NCBI GenBank assembly: GCA_964022115.1
Contig: CAXIBC010000005.1
Coordinates: forward strand, 686-64,685
From: an uncultured Oleispira sp.
GTDB lineage: Bacteria; Pseudomonadota; Gammaproteobacteria; Pseudomonadales; Oceanobacteraceae
Direction: 5' to 3'
DNA length: 64,000 nt
In this document: positions 1-64,000 of the stretch, in pieces
How the letters are laid out: every line of letters begins with the position of its first letter
Position numbering within the stretch: the first letter of the stretch is position 1
The notes under the pieces: generated by a model
What the model was told of the DNA's origin: nothing
What the model saw: only the letters and a program-made list of their open reading frames with translations
Databases searched by the model: none
Translations under genes and position numbers: made by a program

Positions 1-372
1 CGGGTCCCAGACGCAAAAAATATTCTGGCTGCGGCGTATCTTCTCTAGCTGTGCTGCTAACCAGCTCAGTGTATCTGGGGTCGGCAATAAGCCAACTTTT
101 ATCGCTTTGGGTGCTAAGTCTTGCGCTAATGCTTGCCATTGAGCGCTTAAGTCTAAGGTCGAGAGAGGCAGGATTTTTTCAACCGCGAGACTGTTTTGTG
201 CGGTAATTGCCGTGATTACCGTACAGCCGTGGCACATCAAGCTATGAATGGTCTTTAAATCGGCTTGAATGCCTGCGCCACCGCCGGAATCTGAGGCCGC
301 GATACTCCAGACGATAGGGCGGCTATTATTGGTGCTGTTATTCGTGCATTGCTGAGTCTGAGTATCTTGCAT
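1..372 (-). CDS. thiD: Hydroxymethylpyrimidine/phosphomethylpyrimidine kinase ThiD, N-terminal part (the 3' end lies beyond the window edge; may be a ThiD-ThiE fusion)
   Basis: My own minus-strand translation from the ATG at 372-370 reads [61 protein letters not shown]... The SDSGGGAGIQADLKT stretch is the ThiD-family signature. ATGA start/stop overlap with thiG. Absent from the ORF track because the window edge truncates it. Confidence 0.85.
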   Translation of the reverse strand, partial: MQDTQTQQCTNNSTNNSRPIVWSIAASDSGGGAGIQADLKTIHSLMCHGCTVITAITAQNSLAVEKILPLSTLDLSAQWQALAQDLAPKAIKVGLLPTPDTLSWLAAQLEKIRRSQNIFCVWDP

Positions 373-1220
373 CATGCTTGCTGCCAAAACGGAGTGCCTA
401 GAGTCGGGGTTGATGGGCTTGCGGTTTGGCGGCTTTCCATTAATCCGGCTAAAAACCCTTGTCGTCCTCCCTTCACTGCTTGGGCAAAAGCACGTGCCAT
501 GAGTATGGGGTTGTGAGCTTTGGCAATGGCGGTATTTAATAAGATACCATCAAAGCCCATTTCCATGGCGGCCATGGCTTGAGAGGGTTTGCCTATACCG
601 GCATCAATAATAAGGCTGGTAGTAGGGAAACGTTCTCGGATGGCATATAGGTTATAAGGATTCATTAAACCTTTGCCTGTGCCAATAGGTGAGCCCCAAG
701 GCATCAGTACCTGGCAGCCGACGTCTAATAAACGCCGACATAAAACGAGATCGTCGGTGCAATAAGGCAAAACCTTAAACCCTTTTTTAATCAAAATCTC
801 AGCCGCTTTGACGGTCTCAAAGGGATCGGGCTGCAGGTTGTAGTCATCGCCAATAACTTCGAGCTTGATAAAATCGGTATTGAACAATTCTTGGCTCATG
901 TGTGCCAGAGTGATGGCTTCTTGAGCGCTATGACAGCCCGCAGTATTAGGCAATAATGCGCAGCCACTTTGCTCTATGTGCTGCCAAATAGACTGTCCCT
1001 GATTATTGCTTGGATCTTGACGGCGCAAGGAAAGGGTAATCATTCCACTGCCTGAGGCACTGATGGCTTGAGCCATGATATCCGGTGAAGGGTATAAGGC
1101 GGTGCCGACGAGCAAGCGCGAACTAAATTTTTGATCGTAGAGTATTAACCCATCGTTGACTGAATCGTTAACTGAATCGTTGACTGAATCGTTAACTGAA
1201 TCGTTATTATTGGCTACCAT
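372..1220 (-). CDS. thiG: Thiazole synthase ThiG, with an unusual N-terminal (DSVN)x4 repeat
   Basis: 282-aa [25 protein letters not shown] and [11 protein letters not shown] match conserved ThiG blocks. It follows thiS directly, and a GGGAGG RBS sits 6 nt upstream of the ATG at 1220. Confidence 0.93.
1152..1205 (-). repeat. In-frame 12-nt tandem repeat (about 4.5 copies of tgaatcgtt[a/g]ac on the + strand) encoding [18 protein letters not shown] at the ThiG N-terminus
   Basis: Read directly from the sequence at 1152-1205. The period is 12 nt, with a single a/g alternation between copies. Confidence 0.95.
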
Positions 1221-1222
1221 GG

Positions 1223-1453
1223 TTAGCCTCCCGACATAGGTGCTAAAAGTTCTAGGTCATCACCTGCTTGCAATGCTGTACAGGCGTATTGAGTACGGGG
1301 AATAAAATGCTGATTTAACGCGATGGCATAATGGTCTGGGGTTAACAGGCTTGCCGCGCTATTATTGAACCAAGATTCAAGCGCTTCTTGAATCGTGCTT
1401 TGATCGTTAATTACAAAGTGTTTGCCATTAATACGTATGTGAATCTGGGTCAT
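1223..1453 (-). CDS. thiS: Sulfur-carrier protein ThiS
   Basis: 76 aa ending in ...MSGG (C-terminal Gly-Gly of the ThiS/MoaD fold). It lies between thiO and thiG, with a 4-nt overlap with thiO. Confidence 0.9.
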
Positions 1454-2550
1454 AAAAAGGCCTTCTGCAGGGCTTGTTCGATTAGGGCAGGAGCAATAAG
1501 GTAGCCGTGTCGATATAAACCATTGATACTAATAATGGCTTGATTCTGGTTCGATAGGCTGCCTGTTATTTTCGGTAAATTATCAAGGTACGCGGGTCGT
1601 AGATTGCAATCTTGGGCTAGGATTCGGGCTTCAGCAAAAGCGGGGTTAATGGCGTATAAGGCCGACATCAGCTCCATCGAAGAGCGTAGGCTAATAGCTG
1701 ATGTATCTTCGCTCTCAATCTCAGTAGCGCCAATGATAAAGCGATGGTTCGGTTTGGGCACAATGTAGAGTTTATAGCGTGGGTGCATTAAACGAATCGG
1801 ACGAGTGAGGGTGATCTCTTTACTTTCGAGGTGAATGACTTCCCCACGAACCCCTCGCAAACCGTTTTGATTGATGCTTTTACTGCCTAGTCCACGGCAA
1901 TCAAAAATCAGATTGAAACTTGCTAATACTGGGTCGTTAACATTGACTGGCTGATGTTGATGGAAGTTAATGCCTAGGGCTTGTCCTTGTTCAACCAGTT
2001 GCTCCAATACTGGGTGGTGATCAATGTGGGCTTCATCTTTAAGCCATAACCCTCGTTGAAAGTGCGTACCAATATCGGCTTCTAAGGCTTTCAACTGTTG
2101 CTGACCTTGGATGATATGGTAGTACTGGTTGTGGTTTGGGCTTGTAGCCAGCTGCGCTAGCTTATAATCTAAGTCTCGTTGAAATTGATGCAGTTCGGCT
2201 TGATCATTTACATGAGCCAAAACTAAGCTACCTTGCTGGTGGAAGTATTGTGGGCAGCCGAGTTGCCCTAACCAGAGTGGCCAGAGTTCCAGTGATTTTT
2301 TTCCTAGCTGATAAATTTCCGCTTCGCTGGATACCAGTTCACTCAGTGGTGAGATCATGGCGGCGGCGGTAAATGCAGCGGCTTTATCCGTTTGGCTTAG
2401 GCTTGGGTATAGGCTGCCTTTCTCGAATACGTGGATGTGTTTGGCTTTAGTTATACCGTTATCCTGAGCAAGACGCCACGCGAGCAAGCGGCCAACTAGG
2501 CCGCCTCCTAGAATGGCAACTTTTTGGCGAGCGCCAGTAGGGTCAGTCAT
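1450..2550 (-). CDS. thiO: Glycine oxidase ThiO (FAD-dependent)
   Basis: N-terminal dinucleotide-binding motif KVAILGGGLVGRLLA, DAO-family length, thi operon context. I trimmed the start to M44 of the track ORF (ATG at 2550) because the longer version overlaps the 3' end of thiC and has a non-homologous basic N-terminus. Confidence 0.85.
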   Translation of the reverse strand: MTDPTGARQKVAILGGGLVGRLLAWRLAQDNGITKAKHIHVFEKGSLYPSLSQTDKAAAFTAAAMISPLSELVSSEAEIYQLGKKSLELWPLWLGQLGCPQYFHQQGSLVLAHVNDQAELHQFQRDLDYKLAQLATSPNHNQYYHIIQGQQQLKALEADIGTHFQRGLWLKDEAHIDHHPVLEQLVEQGQALGINFHQHQPVNVNDPVLASFNLIFDCRGLGSKSINQNGLRGVRGEVIHLESKEITLTRPIRLMHPRYKLYIVPKPNHRFIIGATEIESEDTSAISLRSSMELMSALYAINPAFAEARILAQDCNLRPAYLDNLPKITGSLSNQNQAIISINGLYRHGYLIAPALIEQALQKAFL

Positions 2551-2554
2551 CTGC

Positions 2555-4489
<1,935 letters not shown>

Positions 4490-4685
4490 CTACTATTTAG
4501 GATAAAATACATTGATCTGTCTAACTTGAATTCTGACGGTAGGGCTGACTTAGCACAGGGTTATTTAATACCTATAAGCGTATTAAAAGGCTTTAGCAGC
4601 TATGAAAGGGCTCACTGCAATAAGGCTTAATGAAGACCAAGGTCGGTATTCATTAGCGGGTCTGCTTACAGTAGCTATCTTTCAT

Positions 4686-4773
4686 CTTGTTTCCTACGCT
4701 GGTATTAACCAGATCAGGTTCAACGGGATCCACCTTGGTGATCTCAGCCTCTAATTTGAGGCACCCCGACAAG
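4686..4773 (-). promoter_or_regulatory. TPP (THI-box) riboswitch aptamer in the thiC leader
   Basis: The minus strand reads cttgtcGGGGTGCctcaaattagaGGCTGAGAtcaccaaggtggatCCCgttgAACCTGATCTGGTTAATACCAGCGTAGGAAacaag. It contains the GGGGUGC, CUGAGA and ACCUGAUCUGG.UAAUACCAGCG blocks and a closing P1 helix (cttgt/acaag). Confidence 0.92.
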
Positions 4774-4939
4774 ACAATTATTATTAACTAAGGGATTCTT
4801 CACTTGGTTAATGTGCGTAGTGTATGATGAAGTCTATTCTTGGACAACGACTTTAAGTAGTTGATTATATTAAATTCACCTTTAGTGGGGTTAATTGCTA
4901 TAGTTATAACAACCTTTATTTGTAGTATGGAGTTAGAGC

Positions 4940-6577
4940 ATGGATGAAATCGTCAATCTATTACCTGATCGCATTCCGGTGCTGGTTGTGGATGATGATG
5001 AAACCGTAATACAAGTGACGCGTTTGGTCTTATCGCGTTTTCGTTTTGATAATCATGCCTTAGAGTTAATCTGTGCCAGTTCTGGCCAAGAAGCCATTGA
5101 AATACTCGCTAAACGTCATGATATTGCTATCGTCTTACTCGATGTGGTGATGGAGTCGGACGATAGTGGTTTTGAGGTGGTTAGCTATATTCGTAACCAA
5201 CTGCATAACTACATTACCCGCATTTTATTACGCACGGGTCAGCCAGGATTAGCCCCAGAACGACAAGTTATTCATGATTATGATATTAATGATTACATCG
5301 CTAAAACCGAAGCGACTACCGACCGCTTAAATCTTTCGATAACCAATGCGTTACGCTCTTATCGCGATATTTTGCGCGCTGAATACCTCACTCATCGAGT
5401 CGTCAGTGCCGAGCTAGAGCAACAGCAAGCGCTACAAGCCTCTCAGGCTAAGTCTGCTTTTCTAGCACACATGAGTCACGAAATTAGAACGCCCTTAAAC
5501 GGAATTATCGGTATGGCCGATATCTTAGCTGATACTGAATTGAGCGAAGAGCAGCAAGGGTATTTGACCGATATTCATAATTCTGGCCGTGCCTTATTAG
5601 GGATTGTGAATGATGTATTGGATTTATCCAAAATCGAGGCGGGCAAGCTAGAGCTAGACCCTAGGTCGTTCAAACTATTGGATATGATTGCTGAAATTAA
5701 TTCAATGTTTCATGCGCCGATGAAACATAAATCGATCCAATACTCTCAAACCATTTCTGCCGCCGTACCTGAGAACCTATATGCCGATAGTCTGCGGTTA
5801 CAGCAATTGATTATGAACTTGTTAGGGAATGCACTTAAATTCACCCAAAATGGGGGTGAAATAGGTTTGAAAATAGATGTTATTGATATGCCGCAAGCTA
5901 CTGAGGAAGCGGATAGTGACGACCTTGCTTTAAATATCACGGTGACCGATACGGGGATAGGGATTGATCAATCGCGTTTGGCAAAAATCTTTGATGCTTA
6001 TCAGCAGGCAGAGTCTCATACATCACGTATTTATGGTGGCACGGGATTAGGCTTATCCCTTTGTCGTCAGATCGCTCAGCTTATGGGGGGGGATATAGAG
6101 GTTGAAAGTCGATTGGAAACAGGCTCTGTATTTAGCGCACGTATTATGGTTAAGCAAAGTGATGGTCGTAAGGGCTCGCTGGGTGATGTGGGATTTGCGA
6201 GACGCTCTTTTAGTGGTATGAAGGTTCTAGTCGCTGAGGATAACGCAACCAATCGCAAGGTTATTTCAATGCTATTGAAGAAGTTAAAAGTAGATGTTGT
6301 GATTGTCGATGATGGTCAGCAGTTATTGGAATGTATCGATAGTATTGATCCTGACTTAGTATTAATGGATTGTCACATGCCTATTATGGATGGATTTGAA
6401 GCGACTAAAGCATTGCGTCAACGTGGCAATACGGTTCCTATCTTTGCTTTAACCGCGGGTGTGAGTACTGAAGAGCGTATTGAGTGTGCTAATATTGGCA
6501 TGAATGAGGTGCTTACTAAACCCGTTACCTTGCAGTCTTTAAAGAATGCGCTGCAACAAATTGACGCCAAGGGTTAG
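4940..6577 (+). CDS. Cytoplasmic hybrid sensor histidine kinase (REC-HisKA-HATPase-REC)
   Basis: H-box HMSHEIRTPLNGIIG, N-box LLGNALKFT, G-boxes DTGIGID and GGTGLGLS. Receiver domains at both ends (VLVVDDDE...LLDVVM...YIAKT and VLVAEDN...LMDCHMP...LTKP). No hydrophobic TM segments. Confidence 0.9.
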   Translation: MDEIVNLLPDRIPVLVVDDDETVIQVTRLVLSRFRFDNHALELICASSGQEAIEILAKRHDIAIVLLDVVMESDDSGFEVVSYIRNQLHNYITRILLRTGQPGLAPERQVIHDYDINDYIAKTEATTDRLNLSITNALRSYRDILRAEYLTHRVVSAELEQQQALQASQAKSAFLAHMSHEIRTPLNGIIGMADILADTELSEEQQGYLTDIHNSGRALLGIVNDVLDLSKIEAGKLELDPRSFKLLDMIAEINSMFHAPMKHKSIQYSQTISAAVPENLYADSLRLQQLIMNLLGNALKFTQNGGEIGLKIDVIDMPQATEEADSDDLALNITVTDTGIGIDQSRLAKIFDAYQQAESHTSRIYGGTGLGLSLCRQIAQLMGGDIEVESRLETGSVFSARIMVKQSDGRKGSLGDVGFARRSFSGMKVLVAEDNATNRKVISMLLKKLKVDVVIVDDGQQLLECIDSIDPDLVLMDCHMPIMDGFEATKALRQRGNTVPIFALTAGVSTEERIECANIGMNEVLTKPVTLQSLKNALQQIDAKG

Positions 6578-6603
6578 TGAGTCCTTTATCTGCTTTCTAG
6601 ATG

Positions 6604-6640
6604 AAGCAGCCTATTAGGCTAGTCCCTAGGGCTGCTTTTA
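6604..6640. terminator. Possible hairpin terminator between the convergent kinase and Lon-like genes
   Basis: aagcagcc (6604-6611) pairs with ggctgctt (6630-6637), followed by ttta. The 18-nt loop is long, and the hairpin overlaps the last codons of the minus-strand ORF. Confidence 0.35.
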
Positions 6641-9027
6641 TCGTTATTAGAAACGTCGGCGATTTGCTTAAGTCGATTAATAACTTCGTAATTAATGCTG
6701 CCTTTGGTGAAATAATGATTTTTGCATTCTTCTCCTACTTCTCTATCCATTAATAATACCAAAGCTTCTTCAACTTGCTTGATGCCATATATCGAGAAGT
6801 TACCGGCCTCTACGGCATCAACGACTTCTTGTTTAAGGGCTAGATTGCGAATATTAGCATAGGGGATAATAACCCCATGTTCGCCGTTTAAGCCCCGCGC
6901 TTTACAGAGGCGGAAGAAGCCTTCAATTTTTTCATTAACCCCACCAATCGCTTGCACCTCGCCGTATTGGTTGATCGATCCGGTAATCGCAAAGGTTTGC
7001 TTTAGGGGTTGGTGTATGAGTGCGGAAATTAGGCAGCAAAGCTCCCCGAGTGACGCGCTATCTCCATCGACGTAACCATACGATTGCTCCATCGCTAAGT
7101 TGGCTGAAATCGCTAATGGAAAGTCTTGGGCGTATTTGTGCCCAAGGTAGCCTGAGAGGATCATGATGCCTTTCGAGTGTATGGCTTGGCCTAGGTTGGC
7201 TTCACGTTCGATATCCACAATGCCACGAGTGCCAGGGTATACCGTCGCACTGATGCGAGCAGGTGTGCCAAAGCTGGTATCGCCTATAGTCATAACCGTT
7301 AAACCATTAACCTTACCAATGGCTTCACCTTCCGACTCAATTAGGATGACATTATCCAGCATCTGCTGGTGGATGCGGTCGTAGATTCTGCCGGTGCGCT
7401 CTTCCTTGGCGAGTAGTGCTTGATTGATATGCTGCTCTGTTATTAAGCGGCTGCTATCTTGTTTGCGTAAAAACTCTGCTTCGGCTAATAATTCAAATAG
7501 ATCGCCTATACGCGCGGTTAGGTAGTGCTGGTCTTCTGCTAAGCGTGAGCTGTGCTCTACTAAGCGGGCAATGCCGGTATCGCTCAGGTCGCCATAGTCT
7601 TGTTCATCTATTCGGCTTTTTAGTAAGCGAGAGAAGGCATGGATGTGCTCACTGGTGCGAGGGATCTCACTATCAAAATCCACTAGGGTTCTGAATAGTT
7701 CATTAAAATCTTCGTCGTATTCTTGCAGTAAGTAATAGACATTGCGTGAGCCAATTAAAACCAGCTTGATATTGAGTGGGATCACTCCCGGTAATAACGT
7801 CGTCGTAGAAACCAGACCGAGTTCGGAGTAGGGGGACTCCATTTTAAGTTGCTGGGACTTTATTGCACGCTTGAGTGCGTCCCAAACCATAGGTTCTGCT
7901 AGTAATTTTTCAGCATCTAGTATGAGGTAGCCACCATTGGCTTTGTGTAAAGCCCCTGGGCTAATTTTACGATAGTTGGTGGTTAAAGCGCCTTGATCAC
8001 TGGAAAACTCAATGCGTCCAAAAAGATTGCCGTAACTGGGGTGGGGTTCATAGATTACCGGAGCACCTTCGCTATCATCATGGCAGACGGCAATGTTAGG
8101 CTGCAAGGTCTCTTCTAGGATGGTGCGCTTAACATATTCATCACGATTTTCAGAGATACGTTCATCCAGTAATTCTTCCAAAATGATCTTTGGTAGATGT
8201 TCACGCATGGTGGCTAAGAATTTTAATACCGTTGGAAAATCTTGATAGCTTTCTTCAATCGGCTCTAATAGCGGGGTTAGCGCTTCGTTGATGGTATCTT
8301 GATTTAACGAGCGTAATTCGTTGGTGGATTCACGCTTCCATTGTGGCAGCTCTGATAAGGCTTCATTTAAATATTGCTCTAATATTGCAATGTTTTGATG
8401 AAAGGCTTCACGTTCGGGTTCTGCCAGTTGGGCGAACTCAGATTCATCCAGTGCTTTACCTTCTTTCAGTGGCGTAAAACTGATGGCGGAAGAATCTCTG
8501 TAGACGGCGGTATTGGCTTTTAGTGCTTCTTTTTCGACCAGTTCTAGCGCTTTATCGTATTTGCGATTAAAAGCATGGTCTATGGTCGACTTTTGTTGTT
8601 GGTAGCTGGGGTGTTCAAAAACCGCCGGAAAGGTCGCTAATAAGTTGTTAATGAGCTCATCGAGAATGGCCTTGAACGCGTTGGCCTTGGTGGGTGGCAG
8701 CTCTAATACCTTTGGCTCTCTGGGGTTGGCGAAGTGGTTGACGTAGCACCAGTCACTAGGGGCTTGCTGTTGCGCGGCTTGTGCTTTCAGATATTTGCGT
8801 ATGTAAGAGGAGCGGCCAGTGCCGCTATCCCCCATGGCATAAATATTGTAGCCTGGGCGGTCCATGGCAATGCCAAAGCGAATGGCATTTTCAGCGCGTT
8901 CTTGTCCTAAAACACCATTGAAGGGTTGCAGCTCAGCAGAGCTTTTAAAAGCGAGTTTGCCTGAGTCTATGCGGGTTGAAACTTGATCTGCGGTTAACGA
9001 GCTTGGTTTGTTACCAGCTGTGGGCAT
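6619..9027 (-). CDS. Lon-like ATP-dependent protease (AAA+ domain plus Lon C-terminal Ser-Lys protease domain; YcbZ/LonH-like)
   Basis: 802 aa. Walker A GDSGTGRSS. C-terminal Lon protease signature DGDSASLGELCCLISAL, with the catalytic-Lys region TGSINQYGEVQAIGGVNEKIEGFF. Confidence 0.85.
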   Translation of the reverse strand: MPTAGNKPSSLTADQVSTRIDSGKLAFKSSAELQPFNGVLGQERAENAIRFGIAMDRPGYNIYAMGDSGTGRSSYIRKYLKAQAAQQQAPSDWCYVNHFANPREPKVLELPPTKANAFKAILDELINNLLATFPAVFEHPSYQQQKSTIDHAFNRKYDKALELVEKEALKANTAVYRDSSAISFTPLKEGKALDESEFAQLAEPEREAFHQNIAILEQYLNEALSELPQWKRESTNELRSLNQDTINEALTPLLEPIEESYQDFPTVLKFLATMREHLPKIILEELLDERISENRDEYVKRTILEETLQPNIAVCHDDSEGAPVIYEPHPSYGNLFGRIEFSSDQGALTTNYRKISPGALHKANGGYLILDAEKLLAEPMVWDALKRAIKSQQLKMESPYSELGLVSTTTLLPGVIPLNIKLVLIGSRNVYYLLQEYDEDFNELFRTLVDFDSEIPRTSEHIHAFSRLLKSRIDEQDYGDLSDTGIARLVEHSSRLAEDQHYLTARIGDLFELLAEAEFLRKQDSSRLITEQHINQALLAKEERTGRIYDRIHQQMLDNVILIESEGEAIGKVNGLTVMTIGDTSFGTPARISATVYPGTRGIVDIEREANLGQAIHSKGIMILSGYLGHKYAQDFPLAISANLAMEQSYGYVDGDSASLGELCCLISALIHQPLKQTFAITGSINQYGEVQAIGGVNEKIEGFFRLCKARGLNGEHGVIIPYANIRNLALKQEVVDAVEAGNFSIYGIKQVEEALVLLMDREVGEECKNHYFTKGSINYEVINRLKQIADVSNNDKSSPRD

Positions 9028-9175
9028 GAAGATTCCTTATCTTGTGCATATTCAAAATGATCTATCTTCTAAGTTAGGGCTACGCGGGTCTTTTGGCAAG
9101 AGAGAATCGTGATTGTGTATTGCTTTTTTTGTCCTTATTCGGATAATGGCCGGCTCACAAGTATTTATTGCCACT

Positions 9176-9445
9176 ATGTCTATTCAAACCGAAGATCGAA
9201 CAACGATCGATATGTTTTCGCGCCCTGAGCGTGGAAGACCTAAAACCAGTCCTTATGATCGCAGTACTCAATTGAAGCTGAGTAAGCGTTTGCAGCGCAA
9301 TCGTGATAAGCATAAAGGCATGCGCCGAGTAGAAGTAAAGTTGAATGCCGACGTGGTAGAAGTATTAGACAATCTTGCAGCTGAGCTAGGCCTTTCTCGT
9401 GCGGAAGTGATCGAAAATGGCTTAATGCGCCTGCTGGAAAATTAA
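9176..9445 (+). CDS. ybfE: YbfE-like small ribbon-helix-helix (CopG-family) protein ('LexA-regulated protein' family)
   Basis: From M22 of the track ORF: MSIQTEDRTTIDMFSRPERGRPKTSPYDRSTQLKLSKRLQRNRDKHKGMRRVEVKLNADVVEVLDNLAAELGLSRAEVIE... It aligns by eye along its whole length with my recollection of E. coli YbfE (DRTT.D.F...RGRPKT.P......L...KR.Q..RDK..G..RVE.KLNA). Confidence 0.7.
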   Translation: MSIQTEDRTTIDMFSRPERGRPKTSPYDRSTQLKLSKRLQRNRDKHKGMRRVEVKLNADVVEVLDNLAAELGLSRAEVIENGLMRLLEN

Positions 9446-9482
9446 GGGGTTTTATTAAAATACTCTAAGTTGTTAATTTGGC

Positions 9483-9510
9483 TTGCTTTTTTTATTCTGA
9501 TGAGGATAAT
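9483..9510 (+). promoter_or_regulatory. Candidate sigma70 promoter for ffs
   Basis: TTGCTT (9483-9488), 16-nt spacer, GATAAT (9505-9510). This would give a leader of about 30 nt ahead of the mature 4.5S RNA, comparable to the RNase P-processed leader in E. coli. Confidence 0.4.
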
Positions 9511-9550
9511 AGCGGCCAGCATTTAAGCATCGCTTAAATTGCAGCTTTAT

Positions 9551-9662
9551 GGTGGCCCTTATCGGTCCCTTCGCAACGAGAAACCGCAAACCCCGCCAGG
9601 CCCGGAAGGGAGCAACGGTAGTGGTGGATTCGTGTGCCGAGGTGTGGCTGGTAGGGGTCATC
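9551..9662 (+). ncRNA. ffs: Signal recognition particle 4.5S RNA
   Basis: ...CCCGCCAGGCCCGGAAGGGAGCAACGG...GTGTGCCGAGGTGTGGCTGGTAGGGG... matches the conserved domain IV of E. coli 4.5S RNA (CAGGUCCGGAAGGAAGCAGCC ... GUGUGCCGGGAUGUAGCUGGCAGGG). The terminal helix pairs 9551-9560 with 9653-9662. ffs upstream of dnaX is the usual gammaproteobacterial position. The ends are approximate. Confidence 0.9.
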
Positions 9663-9765
9663 TCCAATCTCTATTTCGTAAATTCTCCTAGTTTTAATTG
9701 TTTCTGACTTTCGTCTCATTTCCCGCTATGATAACCAGTATGATCATATATTTGACGGATTTTTC

Positions 9766-11724
9766 ATGAGTTATCAGGTACTTGCACGTAAATGGCGTCC
9801 ACGTTTCTTCGCTGAAATGGTGGGTCAAGAACATGTGCTGCGCGCCCTTATCAATGCTTTGAACGATCAGCGTTTACACCATGCTTACCTGTTTACCGGT
9901 ACGCGCGGAGTAGGGAAAACGACGATTGCCCGTATTTTAGCTAAATGCTTGAATTGTGAGCAGGGGGTGAGTGCGACTCCGTGTGGTGAGTGTTCTTCTT
10001 GCCGAGAGATTGCCGAAGGGCGTTTTGTCGATCTGATTGAGGTGGATGCAGCCTCCCGTACCAAGGTAGAAGATACTCGAGAATTATTAGATAACGTACA
10101 ATATGCTCCGACTCGAGGCCGTTATAAGGTTTATTTGATCGATGAAGTACACATGTTGTCGACGCACAGCTTTAATGCCTTATTGAAAACCCTAGAAGAG
10201 CCTCCTGAGCACGTTAAGTTCTTATTAGCGACCACAGACCCGCAAAAGCTTCCGATCACAGTATTATCTCGCTGCTTGCAATTCAGTTTGAAAAATATGA
10301 CCCCAGAACGTGTGGTCGGTTATCTCGAAAAAGTATTAAAAGCAGAAAATGTTCAATATGAAGAGCCTGCACTCTGGCAATTAGGGCGGGCAGCCCAAGG
10401 CAGTATGCGTGATGCGTTGAGCCTCACAGACCAAGCCATTGCTTATGGCCAAGGTGAGGTATTTGAACATCAAGTCAATGCCATGCTAGGGACGATTGAC
10501 CGAGGTCGAGTATTTAAGTTGGCGGAAATCTTGGCGACGGGTCAGGTAGAAGAATTGCTGCAGCAGGTATCTGCGATGGCTGAGCATGGGCCTGATTATG
10601 ATGAGGTGGTGCAGGCCTTAATGCAGTTATGGCATAAAGTGGCGGTTGCTCAGGTAGCCCCTAGCTCAGTCGATAATAGTGAGGGTGATAAGGCCGCTAT
10701 TGTTCAATTGGCGGGGGCGATGCGAGCGGAAGATATTCAATTATTTTATCAAACGGCCTTAGTAGGGCGCAAAGATTTGCCTTTGGCTGCGGACCCTCGC
10801 CAAGGGTTTGAAATGATTTTATTGCGTATGCTGGCCTTTAAACCCGTCAATAGTGCGCCTCTGCATCTCGATTTGGTCGGGTCGTTACAAGCACCGGGTA
10901 GTATTGAAGAAAAAAAGTTAATAGCTGACTCAGATGCTGCGCCTGAATCAGCTGACGTTGCCCCTATGCAGCCTTTTGACAGTTTTGTTCCGCCAGCGGT
11001 TGCTGCTCAGCCAGAAGTGATACCTCAGGTTATAGAGCAGGTTGTAGAGCAGGTTGTCGAGCAAGCGCCAGAGCCAGTAATTATCGCGGATGAGCCGGTA
11101 GTCTCAGAGTCAGTAGTCTCAGAGTCAGTAGTCTCAGAGTCAGTAGTCTCAGAGTCATCGGAAGCAGAACCAATAGCTATTGAGCCTGCTATTGCTCACC
11201 CTGCTATTGCTCATAAGGGCGCTGCGAATTTATTAGATAACCCTCTGCCGGTAACTGCGCCAAGTACTCAAGTTGTACAAGAAGAGCAGGATATCGTTGC
11301 TGAGGCAGTATTTGATTTTGATTGGCAGCAGCTGTCTGGCCTTAATTGGTGGCAGTGGGTTAGGCATTTGCCGTTGGCCGGTATGCCGATGGCGATTGCG
11401 TTAAATAGTGCCTTAATAAGTCGCCATGAAAATCAGTTGGTGATGGACGTAGACCCAGATCAGGGGGCATTATTTAATGATGCTCAGCGCCAGCGGATTG
11501 AACAGGTTTTATCTGATACTACGGGGTTGCCGGTGCAGTTGATTATGCATGTGCAGGTGCCACGTGGAGAGACACCTCATCAGCGTAGGACCCGAATCAT
11601 GGCCGAGCGCTTTGCTCAGGCTGAACATGGGATTATGGAAGATGAGATAGTTCAAGGTATTGTCGCTGAATTTGAGGCGCATATCATTGAAGGCTCAATT
11701 AGGCCGCTGGTGCTCAATCAATAG
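9766..11724 (+). CDS. dnaX: DNA polymerase III subunits tau/gamma
   Basis: MSYQVLARKWRP..., Walker A GTRGVGKTT, zinc module CLNCEQGVSATPCGECSSC, Walker B LIDEVHML, sensor TTDPQKLPITVLSRC. 652 aa. Confidence 0.97.
   Translation: MSYQVLARKWRPRFFAEMVGQEHVLRALINALNDQRLHHAYLFTGTRGVGKTTIARILAKCLNCEQGVSATPCGECSSCREIAEGRFVDLIEVDAASRTKVEDTRELLDNVQYAPTRGRYKVYLIDEVHMLSTHSFNALLKTLEEPPEHVKFLLATTDPQKLPITVLSRCLQFSLKNMTPERVVGYLEKVLKAENVQYEEPALWQLGRAAQGSMRDALSLTDQAIAYGQGEVFEHQVNAMLGTIDRGRVFKLAEILATGQVEELLQQVSAMAEHGPDYDEVVQALMQLWHKVAVAQVAPSSVDNSEGDKAAIVQLAGAMRAEDIQLFYQTALVGRKDLPLAADPRQGFEMILLRMLAFKPVNSAPLHLDLVGSLQAPGSIEEKKLIADSDAAPESADVAPMQPFDSFVPPAVAAQPEVIPQVIEQVVEQVVEQAPEPVIIADEPVVSESVVSESVVSESVVSESSEAEPIAIEPAIAHPAIAHKGAANLLDNPLPVTAPSTQVVQEEQDIVAEAVFDFDWQQLSGLNWWQWVRHLPLAGMPMAIALNSALISRHENQLVMDVDPDQGALFNDAQRQRIEQVLSDTTGLPVQLIMHVQVPRGETPHQRRTRIMAERFAQAEHGIMEDEIVQGIVAEFEAHIIEGSIRPLVLNQ
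10911..10953 (+). promoter_or_regulatory. Predicted programmed -1 ribosomal frameshift signal (slippery A_AAA_AAG plus downstream hairpin) that would produce the gamma subunit
   Basis: Zero-frame codons are GAA GAA AAA AAG. The heptamer A AAA AAG lies at 10911-10917. The -1 frame then reads GTT AAT AGC TGA (stop at 10926-10928). Five nt downstream, an 11-bp hairpin pairs agctgactcag (10923-10933) with ctgaatcagct (10943-10953), with one C.A mismatch. Confidence 0.7.
11029..11214 (+). repeat. Three sets of in-frame tandem repeats in the dnaX tau-specific linker: 12-nt x3 (VIEQ/VVEQ/VVEQ), 15-nt x4 (VVSES, 11098-11157) and 15-nt x2 (PAIAH)
   Basis: Read directly. gtagtctcagagtca is repeated four times perfectly. 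cctgctattgctca[c/t] occurs twice. gtt[a/g]tagagcag-type units occur three times. Confidence 0.95.
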
Positions 11725-11774
11725 AGCCGTGTGGATTATTAAAAAATTAATTAGTAAGTATAGAGGAAGACATC

Positions 11775-12101
11775 ATGATTAAAGGTGGAATGGGCAACTT
11801 AATGAAGCAAGCCCAGCAAATGCAAGAAAAAATGCAGAAAGCCCAAGAAGAGCTGGCAAATTCTGAAGTAACTGGTGAGTCTGGGGCGGGTTTGGTAAAG
11901 ATTACCATGACGGGGCGTCATGACGTTAAACGGGTTGAACTGGATGACAGCATTATGAGTGAAGATAAAGAATTACTCGAAGACTTGCTGGCCGCCGCGG
12001 TTAATGATGCGGTGCGCAAAATAGAAGAGAAGAACCAAAGCCAAATGTCTTCTATGACGGCCGGCATGGGTTTACCACCAGGTATGAAGCTGCCTTTCTA
12101 G
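11775..12101 (+). CDS. ybaB: Nucleoid-associated protein YbaB/EbfC
   Basis: 108 aa. [21 protein letters not shown]...[11 protein letters not shown] is typical of the family. Conserved dnaX-ybaB-recR order. Confidence 0.93.
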
Positions 12102-12141
12102 CGCTTTAAATCTTGTTCTTTAACTCTAGGGTTTTCAAATA

Positions 12142-12744
12142 ATGACGATGAAGCTGCCAGCTGCGTTGCAGCAGTTGATTGATTCTTTTCAAATTTTACC
12201 GGGTATTGGGCCTAAATCGGCTCAGCGTATGGCCTTGTACTTATTGGAAAAAGATAGGCTTGGGGCTGAGCGCTTAAGTAATAGCTTGCTGCAAGCGATG
12301 GAAAGGCTAAATCACTGTCAGTCGTGTCGTAATTATGCCGAGTCAGACTTGTGTCCTATTTGCAGTGATACTCAGCGCTCAACGGAATCCTTATGTGTGG
12401 TTGAGTCACCCTCGGATGTCTTGGCGTTAGAGCAGGGGGTTGATTTTAACGGTCAATACTTTGTTTTGTACGGTCACTTATCCCCCATTGATGGTATTGG
12501 TCCGGCGGAATTAGGCCTAGCGGATTTAAAACGCAAGGTTGAGCAGCAAGGTATTAAAGAAGTGATTGTCGCTACCAACCCAACGGTTGAAGGTGAGGCA
12601 ACCGCCCAGTTTATTATGGATATGCTGTCATCAGAAGTGATCGTTAGTCGTATTGCTCATGGTATTCCTATGGGAGGTGAACTGGATCTCGTTGATGGTG
12701 GCACCTTGAATCATGCGTTATCTGGCCGTCGTGTGATGGTTTAA
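12142..12744 (+). CDS. recR: Recombination protein RecR
   Basis: Hh[15 protein letters not shown]4 zinc finger [16 protein letters not shown], Toprim [14 protein letters not shown]. Confidence 0.96.
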
Positions 12745-12834
12745 TTTTATTCATGCTTGTGAGGCCGGTTGTTATGAGTTTTCGCTAGGGGCTCTTGCAG
12801 TGGGGACCGTAAGTAATAAGAGAGTTTTAATATT

Positions 12835-13977
12835 TTGGATTCTATTCCACAGCCAATATGGATCACCACAGATAGTGATCTTGTGAAGTACTGCCAGCAA
12901 TGGCAAGGGCAAGAATTTATTGCACTGGATACTGAGTTTGTTCGTACTTCAACCTTTTTCCCGAAGGCCGGCTTAGTGCAGGTTGCTGACGCTGATGATT
13001 GCTATCTTATTGATCCGCTAACGATCACAGATTGGTCAAGCTTTGCCGAGCTCTTGGATGACCCTGGGTTAGTGAAGGTATTCCATGCCTGTTCAGAAGA
13101 TTTAGAGGTCTGTCACCGATTAACGGGTACGACCCCGTCACCGGTTGCGGATACGCAACTAGGTGCGGCGCTAGGCAGTCTTGGTGGTATTATGGGGTTT
13201 CAGCGTTTGGTAAAAGCCGTGCTGAATCTGGATATTGATAAGGGTGAAACACGTTCTGACTGGCTGCAAAGACCCTTACGACCAAAGCAAATCGAATATG
13301 CGGTAGCGGATGTTTATTACCTGTATCAATGCTATCAACGTTTACTTGATTTGTTGACGGATATGGGGCGTTTAACTTGGTGGCAAGAGGATTGTCAGCG
13401 TCTATTAGATTTGGGCCAAATTAGTGACAATTATAGCCAGCAATATCGGAAAATTAAATTGGCTTGGAAGCTGCGCCCGCAAGAACAATATGTATTGCAA
13501 CAAGTTGCTATCTGGCGTGAACAAATGGCCCGTGAATGGAATGTGCCACGATCTCAGGTAGTGGCGGATAATGTTTTGTGGAATATAGCGCGCTATCAAC
13601 CGGAGCACTTAGGTGACTTGGCTCGTGCAGGGATGAAGGCTCATGTTAGGCAGCGCTGTGGTGATCAGGTTCTGGAGTTGATTGCTGAGGCGCTCAAGGC
13701 CGACGAAGCCTTATGGCCAGACGCTTTGCAAAAGCCATTATCACCGCAAGCAGGAGAGTGGTTGAAAGGCTTGAAGAAAGCCGTGACAGTTCGCGCTGAC
13801 AGTATCGACATTCCTGCGGATATGTTGGTTAAAAAGAAAACACTGGAAGCCTTGTTGCGATCTGGGTATCCTCGCGGCCCTTATAGGTTGCCTGAGCCGT
13901 TATTGGGCTGGCGTAAGAATGAAATTTCTGATGATTTGCTACGCTATTTAGCGCAAGCTGATACCAGTACTGTATAG
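12835..13977 (+). CDS. rnd: Ribonuclease D
   Basis: DEDD exonuclease motifs IALDTEF, KVFHACSEDLEV and YAVADVYYL, plus an HRDC-like C-terminal half. TTG start as in the track. Confidence 0.88.
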   Translation: MDSIPQPIWITTDSDLVKYCQQWQGQEFIALDTEFVRTSTFFPKAGLVQVADADDCYLIDPLTITDWSSFAELLDDPGLVKVFHACSEDLEVCHRLTGTTPSPVADTQLGAALGSLGGIMGFQRLVKAVLNLDIDKGETRSDWLQRPLRPKQIEYAVADVYYLYQCYQRLLDLLTDMGRLTWWQEDCQRLLDLGQISDNYSQQYRKIKLAWKLRPQEQYVLQQVAIWREQMAREWNVPRSQVVADNVLWNIARYQPEHLGDLARAGMKAHVRQRCGDQVLELIAEALKADEALWPDALQKPLSPQAGEWLKGLKKAVTVRADSIDIPADMLVKKKTLEALLRSGYPRGPYRLPEPLLGWRKNEISDDLLRYLAQADTSTV

Positions 13978-13994
13978 ATTTAAGATGGGCTATT

Positions 13995-14288
13995 ATGACA
14001 AAAGTGTTGTGTAATATTTATAAAAGTCGCCGTAAAGAAGAAACCTATCTTTATGTTTCTTTAAGCGATGATTTGTCGCGTATTCCAGAGGAGTTACTTG
14101 AGACTTTTGGTCGCCCAGAGCTAGTGACTAAACTGCTGCTGACGCCAGAGCGTAAGCTTGCCCGTATAGAAGCGTCTAAAGTTTTGGATTCGATTGCTGA
14201 AAAAGGCTTTTATTTGCAGTTGCCACCGCCTAAAGAAAACCTGGGTAGTGGTTTGGATCTTTTTTGTAAGCGAGATAAAAGCGAGTGA
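13995..14288 (+). CDS. ycgL: YcgL domain-containing protein
   Basis: 97 aa. CNIYKSRRKEETYLYV...IPEELLETFG is typical of the YcgL family. Follows rnd. Confidence 0.75.
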   Translation: MTKVLCNIYKSRRKEETYLYVSLSDDLSRIPEELLETFGRPELVTKLLLTPERKLARIEASKVLDSIAEKGFYLQLPPPKENLGSGLDLFCKRDKSE

Positions 14289-14725
14289 GTGCAAAACCGT
14301 TTTGGGTAACGAAAACCCTAAAGCAAATGTCAAAGCAAGAGTGGGAGTCATTATGTGATGGCTGTGCTCGCTGCTGTTTGCATAAGTTAGAAGACGAAGA
14401 TACCGAAGAAGTGTATTACACCGATATACATTGTCGATATCTGGATAAAAAAGATTGTTCCTGTACCGTTTATAAAACCCGTAATGAGAAAGTGCCTGAG
14501 TGTATTTGGTTAACCCCGGAGCAAGCGGAAAGCTTTCATTGGTTACCGGATACCTGTGCCTATCGCTTAATAGCTGAAGGCAAGCCCTTGTATGATTGGC
14601 ATCCACTGATCAGTGGAGATCCTGATTCTGTGCATAAAGCTGAGATATCACTGCAAGGTAAAGGGATTGCGGATGATAAGGTGCCAGAGGAGGAGTGGCA
14701 AAGCCACATTATATGGAAAGCTTAA
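14285..14725 (+). CDS. ycgN: YcgN-family (UPF0260) cysteine-cluster protein
   Basis: KPFW..K.L..M...EWE.LCDGCARCCLHKLEDEDT.EVYYT...C..LD...C.C..Y matches the family signature. GTGA overlap with ycgL. Confidence 0.8.
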   Translation: MSAKPFWVTKTLKQMSKQEWESLCDGCARCCLHKLEDEDTEEVYYTDIHCRYLDKKDCSCTVYKTRNEKVPECIWLTPEQAESFHWLPDTCAYRLIAEGKPLYDWHPLISGDPDSVHKAEISLQGKGIADDKVPEEEWQSHIIWKA

Positions 14726-15084
14726 TGTTTGATATTCGGGTGCAGTGGCTTGCTTATGCTGTTGCTGCTTTAGCCTGCTTTTGGGCGTGGGATAAAATGT
14801 TTTTTTGGATTTCTCAAAAGGACTTAAAAGCCATTATTAGAATTTTAGGTGCGGTATTATTATTTACTCCGGCGCCATTAGAAGGTGATATGGCGTTAGA
14901 GGGTGGTTTAGCTGGATACGCCCCAGCCTTTATTGTGATTATCTTTAGAACGTTTTTGGAGAATAATGCGCCCATACTCGATGCTGTTATGTATATGCTA
15001 GGGGCTTTATTTGTTGGTCTAATTGTAATGTCAGTACTGTCATTGTTTAGCTTTTTACGGGCTAGATTCTTCCCGCAAAATTAG
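14725..15084 (+). CDS. Small integral membrane protein, unknown function
   Basis: Three or four hydrophobic helices. I place the start at the ATG overlapping the ycgN stop (TAATG). The track ORF starts earlier, at 14695, inside ycgN. Confidence 0.55.
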   Translation: MFDIRVQWLAYAVAALACFWAWDKMFFWISQKDLKAIIRILGAVLLFTPAPLEGDMALEGGLAGYAPAFIVIIFRTFLENNAPILDAVMYMLGALFVGLIVMSVLSLFSFLRARFFPQN

Positions 15085-15263
15085 TGGCTAACTCGGCGTT
15101 ATTTGCAATAAATAGCGCTAACTCTTTCATTTTTGTGATTTTCTCCCCTTTCACTCATGGCGAACTTCAGATTCTTTGCTAGTTTTAAAGCAGGAGTATT
15201 CGATGTTGCTATCTTATTAATATCGACTTTATAAGCTTGTTTCCCTGGATTGGAGTTCTGAAA

Positions 15264-17396
15264 GTGCTCAGATATTTTAAGCATTTTGGGGGGAGTATAA
15301 CCTTCCTCGTATTAATCACCTCGTTATTTTCCGTTAGAGCGTTTGCCGTAGATTCCATGGCGGAGGATAAGACTGCCCCTCGGTATGATGTGCGCATCAT
15401 TATCGATATATCAGGCAGTATGAAAGAAACGGACCCAAATAACCTGCGTATTCCTGCCCTCAATTTATTATTAGAACTTATGCCAGAAGGTGCTCAGGCG
15501 GGTATTTGGACCTTTGGTCATTACGTAAATAATTTAGTGCCGGTCGCTCAGGTGGATGATGATTGGCGCCTGCGGGCTAAAAATGCTGCGGCGAGCATTT
15601 CCTCATTGGGTTTGCATACCAACCTCGTTGGTGCTTTAGATGATGCGGCTTGGGGGCTAAAGGAAGATTCTGGGTATCAGCAGAGTATTATCCTATTAAC
15701 CGATGGCAAGCTGGATATGCCGAAGGAGTTCGATGCAGCCCAAGAGCGGCAACGGCTGATGAGACAAGTATTGGAAAAATACCGTAAAACTGGGGCTAAT
15801 ATCCATACCTTAGCGCTTTCCGATTTAGCCGATAAAGCGCTATTGCAAGAAATCGCTTTAGAAACCGATGGCTTATATTCACAAGCGCAAGATGCTGACG
15901 CCTTAATGAAGGCGTTTTTACGTGCGTTTGATCAGGCTGTGCCTGCAGAGCAGGTTCCGATGGAGGATAATACCTTTGTCATTGATAGCAGTGTGGATGA
16001 GTTTACAGCGCTAATATTTAAGCGTTCAGGAGGGCCGCAAGAGACGGCTTTATTAACCCCTCAAGGTCAGCGTTTAACACAGCTTGATCACCCGAGGAAT
16101 GTACGCTGGCACAAGGATGTTAGTTTTGATCTGGTTACGATTAAACAGCCTGAGGCCGGTACTTGGATTGCGGAAGCGGATCTTGATCCTGCTAATCGTG
16201 TGACTATTTTATCGGACCTAGCCTTGAGCGTAGAAGGCCTGCCGAGCACCTTATTTCCTGGTGATAAACTGGATGTTGAAATTAAGCTGACCAATGAAGG
16301 AGATGTGGTTAAGCGGGTGGAAATACTGAGCCTGACGGATGTCACTATGAAGGTAGTAACGGCCAGTGGTCGCGAAGGCCGGAAGATATTATCTGACCCT
16401 GAGAATCCACCGGTAGATGGTATTTACCGTGAGGGGTTATTTCGCTTAAAAGAATTGGGTCAATACCAAGTTGATATTATTGCTGAAGGGCGAACATTTC
16501 AGCGTAAACGCAGCTTTTCCATGACTATGGTGCAGCCTATTGAAATCGAGCAGGAAGCGGATGCGGTGAAAGGGGTTTATCGCATTAAAGTGAAATCACT
16601 GTCAGATAATTTAGATATAGAACGTACGCGGGTGATTGCAAAGATTAGCAGTCCAGATGACAGTACCATCATCCAATCTGTGCTTTACGATAAAGAAGCT
16701 CAGGCTTGGGTTGGGGAAATAGGGCCAAACAAGGGGGTTGGTCAGTATCGGGTTGATTTGAATGTGCGTGGTATTACCCAAGGAGGGAAGAATTTTAAGG
16801 TTAAGCCTGAAAGTATCGTTTTTCAGTTACCTATTGCCATGGATACCCTAGACGATGGTCCAGCTGTGGCAGAAGGTATCACGAGTAAGGTTGCACCTGG
16901 GCCGGTAGTGACGGCGGTTGATCTTGATGCAAAACAGGCCGATGCTGGTGAGGATTTAGCTGAGTCAGGGCAGAGCTTGAAAGCAGAGAGCTTAGAGACA
17001 GAAAGCTTAGAGGAAGAGGAAGGCCTAGCCTGGTGGATTTATCTAATCCTAGTATTGATTAACGTGCTGGTGATTGGCTTGGGGGTTTGGTGGTTTGTAT
17101 TGCGTAAGCCAGCGGCGAGTGATGTTCAAACCAGCCTAGAGAAAGATGGGCCTTTGGCCGACTTAGAGACGTTTGAGGAGGATCTAGCAGGAGATTTTGA
17201 TTCCCTTGATGAAGGGGATGAAATCGAGATTCCTCTCGCTCCTGATGTCAGCCCTGAGGATGCGGTGGATTCTGGTAGTGATACCTTACCCGATGCGGAG
17301 GAAGTCTTTGATGAAGAATTCTCTATTGATCCTGATGAGGAAGTTGATACGGATGAGGATTCATGGGGGGAGTTTGATAAGGAGAAAAAAGACTAG
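15264..17396 (+). CDS. Exported von Willebrand factor A (VWA) domain protein with a C-terminal TM anchor and a highly acidic cytoplasmic tail
   Basis: Signal peptide ...ITFLVLITSLFSVRAFA. MIDAS motif DISGSM near the N-terminus. TM WWIYLILVLINVLVIGLGVWWFVL. The last ~90 aa are rich in D/E. I chose the GTG at 15264 (GGAG RBS 8 nt upstream); the track ORF starts at 15237. Confidence 0.8.
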   Translation: MLRYFKHFGGSITFLVLITSLFSVRAFAVDSMAEDKTAPRYDVRIIIDISGSMKETDPNNLRIPALNLLLELMPEGAQAGIWTFGHYVNNLVPVAQVDDDWRLRAKNAAASISSLGLHTNLVGALDDAAWGLKEDSGYQQSIILLTDGKLDMPKEFDAAQERQRLMRQVLEKYRKTGANIHTLALSDLADKALLQEIALETDGLYSQAQDADALMKAFLRAFDQAVPAEQVPMEDNTFVIDSSVDEFTALIFKRSGGPQETALLTPQGQRLTQLDHPRNVRWHKDVSFDLVTIKQPEAGTWIAEADLDPANRVTILSDLALSVEGLPSTLFPGDKLDVEIKLTNEGDVVKRVEILSLTDVTMKVVTASGREGRKILSDPENPPVDGIYREGLFRLKELGQYQVDIIAEGRTFQRKRSFSMTMVQPIEIEQEADAVKGVYRIKVKSLSDNLDIERTRVIAKISSPDDSTIIQSVLYDKEAQAWVGEIGPNKGVGQYRVDLNVRGITQGGKNFKVKPESIVFQLPIAMDTLDDGPAVAEGITSKVAPGPVVTAVDLDAKQADAGEDLAESGQSLKAESLETESLEEEEGLAWWIYLILVLINVLVIGLGVWWFVLRKPAASDVQTSLEKDGPLADLETFEEDLAGDFDSLDEGDEIEIPLAPDVSPEDAVDSGSDTLPDAEEVFDEEFSIDPDEEVDTDEDSWGEFDKEKKD

Positions 17397-17425
17397 TGCT
17401 TATTTCGGCATATTAATATCACGAT

Positions 17426-17450
17426 AGGGCTCAATGAGAGCCCTTTTTTA
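17426..17450 (+). terminator. Rho-independent terminator after the VWA gene
   Basis: agggctc (17426-17432), loop aatga, gagccct (17438-17444), then a T-run tttttt. Confidence 0.75.
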
Positions 17451-17605
17451 TGTCTCTGGTTTTATTTTAATCGCTGTTTATCCTGCTTTTTGTGGCGCAA
17501 CTTGTTGCATGGCGGTGATACCCTTATACTGCGTGGAAATTTTACTGCATAAAACTGATCAGATTTATTGATCAATCTACTTGATGACGATTGCTCGAGG
17601 CTATT

Positions 17606-18448
17606 ATGAAGTTCCAAGGTACGACTGAATACGTCGCAACCCCTGAGTTGCAAATGGCGGTAAATGCCGCAATAACCCTACAGCGTCCACTATTGCTTAA
17701 AGGTGAGCCGGGTACAGGAAAAACCATGCTAGCAGAGCAGTTAGCCGAGTCATTGGGTACAGAGTTGATTCAATGGCACATCAAAAGTACGACTAAGGCC
17801 CACCAAGGCTTGTACGAGTACGATGCGGTATCGCGTTTACGTGATTCTCAGTTAGGGAATGAGAAGGTTCACGATATCAAAAACTACATAGTGAAAGGTA
17901 AGCTGTGGGAAGCCTTTGATGCGGATAAGCCTGTGGTTTTATTAATTGATGAAATTGATAAAGCCGATATTGAGTTCCCAAATGATTTGTTATTGGAACT
18001 CGATAAAATGGAATTTTATTGCTATGAAACTCAGCAGCGAGTGGTTGCTAAGCATCGTCCTATTATCTTGATTACCAGTAATAATGAAAAAGAATTACCG
18101 GATGCATTTTTACGTCGCTGTTTCTTTCACTATATCGACTTCCCGTCTAAAGAAACCATGATGAAAATTGTGGATGTTCATTACCCTGACATCCAAGCCT
18201 CTTTGGTGAAAGAGGCGATGGAGGTTTTCTTTGATGTCCGTAAGGTGCCTGGATTAAAGAAAAAACCTTCAACGTCTGAGCTGATTGATTGGTTAAAGTT
18301 GTTGATGGCCGATGAGATTGGTGTCGATTTGTTACGCGACTCGGATGCTCGCCGTGCTATCCCACCGATGCACGGTGCTTTAGTGAAGAATGAGCAAGAC
18401 GTACAGCTATTAGAAAAGCTGGCCTTTATGAGTCGCCGCCGCGGTTAA
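17606..18448 (+). CDS. MoxR-family AAA+ ATPase
   Basis: Walker A GEPGTGKTM, Walker B VLLIDEIDKA, ~280 aa single AAA+ module, followed by a VWA gene. ATG at 17606 with a GAGG RBS. Confidence 0.88.
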   Translation: MKFQGTTEYVATPELQMAVNAAITLQRPLLLKGEPGTGKTMLAEQLAESLGTELIQWHIKSTTKAHQGLYEYDAVSRLRDSQLGNEKVHDIKNYIVKGKLWEAFDADKPVVLLIDEIDKADIEFPNDLLLELDKMEFYCYETQQRVVAKHRPIILITSNNEKELPDAFLRRCFFHYIDFPSKETMMKIVDVHYPDIQASLVKEAMEVFFDVRKVPGLKKKPSTSELIDWLKLLMADEIGVDLLRDSDARRAIPPMHGALVKNEQDVQLLEKLAFMSRRRG

Positions 18449-18471
18449 ACGCTTAGGATTGGGGGCTTATT

Positions 18472-19653
18472 ATGCTCATTGATTTTTTTATGACAGTGCG
18501 CAAGGCAAAAGTGCCTTGCTCTGTGGGTGAGTACCTAGACTTGGTAGCCGCCGTTCAGGGACATTTAACCTTTGCTGATTTAGATGAGTTTTATGCCTTA
18601 GCTAAGCTGTGCTTGGTAAAGGATGAACGCCATTACGATAAGTTCGATAAAGCATTTGCTCATTATTTTAAAGGCATCGATAACTTAGACCTTGCGATGG
18701 ATGACCCTAGTATTCCTGATGATTGGATGCGTAAAGAAATGGAACGCATCATGAGTCAAGAAGACATGGAGAAGATTCAAGCCATGGGGGGCTTGGATGA
18801 GCTGGTTAAGGCTTTCAAAGAACGCTTAGAGAAACAAAAGAAGCGCCATCAAGGTGGCAATAAAATGATTGGTACCGGGGGGACTTCACCTTTTGGCGCT
18901 AATGGTTTCAACCCAGAAGGCTTTCGCATAGAGCAAGGTCAGTCGCGACATAAAAAAGCCGTTAAGGTTTGGGAAAAACGCAACTATAAAGATCTTGATG
19001 ACTCCATTCAGTTGGGTATTCGTAATATTAAGGTCGCTTTGCGCCGACTGCGTAAATTTGCTCGTACTGGGGCAGCGGACAAGTTGGATCTTGATGATAC
19101 CATTGCGTCTACAGCTCGAAACGCCGGTTATCTAGACTTGAAATTGGTGCCTGAGCGTCATAATGCCGTTAAAGTTTTATTGTTCTTTGATATTGGTGGT
19201 TCTATGGACCCTCATGTCAAGGTTTGTGAAGAGCTCTTCTCCGCAGCTAGAACTGAATTCAAGCACATGGAAACCTTTTATTTTCATAACTGCTTGTATG
19301 AGTCGGTATGGAAAAATAATATCCGCCGCACCAATGAGCAGACCATGACTTGGGATCTGTTAAATAAGTATGGTAATGACTATAAAGTTATCTTTATTGG
19401 TGATGCCATGATGGCGCCTTATGAAGTCACTCATACCGGTGGCAGCGTCGAACATTGGAATGATGAGGCGGGTGCTGTGTGGTTGCAACGCTTGAAAGAT
19501 AAGTTTGATAAAGTGGTTTGGGTTAATCCAGCCCCAGAAAGTCACTGGGGGAATGGTGGCTCGCTAGGCATTATTAAACAGATTTTTGAAGGTGAAATGT
19601 ACCCATTGACTTTGGAAGGTCTTGAAAAGGCGATGAAACAGCTAAGCAAATAG
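18472..19653 (+). CDS. VWA domain protein (CoxE-like partner of the MoxR ATPase)
   Basis: C-terminal VWA fold with LLFFDIGGSMDPH (DxGGS MIDAS-like motif). Immediately downstream of the MoxR ATPase. Confidence 0.75.
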   Translation: MLIDFFMTVRKAKVPCSVGEYLDLVAAVQGHLTFADLDEFYALAKLCLVKDERHYDKFDKAFAHYFKGIDNLDLAMDDPSIPDDWMRKEMERIMSQEDMEKIQAMGGLDELVKAFKERLEKQKKRHQGGNKMIGTGGTSPFGANGFNPEGFRIEQGQSRHKKAVKVWEKRNYKDLDDSIQLGIRNIKVALRRLRKFARTGAADKLDLDDTIASTARNAGYLDLKLVPERHNAVKVLLFFDIGGSMDPHVKVCEELFSAARTEFKHMETFYFHNCLYESVWKNNIRRTNEQTMTWDLLNKYGNDYKVIFIGDAMMAPYEVTHTGGSVEHWNDEAGAVWLQRLKDKFDKVVWVNPAPESHWGNGGSLGIIKQIFEGEMYPLTLEGLEKAMKQLSK

Positions 19654-19679
19654 CATCAGTGTGAATGTCAATTTATAGT

Positions 19680-19700
19680 AAGCCAAAGGACTGGCTTTTT
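19680..19700 (+). terminator. Weak candidate terminator after the MoxR-VWA pair
   Basis: aagcca/tggctt 6-bp stem followed by ttt. Short stem. Confidence 0.35.
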
Positions 19701-19785
19701 CAGCTGGAGTCTGTACACTTGTACTAATTATTAGGGAGGATAATGATTAAAAAATATAATTAATAATAATAAAAGGCTAGCGCTT

Positions 19786-20520
19786 ATGCCAAGCTGGGGC
19801 AGCGGCAACTTGCGTAGCATAGTGCAAGTTCTGATCACAATACTCTGTTTACTACATACTCAAAGTGGGCTTGCACAAGAGCTCAGAGCACCTTTGGCTT
19901 TGCATTTAGGTCCGGGTATTGGATTTCCTGTCAATATCGAATTTCCTTCGGGCACTTACATTGATATCACTCAAAGACGAAACGATTGGTTGCTGATACA
20001 AGATGAGCGGGGTGAGGGCGGCTGGGCGAAAATTGCGGATGTTGGTCACGCCGGTGGGCTTAAGGAACGTCTCGCTTGGCGTTTAAGAGAATTAAAATAC
20101 GAGAGTTCAGGTAATCTAGTCGGCCGCTGGTTTAATCATGAGCTGGGTAATGGCTTAGCGCTTGGTTGGAAGGTCGCTCATCAATATGGCTATTGGCAAG
20201 GTGAGGTTGAACGGTCTTCCGATGCTGACGCTTATTGGCAGGGGATATCCGCTTGGTACATTTCACAGCATGGCATAACGGCTCGAACTTATTATAGTAC
20301 GGGTATTGGTTTAGGTTATGCCCAAGAAAATGCGGCTAGCGAAGTATTAAAGGATATGGGTAAAGCGAATGATACTTTGTTTGCTGGTTTTGAAGTGGCC
20401 TTGGGTATACGTCCTGTCAAACAGCTAGAAACGGGGCTTTCGCTGCGCTATCTATTGGCTGCATCTTCTGCAGATGCGGATTCTACGGTTATCTCCTTGT
20501 ATTGGTCATTTGAAATATGA
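19786..20520 (+). CDS. Exported protein: N-terminal bacterial SH3-like domain plus an aromatic-rich beta-strand C-terminal region
   Basis: Signal peptide ...ILCLLHTQSGLAQE. The SH3b-like stretch is LHLGPGIGFPVNIEFPSGTYIDITQRRNDWLLIQDERGEGGWAKIADV. The C-terminal half has an alternating G/Y/W pattern. Confidence 0.6.
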   Translation: MPSWGSGNLRSIVQVLITILCLLHTQSGLAQELRAPLALHLGPGIGFPVNIEFPSGTYIDITQRRNDWLLIQDERGEGGWAKIADVGHAGGLKERLAWRLRELKYESSGNLVGRWFNHELGNGLALGWKVAHQYGYWQGEVERSSDADAYWQGISAWYISQHGITARTYYSTGIGLGYAQENAASEVLKDMGKANDTLFAGFEVALGIRPVKQLETGLSLRYLLAASSADADSTVISLYWSFEI

Positions 20521-21104
20521 AAATTAAATCTGGTTTATTATTCATCGCATTGCTGTTATCCGCTGCTGCTCAGGCAGAAGTCGATGAGTTAATTTATCAG
20601 CCCAAAATATTAGCGCCAGAGTTGAAAAGTGAGCTGGACGTAGAAGAGTATGAATGGCTAGTCGGTCTGAAAATGGGGCAGCTATTGGCCGAAAATACCC
20701 ATGCGAGTGCTAAATATGGTGTGTCGGCGAGCTACCTTGTTTGGGATCAGTGGTACGCGAACGCTCAGGTAGAGCTCAATAATTGGCAGTTAACGCCAAG
20801 TAGCACAGAATCTGCCATAGCGTGGTCGGTGGGTGCGGGTTATAGTATGTTGCAAGGTGCGGCCTATATTACTAATGGCTTAACCTTACCTTGGCAAATG
20901 TATGCTCAACTGAATGTAGGTGAGCAAGTGTTAAAACAGAAGAGTAGTACATTTGCGAGTAGCGCTTTGGGTTGGCAGCTTTCTAATGATAATAATTATG
21001 CCGCTCTCGAATGGCGATACTTTCAATTAAATGATGATCGTTTAAGGCAATTGGATTCGAATAAGGGATATGAATGGTCAATCATCTTTGGCAGATACTT
21101 TTAA
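20517..21104 (+). CDS. Small outer-membrane beta-barrel-like protein
   Basis: Signal peptide MKIKSGLLFIALLLSAAAQA. Alternating aromatic/small residues. C-terminal ...WSIIFGRYF, with the terminal Phe typical of OMPs. ATGA overlap with the previous gene. Confidence 0.6.
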   Translation: MKIKSGLLFIALLLSAAAQAEVDELIYQPKILAPELKSELDVEEYEWLVGLKMGQLLAENTHASAKYGVSASYLVWDQWYANAQVELNNWQLTPSSTESAIAWSVGAGYSMLQGAAYITNGLTLPWQMYAQLNVGEQVLKQKSSTFASSALGWQLSNDNNYAALEWRYFQLNDDRLRQLDSNKGYEWSIIFGRYF

Positions 21105-21556
21105 TTCTGTTTAGTTCGGCAACGGCTGTGCAAGCGTTAGAGCCGGGTGATCATGTCCCTGACTTTGTCATGGCGAGTGCTAATGGCGCTCCTCAGCGAT
21201 TATCCGAGCAAATTGGCAGGCCGGTAATGCTGGTTTGGCTTAATGATTGTAATGCCTGCGCGGAAGAGTTGATTGACTGGCAGTACCTTGCCGAAAGTTG
21301 GGCGGTAGAAGGGTTAATTACTTGGTTTATGTGGCGTAAGCAAGAAGGGTATCAAGTCCCTTGGTCGCGGCTGCCGATTTTAGAATACCATGGCTCCAAT
21401 CCCCAAGCTTGGTGGTTTGAACCCAGCCCTGCGGTGATGCTTATTAGCCCTAATGGGGTATTGGATTATTTGTTCATCGATAACCTTGATGCGCGTAAAG
21501 CTGAAGTCGCTAGTGAGCTAAAGCTGTGGTTGCAAAATAAAGAATGGTTCCAGTAA
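21074..21556 (+). CDS. Periplasmic thioredoxin-fold (TlpA/redoxin-like) protein
   Basis: Signal peptide ...LFSSATAVQA. VMLVWLNDCNACAEEL contains a CxxC in the usual thioredoxin-fold context. Confidence 0.6.
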   Translation: MVNHLWQILLILFSSATAVQALEPGDHVPDFVMASANGAPQRLSEQIGRPVMLVWLNDCNACAEELIDWQYLAESWAVEGLITWFMWRKQEGYQVPWSRLPILEYHGSNPQAWWFEPSPAVMLISPNGVLDYLFIDNLDARKAEVASELKLWLQNKEWFQ

Positions 21557-21569
21557 AAGGTTACATATA

Positions 21570-22094
21570 ATGCGTTTTATAACTTTATTTCTCTTTTCTA
21601 TCGTATCAGTTAACGTACTAGCTGAACCAATAAACAAGGCTGATACGTCAAGCAGTCAGATAAGCCAAAAAGCGGTTTCGGTTAAGCAATCGGTATTGGA
21701 ATTAAATCGAGACTTGTATCAGCTAGAAGAAGATTTATTAAGTCCTGCAACGACCCGCGCGGCGGTTTATTTCTCCTTGTCTTATGGTGAGTTTTTTGAA
21801 CCTTATTCGGTCAATATTCGTATTGATGATAAGCAGCCTATTCAATATTTATATACTAAGCGTCAAGTGAGTGCATTGCGTCAAGGTGCTGTGCAACCTT
21901 TGAAGAACCTTAATCTAGGTCCAGGTATTCATACCATTAAAGCGATTGCCAAGGGTGTTGATAGCAATGGTAAAAACCGTGAGTTGGTACTTGAGCAGAG
22001 CGTTGAGAAACACGATAAGCCCTTATATATTGAATTAAAAATTCAAGACAATAGAGAAATTCAAAGTGCAGAACTGATCATCAGTCAGTGGTAG
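21570..22094 (+). CDS. Exported protein of unknown function
   Basis: Signal peptide MRFITLFLFSIVSVNVLA. A short coiled-coil-like segment is followed by a beta-rich domain. No motif recognised. Confidence 0.6.
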   Translation: MRFITLFLFSIVSVNVLAEPINKADTSSSQISQKAVSVKQSVLELNRDLYQLEEDLLSPATTRAAVYFSLSYGEFFEPYSVNIRIDDKQPIQYLYTKRQVSALRQGAVQPLKNLNLGPGIHTIKAIAKGVDSNGKNRELVLEQSVEKHDKPLYIELKIQDNREIQSAELIISQW

Positions 22095-22098
22095 CTGT

Positions 22099-23967
22099 AT
22101 GAAACTCTTATTGTGCGTATTGATCATGCTCCATTCAGTTAACTCATTTGCTCAAAGTGATGAGTCTGAGATATTACGCCTCAAAAAAGGCGAATATTAT
22201 TACCATTACCTAACCGGGGATTTCCCCCGAGCGATGAACCAGTTGGCACAGTGGCGTTCTAACGGCGGAGCAATCGCCGATGAAGCCGATGTAATGGAAG
22301 CCGCCATGCTGCTTTCACTGGGACTCCATCAACAGGCACAAGCTATTTTTGAAAGAATTCAACAAACCGGTAGTAGCGCTTCCGCTCAGTCATGGTTTTA
22401 TTTGGCTAGGCGCTGGTTTGAACTGGGTGATTTCCAGGCCGCTTTATACAGTATCAAGCAAATCGATAGCGCTGGTTTGAATGCAGAGGTTATTGCTGAA
22501 GCACAATTTATGAAGGCCACGTCTTATATTGAGCTGGGCTTGCATAAGCAAGCCGGCAGACAAATTGCGGCCATGAGTCGAGATGGTATTTGGACAGGTT
22601 ATGCGCGTCATAATTATATTTTGGCTATGTTTGATGGTAATAATAGTGGTCAAAGCCTATCGCTACTGATTGAAAATGCGACTTTCTATTTACCGGTTAC
22701 CGAAGAAGGCCGTAACCTTAGGGACCGAATTCATTTAATTTCTGCTTTGCATTATCTGCAAGGTGGTAAAAATCGCTCTGCAGAGAAACATCTAAAAAGT
22801 ATCAGCCTTGAAAGCCCGTATACCCCAGTCGCGTTATTGCAATACGGCTGGGCTATGGTAGAGCAAGGAAAATATGATCAAGCTTTACAGCCTTGGCGTG
22901 AGTTGCAAACGCGTTTTAATCCGTTTGATCCTGAGGTTATGGAGTCTATGTTAGGGGTTCCACATGTATTGGAGCTGATTCGTGCTTATACACAATCCCT
23001 TAAAACCTATGAGGTGGCAGAGGCCCGATTGTCGACCATGAAAGCGACGGTTAATACGATTAATCAAGGTATTGCTGACAACCCATGGTTGGAAGATTGG
23101 ATTGTGCAGCAGAAAGATCAAAATTGGGGTTGGCAAGCGAACATTGAAAAAACAATGCCATTAAATGAAACCTCAAAAGTGTTTAAGCACTTGTTAGTCG
23201 ATGATGGCTTTGTGAATAAAGTTACTGAATATAGAGATTTGGTATTACTGACCGATTACCTAAGCGAAAAAGAAAATAACTTACGCCTCTGGGTAACCTT
23301 GGTTGATAAGCGAGAGCGAGAGTCTAAAGCCGGTATGGCGGTTCCAGTACTGAATAAAACTCGCCATCAATTAGCGCTTGCAAAGCTAGATTTGAAAAAC
23401 CTACAGGCCTATCTAGAGCAGTCTGATAGAGACTTGTATGCATTGCCTTCAGTGCAGGAAGAAAACAAAATTGCTTTATTAGCACGCACCGCCAAAACCA
23501 TTGAAAAGCTAGTTCAGGTTAATAAAGCCAGTCGGAATATTGATCAATATCAGCATCGTTGGGCTAGGGTGAAAGGTGTTTTCTTATGGCAGATGAATGA
23601 AGATAAACCCGTTAAACAATGGCAGTTGAAGAAAGAACTGACGGCGGTGGAAACCTTGATAAAACAAGCGGATATACAATTTTTAGAAACTCGTTTAGCA
23701 CATCAGTGGTCGCCAAGTTCTTGGCTCGGCATGAAAGAAAGGGTTTTGCACTTACTGCAAAAAACGTCTGCGATTAAGCAAGTCGCACTGCAGGTAAAAC
23801 AGCAAAGTAAAGCCGCTTTGGTTGCTCAGACTAGAAGCTACCTAGATGATCTAAGCTATCGAATTAATGACTATATGTCTCAAGCTAGATTATCCATTGC
23901 GCGCTTGTATGATGATGCCTTGCAGCGCTATGTAATCTCTGGTGCTATTACAGAGAAGGCGCAATAA
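22099..23967 (+). CDS. Exported TPR / coiled-coil protein
   Basis: Signal peptide ...LIMLHSVNSFA. The N-terminal half has TPR-like A/L/Y periodicity. The C-terminal half is a long helical, coiled-coil-like region. Confidence 0.65.
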   Translation: MKLLLCVLIMLHSVNSFAQSDESEILRLKKGEYYYHYLTGDFPRAMNQLAQWRSNGGAIADEADVMEAAMLLSLGLHQQAQAIFERIQQTGSSASAQSWFYLARRWFELGDFQAALYSIKQIDSAGLNAEVIAEAQFMKATSYIELGLHKQAGRQIAAMSRDGIWTGYARHNYILAMFDGNNSGQSLSLLIENATFYLPVTEEGRNLRDRIHLISALHYLQGGKNRSAEKHLKSISLESPYTPVALLQYGWAMVEQGKYDQALQPWRELQTRFNPFDPEVMESMLGVPHVLELIRAYTQSLKTYEVAEARLSTMKATVNTINQGIADNPWLEDWIVQQKDQNWGWQANIEKTMPLNETSKVFKHLLVDDGFVNKVTEYRDLVLLTDYLSEKENNLRLWVTLVDKRERESKAGMAVPVLNKTRHQLALAKLDLKNLQAYLEQSDRDLYALPSVQEENKIALLARTAKTIEKLVQVNKASRNIDQYQHRWARVKGVFLWQMNEDKPVKQWQLKKELTAVETLIKQADIQFLETRLAHQWSPSSWLGMKERVLHLLQKTSAIKQVALQVKQQSKAALVAQTRSYLDDLSYRINDYMSQARLSIARLYDDALQRYVISGAITEKAQ

Positions 23968-23968
23968 T

Positions 23969-26794
23969 ATGAAGCGATACGTATTTTTATTCGGCTTTGC
24001 CTTACTTCTGTCTGGCTGTAGCTTATTTGAATCCTTCTCTGAACCTACGCAGTTGAGTGAACAAACGCTGGAGAATATGCAGCCATTAAAGGTTCGATTA
24101 ATGGCAAACGAAGATATAGAAATTACGCATGATGAGGTGATGGAAAAATATCGAGGGTATTTAGAAATCTCAAACAATGCGGAGTTACGTGTAAGAACGC
24201 ACCACCGCATTGCCAATTTGCGACTGCAAAAAGATGAGTATATTTGGGAAGGCAGTGATCAATCCGATGAAGCCAAGTTAAGCATTGCTGAAGCCGATTT
24301 GGGCCGGGCGTCGATTGCTGATTATGAGTCTTTATTAGCCCAGTATCCAGATCGCAATGATAATGACCTAGCCTTGTACCAATTAGCAAAAGCCTATTCA
24401 TTAGCCGGTGAGCCATTTGAGGTGATCCGTGTTCTAGAGCAATTGGCTGAGTTATATCCTAGATCTGATTATTATTTAGAGTCGTTATTTAGATTGGGTG
24501 AAATTTATTATGCTAATGGTATTTATGACTTGGCAGAAAATGCTTACCGTCGCCTTATTGATCGTGGGGAGCAAGGGAATAAATATCACTTGAATGCCAT
24601 GTACTTAATTGGCTGGGCGCAATTTAAACAAAATAACTACGACGCTTCTTTATTGTCTTTTACTCGAGTATTGGACGCTGAGTATCCAACTGAAGACGCT
24701 ATGTTGAGCGCTTCGAGCAGTCAGCAGGATATGCTGAAAGACATCTTGAGGATTATGGCGATTACTTTCGATTATCAAGGTGACTGGAAAAATATTAGCC
24801 AGTTTTATCAAGGGATAGGTAGGCGTCATTATGAGCATCGCATTTATGATACGTTAGCGAGTCAGTATTACGAGAAAAAGTATTTTAAAAGTGCGGCTTC
24901 GACCTTGCGCGAATTTATTAAGCGTTATCCTCAAGATGTGCTTGCGCCGGTTTTTTATCAGCGAGTGATTGTTGGATATACCCAGGCTGGGTATCCAACG
25001 TTATTACGTAAGCATAAAAAGATTTTTGTCAGCATGTTTGGTATCGATAGCCAATATTGGCAAAATCATGATGATGTAGTTAAAAGTACCATTACCCCTG
25101 CGTTAGCCACTTATATTTGGGATCTAGCAAGATTTAATCACGCTTGGGGCCAGAGAATTAAAAACAAAAAAGAAAAGCGCGCAAGGTTACAAGAAGCAAT
25201 CGATTGGTACAGTGAATATATTCGTAGTTTCCCTACCGCTAAAGATACCGCTAAGGCGCACTTCTTATTGGCGGAAGTTGCTTATCAAACTAAGCAGTAC
25301 CCTTTAGCGAAAGATCATTATGAAATTGTGGCGTATCAATATCCGAATTACGCTAAAGCGAGTGAATCAGGGTATGCGGCAATTTTAACATACAGTAAGC
25401 ATCGCCCTAACAAGGCCGATAAAGCTATTTGGCGGCAGTTAACCGTCACCAGTGCCATGCGCTTTGTGCAAGAGTTTCCAGAAGATGATCGTCGAGGGCA
25501 GGTCTTAGTTAATACGGCTGAAATGTTGTTGGTCGATAAATATTATGCCCAAGCATTAGTCATCGCCAATCTTGCTTGGCAAGGTGAAGGCAAGCTGTCG
25601 AGCCGTCATCGCTATGGTGCTTCTTTGGTGCGTAGTCATGCTAGTTTTCAGCTAGAGCAATTTGTTGAAGCCGAGCAAGCAATTTTACAAGCACTGAGTT
25701 ATAAAAAAATTAAATATTCAGTACGTAAGGATTTGAGAGAAAAATTAGCGGCATCTGTTTATAAGCAAGGAGAGATGGCGAAGCTTGCTGGGGATAATGA
25801 AGGGGCGGTTAGAAACTGGCTGCGAATTGCGAAATTAGTGCCAGAAAGTGACATTAAAGTGAGTGCGCAATTTGATGCCGCAACCTTACTAATGGCGGCT
25901 GGCCAGTATGAGCAGGCGGTGCCCGTTTTATTGCAGTTTAGACAAGACTATCCAAATCATAGATTAGTGAAAGATATTCCGTCAAAACTGATAGTGGCTT
26001 ATGAGAGTCAAGAAAATTGGCGGGCTGCGGCGTTTGAGCTGCAAAAAATTTGGCAGCAAAAAGGCAATAAAGATCAGCAGCGAATAGCGTTATTTCAAGC
26101 CGCTGAGTATTTTGAAAAGGCAGAAGATTTGGATAATGCTTTGGTTATGTATAAGCGTTATGCCCATGACTATAAAAGACCGTTTAACCCTGCAGTAGAA
26201 GCACACTTTAAACTGGATCAAATTTATCTTCAGCAAGGAGAAACGACGAAGCGTTTGTTCTGGATGAATAAATTAGTCTGGCTTCACCTTGGGGCGAAGA
26301 AAGATAAAACCGACCGTTCTAAATATTTAGCGGCAAAGGCGTCTTATGAGTTGGCAGAAAACGAGCGACTTAAATACGATAAGATTAAGATTACGTTACC
26401 GTTAGCAAAGAGCATTGATAAAAAAAATAAACGCATGCAGGCGGCGTTAGAGCGATATACACAGGCGGTCAAAATTGGGGTATTGGAATATACCACGTCA
26501 GCAACCTATCGAATTGCTGAGCTTTATGCTGAGTTTAGTAAAGGTCTGATGGCTTCAGAACGGCCTGCAGGATTGGATGAGCTAGAGCTAGAAGAGTATG
26601 AATATCTATTAGAAGATCAAGCATTCCCATTGGAAGAAGCGGCCATTGAAATTCATCAAACGAATGCGGGCCGTACTTATGATGGATTGTATGATCAATG
26701 GGTCAAAAAGAGCTATGGTTCTTTGGCTGAGCTAATGCCAGGGCAGTATGCAAAATATGAGAAGCAGGTGAGTTATGTCGACGCCATTCGTTAA
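23969..26794 (+). CDS. Large TPR-repeat lipoprotein (about 940 aa)
   Basis: Start at M10 of the track ORF, giving MKRYVFLFGFALLLSGC with lipobox LLSGC. There are many BamD/YfiO-like TPR units (e.g. ALYQLAKAYSLAG, SLFRLGEIYYANG). Confidence 0.75.
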   Translation: MKRYVFLFGFALLLSGCSLFESFSEPTQLSEQTLENMQPLKVRLMANEDIEITHDEVMEKYRGYLEISNNAELRVRTHHRIANLRLQKDEYIWEGSDQSDEAKLSIAEADLGRASIADYESLLAQYPDRNDNDLALYQLAKAYSLAGEPFEVIRVLEQLAELYPRSDYYLESLFRLGEIYYANGIYDLAENAYRRLIDRGEQGNKYHLNAMYLIGWAQFKQNNYDASLLSFTRVLDAEYPTEDAMLSASSSQQDMLKDILRIMAITFDYQGDWKNISQFYQGIGRRHYEHRIYDTLASQYYEKKYFKSAASTLREFIKRYPQDVLAPVFYQRVIVGYTQAGYPTLLRKHKKIFVSMFGIDSQYWQNHDDVVKSTITPALATYIWDLARFNHAWGQRIKNKKEKRARLQEAIDWYSEYIRSFPTAKDTAKAHFLLAEVAYQTKQYPLAKDHYEIVAYQYPNYAKASESGYAAILTYSKHRPNKADKAIWRQLTVTSAMRFVQEFPEDDRRGQVLVNTAEMLLVDKYYAQALVIANLAWQGEGKLSSRHRYGASLVRSHASFQLEQFVEAEQAILQALSYKKIKYSVRKDLREKLAASVYKQGEMAKLAGDNEGAVRNWLRIAKLVPESDIKVSAQFDAATLLMAAGQYEQAVPVLLQFRQDYPNHRLVKDIPSKLIVAYESQENWRAAAFELQKIWQQKGNKDQQRIALFQAAEYFEKAEDLDNALVMYKRYAHDYKRPFNPAVEAHFKLDQIYLQQGETTKRLFWMNKLVWLHLGAKKDKTDRSKYLAAKASYELAENERLKYDKIKITLPLAKSIDKKNKRMQAALERYTQAVKIGVLEYTTSATYRIAELYAEFSKGLMASERPAGLDELELEEYEYLLEDQAFPLEEAAIEIHQTNAGRTYDGLYDQWVKKSYGSLAELMPGQYAKYEKQVSYVDAIR

Positions 26795-27467
26795 TTTAGT
26801 GCGCCTTGTTGTATCGCTGGCTTTCGTGCAGTTAACAGCGTGTAGTTTGTTGCAGCCAAAGCCTGAAGTGGTGGATACACAAGCAGCGGTATTAGGGCCT
26901 CTCGACCCCGAATTGCAGCAGGGTTTCAGTGAGGCCTTGGTCTTATTAAGGGATCAGGAATATGTCGAGGCAGAATCTGCGCTGCTGGCATTAACGGCAA
27001 AATTTCCCAATTTTGCAGGGCCTTGGTCAAATCTGGCGATTGCCCAGAGTCAACAAGAGAAATACGATGAAGCTTTGATAAGTATTGATAGAGCATTAAT
27101 ACAAGATGAAAAATTTTGCCAAGCTGTTGCTTTTAAAGGGGTTGTATTGAGAGAGCTGGGTGAATTTCAACAAGCGAAAAAACAGTATCAGGCTGCCCTT
27201 GAATGTAATCCTAACGATACCTTGAGTTTGTACAATTTAGGGGTGTTATCTGACCTGTATCTTCATGATGAAGTAGCTGCGTTAAGTTATTACCAACAAT
27301 ATTTGGCGACTCAAGGGGAGCAGCAAGATTCAGCTGTGCAATCTTGGGTAGTGGACTTGAAGCGCAGAGTGCCGGCTCCGTCTGCAGACACCCCTGAGGG
27401 AGCCATAATCCCAGAAACGATTGGGAGCCATAAATCTGAGCCTCAATTGGCGGGTGAGGAATTATGA
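26775..27467 (+). CDS. TPR-repeat lipoprotein
   Basis: Lipobox VQLTAC. TPR units include NLAIAQSQQEKYDEAL, KGVVLRELGEFQQA and YNLGVLSDLY. 20-nt overlap with the previous gene. Confidence 0.7.
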   Translation: MSTPFVNLVRLVVSLAFVQLTACSLLQPKPEVVDTQAAVLGPLDPELQQGFSEALVLLRDQEYVEAESALLALTAKFPNFAGPWSNLAIAQSQQEKYDEALISIDRALIQDEKFCQAVAFKGVVLRELGEFQQAKKQYQAALECNPNDTLSLYNLGVLSDLYLHDEVAALSYYQQYLATQGEQQDSAVQSWVVDLKRRVPAPSADTPEGAIIPETIGSHKSEPQLAGEEL

Positions 27468-27754
27468 AGTACTGTTTATTGCTGTTATTAATCCCTGCGA
27501 TCTTGAGTCATGGAGCAGAGGTCATTCGCTTGGATGGCATGTCGATTCAAGGAAACAGTGAAGAGCCTAGTGTGTTATATATTACTCCTTGGCAGCCTGC
27601 TCCTGGTACAGGGCGATTATTTACACCGGTTAATAGCTATAGAGAGCAATGGCTCAAGCCCGTTAGTCGTCAGATGATGAAGCGAGAAGCTTATTATTTG
27701 AACAATGTGCAAAAGAAACGCAGCGGGTCTGATACGGACCAAAGAAATAAATAA
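27464..27754 (+). CDS. Small exported protein of unknown function
   Basis: Signal peptide MKYCLLLLLIPAILSHGA. ATGA overlap with the upstream TPR gene. Confidence 0.5.
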   Translation: MKYCLLLLLIPAILSHGAEVIRLDGMSIQGNSEEPSVLYITPWQPAPGTGRLFTPVNSYREQWLKPVSRQMMKREAYYLNNVQKKRSGSDTDQRNK

Positions 27755-27891
27755 CTTACACATTATAGAAATAGCACTAATGTATCAGTATACTGATTTG
27801 CACAAAAAATTTCGTCTGCTTGTTTATTGAACGGGCAGATCCTGAAATAGATTACCTATAACAACTAGAAATAAAAATTAGGGGAGTACAG

Positions 27892-28533
27892 ATGGATACT
27901 ATCGTTCGCTTTTTTCAAGAGGGTGGCACTTTTATGTACCCAATCGGTGTGGTTTTAGCGATTGGATTAGCGGTGACACTGGAACGCTTTATTTTCTTAA
28001 CTCGTGAGAAAGCATCTAATCGTCGGTCATTTGAAGACGTATTGCCTATGCTGCAAAAACGTGATTTTCGCGCTGCACTTAATTATACCAATTCATCGGA
28101 AGCTAAAATCTCGACGATTTTTTCTGCCGGTATTAACCGTATACCTACCGGGCGCCGAGATGATATTGAGCTGGCCATGGAAGAGGGTGTGATGGAGGCT
28201 ATTCCTCAGTTAGAAAAACGTACTCAATACATTGCAACGCTTGCCAACATAGCAACATTAATGGGGCTATTGGGCACCATTATGGGTCTGATCTCTGCGT
28301 TTACCGCGGTGGCTAATGCAGCCCCTGCCGATAAAGCGACCTTGCTTTCGCAGTCTATTTCTGTGGCGATGAATACAACGGCGTTTGGTTTGATGGCCGC
28401 TATCCCACTCTTGTTATGCCATACCTTCTTACAAACTAAAACAAACGAAATTATCGATAGTATCGAGATGGCGGGTGTTAAGTTTTTGAATATCGTGACT
28501 GAGCGCAAGCCGAATACCAATAAAGAAGGTTAG
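27892..28533 (+). CDS. exbB: MotA/TolQ/ExbB-family proton channel protein
   Basis: 213 aa, three TM segments. The conserved C-terminal TM pair is LATLMGLLGTIMGLISAF ... TAFGLMAAIPLLLCH. Confidence 0.9.
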   Translation: MDTIVRFFQEGGTFMYPIGVVLAIGLAVTLERFIFLTREKASNRRSFEDVLPMLQKRDFRAALNYTNSSEAKISTIFSAGINRIPTGRRDDIELAMEEGVMEAIPQLEKRTQYIATLANIATLMGLLGTIMGLISAFTAVANAAPADKATLLSQSISVAMNTTAFGLMAAIPLLLCHTFLQTKTNEIIDSIEMAGVKFLNIVTERKPNTNKEG

Positions 28534-28546
28534 TGGAGTAGTTGTA

Positions 28547-29065
28547 ATGAGACGCCATAAAAGAATAAAACAAGAGGCGGATCTCGATATTACTTCCTTC
28601 ATGAATTTAATGATCGTACTGGTGCCTGTGCTATTACTGAATATGGTATTTGCACAAACAGCGGTATTGGATCTTAAATTACCATTAGGGGATTCTGTCG
28701 GGGGCGCTAACCCTGAAGATGTATCTGTAGAAGTTACTATTCGTACCACCGGTATGCAGGTGGTTGTGGCCGCTGGAGGCGCATCACGCTTAGTGGGTGA
28801 TATTCCAAAAGTAAATCAGATTCATAATTATAAAAAGTTATCCGAAGTATTACAGCAAGTTAAAAAAGGTTTTCCTGATAAGAAAGACGTCGTTCTATTA
28901 TCAAGCCCAGAGGTGAATTATCAGACCTTGGTTGAGGTTATGGATACAGCGCGAACCTTTGAAACTGTGGTAGCAGCCTCTGTCGTTGATGCAGTACTGT
29001 TCCCTGAAGTCTCACTTGGCGATGCGGTAGCGCTTGCACAAGCAACTGCGGAGGGTGCGCTATGA
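28547..29065 (+). CDS. exbD: ExbD/TolR-family protein (copy 1)
   Basis: N-terminal DITSFMNLMIVLVPVLLL, with the conserved Asp just ahead of the TM segment. Periplasmic alpha/beta domain. Follows exbB. Confidence 0.88.
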   Translation: MRRHKRIKQEADLDITSFMNLMIVLVPVLLLNMVFAQTAVLDLKLPLGDSVGGANPEDVSVEVTIRTTGMQVVVAAGGASRLVGDIPKVNQIHNYKKLSEVLQQVKKGFPDKKDVVLLSSPEVNYQTLVEVMDTARTFETVVAASVVDAVLFPEVSLGDAVALAQATAEGAL

Positions 29066-29559
29066 AAATGTCAAAGCGTGCTAAACGCATGAAGCGTAAT
29101 CATAAGCGTAATGCGCAAAAGTCGGCTTTAAACCTCACGGCTTTGATGGATATCTTTACCATTTTGGTTTTCTTTTTGATGTTGAATCAAAATGATTCTG
29201 AAGTGCAAAATAACGATGCGATTCAGTTGCCAAAATCCATTGCGGCCAATGAACTAAAAGATACGGTGCGGATTTTAGTCACTAAAGATGATGTGCTGGT
29301 TCAAGGTCGTCCCGTTATTAAAATGGCAGCGGTTTCGAGTATGGAAGGCGAAATTATTCCTGCTTTGAAAAAAGAGCTGGATTATTTAGCCATACGATCT
29401 CCTTTGCCTCTTGAGCTAAAAGAATTAGGGCGACCTATTACTATTATGGGTGATAAGGATACGCCGTATGCTGTGCTTAAGCGGATTATGGATACCTGTG
29501 CGAAAGCCGAATTTAATAATATCTCTCTGGCGGTCAGTCAAAAAGGGGAGGCTAGTTAA
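29062..29559 (+). CDS. exbD: ExbD/TolR-family protein (copy 2)
   Basis: LNLTALMDIFTILVFFLML, ExbD-like size. ATGA overlap with copy 1. Confidence 0.88.
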   Translation: MKMSKRAKRMKRNHKRNAQKSALNLTALMDIFTILVFFLMLNQNDSEVQNNDAIQLPKSIAANELKDTVRILVTKDDVLVQGRPVIKMAAVSSMEGEIIPALKKELDYLAIRSPLPLELKELGRPITIMGDKDTPYAVLKRIMDTCAKAEFNNISLAVSQKGEAS

Positions 29560-29561
29560 TC

Positions 29562-30509
29562 ATGTCGACCCTAATGATGAATGCCCCTGAGTTACCTTGG
29601 AACGATTCGGATCAGAAAAGCTTTCGCATTATTCTAGTATTGTTTCTCGTTTTCGTGATGGTGGTAGGTTTTGTTGTGCCTAATATTACCTTGCCAGAAA
29701 TTGAGCGTACGGAATTAGAGAAGGTACCTGCTTCGTTGGCTAAGGTGATTAAACGTAAAAAACTTGAACAGCCTAAGCCAAAACCCAAACCGATTAAGCA
29801 AAAGGAAGTAAAAAAACCTGAGCCGAAGAAGGTAGAGGAAAAACCCAAGCCTAAACCTAAGCCAAAACCTAAGCCCAAGCCCAAGCCAAAACCTAAAAAG
29901 GATGTGCCTAAGGAAAAGCGGGTACAAGCCAAGGCGAAAGCAAAAAAGGCGTTTGGTAATGATGCGTTAAAGGCACTGAGTAGTATTAAATCAACGGTAC
30001 CCATTGCTGCGTTAAGCACTTCTAGTAAAGGCTTATCGAATAGCGGAAGTCAGGCGACTAAGGTTGGCTCGGTCATCGATCGTAACGCTGTGGGGCGTGG
30101 ATCGGGTGGTGTCAGTATTGCGGCGTTAACGACAGCGACTGTTGGTGAGGATTTGTCTGCCCGAGATGTCACTGCGGTTGAGCTAAGTAATGAAGAGATT
30201 GCTATTGAGCAGACGGGACGCAGCCGATCGCAAGAAGAACTACGCTTGGTATTCGAACAGCACAAATCTGCTTTTGATCGCTTATATCGTAAGGCATTAC
30301 GGAAAAATGCCGCACTGGAAGGCAGTGTCACCTTAAAGCTTGAAATCCAACCAAGTGGTAAGGTTTCTAGTTGTAAGGTCAGTAGTGATGAGCTCAAGGA
30401 TGCAAGGCTGCAAAAACGTTTGGCGTCACGTTGTCGCTTAATTGCCTTTGCTGACAAAGCGAATGTTGATATTACGACGGTTGAATTTCCAATCCGGTTT
30501 ATTCCTTAA
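29562..30509 (+). CDS. TonB-like energy transducer (N-terminal TM, Lys/Pro-rich spacer, TonB/AgmX-PglI-like C-terminal domain)
   Basis: TM segment FRIILVLFLVFVMVVGFVV. (KP)n spacer. The C-terminal ~90 aa read ...FDRLYRKALRKNAALEGSVTLKLEIQPSGKVSSCKV...VEFPIRF, with the beta-alpha-beta pattern of TonB C-terminal domains. Confidence 0.75.
   Translation: MSTLMMNAPELPWNDSDQKSFRIILVLFLVFVMVVGFVVPNITLPEIERTELEKVPASLAKVIKRKKLEQPKPKPKPIKQKEVKKPEPKKVEEKPKPKPKPKPKPKPKPKPKKDVPKEKRVQAKAKAKKAFGNDALKALSSIKSTVPIAALSTSSKGLSNSGSQATKVGSVIDRNAVGRGSGGVSIAALTTATVGEDLSARDVTAVELSNEEIAIEQTGRSRSQEELRLVFEQHKSAFDRLYRKALRKNAALEGSVTLKLEIQPSGKVSSCKVSSDELKDARLQKRLASRCRLIAFADKANVDITTVEFPIRFIP
29771..29899 (+). repeat. Lys-Pro dipeptide repeat region (aaR-ccN hexanucleotide repeats) of the TonB-like gene
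   Basis: QPKPKPKPIK ... EKPKPKPKPKPKPKPKPKPKK, read directly. It generates spurious long ORFs on the opposite strand. Confidence 0.95.
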
Positions 30510-30534
30510 TGGTATATTTTTAATATTGATGCAT

Positions 30535-30559
30535 AGCCACCTTAGGGTGGCTTTTTTTA
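30535..30559 (+). terminator. Rho-independent terminator ending the TPR/ExbBD/TonB-like cluster
   Basis: agccacc (30535-30541), loop ttag, ggtggct (30546-30552), then ttttttt. Confidence 0.85.
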
Positions 30560-30607
30560 TGCTTTGAATCTGTATTACACTCATATTCTCATTAAGGAGG
30601 TTTTGAT

Positions 30608-31531
30608 ATGAGGGTATGTTTTCTGTTGTGCCTGCTATTGCTGAGTCATACGGTCTTTTCTGCAGAGTTATACCGTTATCAGGATGCGGATGGACGCTGG
30701 GTATTTGGTGATAAAAAGTCACTAGGCAGTCAAGCTGATGGCAGTCAGATGGCTGAAAAAATCATCATCTCAGATGCACGAGTCAAAGCCCGCAAACCTA
30801 TGTTGTTCAAAGAACATGATTCAACGGTTCAGCAGGGTGTTCGCTGGCAGTGGCGTTTAACTAATCCTCTGCCTGTCACCATTCAGCATTGGTTGCTATT
30901 AAAAGAAAAGAAACAACTTTTAACCTCGGTCATGGCTAAACCTTTTGAAGAGGTGATTTTAAAACCTAGCGATTTTTCTATTGATGATATTCACCAAGTA
31001 ATAGAGCATGTTTATGTCTTAGGTGAGCTGATTGAAAAACCCAGTATGCAAGTTATTCCACCGCCGTTCTTAACCGCAAAGCGCTTTCGAATTAGCCAAG
31101 GCTTCAATGGTCAATATAGCCATTCGGGTCAGGGAAACCGCTTTGCGGTTGATCTTGCGATGGCGATTGGTGAATCTGTTACGGCTGTAAGGTCTGGAAT
31201 TATTGCCGATGCTCGGGATGATTTTTCTATCGGTGGGGCGGCGGAATATTTTTTAGATAAAGCCAATCATGTCACTGTGATGCATGAAGATGGCAGCTAT
31301 GCCGTATATGCGCATATTTTATATGGCAGTTTGGAGGTTGAGGTCGGAGACCGTATTGAGCAAGGTCAGGTATTAGCGCGTATAGGTAATACAGGGTATT
31401 CGACCGGGCCTCATTTACATTTTGTTTTGCGCTACAACTCGGGAAAAGGGGGGTATTCTATTCCGTTTAAATTTGAAACGGATAATGGTATTCAAGCGCC
31501 TGTAGAAGGACAGTTTATTCAGTTTAATTGA
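30608..31531 (+). CDS. M23-family metallopeptidase with an N-terminal DUF4124-like segment
   Basis: Signal peptide. ELYRYQDADGRWVFGD (DUF4124-type). M23 zinc ligands HSGQGNRFAVD and GNTGYSTGPHLHF. Confidence 0.85.
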   Translation: MRVCFLLCLLLLSHTVFSAELYRYQDADGRWVFGDKKSLGSQADGSQMAEKIIISDARVKARKPMLFKEHDSTVQQGVRWQWRLTNPLPVTIQHWLLLKEKKQLLTSVMAKPFEEVILKPSDFSIDDIHQVIEHVYVLGELIEKPSMQVIPPPFLTAKRFRISQGFNGQYSHSGQGNRFAVDLAMAIGESVTAVRSGIIADARDDFSIGGAAEYFLDKANHVTVMHEDGSYAVYAHILYGSLEVEVGDRIEQGQVLARIGNTGYSTGPHLHFVLRYNSGKGGYSIPFKFETDNGIQAPVEGQFIQFN

Positions 31532-31563
31532 AGTATTTTCAACTCGGCCATCAAGCTGGATGT

Positions 31564-32028
31564 TTAGTAGGTGGCTAAGTCGGCGGCTTCAACCGTCATG
31601 CTTTGGGTTGGGGCCATGACTTTAGCGGTGCCAAGGACCACAGCTTTACCGTCTTGATTAATAACTTCACAAGATAAGGTTACGATAGGTTTCTCCGTAT
31701 GTTTCTCGATGGCCGTTAATACCACGGATAATTGATCGCCAATGCAAACGGGACGTTTAAATTGCAAATCTTGAGAAAGATAAATTGTGCCGGGCCCAGG
31801 CAGGTCCATGGCTAATGCGGCGGAAATTAAGCCGCCGGTAAACATGCCATGGGCAATACGTTGTTTAAATGGGGTGGTTGCCGCATATTCATGATCTAGG
31901 TGCAGCGGATTTAAGTCACCACTTGCACGAGCAAATAATAATAAATCCTCTTCTGTAACCGTATGCTTACGGTTACAGAAATCGCCGATATTGATGGAAT
32001 CAAAAGGGCGATTAGTTATTTGTGACAT
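31564..32028 (-). CDS. MaoC-like (R)-specific enoyl-CoA hydratase / hot-dog fold dehydratase
   Basis: 154 aa. FARASGDLNPLHLDHEYA and RIAHGMF are the MaoC dehydratase signature. Confidence 0.85.
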   Translation of the reverse strand: MSQITNRPFDSINIGDFCNRKHTVTEEDLLLFARASGDLNPLHLDHEYAATTPFKQRIAHGMFTGGLISAALAMDLPGPGTIYLSQDLQFKRPVCIGDQLSVVLTAIEKHTEKPIVTLSCEVINQDGKAVVLGTAKVMAPTQSMTVEAADLATY

Positions 32029-32052
32029 TATACTTCCTTGTTAATGTTTGTA

Positions 32053-32961
32053 TTATTTCAGCTGTTGATTGATCCAGGATTCGATATCTTGATAAACCTG
32101 TTGCTTACAAATCTCGTTCAACATTTCATGACGGCCATCTTTATATAGGTTAATTGTGACATTGTCATGACCCGTTTGTCGTAATTGCTTAGCCAGTGCC
32201 GGAATGCCTTTGCCCATTCTACCAACGGGGTCTTTATCGCCGCCGAATAAATATAGGGGTAAATCGTGTGGGATTTTAGCGAGTTGTTTTCGGTCACTGA
32301 TTTCTATTAAGCCGGTTAATAACTGCTGCCATGTTTCTGGGCTACAAGGAAAACCACAGAGTGGGTCATTGATATATTTGTCGACCTCTTTAGGGTCGCG
32401 GCTTAACCAATCGAAGTCGGTGCGGTTGGGTTTGAAGTGATTATTAAAAGAAGCGAAAGACAGCTTATCCATGGTGAGTGATGGCTTATCTAAACCAATG
32501 CGTAGGCTTTCAATCTTAGCTACGATTCTGCCTGCATAATACATGAAGGGGTGTTGATAGTTGCTGCCGGATAAAATAAGGCCCGCCAAGGATTGGCCAT
32601 AACGAATGGCAAAGCCTTGAGCAATAAAAGACCCCATGCTATGGCCAAATAAGAACAGAGGTAGCGTTTTGTCTTCTATTACGGCATCTTGAATACCTTT
32701 AATGTCCTCAATAGTTTTTAGCCAGCCATCTTGGTCTGCGTAATGCCCTAATACTTCGTTTTGTCCATGACCTCTGTGGTTATGACAGATAATATGAAAC
32801 CCTTGATTCGCCAATGATTCAGCAAATGATTGATAGCGATCGATATGCTCTGCCATGCCGTGACAAATATGTATATACGCTTTTGCCTGAGGTGGGGTCC
32901 AAGTGCTGACCTTGATGCTGCGACCATCTTGAGTTGTGATGGTGGTTGATTCTCTGTTCAT
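32053..32961 (-). CDS. Alpha/beta hydrolase (lysophospholipase / monoacylglycerol lipase-like)
   Basis: HGMAEH, nucleophile elbow GHSMGS, C-terminal GDKDPV ... GRHE (Asp/His of the triad). Confidence 0.8.
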   Translation of the reverse strand: MNRESTTITTQDGRSIKVSTWTPPQAKAYIHICHGMAEHIDRYQSFAESLANQGFHIICHNHRGHGQNEVLGHYADQDGWLKTIEDIKGIQDAVIEDKTLPLFLFGHSMGSFIAQGFAIRYGQSLAGLILSGSNYQHPFMYYAGRIVAKIESLRIGLDKPSLTMDKLSFASFNNHFKPNRTDFDWLSRDPKEVDKYINDPLCGFPCSPETWQQLLTGLIEISDRKQLAKIPHDLPLYLFGGDKDPVGRMGKGIPALAKQLRQTGHDNVTINLYKDGRHEMLNEICKQQVYQDIESWINQQLK

Positions 32962-33196
32962 GTATTGACCATTTTTTTTAGAAGTTATCTATCGGTTCTT
33001 TTCTAATGCCTAGATTACTGCTATTTCACTTATTTTTGTATGTTTTAGCCCTGCTTTTTTGCTCGAACTGGGAAAAACTGGTAGTCTGCTCGCAATATTT
33101 TTAAGCAAATTGAGCTAGGGTTCTCATAAGATTCTAGCTGTTAATGATAAAGACATAGTCAGTATAAATACCGTACAGGCTTAATTGGGAGTTGAT

Positions 33197-34876
33197 ATGA
33201 ACGAAACATTTTTCCAGGATAATTATCCTGCGGGACTGACCAAGACAATTGATACAAATAAATATCAGTCAGTGATCGAAGTTTTTAATGGTTTTGTGGC
33301 TGAGTATGCGGATAGACCGGCTTTTACTTGCCTTGGTCAAACAATGACCTATGCTGAGCTTGAAGCTAAAAGTGCTGATTTTGCAGCCTATCTGCAAAAT
33401 GAGACTGGCTTAAAAGCAGGTGATCGTATTGCTGTTCAGCTACCCAATGTTCTTCAGTATCCCATCGTGGTATTTGGTGCAATGCGTGCAGGTATGACGG
33501 TGGTTAATACCAACCCTTTATATACCGAACGTGAAATGGAGCATCAATTTAACGATTCTGGTGCTAAAGCTTTGGTTGTATTGGCGAATATGGCAGCAAA
33601 AGCTGAGCGTATTTTAGCCAATACGTCGATCGAGACGGTTATCGTCACCGAAGTCGGTGATATGCACAAAACGGTTAAGCGCGTATTGATTAACAGCGTA
33701 TTGAAATATGTTAAAAAAGAAGTCGAAACGTTCAATATTGCGGGTGCGGTACCTTTGCGTAAGGCGTTAAGTCTAGGTCAGGGTAAGTCCTTTACCACCC
33801 CAGAAATGAAACAAGATGATGTTGCTGTTCTGCAATATACCGGGGGGACTACCGGTGTAGCAAAAGGCGCTATGCTTACTCATGGCAATCTTATTGCTAA
33901 TATGTTGCAGTGTCGTGGGCTATTCTCTATGGCATTGGATCAAGGTCAAGAAACTGCGATTGCACCACTGCCTTTGTATCACATTTACGCTTTTACTGTG
34001 CACTGTATGGTATTACTGGAAACGGGTAATCATAGCGTATTAATTCCAAACCCACGTGATATTCCTGGTTTTATCAAGGTATTGCAAAATACTAAGTTCT
34101 CGTGCTTTGTTGGTTTAAATACCTTGTTTGTTGCTTTGTGCAATCAGCCACTTTTCAAACAACTCGATTTTAGTGGTCTTAAACTCACCATTTCGGGTGG
34201 TATGGCTCTGACTAAAAGCGCGGCTGATCAATGGAAAGAAGTTACTAAGACTGACATTGCAGAAGGTTTTGGTATGACGGAAACTTCGCCCGTGGTTTCT
34301 TTTAACCCTCCGGGTTACATTAAGCTGGGTACTATTGGTCTTCCTGTTGCTAGTACTAACTGTAAAGTCATTGATGATAATGGTAATGAGCTACCGTTAG
34401 GTGAAGCGGGTGAATTGTGCGTTAAAGGTCCGCAGGTAATGAAGGGTTATTGGCAGCGTCCGGAAGCGACTGCTGAAACCATTACAACCGATGGTTGGTT
34501 AAAAACCGGTGATGTCGCGGTGATTACTGAAGACGGTTATATGAAAATTGTTGATCGTAAAAAAGATATGATTATCGTTTCAGGCTTCAATGTTTACCCT
34601 AACGAAGTTGAAGATGAAATCGCTGCTCATCCGGATGTTATTGAAGTAGCCGCAATTGGTGTGCCTGATGATAAAAGCTCTGAAGCAGTTAAGGTTTTTG
34701 TTGTTACAAACAATAAAAACTTAACGGCCGCGGACATTAAAACTTGGGCTCGTGATCGTTTAACGGCTTATAAAATACCTAAGCATGTTGAGTTTCGTGA
34801 TGAATTGCCAAAAACCAACGTTGGTAAGATTTTACGTCGTGAATTGCGTGACGAAGAAATCGCCAAGTCTAACTAA
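33197..34876 (+). CDS. fadD: Long-chain-fatty-acid--CoA ligase
   Basis: AMP-binding motif LQYTGGTTGVAKGAMLTH, then GFGMTE, GWLKTGD and KTNVGKILRREL. ATG at 33197 with a GGAG RBS; the track ORF begins 12 nt earlier. Confidence 0.9.
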   Translation: MNETFFQDNYPAGLTKTIDTNKYQSVIEVFNGFVAEYADRPAFTCLGQTMTYAELEAKSADFAAYLQNETGLKAGDRIAVQLPNVLQYPIVVFGAMRAGMTVVNTNPLYTEREMEHQFNDSGAKALVVLANMAAKAERILANTSIETVIVTEVGDMHKTVKRVLINSVLKYVKKEVETFNIAGAVPLRKALSLGQGKSFTTPEMKQDDVAVLQYTGGTTGVAKGAMLTHGNLIANMLQCRGLFSMALDQGQETAIAPLPLYHIYAFTVHCMVLLETGNHSVLIPNPRDIPGFIKVLQNTKFSCFVGLNTLFVALCNQPLFKQLDFSGLKLTISGGMALTKSAADQWKEVTKTDIAEGFGMTETSPVVSFNPPGYIKLGTIGLPVASTNCKVIDDNGNELPLGEAGELCVKGPQVMKGYWQRPEATAETITTDGWLKTGDVAVITEDGYMKIVDRKKDMIIVSGFNVYPNEVEDEIAAHPDVIEVAAIGVPDDKSSEAVKVFVVTNNKNLTAADIKTWARDRLTAYKIPKHVEFRDELPKTNVGKILRRELRDEEIAKSN

Positions 34877-34920
34877 TATTGTCTGCCTAGGCTGAAGCCG
34901 AGTTAACAATTTGTTAGAAT

Positions 34921-34950
34921 AACGCCCCGCTAGTAGCGGGGCGTTTTTGT
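34921..34950 (+). terminator. Rho-independent terminator after fadD
   Basis: aacgccccgc (34921-34930), loop tagta, gcggggcgtt (34936-34945), then tttgt. Confidence 0.88.
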
Positions 34951-35003
34951 TTCTGCCTAAGCGGTTTTTAATCTATTGTAATTAATGAATTATTGGGTTT
35001 GAT

Positions 35004-38000
35004 GTGAGTCAGAATAACGAGCTTGATCGTCAGGCGCTTAAACAGGCCGTGCAGCAGTGTTTAGCAAAAGATAAATTTCGTTTTAATCGAGATTTGCAAA
35101 CGATATTTAGTCTAGTGCAGCAAGGGAAGCCCGTTGATAAAAAATTGGCTAAACTATTAGCGGCTATTGAACGCAGTCAGCGCGCGCTGGCATTACGTCA
35201 AACACAGCTAAAGTTAGATTATCCTGAATCATTGCCTGTTAGCCAAAAGCGTGAAGCGATTTTAACCGCATTACGCGAAAACCAAGTGATTATTATTGCG
35301 GGTGAAACTGGCTCTGGTAAAACGACTCAACTGCCTAAGCTGTGCTTGGAATTAGGTTTGGGTCAAGCAGGTACGATTGCTCATACACAGCCAAGACGCT
35401 TAGCCGCAAGATCCGTTGCCAATCGGATTGCGCAAGAACTTGAAGTGGAAATGGGGCAAGAAGTGGGTTGCCAAGTTCGCTTTAGTGATCAAACATCCGA
35501 GCGCACTCGGGTTAAGTTAATGACCGACGGGATATTATTAGCACAAACCCAGCATGATAAATTCTTGTCAGAGTACGACTGCATTATTATTGATGAAGCT
35601 CATGAACGCAGTCTTAATATTGATTTTCTGCTCGGATTCCTCAAGCAACTTTTGCCCCGTCGCCCAGATCTAAAGGTCGTGATTACCTCAGCTACCATCG
35701 ATCTTCAGCGCTTTAGTGATCATTTTGATCAAGCCCCGGTGATCGAAGTATCCGGGCGAACCTTTCCGGTAGAAGATCGCTTCCGGCCACTGGTTCGTGA
35801 AAGTGAAGACGATACCGATTTGACTCTACAAGAAGGGATTTTACACGGATTACAGGAACTAGCTGAACAAGATCGCATTAACCAACAAGCTGGGGATGTA
35901 CTGGTATTTTTGCCCGGTGAGCGTGAAATTCGAGAGTGTGCAGAATATTTACGTAAGGTGATTGTTAATGATCGTAGCTTGCGCAATAGTCAAATTTTAC
36001 CGCTTTATGCCCGTTTAAGTGTCAGTGAGCAAGGTAAAATATTTACTGAGTCGGTTGGTCGTAGGATTATTCTTGCAACGAACGTCGCAGAGACGTCTTT
36101 AACGGTTCCAGGCATTCGTTATGTGATTGATTCGGGTGTGGCGCGCATTAGTCGCTACAGCTATCGTTCAAAAGTGCAGCGTTTACCGATCGAAGCGATT
36201 TCTCAAGCCAGTGCAAACCAACGTCGTGGTCGTTGTGGCCGTGTAGCTGATGGTATTTGCATTCGATTATTCTCAGAAGAAGATTTTCTTTCCCGTCCAG
36301 AGTTTACCGAGCCCGAGATTCAACGTACCAATCTTGCGGCGGTGATCTTACAAATGATTTCACTGAAGTTGGGTGATATTCATCAGTTTCCGTTTGTTGA
36401 TGCTCCTGATGCACGCTTTATTAAAGATGGTTTTAACCTGCTACAAGAATTAGAAGCCGTCAGCTCCAGTGGCAAAGAAGCTCGCTTTACCTTGACCGAT
36501 CTTGGTCGCCAGATGTCTCGTTTACCGGTGGAACCAAGAATCTCACGGATGCTATTACAAGCTAAAAAACAGCATGCGTTGCGGGAAGTATTAATCATCG
36601 CGGCGGCCTTAAGTGTGCAAGACCCTAGAGAGCGGCCAGCGGATAAAAAACAAGCGGCAGACCAAAAACATAAAGAGCTGGCTCATGAAGAGTCGGACTT
36701 TTTATCTTATGTGAATCTTTGGGATGCATTTGAAGAGCAAAGGCAAGCGTTAAGCAATTCGCAATTACGCAAGTGGTGTCAAAAACACTTTATTAATTAT
36801 ATGCGAATGCGTGAGTGGCGAGATATTCATAAGCAACTTAGTATTTTATGTCGAGAAATGGACTTTAAGTTTAATACTGAAGCTGCAAGTTATGAGAACG
36901 TACACAAATCGTTATTAGCAGGATTGCTAAGCCACATTGCACAGAAAGAAGAGGGGGCTGAATATTTAGGGGCTCGTCAACGTAAGTTGCAGATATTCCC
37001 CGCGTCTGGCCTGTATAAAAAGCGCCCGAAGTGGATTGTCGCAGCCGAGCTTATGGAGACTTCACGCTTGTATGCGAGAACGGTTGCTAAAATTGATCCT
37101 CAGTGGTTGGAACAATTAGCGAAACCTTTATTACGCAAAAGTTATTTTGAGCCTCATTGGAGTAAAAAACGCGGGCAGGTGATTGCTTATGAGCAAACCA
37201 GCTTGTATGGGTTAATAATAAACCCTAAGCGGGCGATTGATTATAGTCGTATTAAAATGGCCGAGGCGCGCAATTTATTTATCCTGCAGGGGTTGGTTGC
37301 AAACAACATTGACCTGAACGCGAAATTTTTTCAGCATAATATTTCTTTGATCGCTGAGCTTGCCGAGCTCGAGGAAAAAACTCGTACTCGCAGTTATGTG
37401 GTAGAAGACGCAGTTGTGGGCCATTTCTACGATGAGCATATTCCTACCGATGTTGCTTCGGTTATCAGTTTGCGGGCTTGGTTGAAAAAAGAGAAAAGTG
37501 AAGAAGAAAAACTTTATCTCACAAAAGAATATTTATTAAAACAAAGTGAAGACAGTGTTACCGATGCGCTCTATCCGAGTTACTTCAGCTATCAAGGTAT
37601 AAGCTTTCCATTATCTTACGCGTTTTCTCCTGGGGCAAAAGATGATGGGGTATCGATGACGGTTCCTGCCTCGGTACTGGGTCAAATATCGGTTGATCAG
37701 GCCGATTGGTTAGTCCCTGGTTTCATTAAAGATAAATGTATTGCCCTGTTAAAAGGCTTAGCCAAACCCATTCGCAAACAGTTGGTGCCTGTGCCGAATA
37801 CCGTGGATGAATTTTTGCGTACCGCTCACCCTAATGAGGGTGGATTATTTCCGCAGTTGATTCAATTTTTATACGCGAATTATCGCATTAAAATTGAACT
37901 AGAAACGTTAAGGGATATTCCTCTTGATGATCATTTTAAAATGAATTATCAGGTGGTTGATGATGAAAAGATTGTTGGTCAAGGGCGTGACCTTAGTCAG

Positions 38001-38939
38001 CTTATAGAGCAGTTTGAAGGGGTTGGGCAAGCTCAAGCAACGGTATTAACGGATAAAGAATTTGATCGTACAGAGATTAAACAATGGGATTTTTCTAGCT
38101 TACCTAAGGTCACTGAGCGTGAGCTGCAAGGTTTAAAAGTTCGCATGTTTCCGATGTTAATCGATCAGCAAAGCCATGTTGATATGACCTTGCACTCTGA
38201 TGAAGGTATTGCAGAGTTGTCGACGCGACAAGGGATTATTCGTTTATTGCGCTTATCTTTACCTGGGCTTGATAAAGACTTGCGTAAAGAGCTGCGCTTG
38301 CTCGACCCTGTGATGCCTTATGCTCAAGGTTTAACCTCTAAGCAAGCGCTTTATAATGATGTATTGGATGCGTGTTATAACCTGTGCTTATTAGCGGATG
38401 ATGATTTGCCTAGAAGTGAGGAAGAATTTCAACAGTGCTTGGATAAACGCGCAGACTTGCATAAAACCTTGCTTGATATAATCGATTGGTTGAAGCGTAT
38501 TTTACCCGCGAGACATCAGATTTTTAAACAAATGAAGGGTCAAACTACGATTGACCGTGCCTTTGCTTATAGTGATATTAAAGCTCAGCTAGGCGAGTTG
38601 TTTGCTGAGCACTTTATCGTACAAACTCCATGGCAGTATTTGAAGAATTATCCGCGCTATCTCGATGGCATCTTGTATCGCTTGGATAAGCTGCAGGGGC
38701 AATTGCAGCGAGACAGGTTACGCATTGCTGAAGTCGATGAGCTCGTTCAGCTGCATCAAGCCGCGGTAAAGCAGTTGGGTATACCTTTTTACGCCAACCC
38801 TGAGTTGTTGCATTTTTATTGGTTATTGCAAGAATTGCGGATGTCATTATTTGCTCAGCCCTTGGGAACGAGTGAGCCAGTTTCCAATAAACGATTACGT
38901 CAAAAATGGAATGATATCAAGCTTCAGCTGTCTCTATGA
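35004..38939 (+). CDS. hrpA: ATP-dependent RNA helicase HrpA (DEAH-box)
   Basis: 1311 aa. GETGSGKTTQLP, IIDEAHERS, TNVAETSLTVPG and QRRGRCGR. The long C-terminal extension is typical of HrpA. Confidence 0.95.
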   Translation: MSQNNELDRQALKQAVQQCLAKDKFRFNRDLQTIFSLVQQGKPVDKKLAKLLAAIERSQRALALRQTQLKLDYPESLPVSQKREAILTALRENQVIIIAGETGSGKTTQLPKLCLELGLGQAGTIAHTQPRRLAARSVANRIAQELEVEMGQEVGCQVRFSDQTSERTRVKLMTDGILLAQTQHDKFLSEYDCIIIDEAHERSLNIDFLLGFLKQLLPRRPDLKVVITSATIDLQRFSDHFDQAPVIEVSGRTFPVEDRFRPLVRESEDDTDLTLQEGILHGLQELAEQDRINQQAGDVLVFLPGEREIRECAEYLRKVIVNDRSLRNSQILPLYARLSVSEQGKIFTESVGRRIILATNVAETSLTVPGIRYVIDSGVARISRYSYRSKVQRLPIEAISQASANQRRGRCGRVADGICIRLFSEEDFLSRPEFTEPEIQRTNLAAVILQMISLKLGDIHQFPFVDAPDARFIKDGFNLLQELEAVSSSGKEARFTLTDLGRQMSRLPVEPRISRMLLQAKKQHALREVLIIAAALSVQDPRERPADKKQAADQKHKELAHEESDFLSYVNLWDAFEEQRQALSNSQLRKWCQKHFINYMRMREWRDIHKQLSILCREMDFKFNTEAASYENVHKSLLAGLLSHIAQKEEGAEYLGARQRKLQIFPASGLYKKRPKWIVAAELMETSRLYARTVAKIDPQWLEQLAKPLLRKSYFEPHWSKKRGQVIAYEQTSLYGLIINPKRAIDYSRIKMAEARNLFILQGLVANNIDLNAKFFQHNISLIAELAELEEKTRTRSYVVEDAVVGHFYDEHIPTDVASVISLRAWLKKEKSEEEKLYLTKEYLLKQSEDSVTDALYPSYFSYQGISFPLSYAFSPGAKDDGVSMTVPASVLGQISVDQADWLVPGFIKDKCIALLKGLAKPIRKQLVPVPNTVDEFLRTAHPNEGGLFPQLIQFLYANYRIKIELETLRDIPLDDHFKMNYQVVDDEKIVGQGRDLSQLIEQFEGVGQAQATVLTDKEFDRTEIKQWDFSSLPKVTERELQGLKVRMFPMLIDQQSHVDMTLHSDEGIAELSTRQGIIRLLRLSLPGLDKDLRKELRLLDPVMPYAQGLTSKQALYNDVLDACYNLCLLADDDLPRSEEEFQQCLDKRADLHKTLLDIIDWLKRILPARHQIFKQMKGQTTIDRAFAYSDIKAQLGELFAEHFIVQTPWQYLKNYPRYLDGILYRLDKLQGQLQRDRLRIAEVDELVQLHQAAVKQLGIPFYANPELLHFYWLLQELRMSLFAQPLGTSEPVSNKRLRQKWNDIKLQLSL

Positions 38940-39016
38940 GGTTAGATGATTGAAGCTTTCTCTATATTTAGTGAACTTTTTAATGGTACTTTGTACTAAC
39001 AGAATATAAGGTTGGA

Positions 39017-39052
39017 TTGCAGGATAATTTATTAGCTTGCACTATCCTGTAA
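39017..39052. promoter_or_regulatory. Imperfect 10-bp inverted repeat upstream of the repeat-peptide gene (candidate operator)
   Basis: ttgcaggata (39017-39026), 16-nt spacer, tatcctgtaa (39043-39052). 9 of 10 positions are complementary. It lies 23-65 nt upstream of the start codon. Confidence 0.3.
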
Positions 39053-39074
39053 TAACGCATAAAAAATTAAGGAC

Positions 39075-39482
39075 ATGGATATGACAACATCAACAGCAAA
39101 ACCTCTAGCGACAGTTTTAGGCGCAGCGTTTGTTACGGCTATGGCTCAAGCACCTGCTACTCAAGCCGCTGAAAACCCTTTTGCGACCACTGAATTACAA
39201 ATGGGTTATAAGGTTGCAGCGCATCACGAAGGCAAATGCGGTGAAGGTAAGTGCGGTGGCGATAAAAAAGCCAGTAAAGAAGGCAAATGCGGCGAAGGTA
39301 AGTGCGGCGAAGATAAAAAGTCCGCTCGAGAAGGCAAATGCGGCGAAGGCAAATGCGGTGAAGGTAAGTGCGGCGAAGATAAAAAAGCCAGCAAAGAAGG
39401 CAAGTGCGGCGAAGGTAAGTGTGGTGGTGATAAAAAAGCCAGCAAAGAAGGCAAATGCGGCGAAGGTAAGTGCGGCGCTTAG
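39075..39482 (+). CDS. Secreted Cys-repeat peptide: Sec signal peptide plus 11 (E)GKCG motifs. Candidate RiPP precursor of the bufferin/HvfA-like metallophore type.
   Basis: MDMTTSTAKPLATVLGAAFVTAMAQAPATQAAENPF..., then five modules: EGKCGEGKCG(G/E)DKK(A/S)(S/A)(K/R), one with three motifs, and a last one ending in GA*. The AAGGA RBS favours the second ATG at 39081. An MNIO/DUF692 gene follows 38 nt downstream. Confidence 0.85.
   Translation: MDMTTSTAKPLATVLGAAFVTAMAQAPATQAAENPFATTELQMGYKVAAHHEGKCGEGKCGGDKKASKEGKCGEGKCGEDKKSAREGKCGEGKCGEGKCGEDKKASKEGKCGEGKCGGDKKASKEGKCGEGKCGA
39228..39479 (+). repeat. Five tandem coding modules (51, 51, 66, 51 and 33 nt) built from the 15-nt unit gaaggYaaRtgYggY
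   Basis: Read directly. The copies differ almost only at synonymous third positions. The region is open in all six frames. Confidence 0.95.
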
Positions 39483-39520
39483 TTTGCTGCATTGCTTTAC
39501 TATTGAGTTAGGAGATCTTA

Positions 39521-40375
39521 ATGCCAAGCTATCCAGTTAGTGGTGCAGGTCTCGGATTAAGACGGGCCCTTTTGGGTCCGTTATTGTCTGTGGGCCCTGA
39601 ACAGATTGATTTTATGGAAGTCGCTCCCGAAAACTGGATAGGTGTCGGTGGTCGTCTTGGAAAGGAATTTCGTCGTTATAGCGAACGCTTTGATTTTTTA
39701 TGCCATGGATTATCATTGTCTATTGGCAGTCCTGACCCGTTGGATATCACTTTTATTCAACAAGTACGTGACTTTATGAAGCTGCATGGCATTAAGGCCT
39801 ATAGTGAGCACCTGAGTTACTGCAGCAGTGAAGGGCATATGTATGACCTAATGCCGATTCCTTTTACGGAAGAAGCTGTGCACCATGTGGCGCAAAGGAT
39901 TAAAACCGTACAAGATATTATTGAGCAGCCGCTGATTATTGAGAATGTCTCGGCGTATGCCCAGCCAGGGAAAGAGATGGAAGAAATTGATTTTCTAAAG
40001 GCTGTGATTGATGAATCTGACTGTCGTTTATTACTTGATGTGAATAATGTTTTTGTAAATAGTACTAATCATGGTTTTGATGCAAAGGCGTATTTAAGCA
40101 AAATTCCTACGCATAAAATTTCTTACCTGCATATTGCTGGGCATTATGAAGAAGCCCATGACCTGTTAGTCGATACCCATGGGGCAGAGGTTAAGCAGGA
40201 TGTATGGGATTTACTGGATTTCACCTATCAACAGCATGGGGTGATTCCAACCCTGTTGGAGCGCGACTTTAATATCCCTAGTGTCCCTGAGTTATTGTCG
40301 GAAGTCGATGTGATTAAGCGTCTTCAGCTAAATCATGGTGGCAGCATGGGAGAGTATGATGCTAAGCAAGCCTAA
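39521..40375 (+). CDS. DUF692/UPF0276 protein = MNIO (multinuclear non-haem iron oxidase, MbnB-like) RiPP-modifying enzyme
   Basis: GAGLGLRR, IDFMEVAPENW, HGLSLSIGS, YSEHLSYC, LIIENVSAY, LLLDVNNVFVNSTNHGFD, YLHIAGH, LVDTHG and PTLLERDFNIP form the characteristic DUF692 TIM-barrel block pattern. Confidence 0.9.
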   Translation: MPSYPVSGAGLGLRRALLGPLLSVGPEQIDFMEVAPENWIGVGGRLGKEFRRYSERFDFLCHGLSLSIGSPDPLDITFIQQVRDFMKLHGIKAYSEHLSYCSSEGHMYDLMPIPFTEEAVHHVAQRIKTVQDIIEQPLIIENVSAYAQPGKEMEEIDFLKAVIDESDCRLLLDVNNVFVNSTNHGFDAKAYLSKIPTHKISYLHIAGHYEEAHDLLVDTHGAEVKQDVWDLLDFTYQQHGVIPTLLERDFNIPSVPELLSEVDVIKRLQLNHGGSMGEYDAKQA

Positions 40376-41144
40376 ATTTATCCAGCTGCAGCAAACGTTT
40401 GCCAACCATATCAAAAACCCAGATAAAGTCGGTCGTCCCCAAGATGTTGATGATCGTCATATGCGCATTTATCGAGATTTGTTTTTTAATAATGTAATGG
40501 GATTTCTCAATAGTGCCTTTCCCGTTTTGGCGGAAATTATCGGTGAGCAACGCTGGCATCAAATTGGGCGAGATTTTTTCTCAAGACACCATAATAAAAC
40601 CCCTTATTTTCTACAAATATCGGCTGAGTTTCTGAGTTATTTAAAGCATGAGTACCAGGGGCAAGCCAGTGATCCTGATTATATGTATGAGTTGGCTCAT
40701 TATGAATGGTTAGAGTTGTATGTCGATGTTGAGCCTGAAGACCCTAGTTGTAATATAGAAGCGGACGTTCAATGGCAGCTTGATGGTGATGTATTAACTG
40801 CTATTCCCTTTCTTTCCCCTGTGGTTGAAGGTTGTCTCTACCAATATCCTGTGCATCAGATTTCAGTGCAAAACCCCTCACCAGAAGCGCGAGAAAGTGC
40901 CCTTATAGTATATCGAAAGCGTGATGATAGTATCGGCTTTGCCGAAAGCAATGCCTTCACCTTACAGTTATTAGAATTACTTAAGCAGCAGAGTATGACA
41001 GGGCAGCAGCTGATCGATACATTACTCAGCCAGACAGGGCTAGCAGGTAATGAAGCAGCCTATCATGGTGGTAAGCAGACGTTAGAACAGTGGCGACAAC
41101 TGGGGATTATATGGGGAGTGGTGGTCAATGATTCGGTCACTTAA
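40356..41144 (+). CDS. DUF2063-family protein (MNIO partner / substrate-recognition subunit)
   Basis: FIQLQQTFANHIKNP...DDRHMRIYRDLFFNNVMGFLNSAFPVLAEIIGEQRWHQIGRDFF is the typical DUF2063 N-terminal domain. Overlaps the DUF692 stop by ~20 nt. The start could also be 40335 or 40359. Confidence 0.82.
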   Translation: MMLSKPKFIQLQQTFANHIKNPDKVGRPQDVDDRHMRIYRDLFFNNVMGFLNSAFPVLAEIIGEQRWHQIGRDFFSRHHNKTPYFLQISAEFLSYLKHEYQGQASDPDYMYELAHYEWLELYVDVEPEDPSCNIEADVQWQLDGDVLTAIPFLSPVVEGCLYQYPVHQISVQNPSPEARESALIVYRKRDDSIGFAESNAFTLQLLELLKQQSMTGQQLIDTLLSQTGLAGNEAAYHGGKQTLEQWRQLGIIWGVVVNDSVT

Positions 41145-41199
41145 GGCGTGCCGCACTTATTTTGAAGCTAATATTTAATAGCCGTTAAATTAGGAGAAG

Positions 41200-41799
41200 A
41201 TGATGTCCATTATAACCTTAGGTCACTGGTTTCACGACCAGTTAAATATGACGCGTAAACTTGATGCTATTGCTCCATTGGCTTTGAGGCTCTATTTATT
41301 TTTTCCTTTTTGGATGGCTGGAACTAGCAAATGGGCGCATTTTGATAATACCGTCGCTTGGTTTGGTAATGCTGATTGGGGCTTAGGCTTACCCGCGCCT
41401 ATGGTATTGGCTTTCTTAGCGACCTGGACTGAAATTTTAGGCGCGCTATTTCTGTTGCTTGGATTTGCTACTCGGTATATTACGCTGCCGTTAATGATTA
41501 CTATGGTGGTCGCGATCTTTGCTGTGCATTGGCCTAATGGTTGGGCTGCGATTGCTGATGGTGCTGCGGATGCAGGGGTTGCCGAAAGAGTTGCGGCGGC
41601 GCGGTCAATTCTACAAGAGCATGGTCATTATGCTTGGTTAACTGAAAAGGGTAATTTTGTCATTCTCAATAATGGTATTGAGTTTGCGGTTACCTACTTA
41701 ATTATGTTGTTATCTCTGTTCTTTACCGGCGCAGGTAAGGTTGTCAGTTTAGATTATTGGCTTGCTCGGTATTTTAAAAAGCAGCCAGCCGATCGCTAA
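41200..41799 (+). CDS. DoxX-family integral membrane protein
   Basis: Four TM helices. LALRLYLFFPFWMAGTSKW ... EILGALFLLLGFATR is DoxX-like. The AGGAG RBS favours the second ATG at 41203. Confidence 0.8.
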   Translation: MMSIITLGHWFHDQLNMTRKLDAIAPLALRLYLFFPFWMAGTSKWAHFDNTVAWFGNADWGLGLPAPMVLAFLATWTEILGALFLLLGFATRYITLPLMITMVVAIFAVHWPNGWAAIADGAADAGVAERVAAARSILQEHGHYAWLTEKGNFVILNNGIEFAVTYLIMLLSLFFTGAGKVVSLDYWLARYFKKQPADR

Positions 41800-41838
41800 A
41801 TAATAGTTAAAGCGTATCGGCCTTTGGTGCTTAATAGC

Positions 41839-42852
41839 TTATTGATCCCAGCCTTGACTATGTTGCTGAACCAGCTGGCTCAGCATTTTGATATGGTCAG
41901 GGTTGTCGTTCAAAGCAGGAATGTAATGATAGTCTTGGCCACCAGCGGCTAAGAAAACCTCTTTATTCTCTAGCTGTATTTCTTCCAGTGTTTCTAAGCA
42001 GTCTGCTGAAAAAGCAGGGCAGATGATGTCGACACTTTTTACCCCGTCTTTGCCCCATTGGGTCAAGGTATGATCGGTATAGGGTTTTACCCATTCTTCA
42101 CGACCAAAGCGAGACTGAAAGCAGCATGCCCACTGGTCGGGTTCTAGGGCTAACTTTTCCGCTAGCAGTTTAGCTGTGCGCCGACATTGATGCTCGTAAG
42201 GATCACCTTTACGGGTATAGCGTTCTGGTACCCCATGAAATGACATGAGCAGTTTTTCACTTTGCCCATGTTCTTGCCATTGTTGTTGGCAGGATTGAGC
42301 TAGGGCGTCAATATAACCAGGGTTGTCGTGAAAGTCTCTAATCCAGCGCATTTCGGGTAGGTGAGGGCACTGTTTTAACAGATCGGATAGCTTGTCGTAA
42401 ATAGCCGCTGTGGTTGAAGAAGAAAACTGCGGATACATGGGCAAAATCAATATCTGTTCTACCCCTTTATGGCGTAAGGCTTGGGCTGCACTTTCGATGC
42501 TTGGGTTGCCATAGGTCATGGCCAGCTCTACTGGAATATCCTTATTGGTATCTGCTTTTAGCTGCTGTTGTAATGCGGCGGCTTGTTTTTTAGAGATAAC
42601 CAATAATGGAGACCCTTGCTTGGTCCAGATGCTTTGATACGCCTTGGCAACGGGCTTTGGTCGAATTAATAAGATGGCACGCAAGACAAACCACCAGATA
42701 AAACGAGGGGCATCCACGACACGTACATCGGATAGAAATTCTTTTAGGTAGGCTTTAACGGCTTTAGGGGTTGGCGCTTCGGGAGTGCCTAGGTTGACCA
42801 TTAAAATGCCAAATTCTTTATTGGTCGATGTCGAACTCTGTTGCTGATCCAC
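41839..42852 (-). CDS. hemH: Ferrochelatase
   Basis: GILMVNLGTPEAPT, LPMYPQFSSSTT, SFHGVP and FQSRFGREEWVKPYT are conserved HemH blocks. Confidence 0.95.
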   Translation of the reverse strand: MDQQQSSTSTNKEFGILMVNLGTPEAPTPKAVKAYLKEFLSDVRVVDAPRFIWWFVLRAILLIRPKPVAKAYQSIWTKQGSPLLVISKKQAAALQQQLKADTNKDIPVELAMTYGNPSIESAAQALRHKGVEQILILPMYPQFSSSTTAAIYDKLSDLLKQCPHLPEMRWIRDFHDNPGYIDALAQSCQQQWQEHGQSEKLLMSFHGVPERYTRKGDPYEHQCRRTAKLLAEKLALEPDQWACCFQSRFGREEWVKPYTDHTLTQWGKDGVKSVDIICPAFSADCLETLEEIQLENKEVFLAAGGQDYHYIPALNDNPDHIKMLSQLVQQHSQGWDQ

Positions 42853-43092
42853 AAAATCTGCCTTGAATAGGATGAAAGGCGTTATTGTAGTGCGAAATGA
42901 AGCTAAAGAAAAAGGCGGATTTCACTCCTGAGGCCGATTTAAGGCTCTGTCGTGGAAGAGAGTATTGTTTTGCTATATAATGTGCGCCACAATTTTCATG
43001 TGTCTGATAGTGTATTGATGACACGGCTTTATCCTTGTTTCCTAAAAAGTTTGTTAGGGAACCGACTTACATTGAGTTTTTGAGGCTATAAA

Positions 43093-45267
43093 ATGACTGA
43101 GTACGTTCAGAGTGGTGGCATTCAAGTTGCCAAAGAGCTTTACGATTTTATTAACGATCAAGCGATTCCTGGTACCGGTATCGAAGCACAAGATTTTTGG
43201 GCTAAGTTTGATAAAATTGCTAATGAACTAGCACCTAAAAACCGTGCGCTTTTAGCCAAACGCGACGATTTACAAGCTAAAATCGATGCTTATCACACAG
43301 AACGCGCTGGTCAGCCTCATAATGCGGCTGAATATAAGACTTTCTTGCAAGAAATCGGTTACCTAGTACCTGAAGGTGAAGCCTTTGCTGCTACAACGGT
43401 TAATGTAGAGCCTGAAATTGCAAAAATGGCAGGTCCTCAGTTAGTTGTACCTATCATGAATGCTCGTTTTGCCTTGAACGCGTCTAACGCACGTTGGGGT
43501 TCTTTGTACGATGCACTTTATGGTACTAAAGCGATCTCTGAAGAAGATGGCGCGACCAAAGGCCCTGGTTATAACCAGGTTCGTGGCGACAAGGTTATCG
43601 CTTACGCTCGTGACTTCTTAAATGATGCAGCGCCTTTGGCCGCTGGTAATCATGCCGACAGCACAAAGTACGCAATCGTTGATGGCGCTTTACAAGTGAC
43701 TCTTAAAGACGGTTCTACTACCGGTCTTAAAGATGCTGACAAACTACAAGGTTTTGTCGGTGATGCGGCTGCTCCAACGGGCATCCTTTTACAAAATAAC
43801 GGTCTTCGTTTTGAGCTTCAATTCGATGCGTCTAGCCCAATCGGTGCTTCTGATGCCGCTGGCATGAAAGACATCGCTATGGAGTCTGCATTAACCACCA
43901 TTATGGATTGTGAAGATTCTGTTGCTTGTGTAGACGGCGAAGACAAGGTCGTTGCTTATGGCAACTGGTTAGGCCTTATGAAAGGTGATCTTGCGGTTGA
44001 AGTGAAAAAAGGCGCAAGCTCTTTCACTCGTAAGATGAACCCAGATCGTGAATATACCGGTCTAAATGGCGAGACTTTCTCTGTGAAAGGTCGCTCTATG
44101 TTATTCGTTCGTAACGTAGGTCACTTGATGACTAACCCTGCAATCCTATTGGCTGATGGCGCTGAAGTGCCGGAAGGTATTATGGATGCAATGATGACGG
44201 TGATGATCGCGATGCACGACCTTAAAGGTAATGCTCCGTTCCAGAACTCGACTACCGGTTCTGTCAACATCGTTAAACCTAAGATGCACGGCCCTGAAGA
44301 AGTTGCTTTTGCTAACGAAATCTTCGCGCAAGTTGAAGATGCCTTAGGTCTTCCTCGTTTTACCGTTAAAATGGGTATTATGGATGAAGAGCGTCGCACC
44401 ACCGTTAACTTGAAAGAGTGTATCCGCGCTGCTAAAGACCGTGTTGTATTCATTAATACTGGTTTCTTAGACCGTACCGGTGATGAGCTGCATACGTCTA
44501 TGTTGGCGGGTCCTTTTGTACCTAAAACTGTGATGAAGCAGCAAACTTGGATTGGTGCTTACGAAGATTGGAACGTTGATACTGGTCTTGAAACTGATCT
44601 TTCTGGTCGCGCTCAAATCGGTAAAGGTATGTGGCCTATCCCTGATGAAATGGGTCAGATGATGGAGCAGAAAATTGCTCATCCTAAGTCGGGTGCAAAT
44701 ACCGCATGGGTTCCATCACCAACAGCTGCTACGTTGCACGCGATGCATTACCACCAGGTAGATGTATTTGCTGTTCAAGAAGGTTTGAAGTCTCGACCAC
44801 ACGCTTCTGTTGATGACATCCTAACCATTCCTCTAATGGATGATGCAGCCAAGGCGGCTTTAACCGCTGAGCAGATTCAGACGGAAGTTGATAATAACTG
44901 TCAGGGTCTATTAGGTTATGTTGTGCGTTGGGTTGATGCGGGTGTTGGTTGTTCTAAAGTTCCAGACATTAATAACGTTGGCTTGATGGAAGATCGCGCG
45001 ACCTTGCGTATTTCTTCTCAGCACCTAACGAACTGGTTAGAGCACGGTATTTGTAGCGAAGAGCAAGTTAAAGAATCGTTACAGCGTATGGCTGCGATTG
45101 TTGATGGTCAAAATGCTAATGATCCAAGTTACATCCCTATGGCCCCTGGCTTTGATGGTATCGCTTTCCAAGCGGCATCGGATCTTATCTTCAAAGGTAA
45201 GACTCAGCCAAGCGGTTATACTGAACCACTACTTCACGCTTACCGCTTGAAGTATAAAGCTCAATAA
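43093..45267 (+). CDS. glcB: Malate synthase G
   Basis: 724 aa, with MSG-type blocks (e.g. [35 protein letters not shown]). Confidence 0.95.
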
Positions 45268-45291
45268 TTCATTTATTATGAATTGTAAAAG

Positions 45292-45318
45292 AGCCCAGCT
45301 TTGCTGGGCTTTTTTTTG
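45292..45318 (+). terminator. Rho-independent terminator after glcB
   Basis: agcccag (45292-45298), loop ctttg, ctgggct (45304-45310), then tttttttt. Confidence 0.88.
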
Positions 45319-45389
45319 CCTATCATTTTATTTTTATTATTAAATGCGTGAATTGCAGGTAAACTGCCCCAAAAACTAAGAATATACTT

Positions 45390-46472
45390 ATGCGTATTAT
45401 TGCCTCTTTCATCTTATTGTTTTTACTCAATACTTCAGCTCATTCAGAAAGCGCGGTGGATGCGGGTTTTTCTATTTTGGCTAGCTCAGAGCCTGTTGCT
45501 ATTGATGATATGGTCAATGGTTGGGATGGCAGTTATCAAAAGGGAGAGCTGGCATTTGCTGATGCAAGCTGGGATATTGGCTTTACCCAGTCGATTGAGT
45601 ATGAGGGTAAAGATCTGGGTCGTATAAGGGTAGCCCGTGGTTATCGTATTTACTATTACATGAAGTTTCATAAAGATACTGCCGACTATTATCGTGCTCA
45701 AGAGCTAAAAAAAGAGTTTGCAGGTATTAAAACCCTAGATTTAGAGGTGAAGCACTTTGAAGCTCCGAGCCTCTCTTTCTTATACTCAAGCCCTGAAATA
45801 AGGCTACCTTTTTATAATCTTAAATCGGGTATTAAGGTGGGGGCTAATGTCTATCAGTTAGGGCATGCGCAATTTGCAGAGGTGAAGGGGGTAGCCTTCG
45901 GCCCAGATACGAGCGCTTTTTCTGCCAATATTGATTATCGATATGATCAATTTAAATTACCTTGGTTAAAAGATGAAAAAGAGTTCGAAACTGAAAAGGG
46001 GCAAGGCTATTCTTTTGATCTAGGTATAGCATTAGAGCAAGAGCACTGGTTTTTAGGCTTAAATGCGAAAGATCTATTATCGCGACTGTATTGGAATGCC
46101 TCAGGGGTAACGGTCGCTTGCTTACAGACGGAATCAGGAGCGGGTGCTGTTTGTGAAAGTAATGGTGGTAATGGACGTTCAGAGCTGACGTCAGTGTCTG
46201 AGCGCATTCCTGTTAGTATCTCTGGGGTATTGCGGAATAAAGACTACGATTTATCATTACATGCGTTTCAGCATGATACGTTTAAAAGACTAGGCATCGA
46301 AAAAGGCTTCAATACAGAGCTAGGGCGATTCGCACTTTTCTTGTATCATCCTCGCTTGCTCGGAACTTCTTGGCAGACCGACTATTTTAATCTTCAAATC
46401 GGTGCTGATACCCTCAAGTTTTCTAAGGCGCGTAATGTTCAACTCAATATGAGCATTAAGTATTTCTGGTAG
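45390..46472 (+). CDS. Putative outer-membrane beta-barrel protein, unknown function
   Basis: Signal peptide MRIIASFILLFLLNTSAHS. Alternating-hydrophobic strands. C-terminal ...NMSIKYFW (aromatic terminus). Confidence 0.55.
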   Translation: MRIIASFILLFLLNTSAHSESAVDAGFSILASSEPVAIDDMVNGWDGSYQKGELAFADASWDIGFTQSIEYEGKDLGRIRVARGYRIYYYMKFHKDTADYYRAQELKKEFAGIKTLDLEVKHFEAPSLSFLYSSPEIRLPFYNLKSGIKVGANVYQLGHAQFAEVKGVAFGPDTSAFSANIDYRYDQFKLPWLKDEKEFETEKGQGYSFDLGIALEQEHWFLGLNAKDLLSRLYWNASGVTVACLQTESGAGAVCESNGGNGRSELTSVSERIPVSISGVLRNKDYDLSLHAFQHDTFKRLGIEKGFNTELGRFALFLYHPRLLGTSWQTDYFNLQIGADTLKFSKARNVQLNMSIKYFW

Positions 46473-46492
46473 CTTATATTAATGGATAACCC

Positions 46493-47977
46493 ATGTATTT
46501 AGATTATTTTGGCTTAAGTCGACTGCCATTTTCCATTGCTCCAGACCCTGAATTACTTTATCTAAGTCCTTCGCATCATGAAGCATTAGCACATTTAAAT
46601 TATGCGTTAACCGCGCATGGTGGCCTCATTTGTTTAACCGGTGAAGTGGGCATGGGGAAAACCACCTTATGCCGTGCTTTCATTGATCAGGTGCCAGAAT
46701 ACGTTGATATTGCCTATATTTTCAATCCCATGCTATCAGCCCCAGAACTGCTGCAGGCCATTTGTACAGAATTAGAAATTCCGTGTGAGGCGCCATCCGG
46801 TGATAGATTATTATCCAATAAACAGCTGATCGATCGTTTATATCAATCTTTAATCGAGCGCTATGCAAATGGGCGTAAAGTCATTTGTATTATTGATGAA
46901 GCTCAGAGCATGCCAGCACCCTTGCTGGAACAAATCCGTTTACTGACCAACTTAGAAACTAACCGAGATAAGTTATTAACCCTCATATTGGTTGGTCAGC
47001 CAGAGCTTCAAGACATACTTTCGCAGCATTCAAATCGACAGCTGGATCAGCGAATTACGGCACGTTTTCACTTGCCTGTGATGAATAAAAAGCAGCTTAA
47101 ACCTTATTTACAACACCGTTTAAAGCAGGCAGGTAATGAGGATGAGCTATTTAGTAATGGTGCCATTTCAGCGATGTGGGCTGGTTCTAGCGGTATTCCT
47201 CGTTTGATTAATAGTATCGCTGATCGTGCTTTATTAGGGGCATACGCTACCAATCAAGTTAAGGCATCCAAAGCAATCACACAGCAAGCGATTAAAGAAG
47301 TGATTGGGAAAACTAATAAGCAACCTCCTAAAAATTCAACTGTGAAAAGCTTCATAGGTTTAGTAGTGATCGCTTTAGTGGGTATGTCAGTATTTTTTCA
47401 ATCGGATTTAGCTCAGCAAAAGAGGATTATGGTCAGTGAGTTGTGGGGGCTGAATCCGTATCGGGCATTAGCACAAGAGAAGGGTCTTGATAGTAACTCA
47501 GTAGATTTGGATAACTGCGATAGTATTGAAAAGAATAGTGAGTTTGCCTGCTTGATGTTGGATTGGTCGTTAGCTGAATTGAAAACCTTAAAACAACCAT
47601 TAGCTATCTATAATGGCAGCAGTTGGCAGCTGGCCGATGCGCAACAACTAACATCTAAGCCTCAGCAAAGCCTTATTTTATGGCAACCGATAGAGGGGTT
47701 CGAATCACCTATTAGGCCAGGAGAATCTCATGGTTTAATTGCTTGGGTGAGGGAAGTTTTGGTCCATGAGTCGGTATTGAGTGGATGGCAGGTCATTGCA
47801 CCGGGTGGTGCGGAGAAGCATGATTTTAATACCTATTATGATCCAATCTTAGCGCAGAAAGTGGCTGATTTTCAGTTAGCTTCGGGGTTAAAGCCTGATC
47901 GCATTATTGGATTAAAAACCCTGCTGGCGTTACAGGTTAAGAGTCAGAAAACGCTTGCATCAGGTGAGGAAGAATAG
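46493..47977 (+). CDS. ExeA/GspA-like AAA ATPase with a C-terminal peptidoglycan-binding domain
   Basis: YLDYFGLSRLPFSIAPDP..., Walker A GEVGMGKTT, Walker B IIDEAQ, one TM segment. The C-terminal VADFQLASGLKPDRIIGLKTLLAL is PG_binding_1-like. Confidence 0.85.
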   Translation: MYLDYFGLSRLPFSIAPDPELLYLSPSHHEALAHLNYALTAHGGLICLTGEVGMGKTTLCRAFIDQVPEYVDIAYIFNPMLSAPELLQAICTELEIPCEAPSGDRLLSNKQLIDRLYQSLIERYANGRKVICIIDEAQSMPAPLLEQIRLLTNLETNRDKLLTLILVGQPELQDILSQHSNRQLDQRITARFHLPVMNKKQLKPYLQHRLKQAGNEDELFSNGAISAMWAGSSGIPRLINSIADRALLGAYATNQVKASKAITQQAIKEVIGKTNKQPPKNSTVKSFIGLVVIALVGMSVFFQSDLAQQKRIMVSELWGLNPYRALAQEKGLDSNSVDLDNCDSIEKNSEFACLMLDWSLAELKTLKQPLAIYNGSSWQLADAQQLTSKPQQSLILWQPIEGFESPIRPGESHGLIAWVREVLVHESVLSGWQVIAPGGAEKHDFNTYYDPILAQKVADFQLASGLKPDRIIGLKTLLALQVKSQKTLASGEEE

Positions 47978-48586
47978 ATGTCTTATATTTTACAGGCACT
48001 TAAAAAATCTGAGCAGGAGCGAGAGCTTGCAACGCAGGAGACGATAGTACTGGTCAAGCAACCGAATATTGCGAGCGCACAAGAGCAGCAGGTTGTGGGC
48101 GAGCGGCTTGAGGGGCCTAGCGAGCGTCGGGGTATTATAATGACTCCATTGTCGCGCTATCTTGGGGTCGGAGCTTTTGCCCTGATATTATTACTCCTTT
48201 TTGGTTACCTGCAGCAACCGCGCATACAGCAAGAAATCAAAGAAGCAGCCGTAGTGAAACCGGTCGTAGCAAAACCAGTCGTAGCAAAACCAGTCGTAGC
48301 AATCAAAGAAACAGCCGTAGTGAAACCGGCCGTGATAAGCCCGGTCATTCCAGCAGGGCAAGCTTCTATCAGTACCCAGTCTTTAATTCCTAATCTAGAT
48401 ATTAGCAGTCACATATACAGTTCACTGCCAAATCGCCGGAGTATCGTGATTAATGGAGAACGATTAGTTGAGGCTGATTTTATCACTCCACGTATTCGGA
48501 TTAAGGAAATTACTCATCATGGTATGGTGATTGAGGTTGATGGCTCGCCATTATTGATTGATCGCAGTCGTGGTTGGAGTCGCTAA
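47978..48586 (+). CDS. GspB/ExeB-like protein
   Basis: MSYILQALKKSEQER is the typical GspB N-terminus. One TM segment. Immediately follows the ExeA-like gene. Contains a (VVAKP)x3 repeat. Confidence 0.7.
   Translation: MSYILQALKKSEQERELATQETIVLVKQPNIASAQEQQVVGERLEGPSERRGIIMTPLSRYLGVGAFALILLLLFGYLQQPRIQQEIKEAAVVKPVVAKPVVAKPVVAIKETAVVKPAVISPVIPAGQASISTQSLIPNLDISSHIYSSLPNRRSIVINGERLVEADFITPRIRIKEITHHGMVIEVDGSPLLIDRSRGWSR
48234..48329 (+). repeat. Nested in-frame repeats in the gspB-like gene: 15-nt unit (gtcgtagcaaaacca) x3, flanked by a duplicated 28-nt segment (atcaaagaaRcagccgtagtgaaaccgg)
   Basis: Read directly. The protein reads IKEAAVVKPVVAKPVVAKPVVAIKETAVVKP. Confidence 0.9.
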
Positions 48587-48587
48587 T

Positions 48588-50684
48588 ATGCTGTCGCAGA
48601 AGTCGAAAGATGAAATCCAAGGGTTGTACCGCAAGTTAGTTGAGAAAATGAAGCTGACACCACGCTATGGGCAGCGGGTAATGATTGCAGAGATCGCCAA
48701 ATCTTTAGGTGCAATTGTTGAAGACGATAAAGAAGAGCGCTCAAACGATGCGGGTATTGTGGTGGTCGAGGCGGGTACGGGCACCGGGAAAACCTTAGCC
48801 TACCTTACCGCAACCTTGCCGATGGCGATGGCGGCAGAAAAGAAGTTATTAATTTCTACAGCAACCATTGCTTTGCAAGAACAGATTTTGGATAAGGATA
48901 TTCCTGCTTTTCGTAAAAACTCCGAAATACCTTTTAAGTATGCATTGGCAAAAGGTCGTGGCCGCTACTTATGCTTGGTTAAGCTGGATAAGGCCTTGCA
49001 ACAGATTTCCGGCCTACTTTCTACGGTGGACCTGTTTGATCAAGCACCAGAAGCCGCGGACCAAGCCTTGTATGAAGAGCTATTATCATCCTATGGTCGA
49101 GGGGATTGGAATGGTGATAAGGATCGCCTTGATTATGAAATTGAGCCAAGTCAATGGCGCCATTTAACCGCGACCCATAGAGAGTGCTCGAATCGTCGCT
49201 GTGAACAGTTCCAAAATTGTGCTTTTTATAAGGCCAGAGCTGAGCTGGATAGCGCAGATATTATTGTTGCCAATCACGATCTTGTTTTATCCGACCTTGT
49301 TTTGGGAGGGGGCGCTGTATTACCTCCACCGGAGAAGTTAATTTATGTTTTTGATGAAGGTCATCACCTAGCGGATAAAGCCCTTAATCACTTTAAAGTT
49401 GAAATAGGGGTCAGGGCGCAGCGTCAATGGCTTAAGCAGTTAGAAAAAGCCATGGAGCAATTGGTCACTCAAGGGGGTATCCCTAATTCGATGATGCACA
49501 GTATTCGTAGTGCACCGGAACAAATTAATGAGTGCTTGCAGGCCTTGACGTTTATCTGGCCTATGGTGCAAGAAATGCTCGCTGAACAAGAGCGTTTGCG
49601 ATTTGAATTTGGCCGTGTACCGGATGAGTTGAAGGCCTTATTACAAAACCTTAAAACCCCCTTGCAGCCTTTAATGCAGTGTTTGGATAAATTAAATGAA
49701 GCTTTGCAAAAGTCGCTTGATCCAAAAGAGGAAGGTGAGTTCGAACGTTCGGTCGCTGAAAGTTTTCAAGCGCCGATTGGTATTTTATTTTCTCGTGCTG
49801 AAATTCTTTGGGATGGATTGATTTGGTTATTGGCGGAAGAAGCCGCTGATGTGACGCCTTATGCGCGCTGGATGAGTAAAGCCCCGTATGGTGATGATTG
49901 GGATATTCAGTTATGTGTTTCTCCAATTAGAGTTGCCGAGCAGTTGCGTAAAAACTTATGGTGGCGTTGTTATGGTGCCGTTATTACCTCGGCCACATTA
50001 ACAGCGTTAAATACCTTTAACCAAATCGCGATAGAAACCGGCTTGCCGAAATGGGCTAATTTTCAGCAGGTCGTTTCTCCTTTTGATTATCCTAATCTAG
50101 GAACGATCCGGGTGCCTCAGCTGCAGCATAATCCGAAAGCGGAGGGTTATCAGGAAGAAATTAATGAGTGGCTCAAAAATAATATTAACTTAGCGGAAGG
50201 CAGTTTGGTGCTTTTTAGCTCCCGCGCGCAAATGAAGGCTTGTAACGATGCACTTTACCCTTTGTGGCGGGATGAGTTATTAGTGCAAGGCTTTTTACCC
50301 AAATCTGAAATTGTTAAGCGCCACCAAGGGCGTATTGATGAAGGTAAAGGGGGGGTGATCTTTGGTTTAGCCAGTTTTGCTGAAGGCATAGATTTACCCG
50401 GTGATTATTTAACTCATGTGGTGATCGTAAAGATACCTTTTGCTGTTCCTGATGATCCCATTCAGGCGGCCACCAGCGAATGGATGGAAAGTCAGGGGCG
50501 TAATCCTTTTATGGAGTTAACCTTACCAGCCGCATCCGTTCGCTTAGTTCAGGCCGCAGGGCGTTTAATTCGCAAAGAAGAAGATGTCGGTGTGATCAGT
50601 ATTCTAGATAAGCGCATTGTTGCGAGTCGATATGGCGGCTTATTATTGGATGCTTTACCGCCTTTTAAGCGACAGCTGTATTGA
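48588..50684 (+). CDS. dinG: ATP-dependent DNA helicase DinG (XPD-family, Fe-S)
   Basis: Walker A EAGTGTGKTLAYL, Cys cluster (CLVKL, ECSNRRCEQFQNC), DEGH box VFDEGHHL, C-terminal QAAGRLIR. ATG at 48588 just after the gspB stop; the track ORF starts at 48558 inside gspB. Confidence 0.9.
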   Translation: MLSQKSKDEIQGLYRKLVEKMKLTPRYGQRVMIAEIAKSLGAIVEDDKEERSNDAGIVVVEAGTGTGKTLAYLTATLPMAMAAEKKLLISTATIALQEQILDKDIPAFRKNSEIPFKYALAKGRGRYLCLVKLDKALQQISGLLSTVDLFDQAPEAADQALYEELLSSYGRGDWNGDKDRLDYEIEPSQWRHLTATHRECSNRRCEQFQNCAFYKARAELDSADIIVANHDLVLSDLVLGGGAVLPPPEKLIYVFDEGHHLADKALNHFKVEIGVRAQRQWLKQLEKAMEQLVTQGGIPNSMMHSIRSAPEQINECLQALTFIWPMVQEMLAEQERLRFEFGRVPDELKALLQNLKTPLQPLMQCLDKLNEALQKSLDPKEEGEFERSVAESFQAPIGILFSRAEILWDGLIWLLAEEAADVTPYARWMSKAPYGDDWDIQLCVSPIRVAEQLRKNLWWRCYGAVITSATLTALNTFNQIAIETGLPKWANFQQVVSPFDYPNLGTIRVPQLQHNPKAEGYQEEINEWLKNNINLAEGSLVLFSSRAQMKACNDALYPLWRDELLVQGFLPKSEIVKRHQGRIDEGKGGVIFGLASFAEGIDLPGDYLTHVVIVKIPFAVPDDPIQAATSEWMESQGRNPFMELTLPAASVRLVQAAGRLIRKEEDVGVISILDKRIVASRYGGLLLDALPPFKRQLY

Positions 50685-50708
50685 GAAGGTTAAATGTATT
50701 TAGGTTGC

Positions 50709-50741
50709 AAAAAAATACCCGCATTAGCGGGTATTTTTTTA
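50709..50741. terminator. Bidirectional rho-independent terminator between dinG and the convergent hydrolase gene
   Basis: aaaaaa, then atacccgc (50715-50722), loop atta, gcgggtat (50727-50734), then ttttttt. The A-run and T-run flank the stem. Confidence 0.85.
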
Positions 50742-50762
50742 ACAAGCAGTCAATGGCTGAGA

Positions 50763-52031
50763 TTACGCTAGGCGTAAATTTGCGCTTATTGACTCTGTGC
50801 TATGGGGATTAAATTCATTAACCGTTTCAAGAAGATCAATCAGTTCATCGGCGGCTTTAACATCACGTTGTATCAAGATACAGCGTAAATTTTTCTGATT
50901 GCGTTCCATAATACGAACATGGAAATGGTTACTCAAGCCGGCAATTTTCAGTTGTAAACCTTTGGAGCTTTCAGACAAGGTTAAATCGCTATGGTTCAAA
51001 TTAATCTGGCAGCCAGAGAAGTTGATATCGACAATACGAATGTTATGTTCTATGCCTGTGGTTTCGTCAACTAAAATAGCTTGGTCATCATCAAGGTTTA
51101 AGCGAGGTTGCAAGCGACGCTCTTGGGCATAGTAGTTCGACGCTATAGGTAGGTGCGTACCATCAATGCCGGTAATGCTTTCTGCCTTGATAAAGCGGTA
51201 AAACAACTCAGACGTGACATCGCGTCGTTCAAATTGAGATAAGTGATCGGCATCTTCAATAACGGCAAACTGTGCATCGCTACAGTTGGCAGCAAATGCG
51301 GCGTTTTCTTCCGGTAAAGTAAAGTTGTCGTATTCCCCTGTCGCCACAAGCGTTGGACAGGTTGGAAATTTAGTGAAGCCATCAAAGCGTAATAAGCGCT
51401 GAGTATTTTGTGCGTAACGCAACTGCTCGTTATCGTTTAAACGCACAACTTGACGATATAATAAACGGCGATAGGTTTTACCCACCTCAGTTTCTTGCAT
51501 GCGATTATGATTGATCAAGTTAGAGACGGCGGTGGTCGCAAAGGCTTTTAATTCCCCTTGGGCAAGCAGGTCTAATGAATCTTCCAATAAGGTCACTAGG
51601 GTTTCACGGCGAAAACAGGTAATGCCTGAAACTAATAATCGTTGCACAAAATTAGGGTATTCGGCGGCAAATAAGGTTGCCATGGCGGAACCATAGCTTA
51701 TGCCAACCATAATAACCTGTTCAATGCCTTGGGTTTCAAAGAAGCCCTTTAATAGAGGCGAAAAATCTTTTAATTCAAGCTCTGGAACCAGCTGGTCATT
51801 ACTTCCTTGAGAGGGCAGGTCTAATAAAATAACAGGGTGTGTTTCATAGACCAGTTCAACTTCTGTCTTAAAAGAAGTGAAACTCTGGAAAGCACCGCCT
51901 AAAAAGACGACGGGAGTCTTGTCCAAATTTTCTGGTTGAGAAAATAATTGGAATTCAAGCTTATAACGTCCAATCATTTGGATGCAGGGGGCTTGCTTTA
52001 GACTGTTTGATTCGAATGTAGAAAACTGCAT
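50763..52031 (-). CDS. Alpha/beta-hydrolase fused to a C-terminal PilZ-like domain
   Basis: The N-terminal ~300 aa carry the nucleophile elbow GISYGS and the His region EDADHLSQFE. The C-terminal ~110 aa carry RRLQPR (RxxxR) and DINFSGCQI (a variant of D/NxSxxG). Start chosen at M17 (ATG at 52031). Confidence 0.65.
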   Translation of the reverse strand: MQFSTFESNSLKQAPCIQMIGRYKLEFQLFSQPENLDKTPVVFLGGAFQSFTSFKTEVELVYETHPVILLDLPSQGSNDQLVPELELKDFSPLLKGFFETQGIEQVIMVGISYGSAMATLFAAEYPNFVQRLLVSGITCFRRETLVTLLEDSLDLLAQGELKAFATTAVSNLINHNRMQETEVGKTYRRLLYRQVVRLNDNEQLRYAQNTQRLLRFDGFTKFPTCPTLVATGEYDNFTLPEENAAFAANCSDAQFAVIEDADHLSQFERRDVTSELFYRFIKAESITGIDGTHLPIASNYYAQERRLQPRLNLDDDQAILVDETTGIEHNIRIVDINFSGCQINLNHSDLTLSESSKGLQLKIAGLSNHFHVRIMERNQKNLRCILIQRDVKAADELIDLLETVNEFNPHSTESISANLRLA

Positions 52032-52197
52032 GGGCAATCTCAACTTCATTATTCTTATTGTGCAAATAGTATGCTTCATTTATAGACATATATCTACTGG
52101 TGTAGCATAACTTTACTAAAATAACAGAATTGAAAATGGAGCTGTGTAAGTCCTTGAAATATATGGATATTTTATATTTTTTATGGGGAATTCATTA

Positions 52198-52221
52198 TTC
52201 GGACCAAGGGTTTGGCCCGAA
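52198..52221 (-). terminator. Hairpin downstream of the 52247-52915 gene (possible terminator)
   Basis: ttcggaccaa / ttggcccgaa: a 10-bp stem with one mismatch and a 4-nt loop. There is no clear U-run on the minus strand. Confidence 0.3.
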
Positions 52222-52246
52222 TTGAGGTTAATTATTTAATGATTTT

Positions 52247-52915
52247 CTACCTAGGAAGGTTGATCGTATATTCAATATTAGAAGGTGTGATATTAACCCC
52301 GATTTCGCCATTCGGGCTAGCAACTTGCTGCGACCTTATATTTCCAGCATTTGGAATATTAATGGTAAAAGAGCTATCCGTTGTTTGATAGCTAGATCCG
52401 GCGGGAATATTTCCTTGGTTGGCAGGTTGCAGATTGGGTAAGAAAGGCAAGGTCGTAAGGTCGATCGGCTTGCCATCTATTACACCTTGCTGGCTGCCAT
52501 AATTAGAGCGTATCAGTTCAAGGGCTTCTTCTGATGCGGGCAGGGTTATAAATTCTGTTGTCGTAGGCGGTAATTGCGGCGCTATACTATTTTCTAATGC
52601 CCACTGGTTGTTAAGATCGTCATAGGTCGATAGCTCATGACTAATTGTGCTTGTCGTACTGGTTTGATCTTCTGGCACAGACTGTGTGGTTTGCTCTAGC
52701 GGAGTTACTTTTAACGTAACCGGTATCGTCGTCGTTACTTCGCGCAACTTTTTTGGACGCACGATAACCGTTGTATCTTTAATATAAGTATCGGTTAACT
52801 CTTCTTGGGTGAGGGTGCTAATTTCAGCGAATGCGGCCTCACTACCTAATAATGAAAATGGCAGTAATAGGTATTTTGCGAATAAAAGAGATTTGTTTTT
52901 CATGCGTTTTTTCAT
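52247..52915 (-). CDS. Secreted Thr/Ser/Gln-rich protein of unknown function
   Basis: MKKRMKNKSLLFAKYLLLPFSLLGSEAAFA signal peptide, then a low-complexity T/S/Q/P-rich sequence. The start is uncertain (52939, 52915 or 52903). Confidence 0.5.
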   Translation of the reverse strand: MKKRMKNKSLLFAKYLLLPFSLLGSEAAFAEISTLTQEELTDTYIKDTTVIVRPKKLREVTTTIPVTLKVTPLEQTTQSVPEDQTSTTSTISHELSTYDDLNNQWALENSIAPQLPPTTTEFITLPASEEALELIRSNYGSQQGVIDGKPIDLTTLPFLPNLQPANQGNIPAGSSYQTTDSSFTINIPNAGNIRSQQVASPNGEIGVNITPSNIEYTINLPR

Positions 52916-53120
52916 ATTAATTCCATGCGTAAATAGCATTGGTGTGTAAATATCTTAGCTTAGGCTATATAAGAATCAAGTGCGTTTACGCCAAGTTGAC
53001 ATCTATAATAACGTGATCATTTGTGGTTAGCTGCAGAATCATTTCTTTCATCGTAAAAATCAATAAAATCCGTTGCTTAGGATGATAGCGCTTCTAAAGC
53101 AGCTGTGGTTTAATCCGCCC

Positions 53121-54362
53121 ATGAAAAAATCATTACCTCTCTTAATCGGCTTTCGCTATCTAGCGGCTAAGCGTCGAAACCACTTTATCTCTTTTATCTC
53201 TGCATCGTCTATGGTCGGTATGACTTTAGGGGTAGCGGTACTGATATTAGTATTATCTGTTATGAACGGCTTTGATCGCGAATTGCGTGAGCGAATCCTA
53301 GGCATGATTCCCCATGGCATTATTTATGAGCGTGGTGGCGTGCAAGACTGGCGAACCTTAGCCAAAGAGGTTGAGCAGTTTCCTGGAGTTGTGGCGGCGG
53401 CGCCATTGACTCGACTGCAAGGCATGATGGCTTATCAAGGCCGCGTGCAAGGCGCTATGGTGACGGGGATTGAACCCACTGCGGAAGCGCGAGTATCGAT
53501 ATTACCCAATCATATTGTTGATGGTGAATTGCTTTCTTTGACCTCCGGCGGGTTTAACGTTGTGATGGGCGAAATTCTTGCTAGTCGACTGAATTTGGTT
53601 ATCGGCGATAAGGTCACCTTAATGTTACCTGAAGCGACCTTGTCACCAGCAGGTATCTTACCTCGGATAAAGCGCTTAACCGTTACGGGGATTTTCTCTG
53701 TGGGTGCTGAGCTGGATGCTAATCTGGCTATCATTCATATTGAAGATGCACGCAAGCTCGCCCGTTTAGCGGGGGAAGCACAAGCATTGCGGATTAAAAC
53801 CGAGGATTTGTTTACCGCCCCTAACTTGGTTTGGAAATTAGTTAGCCAAGTAGATGGTATCTATTCTGGCAGTGATTGGACTCGAACCCATGGCAATTTA
53901 TTCCAAGCGATTAAAATGGAAAAAACCATGATTGGTTTGTTGTTATTAATTATTGTTGCGGTAGCCGCCTTTAATATCATTTCTACCTTAGTGATGGTTG
54001 TCACCGATAAACAAGCCGACATTGCCATATTGCGAACTATGGGGGCGACGCCAAGAACAATCTTACAGATATTTATGGTGCAAGGGCTTGCCATTGGTGT
54101 CGTGGGCGTGGCTTTGGGCACGGTATTGGGGATTATTTCTGCGTTAACCATTTCCAATATTATTGCGTGGATTGAGAGAATATCGGATATGCAGTTCTTG
54201 AGTGGTGATGTGTACTTTATTAGTTACTTACCCTCACAGCTTCTGTGGACGGATGTGGCTATGATAACTTCCAGCGCTCTTTTATTAAGCTTTCTAGCCA
54301 CAATATACCCTGCTGTGCGCGCGTCTAAAATTCAGCCAGCGGAGGCCTTACGCTATGAGTGA
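53121..54362 (+). CDS. lolC: Lipoprotein-releasing system permease (LolC/LolE family)
   Basis: MKKSLPLLIGFRYLAAKRRNHFISFIS is the classic LolC/E N-terminus. MacB-type topology (TM1, large periplasmic loop, FtsX-type C-terminal three TM). Overlaps lolD. Confidence 0.88.
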   Translation: MKKSLPLLIGFRYLAAKRRNHFISFISASSMVGMTLGVAVLILVLSVMNGFDRELRERILGMIPHGIIYERGGVQDWRTLAKEVEQFPGVVAAAPLTRLQGMMAYQGRVQGAMVTGIEPTAEARVSILPNHIVDGELLSLTSGGFNVVMGEILASRLNLVIGDKVTLMLPEATLSPAGILPRIKRLTVTGIFSVGAELDANLAIIHIEDARKLARLAGEAQALRIKTEDLFTAPNLVWKLVSQVDGIYSGSDWTRTHGNLFQAIKMEKTMIGLLLLIIVAVAAFNIISTLVMVVTDKQADIAILRTMGATPRTILQIFMVQGLAIGVVGVALGTVLGIISALTISNIIAWIERISDMQFLSGDVYFISYLPSQLLWTDVAMITSSALLLSFLATIYPAVRASKIQPAEALRYE

Positions 54363-55035
54363 TATTATTTTAAATGCTCAGAGCTTGAGTAAAACCTATC
54401 GTACTGGGCCAGATGAAATCGTTGTATGGCGGGATGTTAATTTTCAAGTAGCGCAAGGCGAAACGATATCGATTATCGGTGCTTCGGGGTCAGGAAAAAG
54501 TACGTTATTGAATGCTTTGGGTGGATTGGATTCCATTGATAGTGGCCGAGTTGATTTGGCGGGGAATAATATTCATTCACTGGCTGAAGTTGAGCGCACT
54601 CAGTTGCGTAATCGGGATTTGGGTTTTGTTTACCAATTTCATCATTTACTGCCTGAATTCAGTGCCCTTGAAAATGTCATGATGCCCTTGTTAATTCGTG
54701 GTGAAAAAACCAAGCTAGCAAAAGCCAGTGCCTTAGCCTGTTTGGGGCAGGTTGGGTTATCACAACGAGCCGAGCATAAACCTGCGGAGCTGTCGGGTGG
54801 CGAACGTCAACGAGTAGCCATAGCGCGCGCCTTAGTCGGTAAGCCTAAGGTTGTTTTGCTTGATGAGCCTACGGGTAACCTTGATCAGCAAACCGCGCAG
54901 CAGGTCGAAGATGTATTATTAGACCTAGCCAGTTCGGTTGGTATGGCGTTTGTTATTGTAACTCATGACGAGGCGTTGGCAGGACGAGCCAATCGCCGTT
55001 ATAAGTTATTAGACAAAACTCTGATTGAGCTTTAA
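54355..55035 (+). CDS. lolD: Lipoprotein-releasing system ATP-binding protein LolD
   Basis: Walker A GASGSGKST, signature LSGGERQRVAIARAL, Walker B LLDEPTGNLD. YQFHHLLPEFSALENV is typical of LolD. Confidence 0.92.
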   Translation: MSDIILNAQSLSKTYRTGPDEIVVWRDVNFQVAQGETISIIGASGSGKSTLLNALGGLDSIDSGRVDLAGNNIHSLAEVERTQLRNRDLGFVYQFHHLLPEFSALENVMMPLLIRGEKTKLAKASALACLGQVGLSQRAEHKPAELSGGERQRVAIARALVGKPKVVLLDEPTGNLDQQTAQQVEDVLLDLASSVGMAFVIVTHDEALAGRANRRYKLLDKTLIEL

Positions 55036-55069
55036 TTGTGCGTTGATTGAGTTTTAAACAGTAAATAAT

Positions 55070-55101
55070 AAATACAGCTATTTATGGCTGTATTTATTTT
55101 T
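55070..55101. terminator. Hairpin between convergent lolD and the DUF2062 gene (probable bidirectional terminator)
   Basis: aaatacagc (55070-55078), loop tatttatg, gctgtattt (55087-55095), then attttt. Overlaps the last codons of the minus-strand gene. Confidence 0.55.
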
Positions 55102-55693
55102 GTGACTCATCCTGATCTTCTTGTTGTATATCTTTCAATATTTCTTCTTTGCTAATACTCGCCTTAGCAAGTTCTCTAGCAAGTCGTTCTCTTTTACGCT
55201 TATTCCAGTGCGAAATAATGTGCCTGCGCCATAAAATGCGGATGCTAATGTAGCCTAAAGTAGCAAAGACCAACCCAGCCAAAAAAGACCCTAAATACAG
55301 CGGTCGCCATATATCGTTTAGCTGCCCTAAAAGCGAGTCTAAACTCATTTCACTATTAAATTTACGCGCCGGTATGTCCAGTATATAAGCCCCTAAACTA
55401 TAGGTAGCATAAAACAGAGGTGGCATAGTAATCGGATTGCTGAGCCATACTAGGCCAACGGATATCGGTAGGTTTGAATTAAAATAAAAGGCCAATATAC
55501 CCGCTAACGCCATTTGGAAGGGCATAGGAATAAAGGCACAGAAAATTCCAATAAAGAAAGCCTGGGCTACTGAGCGGCGATTTAAATGCCAAAGTTTTGG
55601 CTTACCCATTAGAGGCGCTAAAAATGAAAGCGACTTGTTTTGGCGCACTTGTTCTGGGGTTGGAAATAGCTTTTGTAACTTTTTCTTTGGCAT
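55094..55693 (-). CDS. DUF2062-family membrane protein
   Basis: 199 aa. The N-terminal ...WHLNRRSVAQAFFIGIFCAFIPMPFQM..., three or four TM segments and a basic/acidic C-terminal tail match my recollection of DUF2062. It occupies the same position next to comEC as in Pseudomonas. Confidence 0.6.
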   Translation of the reverse strand: MPKKKLQKLFPTPEQVRQNKSLSFLAPLMGKPKLWHLNRRSVAQAFFIGIFCAFIPMPFQMALAGILAFYFNSNLPISVGLVWLSNPITMPPLFYATYSLGAYILDIPARKFNSEMSLDSLLGQLNDIWRPLYLGSFLAGLVFATLGYISIRILWRRHIISHWNKRKRERLARELAKASISKEEILKDIQQEDQDESQK

Positions 55694-55770
55694 TTGATCA
55701 ATTCTTTTGTGGTTTCAGCTGTATCTGCCATGCTGATTAATGGGCTGAATTATGCCCACTAAGAGCTGAG

Positions 55771-58221
55771 GTGGCAATGCGACTGTGCTTAGTTAGTTCG
55801 ATTTTAGCGTTATTAGTGACAATACAGGCTGATTCTAGGTCAGAAAGTATGCTGTTATTGGCCATTCTGGCCTTGCTGGTCGGCAGCGTATTGGCTCAAA
55901 ACAGACGCTTTAAGGTTGACTTCTATGCTGCGACTACCCTTATTAAAAGCAATGCATTAAGCCTATTGGTTATGTTAACCAGCATAGGTTTAACCAGTAT
56001 CTATTGTCATTCTTGGCTGGATGAGCGTTTAGCACGCCGATTGCCTGCAGCGCAAACGGGGGTCATAGTTTCTGGGGTTGGGGACGTGATTGCTTGTGAT
56101 TACTCAAGACCAGGGGTCGAGAAATTGCAGCTCGATCTAGTTGCCATCGATCAAGAAGTTGCCATTGATCAAGAGTTAGCCCAATTAGCTAAGCTGCGCC
56201 GAATATCACTGGTTAAATATCTGGCGGCGAATACTGAAAGGCGAACAGAGTGTGGTTTTAGGCTGAAGTTTAGTGCCAAGTTGCGAGCCCCTTACAGTTT
56301 TATTAACCCACATGGATTTGACTACGAAGCCTGGTTATTGAGTCGGGGGATCGATGCAACCGGGTATTTTATTTATGATGAAGTCATCGGGCAAGGGGCC
56401 GGATTCTCTCAGGGGTTAGTCAGATTTCGCCAGCAAGGAATTGAACGGGCCGCTCGCTTACCTGGGTTATCGGGGCAGGTTGTACCGGCGTTATTATTTG
56501 GCATCTCGGGGTATTTAAGTAAGGCGCACTGGGCAGATTTGCAGACCACAGGCACCATTCATTTGTTGGTTGTGAGTGGTTTACATGTCAGTTTTCTGCT
56601 GCTGATCGTAGTCTTTTTATGGCGCGGATTGATTCAGTTAGAAATGCTGCTCTTTACCCCATCCTATTCTTATTTATTGCGCATAACGCCGATTATATTA
56701 CTACTCGCGTGCCTGATATATGCCTATATGGCTGGCTTGGGCTTGGCGGTGCAGCGTTCGAGTCTGATGGTCTTAGTGGCGATTTTAGTGAGTTATTATA
56801 AATCCCAATGGTCACTGCTGGATACCTGGTTATGGGTGATGTGGATGGTATTGCTCATAAACCCACTAGCGAGTTTGTTTATTGGTTTCTGGTTCTCTTT
56901 TGTTGCGGTTGGCTGTTTATTATTAACCCATGTGGGTTGTCTGCATAACCCGCCCCAGCAAGGGAGGCAAAAGATAATGACTATGTATCTGTGGCTGGCA
57001 AAACTCACATACCCGCAGTGGGTTGTTTTTCTCGCATTGATGCCATTATTGTGGATGTTTCAGCAGTCGCAATCTGTTTTGTCTTTATTGCTCAATACCT
57101 TGGCCATACCTTTATTAGCATTGGCTATTTTACCCTTATCAATCTTGGCTTTATTGTTTCAAGAAAGCATTTTTAGTTCGGCTCTTAATGGAATTTTAGC
57201 GCTAGGGTTTGAGACGTTAAACTTGTTAGGCAGCGCATCATCATGGCTAGTTTATAAGCCTACGGGGCCTTGGTTATTGGCTTTGCTGGTGCTTGTATTA
57301 TCCATATTAAGCTTTAAAGGGTTTCCTTTTCGAAATGTAAGCGTGTTATTGGTTGGGGTTATTTATTGTCTACCCATGATTGGGGCCGAGAACCGATTCA
57401 TTGTCTTTGATGTTGGACAAGGGTTAGCGGTTAGTGGTGTGCGTGGCAGCTTGCAGAAGAAGGCAGTGCAGAAGGAAGTGCAGAAGGATGCACAGAAAGG
57501 AATGCAGGACGATCACGTTATAAACAGTTGGCTTTATGATACCGGGGCGCAATTTCGTTCAGGCTTTAGTCTCGGGGAAGCGGTAGTCGCGAAAAATTTG
57601 TTAGCTATGTCGGCGCCGGAGTTGGATCTAGTATTTATTAGTCATTCTGATAACGACCATGCAGGAGGCGAAGCAGGTTTGAGGCGTAAAATTAAACTGC
57701 ATACTCGCTACCTAGGTCAGCCAAGAACGGCTACAGATAATGATTGTCATACCTTAGGCAGTGAATGGCACGGCCCGTTGGACTACCGTTGGCGGGTTTT
57801 CAATTTGCCGAAAGAAGTAAAGCGGATCAGCGACAATGATCAATCTTGTGTCGTGCAATTTGAAATTAAAGGTAGGCGTATTTTAATGCCTGGGGATATC
57901 GAGAAGGGGATTGAAAAGAAACTGGTGCAGTATTTTGCGCAAGACTTGAAGTCGGAAGTATTATTGGTGCCTCATCATGGCAGTAAAACCAGTTCTAGCT
58001 TGGAGTTTATTCAGCAAGTAGCGCCGCAAGTCGCGATTATCTCGAGTGGTTTTAATAATAGCTTTAAACACCCTCATGAGGTTGTACTAGCGCGCTATAA
58101 GTCGTTAGCCATTCCTGTGTATATAACAGCCTTGTCTGGCGCGATAGAAATCGACTTTGAAGAGGGTCTTTCTATTATAGAATGGCGAAAACAGAAGCCA
58201 CCACGGTGGCGGCAAATGTGA
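55771..58221 (+). CDS. comEC: DNA internalisation-related competence protein ComEC/Rec2
   Basis: A multi-TM competence domain (…GTIHLLVVSGLHVSFL…) plus a C-terminal metallo-beta-lactamase domain (VFDVGQGLA, ISHSDNDHAGG, VPHHGS). Confidence 0.88.
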   Translation: MAMRLCLVSSILALLVTIQADSRSESMLLLAILALLVGSVLAQNRRFKVDFYAATTLIKSNALSLLVMLTSIGLTSIYCHSWLDERLARRLPAAQTGVIVSGVGDVIACDYSRPGVEKLQLDLVAIDQEVAIDQELAQLAKLRRISLVKYLAANTERRTECGFRLKFSAKLRAPYSFINPHGFDYEAWLLSRGIDATGYFIYDEVIGQGAGFSQGLVRFRQQGIERAARLPGLSGQVVPALLFGISGYLSKAHWADLQTTGTIHLLVVSGLHVSFLLLIVVFLWRGLIQLEMLLFTPSYSYLLRITPIILLLACLIYAYMAGLGLAVQRSSLMVLVAILVSYYKSQWSLLDTWLWVMWMVLLINPLASLFIGFWFSFVAVGCLLLTHVGCLHNPPQQGRQKIMTMYLWLAKLTYPQWVVFLALMPLLWMFQQSQSVLSLLLNTLAIPLLALAILPLSILALLFQESIFSSALNGILALGFETLNLLGSASSWLVYKPTGPWLLALLVLVLSILSFKGFPFRNVSVLLVGVIYCLPMIGAENRFIVFDVGQGLAVSGVRGSLQKKAVQKEVQKDAQKGMQDDHVINSWLYDTGAQFRSGFSLGEAVVAKNLLAMSAPELDLVFISHSDNDHAGGEAGLRRKIKLHTRYLGQPRTATDNDCHTLGSEWHGPLDYRWRVFNLPKEVKRISDNDQSCVVQFEIKGRRILMPGDIEKGIEKKLVQYFAQDLKSEVLLVPHHGSKTSSSLEFIQQVAPQVAIISSGFNNSFKHPHEVVLARYKSLAIPVYITALSGAIEIDFEEGLSIIEWRKQKPPRWRQM

Positions 58222-58322
58222 TTTATTGCTGCAATTGCATCTGAGTATGGAGCTGGCGTCAAAGCTTGTGCTAAAGTAGCGGCCATAAATCATAATAAGT
58301 TCAATTGTTAGGAGATTATCCT

Positions 58323-58970
58323 GTGTTTGAGATCATCCAGAGTGGCGGTTGGATGATGATTCCGATCATCATTTGTTCAGTTTTAGCGGCAGCAATTGCG
58401 GGTGAACGCTTTTGGACCTTGCGTTCAAGTCAGGTGGCACCGACAGATCTTTTGGGGAAAGTTTGGGGTTGGATGAAAAATAGCCAGCTCAATAGTGAAC
58501 GCATTAAGCAATTGCGCGACAACTCTCCGTTAGGGCGTGTGCTGGCGGCTGGGCTTATGAATTCCAAACACGGCCGCGATATCATGAAAGAAAGTATTCA
58601 AGAAGTCGCGAGTCATGAAATTCATGAAATGGAACGCTATTTAAACGCTCTTGGTACCGTTGCTGCCGTCGCACCCTTGATGGGGTTGCTGGGTACAGTG
58701 ATTGGCATGATCAAGGTATTCTCGGAAATTATGTTAGCGGGAACGGGTCAAGCGGGTATGCTGGCTGGCGGGATCTCTGAAGCGTTGGTAACGACTGCCG
58801 CAGGGTTGGCGATCGCCATTCCAGCGTTAATTTGTCACCGTATGCTGCAGCGTCGTGTTGATGAACTCGTGGTCTTTATGGAGCAAGAATCTTTAAAATT
58901 AGTGGATGTTTTGCACGGTGAGCGTGAAGTTGTAGAAAGCCCAGAAAATAAGCCGGCGGTTGGAGTTTAA
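58323..58970 (+). CDS. exbB: MotA/TolQ/ExbB-family proton channel protein (second copy in the window)
   Basis: Three TM segments. LGTVAAVAPLMGLLGTVIGMIKVF and GISEALVTTAAGLAIAIPALICH. GTG at 58323 with a GGAG RBS; the track ORF starts at the TTG at 58305. Confidence 0.88.
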   Translation: MFEIIQSGGWMMIPIIICSVLAAAIAGERFWTLRSSQVAPTDLLGKVWGWMKNSQLNSERIKQLRDNSPLGRVLAAGLMNSKHGRDIMKESIQEVASHEIHEMERYLNALGTVAAVAPLMGLLGTVIGMIKVFSEIMLAGTGQAGMLAGGISEALVTTAAGLAIAIPALICHRMLQRRVDELVVFMEQESLKLVDVLHGEREVVESPENKPAVGV

Positions 58971-58972
58971 TT

Positions 58973-59392
58973 GTGAATTTTAAACGTCAAAATAAAGAAT
59001 CGGTGGAAGTGAACCTGACACCCTTGATTGACGTCGTATTCTTGCTATTGATTTTCTTTATGGTCTCAACGACCTTTACCAAAGAAAATCATTTGAGCAT
59101 TGATCTGCCAGAAGCTAGTGCAGAACAACAGCCAGTAGCGAGCAATCGATTAGAAATTATTATTACCGCGGCGGGCAGTTATTCAATTAATGATAAAAGC
59201 TTAATCAATAATCAATTAGATACCCTTAAGCGAGGTTTGCTGAAAGCGGCTAATGGTGAAAAAGATTTGCCTGTTACCATTACGGCCGATGCGAATACGC
59301 CTCATCAAGCTGTGGTTCGAGCCATGGATGCGGCGGGCCAAACTGGCTTTGTGAATCTCAGCATTACTACCCGTCAAGCTAGCGCCGAATAG
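58973..59392 (+). CDS. exbD: ExbD/TolR-family protein
   Basis: VNLTPLIDVVFLLLIFFMV, with the conserved Asp. 139 aa. Confidence 0.88.
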   Translation: MNFKRQNKESVEVNLTPLIDVVFLLLIFFMVSTTFTKENHLSIDLPEASAEQQPVASNRLEIIITAAGSYSINDKSLINNQLDTLKRGLLKAANGEKDLPVTITADANTPHQAVVRAMDAAGQTGFVNLSITTRQASAE

Positions 59393-59431
59393 CCTGTATT
59401 GATACTCAAATCTTTTTAGCGGAATGAAAGC

Positions 59432-61174
59432 ATGTCTGAAAAAATATCAGTGAGACGCCTGTATGGGCGTTTACTGACTTATGTAAAACCTTTTATCGGC
59501 TCATTTCTAATAGCCATCCTTGGATTTATCATCTTCGCCTCTGCCGCGCCTTTATTATCAAAGATGATGGGCGAGATTGTTGATGTATTAGCAGACCCAA
59601 AACCCGCCGATGCTAATTTTGTCGTATTTGCGTTAATCGCGATATTTGCTTATCGAGGCTTAGGGACTTTTTTGGGGAAATACTTTATTGCTCGTGTCGG
59701 ACGTGGGGTTGTGCATAGTCTACGCACGGTTTTGTTTAAGCACATGCTGAGTTTACCAAGTAATTATTATGATGGTGAATCCACGGGGCGTTTGATTTCT
59801 CGGGTTATTTTCGATGTTGACCAGGTGACAGGGGCGTCTACTCGGGCATTAACCACCTTAGTTCAAGACGGTTTAACCGTTATCTTCTTGATGAGCTATC
59901 TGATCTATTTGGATTGGACATTAACGCTTATATTCTTAGCTTTGGCCCCCATTATTGGTGGCCTAGTATCTTTTGCGAGTAAGTTCTTTCGTAAATACAG
60001 CAAGCGTATTCAACAGTCTGTGGGTAATGTTACTCAGGTGACCAGTGAATCCATTAATGCGTACCGTGAAGTGCGCACTTTTGGTGGCCAAGCATTTGAA
60101 AATCAGCGCTTTAATGTCGCCAGCGAAGATAATCGTAAGCAGGCGTTAAAGTTTGAATTAACGAACTCGATCAATGTCCCTTTAAATCAGCAGATTATCG
60201 CTTTGGGTTTAGGGGTGATGGTTTATTTGATGTTTGAACGCGTATTGAATCAAACCATGAGCGCAGGTGAGTTTATGACCTTCATCACCGCAGCGTCTTT
60301 GATTGCTAAGCCACTGCGAGCATTAACCGACATTAACTCTGTTATTCAGCGTGGGATTGTTGGGGCGGAATCTATTTTTACCGTATTGGATAGTCAAGGT
60401 GAAGAAGACCTAGGTAAGGTCGAGCTCGAACGTGCTAAAGGTCATGTGGATATCGAAGAATTAAGTTTTAAATATCCTAGCTCGGAAGACTGGGTATTGA
60501 AATCCTTAAACGCCCATGCCCAAGCGGGTAAAACGTATGCTTTGGTAGGGCGCTCTGGCAGTGGTAAAACGACCTTGATGAGCCTTTTGCCACGATTTTA
60601 CCAAGCGCAGCAAGGCAATATTCTGCTGGATGGTCATAAGATTGAAGACCTTACTCTCGCTAGCTTACGCCGCAATGTCTCTATCGTCAGCCAGCAGGTG
60701 GTGCTATTTAACTGTTCGGTATTGGATAATATTGCTTATGGCGAGTTACAGAGTAAGTCGCGAGAGCAGGTGATTGCCGCCGCAAAAGCCGCCCATGCGG
60801 ATGAGTTTATCTGTCAGATGAGTGATGGCTACGATACTCTGATTGGGGATAATGGTGTTTTGTTATCCGGTGGCCAGCGTCAGCGAATTGCGATTGCCCG
60901 AGCTATTTTAAAAGACTCGCCTGTGCTTATTCTCGATGAGGCTACCTCGGCGTTAGATACTGAATCTGAGCGTCATATTCAAAGTGCAATGGAAGAAGTA
61001 ATGAAGGGGCGTACCACCTTTGTGATTGCCCACCGTTTGAGTACCATTGAAAACGCTGATCAGATTTGGGTGATGGACAAGGGTGAAATTATTGAGCGTG
61101 GAACCCATGCCGAGCTCTTAAGTGCACAAGGTGCTTATGCTAACTTGCACGCTATGCAGTTCCACGAAAGTTAA
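59432..61174 (+). CDS. msbA: Lipid A export ATP-binding/permease protein MsbA
   Basis: Six-TM domain plus an ABC domain (GRSGSGKTT, LSGGQRQRIAIARA, ILDEATSALD). Directly upstream of lpxK, as in E. coli. Confidence 0.88.
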   Translation: MSEKISVRRLYGRLLTYVKPFIGSFLIAILGFIIFASAAPLLSKMMGEIVDVLADPKPADANFVVFALIAIFAYRGLGTFLGKYFIARVGRGVVHSLRTVLFKHMLSLPSNYYDGESTGRLISRVIFDVDQVTGASTRALTTLVQDGLTVIFLMSYLIYLDWTLTLIFLALAPIIGGLVSFASKFFRKYSKRIQQSVGNVTQVTSESINAYREVRTFGGQAFENQRFNVASEDNRKQALKFELTNSINVPLNQQIIALGLGVMVYLMFERVLNQTMSAGEFMTFITAASLIAKPLRALTDINSVIQRGIVGAESIFTVLDSQGEEDLGKVELERAKGHVDIEELSFKYPSSEDWVLKSLNAHAQAGKTYALVGRSGSGKTTLMSLLPRFYQAQQGNILLDGHKIEDLTLASLRRNVSIVSQQVVLFNCSVLDNIAYGELQSKSREQVIAAAKAAHADEFICQMSDGYDTLIGDNGVLLSGGQRQRIAIARAILKDSPVLILDEATSALDTESERHIQSAMEEVMKGRTTFVIAHRLSTIENADQIWVMDKGEIIERGTHAELLSAQGAYANLHAMQFHES

Positions 61175-61178
61175 TATT

Positions 61179-62174
61179 ATGAGCTTGCTGGCATCACGAA
61201 TAGAAAAAAGTTGGTATGGCGATAAGTGGTGGAATGCTTGGTTGCTGCCGCTGAGTGGGCTTTTCTTTTTATTAAGCCATGGGCGGCGTTTGTGGTTAAC
61301 CAGAGTTGTTAAAGCAAAAAAAGTGAATGCCATTCCGCTTGTGGTGATCGGCAATATTAATGTCGGTGGCACGGGAAAAACCCCTTTAACTTGTACCTTG
61401 GTTGAAATGCTTAGCAAGCGTGGAATTTCGGTAGGCATTATAAGTCGAGGTTATGGCAGTAATGCCCCCTATTATCCTTATGCAATTAGCCAAGGTGAAA
61501 GTGCCTGTATCGTTGGTGATGAGCCTAAATTGTTGCGCGACCGCTTAGCTTGCCCTGTGGTGATTGGTTCGGATCGTAATGCGGCGATTGAACTCTTGTC
61601 TCAGCAGGGGGTCGATCTGATTCTCTCGGATGATGGTCTGCAGCATTATAAAATGGCCCGAGACTATGAAGTTGTGGTCTTGGATGCGACGCGCAAGCTA
61701 GGGAATAATTGGTTACTGCCGGCCGGGCCGTTGCGAGAGGGTCGCTGGCGCTTAGATACGGTTGATGCGGTGATATTGAACGGCTCTGATGAGGTGGACG
61801 AGGGTATGAAAATTGTTCCCTCGGCCTGGGTTAATGCGAAGACGGGTGAGCGTAAACGTTTAGATTTTTTTCGTGGCCAAAAGATGCACGCTCTGGCCGG
61901 TATTGGCAACCCTGAACGATTTTTTTCGACCTTGGATGAACTGGCGGTGGAGCATGTTGATCATGTTTTCGCTGATCACCATGGGTTTATCGCTACCGAT
62001 CTTGAGCTTGCGGATGATTTTTCAACGCAGCTGGTGATGACTGAAAAAGACTGGGTTAAATGTGCAGCGTTTGCGGATGAAAATATGTGGTACCTAGAAA
62101 TCAATGCCCACTTAAATGCGATGCTGCAAACAAAATTAATGAATGAATTAACGGCTTTGGTGAAGAGTCATTAA
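61179..62174 (+). CDS. lpxK: Tetraacyldisaccharide 4'-kinase
   Basis: ...W.....LLPLS.LF..., P-loop GNINVGGTGKTP and GDEP. ATG at 61179 just after the msbA stop; the track ORF extends into msbA. Confidence 0.9.
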   Translation: MSLLASRIEKSWYGDKWWNAWLLPLSGLFFLLSHGRRLWLTRVVKAKKVNAIPLVVIGNINVGGTGKTPLTCTLVEMLSKRGISVGIISRGYGSNAPYYPYAISQGESACIVGDEPKLLRDRLACPVVIGSDRNAAIELLSQQGVDLILSDDGLQHYKMARDYEVVVLDATRKLGNNWLLPAGPLREGRWRLDTVDAVILNGSDEVDEGMKIVPSAWVNAKTGERKRLDFFRGQKMHALAGIGNPERFFSTLDELAVEHVDHVFADHHGFIATDLELADDFSTQLVMTEKDWVKCAAFADENMWYLEINAHLNAMLQTKLMNELTALVKSH

Positions 62175-62196
62175 CGACAAACTTAGAGGATGTAAA

Positions 62197-62391
62197 ATGG
62201 ATAAGCAATTAGCGGCTATGTTAGTTTGCCCAAGCTGTAAAGGGCAATTAAAGATGGATAATGAAGCACAAGAGTTATTGTGTACCTTTGATGGTTTGGC
62301 TTTTCCTGTACGTGATGGTGTGCCTGTGATGTTGGAGCAGGAAGCGCGTAAAATGAGTGAAGAAGAAAAATTGAATAAAGCCAATAGCTAA
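62197..62391 (+). CDS. Trm112/YcaR-family small zinc-ribbon-like protein
   Basis: 64 aa. LLAMLVCPSCKGQL and FPVRDGVPVMLEQEAR are typical of the UPF0434/Trm112 family. Conserved position after lpxK. Confidence 0.8.
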   Translation: MDKQLAAMLVCPSCKGQLKMDNEAQELLCTFDGLAFPVRDGVPVMLEQEARKMSEEEKLNKANS

Positions 62392-62879
62392 TGATTAAGG
62401 TTTTGTTTGTTTGCTTGGGTAATATTTGTCGTTCGCCAACGGCTCATGGTGTGCTTGAGCGGAAATTGGCCGTGGCAGGCTTGTTAGATTTGGTAGAGGT
62501 TGATAGTGCAGGGACTGCGGCTTGGCATATTGGTAAAGCGCCAGACCTGCGTTCTCAAGTGGCGGCAAGAAAACGTGATTATGACTTGTCTCACTTGCGT
62601 GCCCGACAGGCAGTTGCAGAAGACTTTCTGGAATACGACTATGTGCTAGCAATGGATAATTCTAACCTACACAACTTACAAGCAATGCATCCTGGGGGCG
62701 ATGTGAAAACAAAGCCGCAGTTATTTCTTCAAGCCTTCTCTACGCCTAATTTACAGGCCAAGGGATTGAGTGAGGTGCCTGATCCTTATTATGGAGAAAA
62801 GGATGGTTTTGAAGAGGTATTAGACATGGTTGAAGAAGCCTGCGATCAATTAATTTTGGATATTAAATCTAAACTCTAA
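62391..62879 (+). CDS. Low-molecular-weight protein-tyrosine phosphatase
   Basis: P-loop VLFVCLGNICRSP (CX5R-S), then SAGT and DPYYG with the catalytic Asp. TAATG overlap with both neighbours. Confidence 0.9.
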   Translation: MIKVLFVCLGNICRSPTAHGVLERKLAVAGLLDLVEVDSAGTAAWHIGKAPDLRSQVAARKRDYDLSHLRARQAVAEDFLEYDYVLAMDNSNLHNLQAMHPGGDVKTKPQLFLQAFSTPNLQAKGLSEVPDPYYGEKDGFEEVLDMVEEACDQLILDIKSKL

Positions 62880-63928
62880 TGTCTATTTATTCTCAAATTC
62901 AACCTCAATTCGATTTATCCTCATTAAATACCTTATCTCTGCCAGGAACAGCTGAATCTTTTGCGCGCTTTAATTCAATGTCAGAATTATTGTCGCTATT
63001 AGAATTTGCCAAAACGAATCAGCTTAAAATAAAAGTCTTGGGTGGCGGTAGTAATATGATTGTACAGCCACACGTTAGTGGCTTAGTCGTACAAAGCGCC
63101 ATGCAAGGGATAGAAGCATTATCGCAAGATGATGCTTCGATAACTTATGCGGTGGATGCCGGTTTGAACTGGCATCAATGGGTTTTAAAATCCATCGAGC
63201 TAGGCGCTTTTGGTTTAGAAAACTTAGCACTGATTCCTGGAACGGTTGGGGCTTGCCCGATTCAAAATATCGGAGCTTACGGGGTAGAGGTTGGGCAGTA
63301 CATTGAAGAGGTGAGAGGCCTGCAATTATCCACCGGTCAGTGGATGTCTTTTTCTGCGACACAGTGTGATTTTTCGTATCGCGACTCTATCTTCAAAAAA
63401 CAATTTAAAAACGATTTTTTAATTACACAGGTTATTTTTAAATTATCGAAAGTATTTAAACCGCACGTTTCTTATGCGCCGCTTAATACCATGGCCGAAG
63501 CGTTTTTAGCGACGGCCGAGCAAGATTCTTTAACCGCTCAACAAGTTGCAGGCTGGGTTATTGAAGTGCGTAATAGTAAATTACCCGACCCCAATAAAAT
63601 TCCCAATGCCGGCTCATTTTTTACCAACCCGATCATTGCTAAAGCGCAAGCGCAGGCTTTATTAGAGCAGTTTCCTAATTTGCCAGCGTACCCGGTGGCA
63701 AATGATGATAGGGTTTTAAAAGTTGCCGCTGGTTGGCTGATTGATCAGTGTGGTTGGAAAGGGAAGGGGTTAGGCTTGGCGACAATGCATGATCAGCAAG
63801 CGCTCGTTTTAACCTTAAAACCTGGTGCGAGTCAGCAAGACTTAATCAATATTCAGCAAGCCGTGCAAGCGGATGTGAAGCATAAATTTGGTATTGAACT
63901 GCAGCCAGAACCGCAACCTTTTTGTTAG
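62879..63928 (+). CDS. murB: UDP-N-acetylenolpyruvoylglucosamine reductase
   Basis: LSSLNTLSLPG, VLGGGSN, IPGTVGACPIQNIGAYG and NAGSFFTNP are conserved MurB (type I) blocks. Confidence 0.93.
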   Translation: MSIYSQIQPQFDLSSLNTLSLPGTAESFARFNSMSELLSLLEFAKTNQLKIKVLGGGSNMIVQPHVSGLVVQSAMQGIEALSQDDASITYAVDAGLNWHQWVLKSIELGAFGLENLALIPGTVGACPIQNIGAYGVEVGQYIEEVRGLQLSTGQWMSFSATQCDFSYRDSIFKKQFKNDFLITQVIFKLSKVFKPHVSYAPLNTMAEAFLATAEQDSLTAQQVAGWVIEVRNSKLPDPNKIPNAGSFFTNPIIAKAQAQALLEQFPNLPAYPVANDDRVLKVAAGWLIDQCGWKGKGLGLATMHDQQALVLTLKPGASQQDLINIQQAVQADVKHKFGIELQPEPQPFC

Positions 63929-64000
63929 CTTATTAATTATAATACTAAGCGATCTAGAGGGCTGCTGGTGCCAGCGAAGTGCTGACCTAATACATGGGTG

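Follow-up and report, generated by a model that had tools for sequence, protein, structure and literature searches.

A probable hvfABCX operon with an 11-motif EGKCG precursor in an Oleispira-type gammaproteobacterium

What is produced by four genes that lie between hrpA and hemH in an Oleispira genome, and how is their expression controlled? The original prediction interpreted them as a system for a Sec-exported, cysteine-derived metallophore that is modified by an MNIO (multinuclear non-haem iron oxidative enzyme; DUF692 in older naming), and the profile searches described here support this interpretation at the sequence level. Very probably, the locus is a functional hvfABCX operon (other names: 'captophorin' cluster, Buf_EGKCG/oxazolin biosynthetic cluster) within the core chromosome of this Oleispira-type gammaproteobacterium. 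Gene content, family membership, catalytic and specificity residues, synteny and the conservation of a promoter motif were observed directly.

Gene content and accessory proteins

The cluster occupies positions 39075–41799 on the forward strand of the window (the whole 64 kb stretch of DNA that was analysed). An ORF check identified four co-directional, tightly packed genes, as had been predicted:

39075–39482, + strand: hvfA ORF, 135 aa from the first ATG
39521–40375, + strand: hvfB, 284 aa, MNIO
40356–41144 (alternative ORF start 40335), + strand: hvfC, partner protein with a DUF2063 N-domain and an NGO1945_C/RRE domain
41200–41799, + strand: hvfX, 199 aa, DoxX-family membrane protein

hvfA and hvfB are separated by a 38-nt gap, and the start of hvfC overlaps the end of hvfB, including its stop codon, by 17–20 nt. 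The predicted flanking genes were identified by their matches to TIGR01967 (hrpA, 1630 bits) and TIGR00109 (hemH, 339 bits), and the region has an even GC content. As a conserved core locus, the hrpA-hvfABCX-hemH order is kept in nine other Oleispira species; hvfX has been lost from one Oleispira genome (L007). Most of 80 related genome loci have a KCG-repeat precursor gene and keep the A-B-C order (a KCG-repeat ORF was detected in 74).

Family assignments were made by Pfam and NCBIfam profile searches at the NCBI curated cut-offs, which placed the DUF692, DUF2063 and DoxX genes as predicted. HvfB matches the MNIO TIM-barrel domain PF05114 over the full profile length (E = 8.7e-102) and scores 432.8 bits against the HvfB equivalog NF003818 (cut-off 360). 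Its closest solved structure is 3BWW (E = 4.4e-73), a Pasteurellaceae enzyme that carries a ∼20-residue insertion absent from the Oleispira protein. The HvfB residues H62, H97, E141, D173, N176, H204, D218, H220, E247 and D249 are invariant in all 81 orthologues. N176, D218 and H220 correspond to N175, D242 and H244 of HvfB from nontypeable Haemophilus influenzae (NTHi), the essential residues of site 3 (bioRxiv 10.64898/2026.07.17.739211). Specificity for Glu-x-Lys-Cys-Gly substrates is set in FonB by R15/R16, D249 and F250 (PMC12668002), whose counterparts in Oleispira HvfB are R14/R15 near the N-terminus and D249 and F250 near the C-terminus (R14 in 77, R15 in 79 and F250 in 78 of the 81 orthologues). 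In the alignment, HvfB keeps all metal-ligand and catalytic positions of the MNIOs together with the EGKCG-specificity residues.

HvfC matches PF09836 (E = 2e-24) and PF22106 (E = 6.9e-24), scores 262.5 bits against the HvfC equivalog NF050145 (cut-off 142) and has 3DEE (NGO1945) as its closest solved structure (E = 4.2e-9). It combines a DUF2063 N-domain with an RRE-like NGO1945_C domain, the architecture of the HvfC family (PME1). HvfX matches PF07681 (E = 1.1e-20) and the HvfX model NF050144 (239.2 bits, cut-off 80). The DoxX protein of bufferin systems is dispensable (PMC11626156).

The HvfA precursor and its relatives

The precursor is divided into three segments:

39081–39167, + strand: predicted Sec signal peptide of hvfA, residues 1–29 of the 133-aa product
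39168–39227, + strand: conserved N-terminal segment AENPFATTELQMGYKVAAHH, 20 residues ahead of the repeat array
39228–39482, + strand: hvfA core and stop codon, 11 EGKCG motifs in five units

The ORF of 135 residues exists as predicted, but the start is likely the ATG at 39081, which gives a 133-aa product with 39075 as the alternative, because an AAGGA ribosome-binding site abuts 39075 and the gene calls of two related loci (L081 and L082) begin with MTTSTAKP. The N-terminus contains Lys7, a hydrophobic core at residues 8–22 (Kyte–Doolittle ∼2) and a T-Q-A↓A cleavage context, whose Ala29 is invariant in 24 homologues; residues 9–22 form a helix in the AlphaFold prediction. HvfA is thus predicted to be exported through a Sec signal peptide at its N-terminus, with no classical RiPP leader, as its family requires. 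For the characterised HvfA and BufA1 proteins, experiments have demonstrated the signal peptide (PMC11252979, PMC11626156).

Contrary to the original prediction, the mature part does not consist wholly of repeats, since the 20-residue conserved segment precedes the array. All 24 homologues compared share the residues N32, P33, F34, L39, G42 and Y43 of this segment. By analogy to the HvfA truncation data in PMC11252979, this segment is a candidate recognition element for HvfC.

The array contains 11 cysteines, each of which resides in an EGKCG motif in agreement with the prediction, in a run pattern of 2-2-3-2-2. The EGKCG units are joined by (G/E)DKK(A/S)(S/A)(K/R) linkers, and the underlying DNA displays tandem repeats with periods of 15, 51 and 117 nt (51 nt corresponding to 17 aa). 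An independent metagenome contig (L082) with 99.3% gap-free identity over 4367 nt encodes the same 11-motif peptide, which shows that the array is not an assembly artefact. HvfA has no Pfam match. It scores 124.4 bits in four stretches against the HvfA-family repeat model NF050137 (cut-off 19.5) and 76.2 bits against the strict HvfA equivalog NF050188, under the curated cut-off of 95. HvfA is therefore a member at the family level and not an equivalog of NTHi HvfA. Its position directly upstream of the MNIO and DUF2063 genes also fits the HvfA family, or Buf_EGKCG-oxazolin (Lys-Cys captophorin) precursors. The label 'HvfA/BufA2-type' in the original prediction had merged two families, the Lys-Cys EGKCG and the Cys-Lys Buf_6/12Cys peptides (PMC12452194, PMC12668002).

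The array had also been called unusually repeat-rich, which the comparison did not sustain. Motif number in the 74 related loci ranges from 2 to 16 with a median of 6, placing 11 at the 93rd percentile, and in the Buf_EGKCG-oxazolin family the arrays of 17-residue repeats are variable and can contain as many as 58 cysteines (PMC12452194). The nine other Oleispira species have 6 to 10 motifs, and strains ∼99% identical differ by 6 versus 11. AlphaFold did not fold the repeats with confidence (pLDDT 42), and the β-helix copper-storage picture of PMC12452194 is not supported for Oleispira HvfA.

Among characterised systems, oxazolin (hvfABCX of NTHi) matches the Oleispira cluster in all four genes and in a precursor that combines a Sec signal peptide with paired EGKCGEGKCG motifs (PMC11252979; 10.64898/2026.06.05.730506), and Oleispira HvfB, HvfC and HvfX exceed the equivalog cut-offs built on it. 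NTHi HvfA differs in having 6 cysteines in three units rather than 11 in five, and in a Cys38–Cys43 disulfide segment where the Oleispira protein has ENPF...EL..GY; its host is a pathogen, unlike the free-living marine Oleispira. Fontiphorin (fonABC of Fontimonas thermophila, PMC12668002) shares EGKCG repeats with a triple run and matching specificity residues, but its cluster lacks a DoxX gene and its precursor has 7 sites instead of 11. Gonophorin (ngo/NMB2140-2145 of Neisseria; PMC12668002, PMC2893595) resembles the Oleispira system in its EGKCG-type precursor, MNIO, DUF2063 protein (NGO1945, PDB 3DEE) and DoxX protein; doxX is the first-numbered gene in Neisseria (NMB2140, PMC2893595) and the last in Oleispira.

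The bufferins Buf1 (DUF2282) and Buf2 (Buf_6/12Cys) of Caulobacter vibrioides likewise combine a precursor exported through Sec with an MNIO, its DUF2063 partner and an optional DoxX protein (PMC11626156). They also carry 5-thiooxazoles and bind copper in the periplasm (PMC11626156), features that would extend to Oleispira by homology. Bufferin precursors are small folded proteins with 4 or 6 cysteines and no EGKCG repeats, unlike HvfA. Membership in Buf1/Buf2 was rejected, with 263.3 bits for HvfB on the BufB model NF050167 (cut-off 310) and a precursor devoid of Pfam matches. In methanobactin biosynthesis (MbnA/MbnB/MbnC), an MNIO likewise performs a four-electron cysteine oxidation that yields a copper-binding heterocycle, as would be expected in Oleispira by homology. 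However, methanobactin has an oxazolone/thioamide product, a leader-peptide precursor, dedicated export and import genes and MbnC as the partner, whereas the Oleispira partner is a DUF2063 protein. Methanobactin membership was also rejected, given 47.9 bits on TIGR04159 (MbnB; threshold 325), a DUF2063 protein in place of MbnC and a precursor with a signal peptide.

The upstream region and its putative promoter

Two features were located upstream of hvfA:

38973–38999, + strand: ECF (sigma-E/AlgU)-type promoter-like motif GAACTT-N16-ACTAA, with the first hvfA ATG 76 nt downstream
39016–39053, + strand: predicted 5′ untranslated hairpin, stem TTGCAGGATAA / TTGCACTATCCTGTAA region

GAACTW-N16-ACTAA has a single match on the two strands of the 64 kb window (0.05 expected). 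The motif is found at the orthologous site upstream of hvfA in all ten Oleispira genomes (the nine others and the window) and is absent from 71 loci of other genera; in one locus (L002) a second copy lies just upstream of hvfX. The hexamer and pentamer are kept at the exact 16-nt spacing in the ten species, with flanking positions 56–62% identical. A GAAC −35 element is common to many ECF groups. The Oleispira motif resembles the RpoE/AlgU consensus, GAACTT-16/17-TCCAAA/TCTAC (PMC4336711), with a −10 element of ACTAA, not TCTAA/TCAAA (the first base differs). Its conservation is consistent with the published ECF control of hvf, which is RpoE2-dependent in H. influenzae (PMC7907618) and whose Neisseria homologue sits inside a sigma-E operon (PMC2893595). 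That gonophorin operon, under ECF sigma control, includes the ECF sigma and ZAS anti-sigma genes, whereas no sigma gene lies near the Oleispira cluster: Pfam or NCBIfam scans of ∼24 neighbouring ORFs detected no ECF sigma/anti-sigma pair and no copper-homeostasis gene, and a tblastn search with E. coli RpoE gave no match in the entire window. The Neisseria promoter also differs, with −35 GTAAGGTT and −10 CGTCTAA at a spacing of 12–13 nt.

Transcription of the operon probably starts at this conserved ECF-type promoter. The competing reading, in which the motif is not an ECF promoter and the operon is transcribed from a sigma-70 promoter closer to hvfA or through hrpA read-through, is a serious contender that falls somewhat short of an even chance. 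A TATAAT-like block ∼30 nt before the ribosome-binding site is partly conserved in several orthologues in the upstream alignment, no terminator-like site follows hrpA, a consensus sigma-70 scan gave nothing on the + strand upstream of hvfA, and the first −10 base departs from the canonical TCTAA. The survival of both elements and their spacing amid diverged flanks, the uniqueness of the motif in the window and the rule of ECF control for hvf homologues (PMC7907618, PMC2893595) argue against it. A predicted hairpin starts 10–17 nt after ACTAA in every Oleispira orthologue with differing sequences and uniformly negative z-scores (−0.4 to −3.4). It has no Rfam match, and stabilisation of the mRNA is a possible role.

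Proposed chemistry and function of the HvfA product

By homology to characterised systems, the pathway of modification, export, copper binding and regulation would run as follows. HvfA would be made with its Sec signal peptide from the probable ECF-type promoter. In the cytoplasm, a heterodimer of HvfB, an MNIO whose active form is mixed-valent diiron, and HvfC, an RRE-type partner, would work on HvfA and, with iron and O2, convert each EGKCG cysteine into a 5-thiooxazole by four-electron oxidation (−4 Da per site, up to 44 Da). The modified HvfA, still flexible, would leave via Sec and lose its signal peptide. Once in the periplasm, and perhaps also extracellularly, the N and S donors of the thiooxazoles would hold Cu(I), with approximately one copper per heterocycle pair or in a looser binding network, and the product would act as a copper buffer during metal or oxidative stress of the envelope. 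HvfX would be an accessory membrane protein unneeded for modification. Among the homologues, HvfBC modifies every one of the six EGKCG cysteines in HvfA to give a Cu(I)-binding product (PMC11252979), and 5-thiooxazoles are present in fontiphorin (7 sites, 2+3+2), oxazolin and gonophorin (PMC12668002; 10.64898/2026.06.05.730506). Copper binding through thiooxazoles, which defines captophorins as copper-associated peptidic thiooxazole metallophores, is established for oxazolin, fontiphorin, gonophorin and the bufferins (PMC11252979, PMC12668002, PMC11626156). For Oleispira, HvfC recognition and modification of all 11 sites, above all in the triple run, are tentative predictions because HvfA scores below the equivalog cut-off and lacks the Cys38–Cys43 region.

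Bufferins guard the periplasm against copper (PMC11626156). A main role of HvfA as a chalkophore for copper acquisition, or in protection against oxidants (HOCl, H2O2), rather than in copper sequestration and detoxification is rather unlikely. Acquisition was left open by the oxazolin authors (PMC11252979), and HOCl induces H. influenzae hvf via RpoE2 together with methionine sulfoxide reductases (PMC7907618). The putative Oleispira promoter resembles the envelope-stress ECF type and not a CueR/CopR site, and the scanned neighbouring ORFs include no copper genes. However, bufferins improve growth in excess copper (PMC11626156), the inducers are heavy metals and not copper starvation, and EGKCG products bind and aggregate with copper (PMC12668002). 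The ORF list and synteny showed neither a TonB-dependent receptor nor import genes associated with the cluster, in contrast to methanobactin operons.

The original prediction had named oxazolone/thioamide pairs for EGKCG peptides, an assignment that was revised to 5-thiooxazole in 2025–26 (PMC12668002; bioRxiv 10.64898/2026.06.05.730506). It is very unlikely that the HvfA product bears such methanobactin-like pairs. Oxazolone/thioamide was the first assignment for oxazolin (PMC11252979) and persists in the NCBIfam names ('oxazolone/thioamide-modified'), and the two structures are isomers with equal mass shifts. Two independent groups nevertheless moved EGKCG products to 5-thiooxazole on the basis of alkylation-assisted HMBC, reaction with iodoacetamide and absorbance that peaks at ∼305 nm, not 340/390 nm (PMC12668002; 10.64898/2026.06.05.730506; 10.64898/2026.07.17.739211), and Oleispira HvfB reaches 433 bits with the HvfB model but only 48 with MbnB (cut-off 325). 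That HvfA acts unmodified as a metallothionein-like periplasmic Cys-rich protein beside unrelated enzymes is highly improbable: unmodified HvfA binds 2–3 Cu(I) in vitro (PMC11252979), but in the great majority of the 80 loci the precursor gene immediately precedes hvfB and hvfC, HvfB retains every catalytic and EGKCG-specific residue, and bufferin function requires modification (PMC11626156).

With more than 24,000 MNIO-PME1 loci known, in approximately half of Pseudomonadota reference genomes (PMC12668002), the class is among the commonest RiPPs, and hvfABCX in Oleispira is an ordinary copy of a characterised operon. The comparison of Oleispira genomes newly identified the upstream ECF-type motif in all ten genomes and the strain-level difference in repeat number. 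Tentatively, these observations may point to an operon without a dedicated metal or redox regulator that is wired into the general RpoE/AlgU-type envelope-stress regulon by way of the GAACTT-N16-ACTAA element and a 5′ hairpin kept in position, while its number of copper sites is tuned rapidly through gain and loss of 51- or 117-nt units.

Gene arrangement and family assignment of the hvf cluster

The hvf cluster of the window is composed of four genes that encode a precursor peptide (HvfA), an MNIO enzyme of the DUF692 family (HvfB), its DUF2063 partner (HvfC) and a DoxX protein (HvfX).

39075-39482, + strand, hvfA ORF, 135 aa from the first ATG
39521-40375, + strand, hvfB ORF, 284 aa
40335/40356-41144, + strand, hvfC ORF, overlapping the stop of hvfB
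41200-41799, + strand, hvfX ORF, 199 aa

All four ORFs are present as described in the original prediction, including the 38-nt spacing between hvfA and hvfB and the overlap of hvfC with the hvfB stop. Likewise, its hrpA and hemH flanks are matched by TIGR01967 (1630 bits) and TIGR00109 (339 bits), respectively, with malate synthase G located farther out. Four additional ORFs that overlap hvfA (39130-39540 on the + strand; 39157-39492, 39195-39527 and 39224-39454 on the - strand) were rejected as genes and represent by-products of the in-frame hvfA tandem repeat.

Profile searches assigned the four products unambiguously and support the core interpretation originally made of the cluster. In Pfam, gene 2 matches PF05114 (MbnB_TglH_ChrH) over its full length with an E value of 8.7e-102, gene 3 matches DUF2063 and NGO1945_C, and gene 4 matches DoxX. 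The NCBIfam models refine these assignments.

NCBIfam scores of the four gene products (bits; model cut-off in brackets)
Gene 1, HvfA-family repeat domain: 124.4 (19.5)
Gene 1, strict HvfA equivalog: 76.2 (95)
Gene 2, HvfB: 432.8 (360)
Gene 2, BufB: 263 (310)
Gene 2, MbnB: 48 (325)
Gene 3, HvfC: 262.5 (142)
Gene 4, HvfX: 239.2 (80)

Because gene 2 scores below the cut-offs of the BufB and MbnB models, the enzyme fails both. Among solved structures, 3BWW comes closest to the MNIO (E = 4.4e-73) and 3DEE/NGO1945 to the DUF2063 partner. In an 81-orthologue alignment, the metal-ligand and catalytic HvfB residues H62, H97, E141, D173, N176, H204, D218, H220, E247 and D249 are invariant, and R14, R15 and F250 are retained in 77–79 of the 81 sequences. 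The conserved positions correspond to residues examined by mutagenesis in HvfB of nontypeable Haemophilus influenzae (NTHi), where N175, D242 and H244 matter (bioRxiv 10.64898/2026.07.17.739211), and in FonB of the fontiphorin system, where R15, R16, D249 and F250 matter and selectivity for Glu-x-Lys-Cys-Gly substrates depends on both arginines and the Phe (PMC12668002).

The closest genomes belong to Oleispira (Oceanospirillales), and HvfB is 82–88% identical to its counterparts in nine species representatives. The cluster is a core chromosomal locus of Oleispira and not an island, since the hrpA-hvfA-hvfB-hvfC-hvfX-hemH(-) arrangement is common to all nine species, with 6–10 hvfA motifs, and the GC content is uniform across the region (41–47%). 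On the same uniformity and synteny, horizontal transfer of the cluster was rejected. Pfam or NCBIfam scans of approximately 24 neighboring ORFs identified neither copper genes nor a sigma/anti-sigma pair; these ORFs encode housekeeping functions only (ExbB/ExbD, M23 peptidase, MaoC, hydrolases, acyl-CoA synthetase, malate synthase G, T2SSB, helicase and ABC transporter). Two separate ExbB/ExbD-type sets (MotA/TolQ plus ExbD/TolR) are located at 27892-29559 and 58305-59392, neither of which adjoins the hvf cluster.

The HvfA precursor and its repeat array

Translation of hvfA likely starts at the second ATG (39081), which would yield a 133-aa protein, because the first ATG directly follows an AAGGA ribosome-binding site and the hvfA products called on two near-identical contigs, L081 and L082, begin with MTTSTAKP. 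HvfA contains 11 cysteines, each of which resides in an EGKCG motif, in agreement with the earlier count. The motifs are arranged in runs of 2-2-3-2-2 that are separated by (G/E)DKK(A/S)(S/A)(K/R) linkers, and the underlying DNA repeats in tandem with periods of 15, 51 and 117 nt. The whole mature part had been described as repeats; the 11-motif array stands, but it is preceded by a conserved 20-residue segment, AENPFATTELQMGYKVAAHH, whose N, P, F, L, G and Y residues are identical in 24 homologues. AlphaFold2 modeling of the precursor from a 24-sequence alignment (pLDDT 42, pTM 0.13) yielded only the signal-peptide helix and did not recover the β-helix reported for another family member. The absence of a confident fold in the repeat region is weak evidence compatible with a flexible peptide.

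The repeat array was compared between the window (39228-39479), L081 (1051-1335) and L082 (340-741). L082, an independently assembled metagenome contig, aligns without gaps over 4367 nt at 99.3% identity and encodes the same 11 motifs with one Ser/Ala difference, which excludes an assembly artefact in the hvfA array of the window. In L081 (MAG GCA_041575895.1, 98.9% identical), exactly 117 nt, corresponding to one higher-order repeat, are missing, leaving 6 Cys versus 11. This difference reflects either a genuine copy-number polymorphism between strains or a collapse of short reads in L081, whose contig is just 1585 bp long.

Upstream promoter-like motif and predicted RNA hairpins

A promoter-like motif precedes the cluster.

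38973-38999, GAACTT-N16-ACTAA motif, 76 nt upstream of the first hvfA ATG

Across the two strands of the 64 kb window, GAACTW-N16-ACTAA has a single occurrence (0.05 expected), and it is found at the orthologous position in all nine other Oleispira species and the two near-identical contigs, while its spacer and flanks are just 56–62% identical. It is absent from all 71 loci of other genera. The motif closely resembles the RpoE/AlgU consensus GAACTT-16/17-TCCAAA/TCTAC (PMC4336711), and in published work on the hvf operon elsewhere, ECF control is the norm: the H. influenzae operon is strictly RpoE2-dependent and induced by HOCl (PMC7907618), and the Neisseria homologue shares a transcript with sigma-E and its anti-sigma factor (PMC2893595). 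On this basis, we lean towards GAACTT-N16-ACTAA being an ECF-type promoter of the hvf operon. A tblastn search with an E. coli RpoE query found no ECF sigma match in the whole window. In one Oleispira genome, a second copy of the motif lies directly upstream of hvfX (L002:7617-7643) and may be an internal promoter of the DoxX gene.

An inverted repeat, CAGGATA-N15-TATCCTG (39021-39049), was considered as a MerR/CueR-like operator and rejected, as its sequence is not conserved in the nine orthologous regions. The repeat is reinterpreted as one case of a positionally conserved, predicted RNA hairpin. Such a hairpin is observed in every orthologue (39016-39053 in the window; L001–L009), 10–17 nt past ACTAA, with a sequence that differs by species and z-scores that are all negative (-0.4 to -3.4). 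An Rfam scan of 38800-42000 (E ≤ 1) yielded no match, including at this 5' hairpin. A further hairpin (39469-39493, -12.8 kcal/mol) extends from the final codons of hvfA into the spacer before hvfB and is strong in the window and L001 only, being weak in the other orthologues. As a tentative attenuator, it might increase the precursor:enzyme transcript ratio. The ribosome-binding site of hvfB, TAGGAGATCT, is strongly conserved.

Proposed mode of action and place in the family

The way of working of the cluster is most likely that of its characterized homologues. In NTHi, HvfB and HvfC jointly oxidize all HvfA EGKCG cysteines to yield a Cu(I)-binding product (PMC11252979). A mixed-valent diiron cluster serves as the active cofactor and is formed only when HvfC is present (10.64898/2026.07.17.739211). 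The oxazolone/thioamide chemistry originally cited is outdated; the heterocycle first given that name was reassigned by two groups to 5-thiooxazole in oxazolin (the NTHi hvf product), fontiphorin and gonophorin (PMC12668002; bioRxiv 10.64898/2026.06.05.730506). The grouping of HvfA with BufA2 also needs correction, as BufA2 belongs to another precursor family. In bufferins, export via the signal peptide and copper buffering in the periplasm have been demonstrated, and the DoxX gene is dispensable for modification and copper protection alike (PMC11626156). From these homologue data on modification, export and copper, a three-step sequence is proposed for the window. Up to 11 HvfA Cys residues would be converted to 5-thiooxazoles in the cytoplasm with a loss of 4 Da per site. 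HvfA would then be exported by Sec and cut after Ala29. Finally, the thiooxazole N and S donors would bind Cu(I), pairwise or as a looser network. In one Oleispira MAG (L007:7580-7706), hvfX is reduced to a remnant of ~90 nt between hvfC and hemH, an apparent natural loss of this DoxX gene in keeping with its dispensability in bufferin clusters.

The window locus typifies a system that is very common and has already been characterized. Precursor, MNIO, DUF2063 and DoxX genes form the usual cluster of the EGKCG precursor family (PMC12452194), and over 24,000 MNIO-PME1 loci exist, with roughly half of all Pseudomonadota reference genomes carrying this type (PMC12668002). At least 6,912 homologues were obtained at E ≤ 0.001 among 8,000 candidates scored, and the best 120 of them contain 3–20 Cys residues, most commonly 8. 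The precursor had been called unusually repeat-rich; its 11 motifs fall within the known range, at the 93rd percentile of the precursors adjoining 74 related hvfB genes (2–16 KCG motifs, median 6). Fontiphorin also contains a triple EGKCG run (2+3+2), like HvfA of the window. The EGKCG family, its enzymes, chemistry and typical gene neighborhood have been in print since 2024, and all four genes are already named by standard annotation pipelines. The locus opens no new question, and its two modest leads are the putative genus-wide ECF-type promoter and the repeat-number difference of near-identical strains. HvfA, with 11 sites and a triple EGKCG run, could serve as a natural substrate for testing HvfBC processivity, and with this locus a cold-marine, oil-degrading genus joins the hosts of a copper-binding peptide system that is very widespread.

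Follow-up and report, generated by a model that had tools for sequence, protein, structure and literature searches.

The hvf Operon and Its Precursor Gene

The stretch of DNA analysed here (the window) comprises 64,000 nucleotides from an uncultured Oleispira sp., and all of the genes described below lie on its forward strand (+). At 39081–39482 (+), a small gene encodes an HvfA-like peptide precursor of 133 amino acids. It was recognised from the list of open reading frames and from its match to the NCBIfam model NF050137, and it is located directly upstream of hvfB, hvfC, and hvfX. The longest open reading frame begins at another ATG, at 39075, ends at the same position (39482, +), and would yield 135 amino acids. 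The start at 39081 is the more probable one, since the motif AAGGA lies 7 nt upstream of it and since it agrees with the gene calls on two near-identical alleles, L081 and L082. An exact-sequence look-up of the precursor in a protein collection returned no match because gene callers take the 39081 start, and the look-up of HvfB led to these two alleles. Open reading frames in the other five frames between 39130 and 39540 were rejected as stop-free by-products of the repeat.

The precursor begins with a predicted Sec signal peptide, MTTSTAKPLATVLGAAFVTAMAQAPATQA (39081–39167, +), which was delimited by hydropathy and inspection. The hydropathy profile displays an n-region with Lys, an h-region at residues 8–22, and an A-x-A site (ATQA/AENPF), and cleavage is expected after ATQA. 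Within the h-region, the Kyte–Doolittle means of 11-residue windows range from 1.1 to 2.1, with a peak of 2.09. Sec signals are a feature of HvfA-family precursors (PMC11252979, PMC12452194). The predicted signal is followed by a conserved segment, AENPFATTELQMGYKVAAHH (39168–39227, +), which was defined in an alignment of 55 sequences. In the precursors of this alignment, residues N32, P33, F34, L39, G42, and Y43 are invariant or nearly so and form the pattern ENPF..EL..GY. The segment was found in nearly all precursors adjoining HvfB homologues and may be the docking region for the recognition domain of HvfC.

The C-terminal 84 codons (39228–39479, +) form the core, which is translated as EGKCGEGKCGGDKKASK, EGKCGEGKCGEDKKSAR, EGKCGEGKCGEGKCGEDKKASK, EGKCGEGKCGGDKKASK once more, and EGKCGEGKCGA. 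These modules consist of 17, 17, 22, 17, and 11 residues. On retranslation, the limits of the core and the sequences of its five modules proved to be exactly those reported in an initial annotation of this DNA. Module 1 (39228–39278, +) consists of EGKCG-EGKCG and the linker GDKKASK, encoded by an opening (A) unit, a closing (B) unit, and a 21-nt linker. Module 2 (39279–39329, +) carries the same doublet with the linker EDKKSAR. Module 3 (39330–39395, +) contains a triple run, EGKCG-EGKCG-EGKCG, with units in the order A, A, B and the linker EDKKASK, and module 4 (39396–39446, +) is again a doublet, followed by GDKKASK. Module 5 (39447–39479, +) is EGKCG-EGKCG-A, which constitutes the C-terminus of the precursor, and the stop codon occupies 39480–39482. 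The precursor contains 11 Cys, every one of them within an EGKCG motif.

The second gene of the operon, hvfB (39521–40375, +), encodes a multinuclear non-haem iron oxidase (MNIO, formerly DUF692). It matched the model NF003818 with 432.8 bits (cutoff 360) and the Pfam family PF05114 (MbnB_TglH_ChrH) with an E-value of 8.7e-102, and the closest solved structure to its product was 3bww (4.4e-73). Its closest homologues, which are 82–88% identical, occur in Oleispira MAGs, so that the host is taken to be Oleispira-like and to belong to the Oceanospirillales. The third gene, hvfC (40359–41144, +), encodes a DUF2063/RiPP-recognition partner, with 262.5 bits against NF050145 (cutoff 142), Pfam matches to PF09836 and PF22106 (DUF2063 and NGO1945_C), and a match to the structure 3dee at 4.4e-9. 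The literature assigns both structures, 3bww and 3dee, to the HvfB/HvfC pathway. The start of hvfC, which was taken from the gene call on L081, is likely at 40359, where the gene would overlap hvfB by 17 nt; the reading frame is open from 40335. The last gene, hvfX (41200–41799, +), encodes a DoxX-family membrane protein (NF050144, 239.2 bits, cutoff 80; Pfam DoxX).

The neighbours of the operon are hrpA, hemH, genes for malate synthase G and a fatty-acid CoA ligase, and an unannotated open reading frame of 360 amino acids. A copper regulator or transporter was sought adjoining the operon and a protease gene was sought in the operon and among its neighbours, and neither was found. The Rfam scan of 38000–43200 (E <= 1) gave no known regulatory RNA, its sole match being a chance snoRNA-like one with E = 0.98. 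The scan of 38850–42000 for promoters and terminators yielded counts no higher than shuffled sequence would give. The stop codon of the precursor is overlapped by a hairpin (39469–39493) that is indistinguishable from chance.

Membership in the HvfA Family

The precursor matched NF050137 (KCGExKCG_twice; "HvfA family RiPP metallophore") with 124.4 bits against a cutoff of 19.5, in 4 matched stretches, and all four genes of the operon scored above the curated NCBIfam cutoffs. Its EGKCG motifs, 11 in number, are arranged as KCGExKCG doublets, and it adjoins the genes for HvfB, HvfC, and HvfX; the DoxX-family HvfX is frequent but not universal in HvfA-family clusters. The 17-residue module by which the family is defined (PMC12452194) is represented by three modules of 17 residues, one 22-residue variant, and an 11-residue terminal doublet. 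The Sec signal typical of the family also appears to be present, judging from hydropathy and inspection. The initial annotation had proposed a secreted, Cys-modified, metal-binding RiPP precursor, and both the curated HvfA-family match and the position directly upstream of hvfB, hvfC, and hvfX argue for this proposal.

The match does not extend to the strict HvfA equivalog NF050188, against which the precursor scored 76.2 bits (cutoff 95), and the precursor lacks the two Cys that form an N-terminal disulfide in H. influenzae HvfA. On the sequence, it is best regarded as a member of the HvfA family and not as a strict HvfA orthologue. The details of its recognition may differ from those of H. 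influenzae HvfA, because the equivalog score was not reached and the N-terminal disulfide Cys are missing. The scores also place the locus outside several related groups. The MbnB model TIGR04159 gave only 47.9 bits (cutoff 325), and the signal peptide and repeats of the precursor likewise set it apart from methanobactin. The precursor had no Pfam match and hence no Buf1 (DUF2282) assignment, and the BufB equivalog gave 263.3 bits (cutoff 310); the Bufferins Buf1/BufB are a closely related sister group. Neither conserved linker sites nor a protease gene among the neighbours, as would be expected of a cyanobactin-like multi-core RiPP, were found.

The homologue search scored 8000 candidates, 6912 of them at E <= 0.001. 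The family is also named Buf_EGKCG/oxazolin, or the Lys-Cys group of captophorins. Approximately 2000 Buf_EGKCG/oxazolin proteins of 31–506 amino acids have been described, in which the 17-residue double-EGKCG repeat is a family trait, and the largest of them has 58 Cys (PMC12452194). NCBI's curated HvfA-family model would assign the gene described here its name automatically, and its identification carries little weight as a discovery. The EGKCG architecture, its chemistry, and its copper binding are covered by several papers from 2024–2026, and the architecture and the questions raised by the initial annotation are already in print. What is new here is the phased 51-nt module, the rejection of the idea that codon scrambling protects the array, and the evidence for the rapid gain and loss of units.

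Synonymous Variation and Codon Phasing

Tandem Repeats Finder detected periods of 15, 51, 66, and 117 nt in the core, with scores of up to 377. Among the 11 units of 15 nt, only four of the 15 columns are variable (GGC/GGT, AAA/AAG, TGC/TGT, and GGC/GGT). All four are third codon positions, as the initial annotation had remarked, and the chance of four variable columns all falling among the five third positions is 5/1365 = 0.004. Within the repeats, pN is 0 and pS is approximately 0.59 (1.78 differences per unit over approximately 3 synonymous sites).

The variation is not distributed at random along the array. The A unit, with which every module opens, reads GAA GGC AAA TGC GGY, and the B unit, with which every module closes, reads GAA GGT AAG TGC GGY. 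This phasing is significant for both GGC/GGT (Fisher P = 0.002) and AAA/AAG (P = 0.015). The 22-residue module 3 is A, A, B at the DNA level, and three of the five doublets are identical in their DNA. Most of the unit-to-unit variation amounts to a single, constant A/B difference that travels with each copy of the 51-nt module. Since the synonymous variation is phased by A and B, the repeat unit of the DNA is the 51-nt module, which consists of A, B, and the 21-nt linker.

Repeat-Number Variation and Concerted Evolution

Orthologues in the Oleispira group contain 6–11 Cys, and their architectures include 2-2-2-2-2, 2-3-2-2, 2-2-2-2-1, and 2-2-2-1-2. Comparisons of close alleles bear out the earlier expectation that the repeat number varies. 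The window's allele and L081 (2-2-3-2-2) differ from L082 (2-2-2) by 117 nt in the core, whereas their flanks are near-identical, with a few substitutions; the 117 nt absent from L082 include the extra unit of module 3. L086 and L098, with 4 and 5 modules, are 100% identical over 520 nt of flank and differ by 51 nt in the core. A 15-nt difference separates L090 and L103 (2-2-2-2-2) from L091 (3-2-2-2-2), with a downstream flank that is 99–100% identical, and another of 15 nt separates L087, which ends in a doublet, from L094, which ends in a single unit, with a downstream flank that is 100% identical. All of the core length differences among near-identical alleles are in-frame multiples of the unit or the module. 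Some of the length variants could be collapses in short-read assembly. Both length states recur across independent assemblies.

The triple run can be viewed against this background. In the best 120 homologues, 76% of the unit runs are doublets, 21% are singles, and 3% are triples, and the linker lengths peak at 6–7 amino acids. Triple runs are present in 11 of these 120 close homologues (~9%). Their position differs by lineage, in the first, second, third, or last module, and they are polymorphic between near-identical alleles. Judging by the codon phasing, the extra 15 nt of module 3 are a duplicated A unit. Given the differences of 15, 51, and 117 nt between near-identical alleles, the triple run is read as a slippage product and not as a designed exception to the pairing. 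The module with three motifs, which the initial annotation had seen as breaking the pairing, is not a special feature, given the frequency, the shifting position, and the polymorphism of triples, and a triple in the related precursor FonA is fully modified. A single segmental duplication of 117 nt as the origin of the triple is only one possible history. It is not favoured because, in Tandem Repeats Finder, a period of 117 nt (87% match) does not outperform a period of 51 nt (84–89%).

Concerted evolution was assessed by comparing 36 standard modules from ten genes with 5000 label shuffles. Linkers of the same gene had an amino-acid identity of 0.87, and linkers of different genes in this close group had one of 0.54; for the doublets, the corresponding nucleotide identities were 0.903 and 0.868. 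In both cases, none of the 5000 shuffles reached the observed gap, and linkers further out are unrelated in sequence. The linkers are gene-specific: GDKKASK occurs here, GDKKAAG in L001, GEKKAAK in L004 and L006, GSAKSSG seven times in Oceanobacter, and ADKKAAK in Pseudoalteromonas. These sequence comparisons show concerted evolution, in which the linkers are homogenised within genes. In the proposed scheme, the 51-nt module would be amplified, deleted, and homogenised through unequal recombination and slippage, and the 22-residue module would have arisen by 15-nt slippage. The EGKCG motif would be held fixed by purifying selection, and the linkers would drift between lineages. The EGKCG arrays can be described as tandem repeats of a 51-nt module under concerted evolution, with recurrent in-frame gains and losses of 15, 51, and 117 nt, and therefore how many copper sites a molecule has is a rapidly variable trait.

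Proposed Maturation and Comparison with Known Systems

The region is very probably the core of an HvfA-family precursor in an hvfA-hvfB-hvfC-hvfX operon, and by analogy with characterised relatives, its product is proposed to be a Cu(I)-binding thiooxazole peptide. In H. influenzae, HvfA carries three AEGKCGEGKCG motifs, and a loss of 4 Da from every one of its six Cys depends on both HvfB and HvfC (PMC11252979). The modified HvfA binds Cu(I), with approximately one ion per modified Cys pair (PMC11252979). The modified residue, first described as an oxazolone/thioamide, is now assigned as a 5-thiooxazole (bioRxiv 10.64898/2026.06.05.730506), and the class has been named captophorins. The formation of 5-thiooxazole in the HvfA family is marked by the loss of 4 Da and by absorbance near 302 nm, and high-affinity binding of Cu(I) by the modified peptide is a further trait of the family. 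In its active form, the cofactor is a mixed-valent diiron cluster, which is formed only with HvfC.

The following steps were inferred by homology with these characterised systems. HvfC would bind both HvfB and the precursor, and the iron enzyme HvfBC would use O2 to oxidise each EGKCG Cys to a 5-thiooxazole, with a loss of 4 Da per Cys. By analogy, all 11 Cys are expected to be modified, those of the triple run included. The Sec signal peptide would then direct export and be removed. The remaining polypeptide, which would be approximately 104 residues long with a high content of Gly, Lys, and Glu, would stay uncut in the periplasm or outside the cell. Cu(I) would be held by pairs of N,S-donor heterocycles five residues apart, with approximately one ion per neighbouring pair, or approximately five ions in total. 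Such a product could act as a periplasmic copper buffer or scavenger. The earlier suggestion that paired GKCG-E-GKCG motifs provide metal sites would be in keeping with the published ratio of approximately one Cu(I) per modified Cys pair (PMC11252979), although one group suspects that copper binding is stochastic rather than ordered (PMC12668002).

The AlphaFold2 model, which was built from the 55-sequence alignment, had a mean pLDDT of 42 (below 50 in the core) and a pTM of 0.12, and it contained no beta-helix. A beta-helix has been reported for a mid-size Pseudoalteromonas protein (PMC12452194), and the model obtained here neither reproduces nor refutes it. The disordered-looking, low-confidence model would fit a flexible substrate and proves nothing.

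Among the closest characterised systems is HvfA/oxazolin of nontypeable Haemophilus influenzae, encoded by hvfABCX (PMC11252979). Both precursors appear to have a Sec signal peptide, C-terminal (A)EGKCGEGKCG doublets with short linkers, and adjoining genes for HvfB, HvfC, and HvfX. The conversion of Cys to 5-thiooxazole and the binding of Cu(I) per pair would be expected here by analogy. However, the precursor described here contains 11 Cys of the modified type in five modules, whereas H. influenzae HvfA contains 6 in three; it has one triple run and no N-terminal disulfide Cys pair. The gene order is A-B-C-X here and X-A-B-C in H. influenzae, and the host is a free-living marine bacterium instead of a pathogen. 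Nothing essential distinguishes the precursor from Buf_EGKCG/oxazolin type 1 (PMC12452194).

Fontiphorin (FonA), from Fontimonas thermophila, and gonophorin, both of the captophorin class (PMC12668002), share the 5-mer EGKCG repeats and differ in linker sequences, module number, and organism. FonA has seven sites in the arrangement 2-3-2, all of which are modified, and so offers a precedent for the triple run; fragments of it that carry 2, 3, and 2 repeats show losses of 8, 12, and 8 H, respectively (PMC12668002). MmrA, the bulbicupramide precursor of Microbulbifer, resembles the system described here in its cassette architecture, which in MmrA comprises three cassettes with two Cys each and flanking Lys repeats, in its Cys number, which varies from 5 to 8 by strain, and in having no protease nearby (PMC12538549). 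Its cluster consists of mmrA-C only, and its product was characterised after in vitro digestion with trypsin (PMC12538549). Methanobactin (MbnA/MbnBC) is likewise a ribosomal peptide in which Cys is oxidised by an MNIO and its partner and the resulting N,S-donor heterocycle chelates Cu(I). Unlike the precursor described here, methanobactin precursors consist of a short leader and core with no Sec signal and no repeats; their modification is an oxazolone/thioamide, and MbnC belongs to a different partner family from HvfC.

Alternative Explanations

The product could also be thought of as an unmodified low-complexity, Cys-rich periplasmic protein that serves in thiolate copper storage or redox reactions and merely neighbours the MNIO genes. 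Many databases do label homologues as "uncharacterized low-complexity protein", and HvfA before its modification also associates weakly with some copper (PMC11252979). Nevertheless, the precursor adjoins HvfB in approximately 75 of the 80 loci that were retrieved through HvfB alone, such precursors occur in very few genomes without the MNIO and partner genes (PMC12452194), and each EGKCG peptide assayed so far has been modified by its cognate enzyme pair, which leaves this reading barely credible. As another possibility, a housekeeping envelope protease of the host with specificity for dibasic sites could cut the Lys-rich linkers (DKK/EKK) after modification and export and release five small bis- or tris-thiooxazole chalkophores, four of 17–22 residues and one of 11 residues. 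There is a KK pair in every linker of the precursor gene, and the doublet is the minimal unit that the enzyme modifies, since a single-repeat FonA peptide remained unmodified and a two-repeat peptide was modified (PMC12668002). The same study itself asks if EGKCG products mature as one polypeptide or as a set of smaller peptides cut by a host protease (PMC12668002). If the product were cut, changes in module number between strains, with near-identical alleles ranging from 6 to 11 Cys, would tune the dose of chelators and not the capacity of one protein. The linkers, however, vary across genera (GSAKSSG in Oceanobacter, Met/Lys-rich in Thiohalobacter, and DKAK/DKKKS in Cycloclasticus), so the linkers offer no conserved recognition site like those bordering the cores of true multi-core precursors. 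The missing protease gene, which is absent in Microbulbifer as well (PMC12538549), also speaks against cleavage. Oxazolin, fontiphorin, and gonophorin were recovered from heterologous hosts at full length minus the signal peptide, and family members with up to 58 Cys have been likened to copper storage proteins (PMC12452194). Cleavage into small chelators is for these reasons considered unlikely, and a single polypeptide with several copper sites is the preferred product.

At the level of the DNA, the initial annotation had suggested selection that keeps the peptide motif while the DNA repeats diverge, with a possible reduction of recombinational loss. The synonymous differences would then be selected in themselves, lowering the identity of the repeats and guarding the array. 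This reading is tempting, as the variable sites among the 11 units are all synonymous, and in some relatives, for example L010, modules that are identical in amino acids differ at many third positions. It was examined with a codon-permutation test, in which each synonymous codon of the core could exchange places only with codons for the same amino acid (2000 permutations). Selection for scrambled codons is not supported by the result: the core shares more 20-mer pairs than under random codon assignment (43 observed, 12.4 expected, P = 0.008), and its longest exact repeat is 34 nt, compared with a permuted mean of 26. Moreover, the differences are A/B-phased and passed on as part of the 51-nt module, the DNA of three of the five doublets is the same, and arrays do gain and lose units, as the indels of 15, 51, and 117 nt between near-identical alleles demonstrate. 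Codon scrambling for stability is very unlikely and was removed from the interpretation of the locus. The pattern is accounted for by ordinary purifying selection acting on an array that was duplicated or homogenised recently. In the same permutation test on 12 related genes, a deficit of repeats was found in none of the 12, and a significant excess of shared 20-mers was found in 8.

Variation and Codon Choice in the Repeat Core

The window gene and its near-identical allele, L081, differ almost exclusively where the EGKCG units are repeated. When positions 39040-39530 were compared, the 252-nt repeat core held 5/5 of the differences within the gene, the 153-nt leader and upstream flank had none, and one additional difference lay just downstream of the gene. 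Four of the changes are synonymous. Three of these switch to a variant that some other repeat of this gene in the window already carries, and the remaining one is a GGC/GGT toggle of a kind that other parts of the array also show at this unit position. Judging from these sequences, the core differences look like the outcome of intragenic gene conversion.

The toggling in the EGKCG units is confined to a restricted set of codons, as was observed for the window core (39228-39479) together with nine related loci (L001-L009), with 25 long ORFs of the window serving as the codon background. The Glu codon was GAA in 89 of 90 cases (62% in the background), and AAG encoded Lys in 60/90 (background, 38%). 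Among the Gly codons, GGA or GGG appeared only 7 times in 180, compared with 32% in the background. This restricted set suggests either a strong translational codon bias or the avoidance of Shine-Dalgarno-like GAGG/GGAGG strings.

Some differences in repeat number may have a technical origin. The Nextera adapter sequence CTGTCTCTTATACACATCT was found in two public metagenome contigs, those of L097 and L086, which is a reminder that certain short length alleles may be assembly artefacts. In L097 (- strand, 3274), the adapter truncates the precursor ORF and leaves the tail ...LSLIHISEPTRPY, while in L086 (- strand, 9598), it is located at the contig end, approximately 0.8 kb from the gene.

Start Codon and Operon Junctions

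The precursor is probably 133 aa long, with translation beginning at ATG 39081, rather than 135 aa long, as given by the longest ORF (ATG 39075). The AAGGA motif at 39069-39073 is too near the latter codon, lies at a 7-nt spacing from the former, and gene callers chose the same start, ATG 39081, on near-identical contigs.

Between hvfA and hvfB, a 9-bp hairpin (39469-39493) spans the precursor stop codon and might act as a read-through attenuator that raises the ratio of precursor to enzyme. Terminator-like matches around this hairpin showed no excess over the shuffled expectation. At the next junction, hvfB and hvfC overlap by 17 nt (40359-40375) if the likely start of hvfC is used, and this arrangement suggests translational coupling. 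Such possible coupling is of interest given that the activity of HvfB and HvfC requires their co-expression, or even fusion.

Other Features of the Window and Related Loci

The ORF at 45390-46472 (+ strand) encodes 360 aa, and its N-terminus resembles a signal peptide; it had no match in an NCBIfam search at E <= 1e-5.

Upstream of HvfB in four related loci (L039, L047, L049, and L052), the precursors carry a signal peptide, and two EF-hand-like loops (DADGDG..., D.NGDG...) interrupt their series of EGKCG doublets. In the literature, the EF-hand type is described as having a short EGKCG domain and C-terminal EF-hands without 17-residue repeats (PMC12452194). The precursors of these four loci may represent an intermediate architecture. 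A Methylomarinum MAG (OZ255706.1, 609949-629459) carries two HvfB-type loci, L064 and L066, on one chromosome. They are spaced about 10.7 kb apart with a position-by-position identity of 87%, and each encodes the same 245-aa precursor, in which EGKCG, EGSCG, and EMSCG-type units are mixed.
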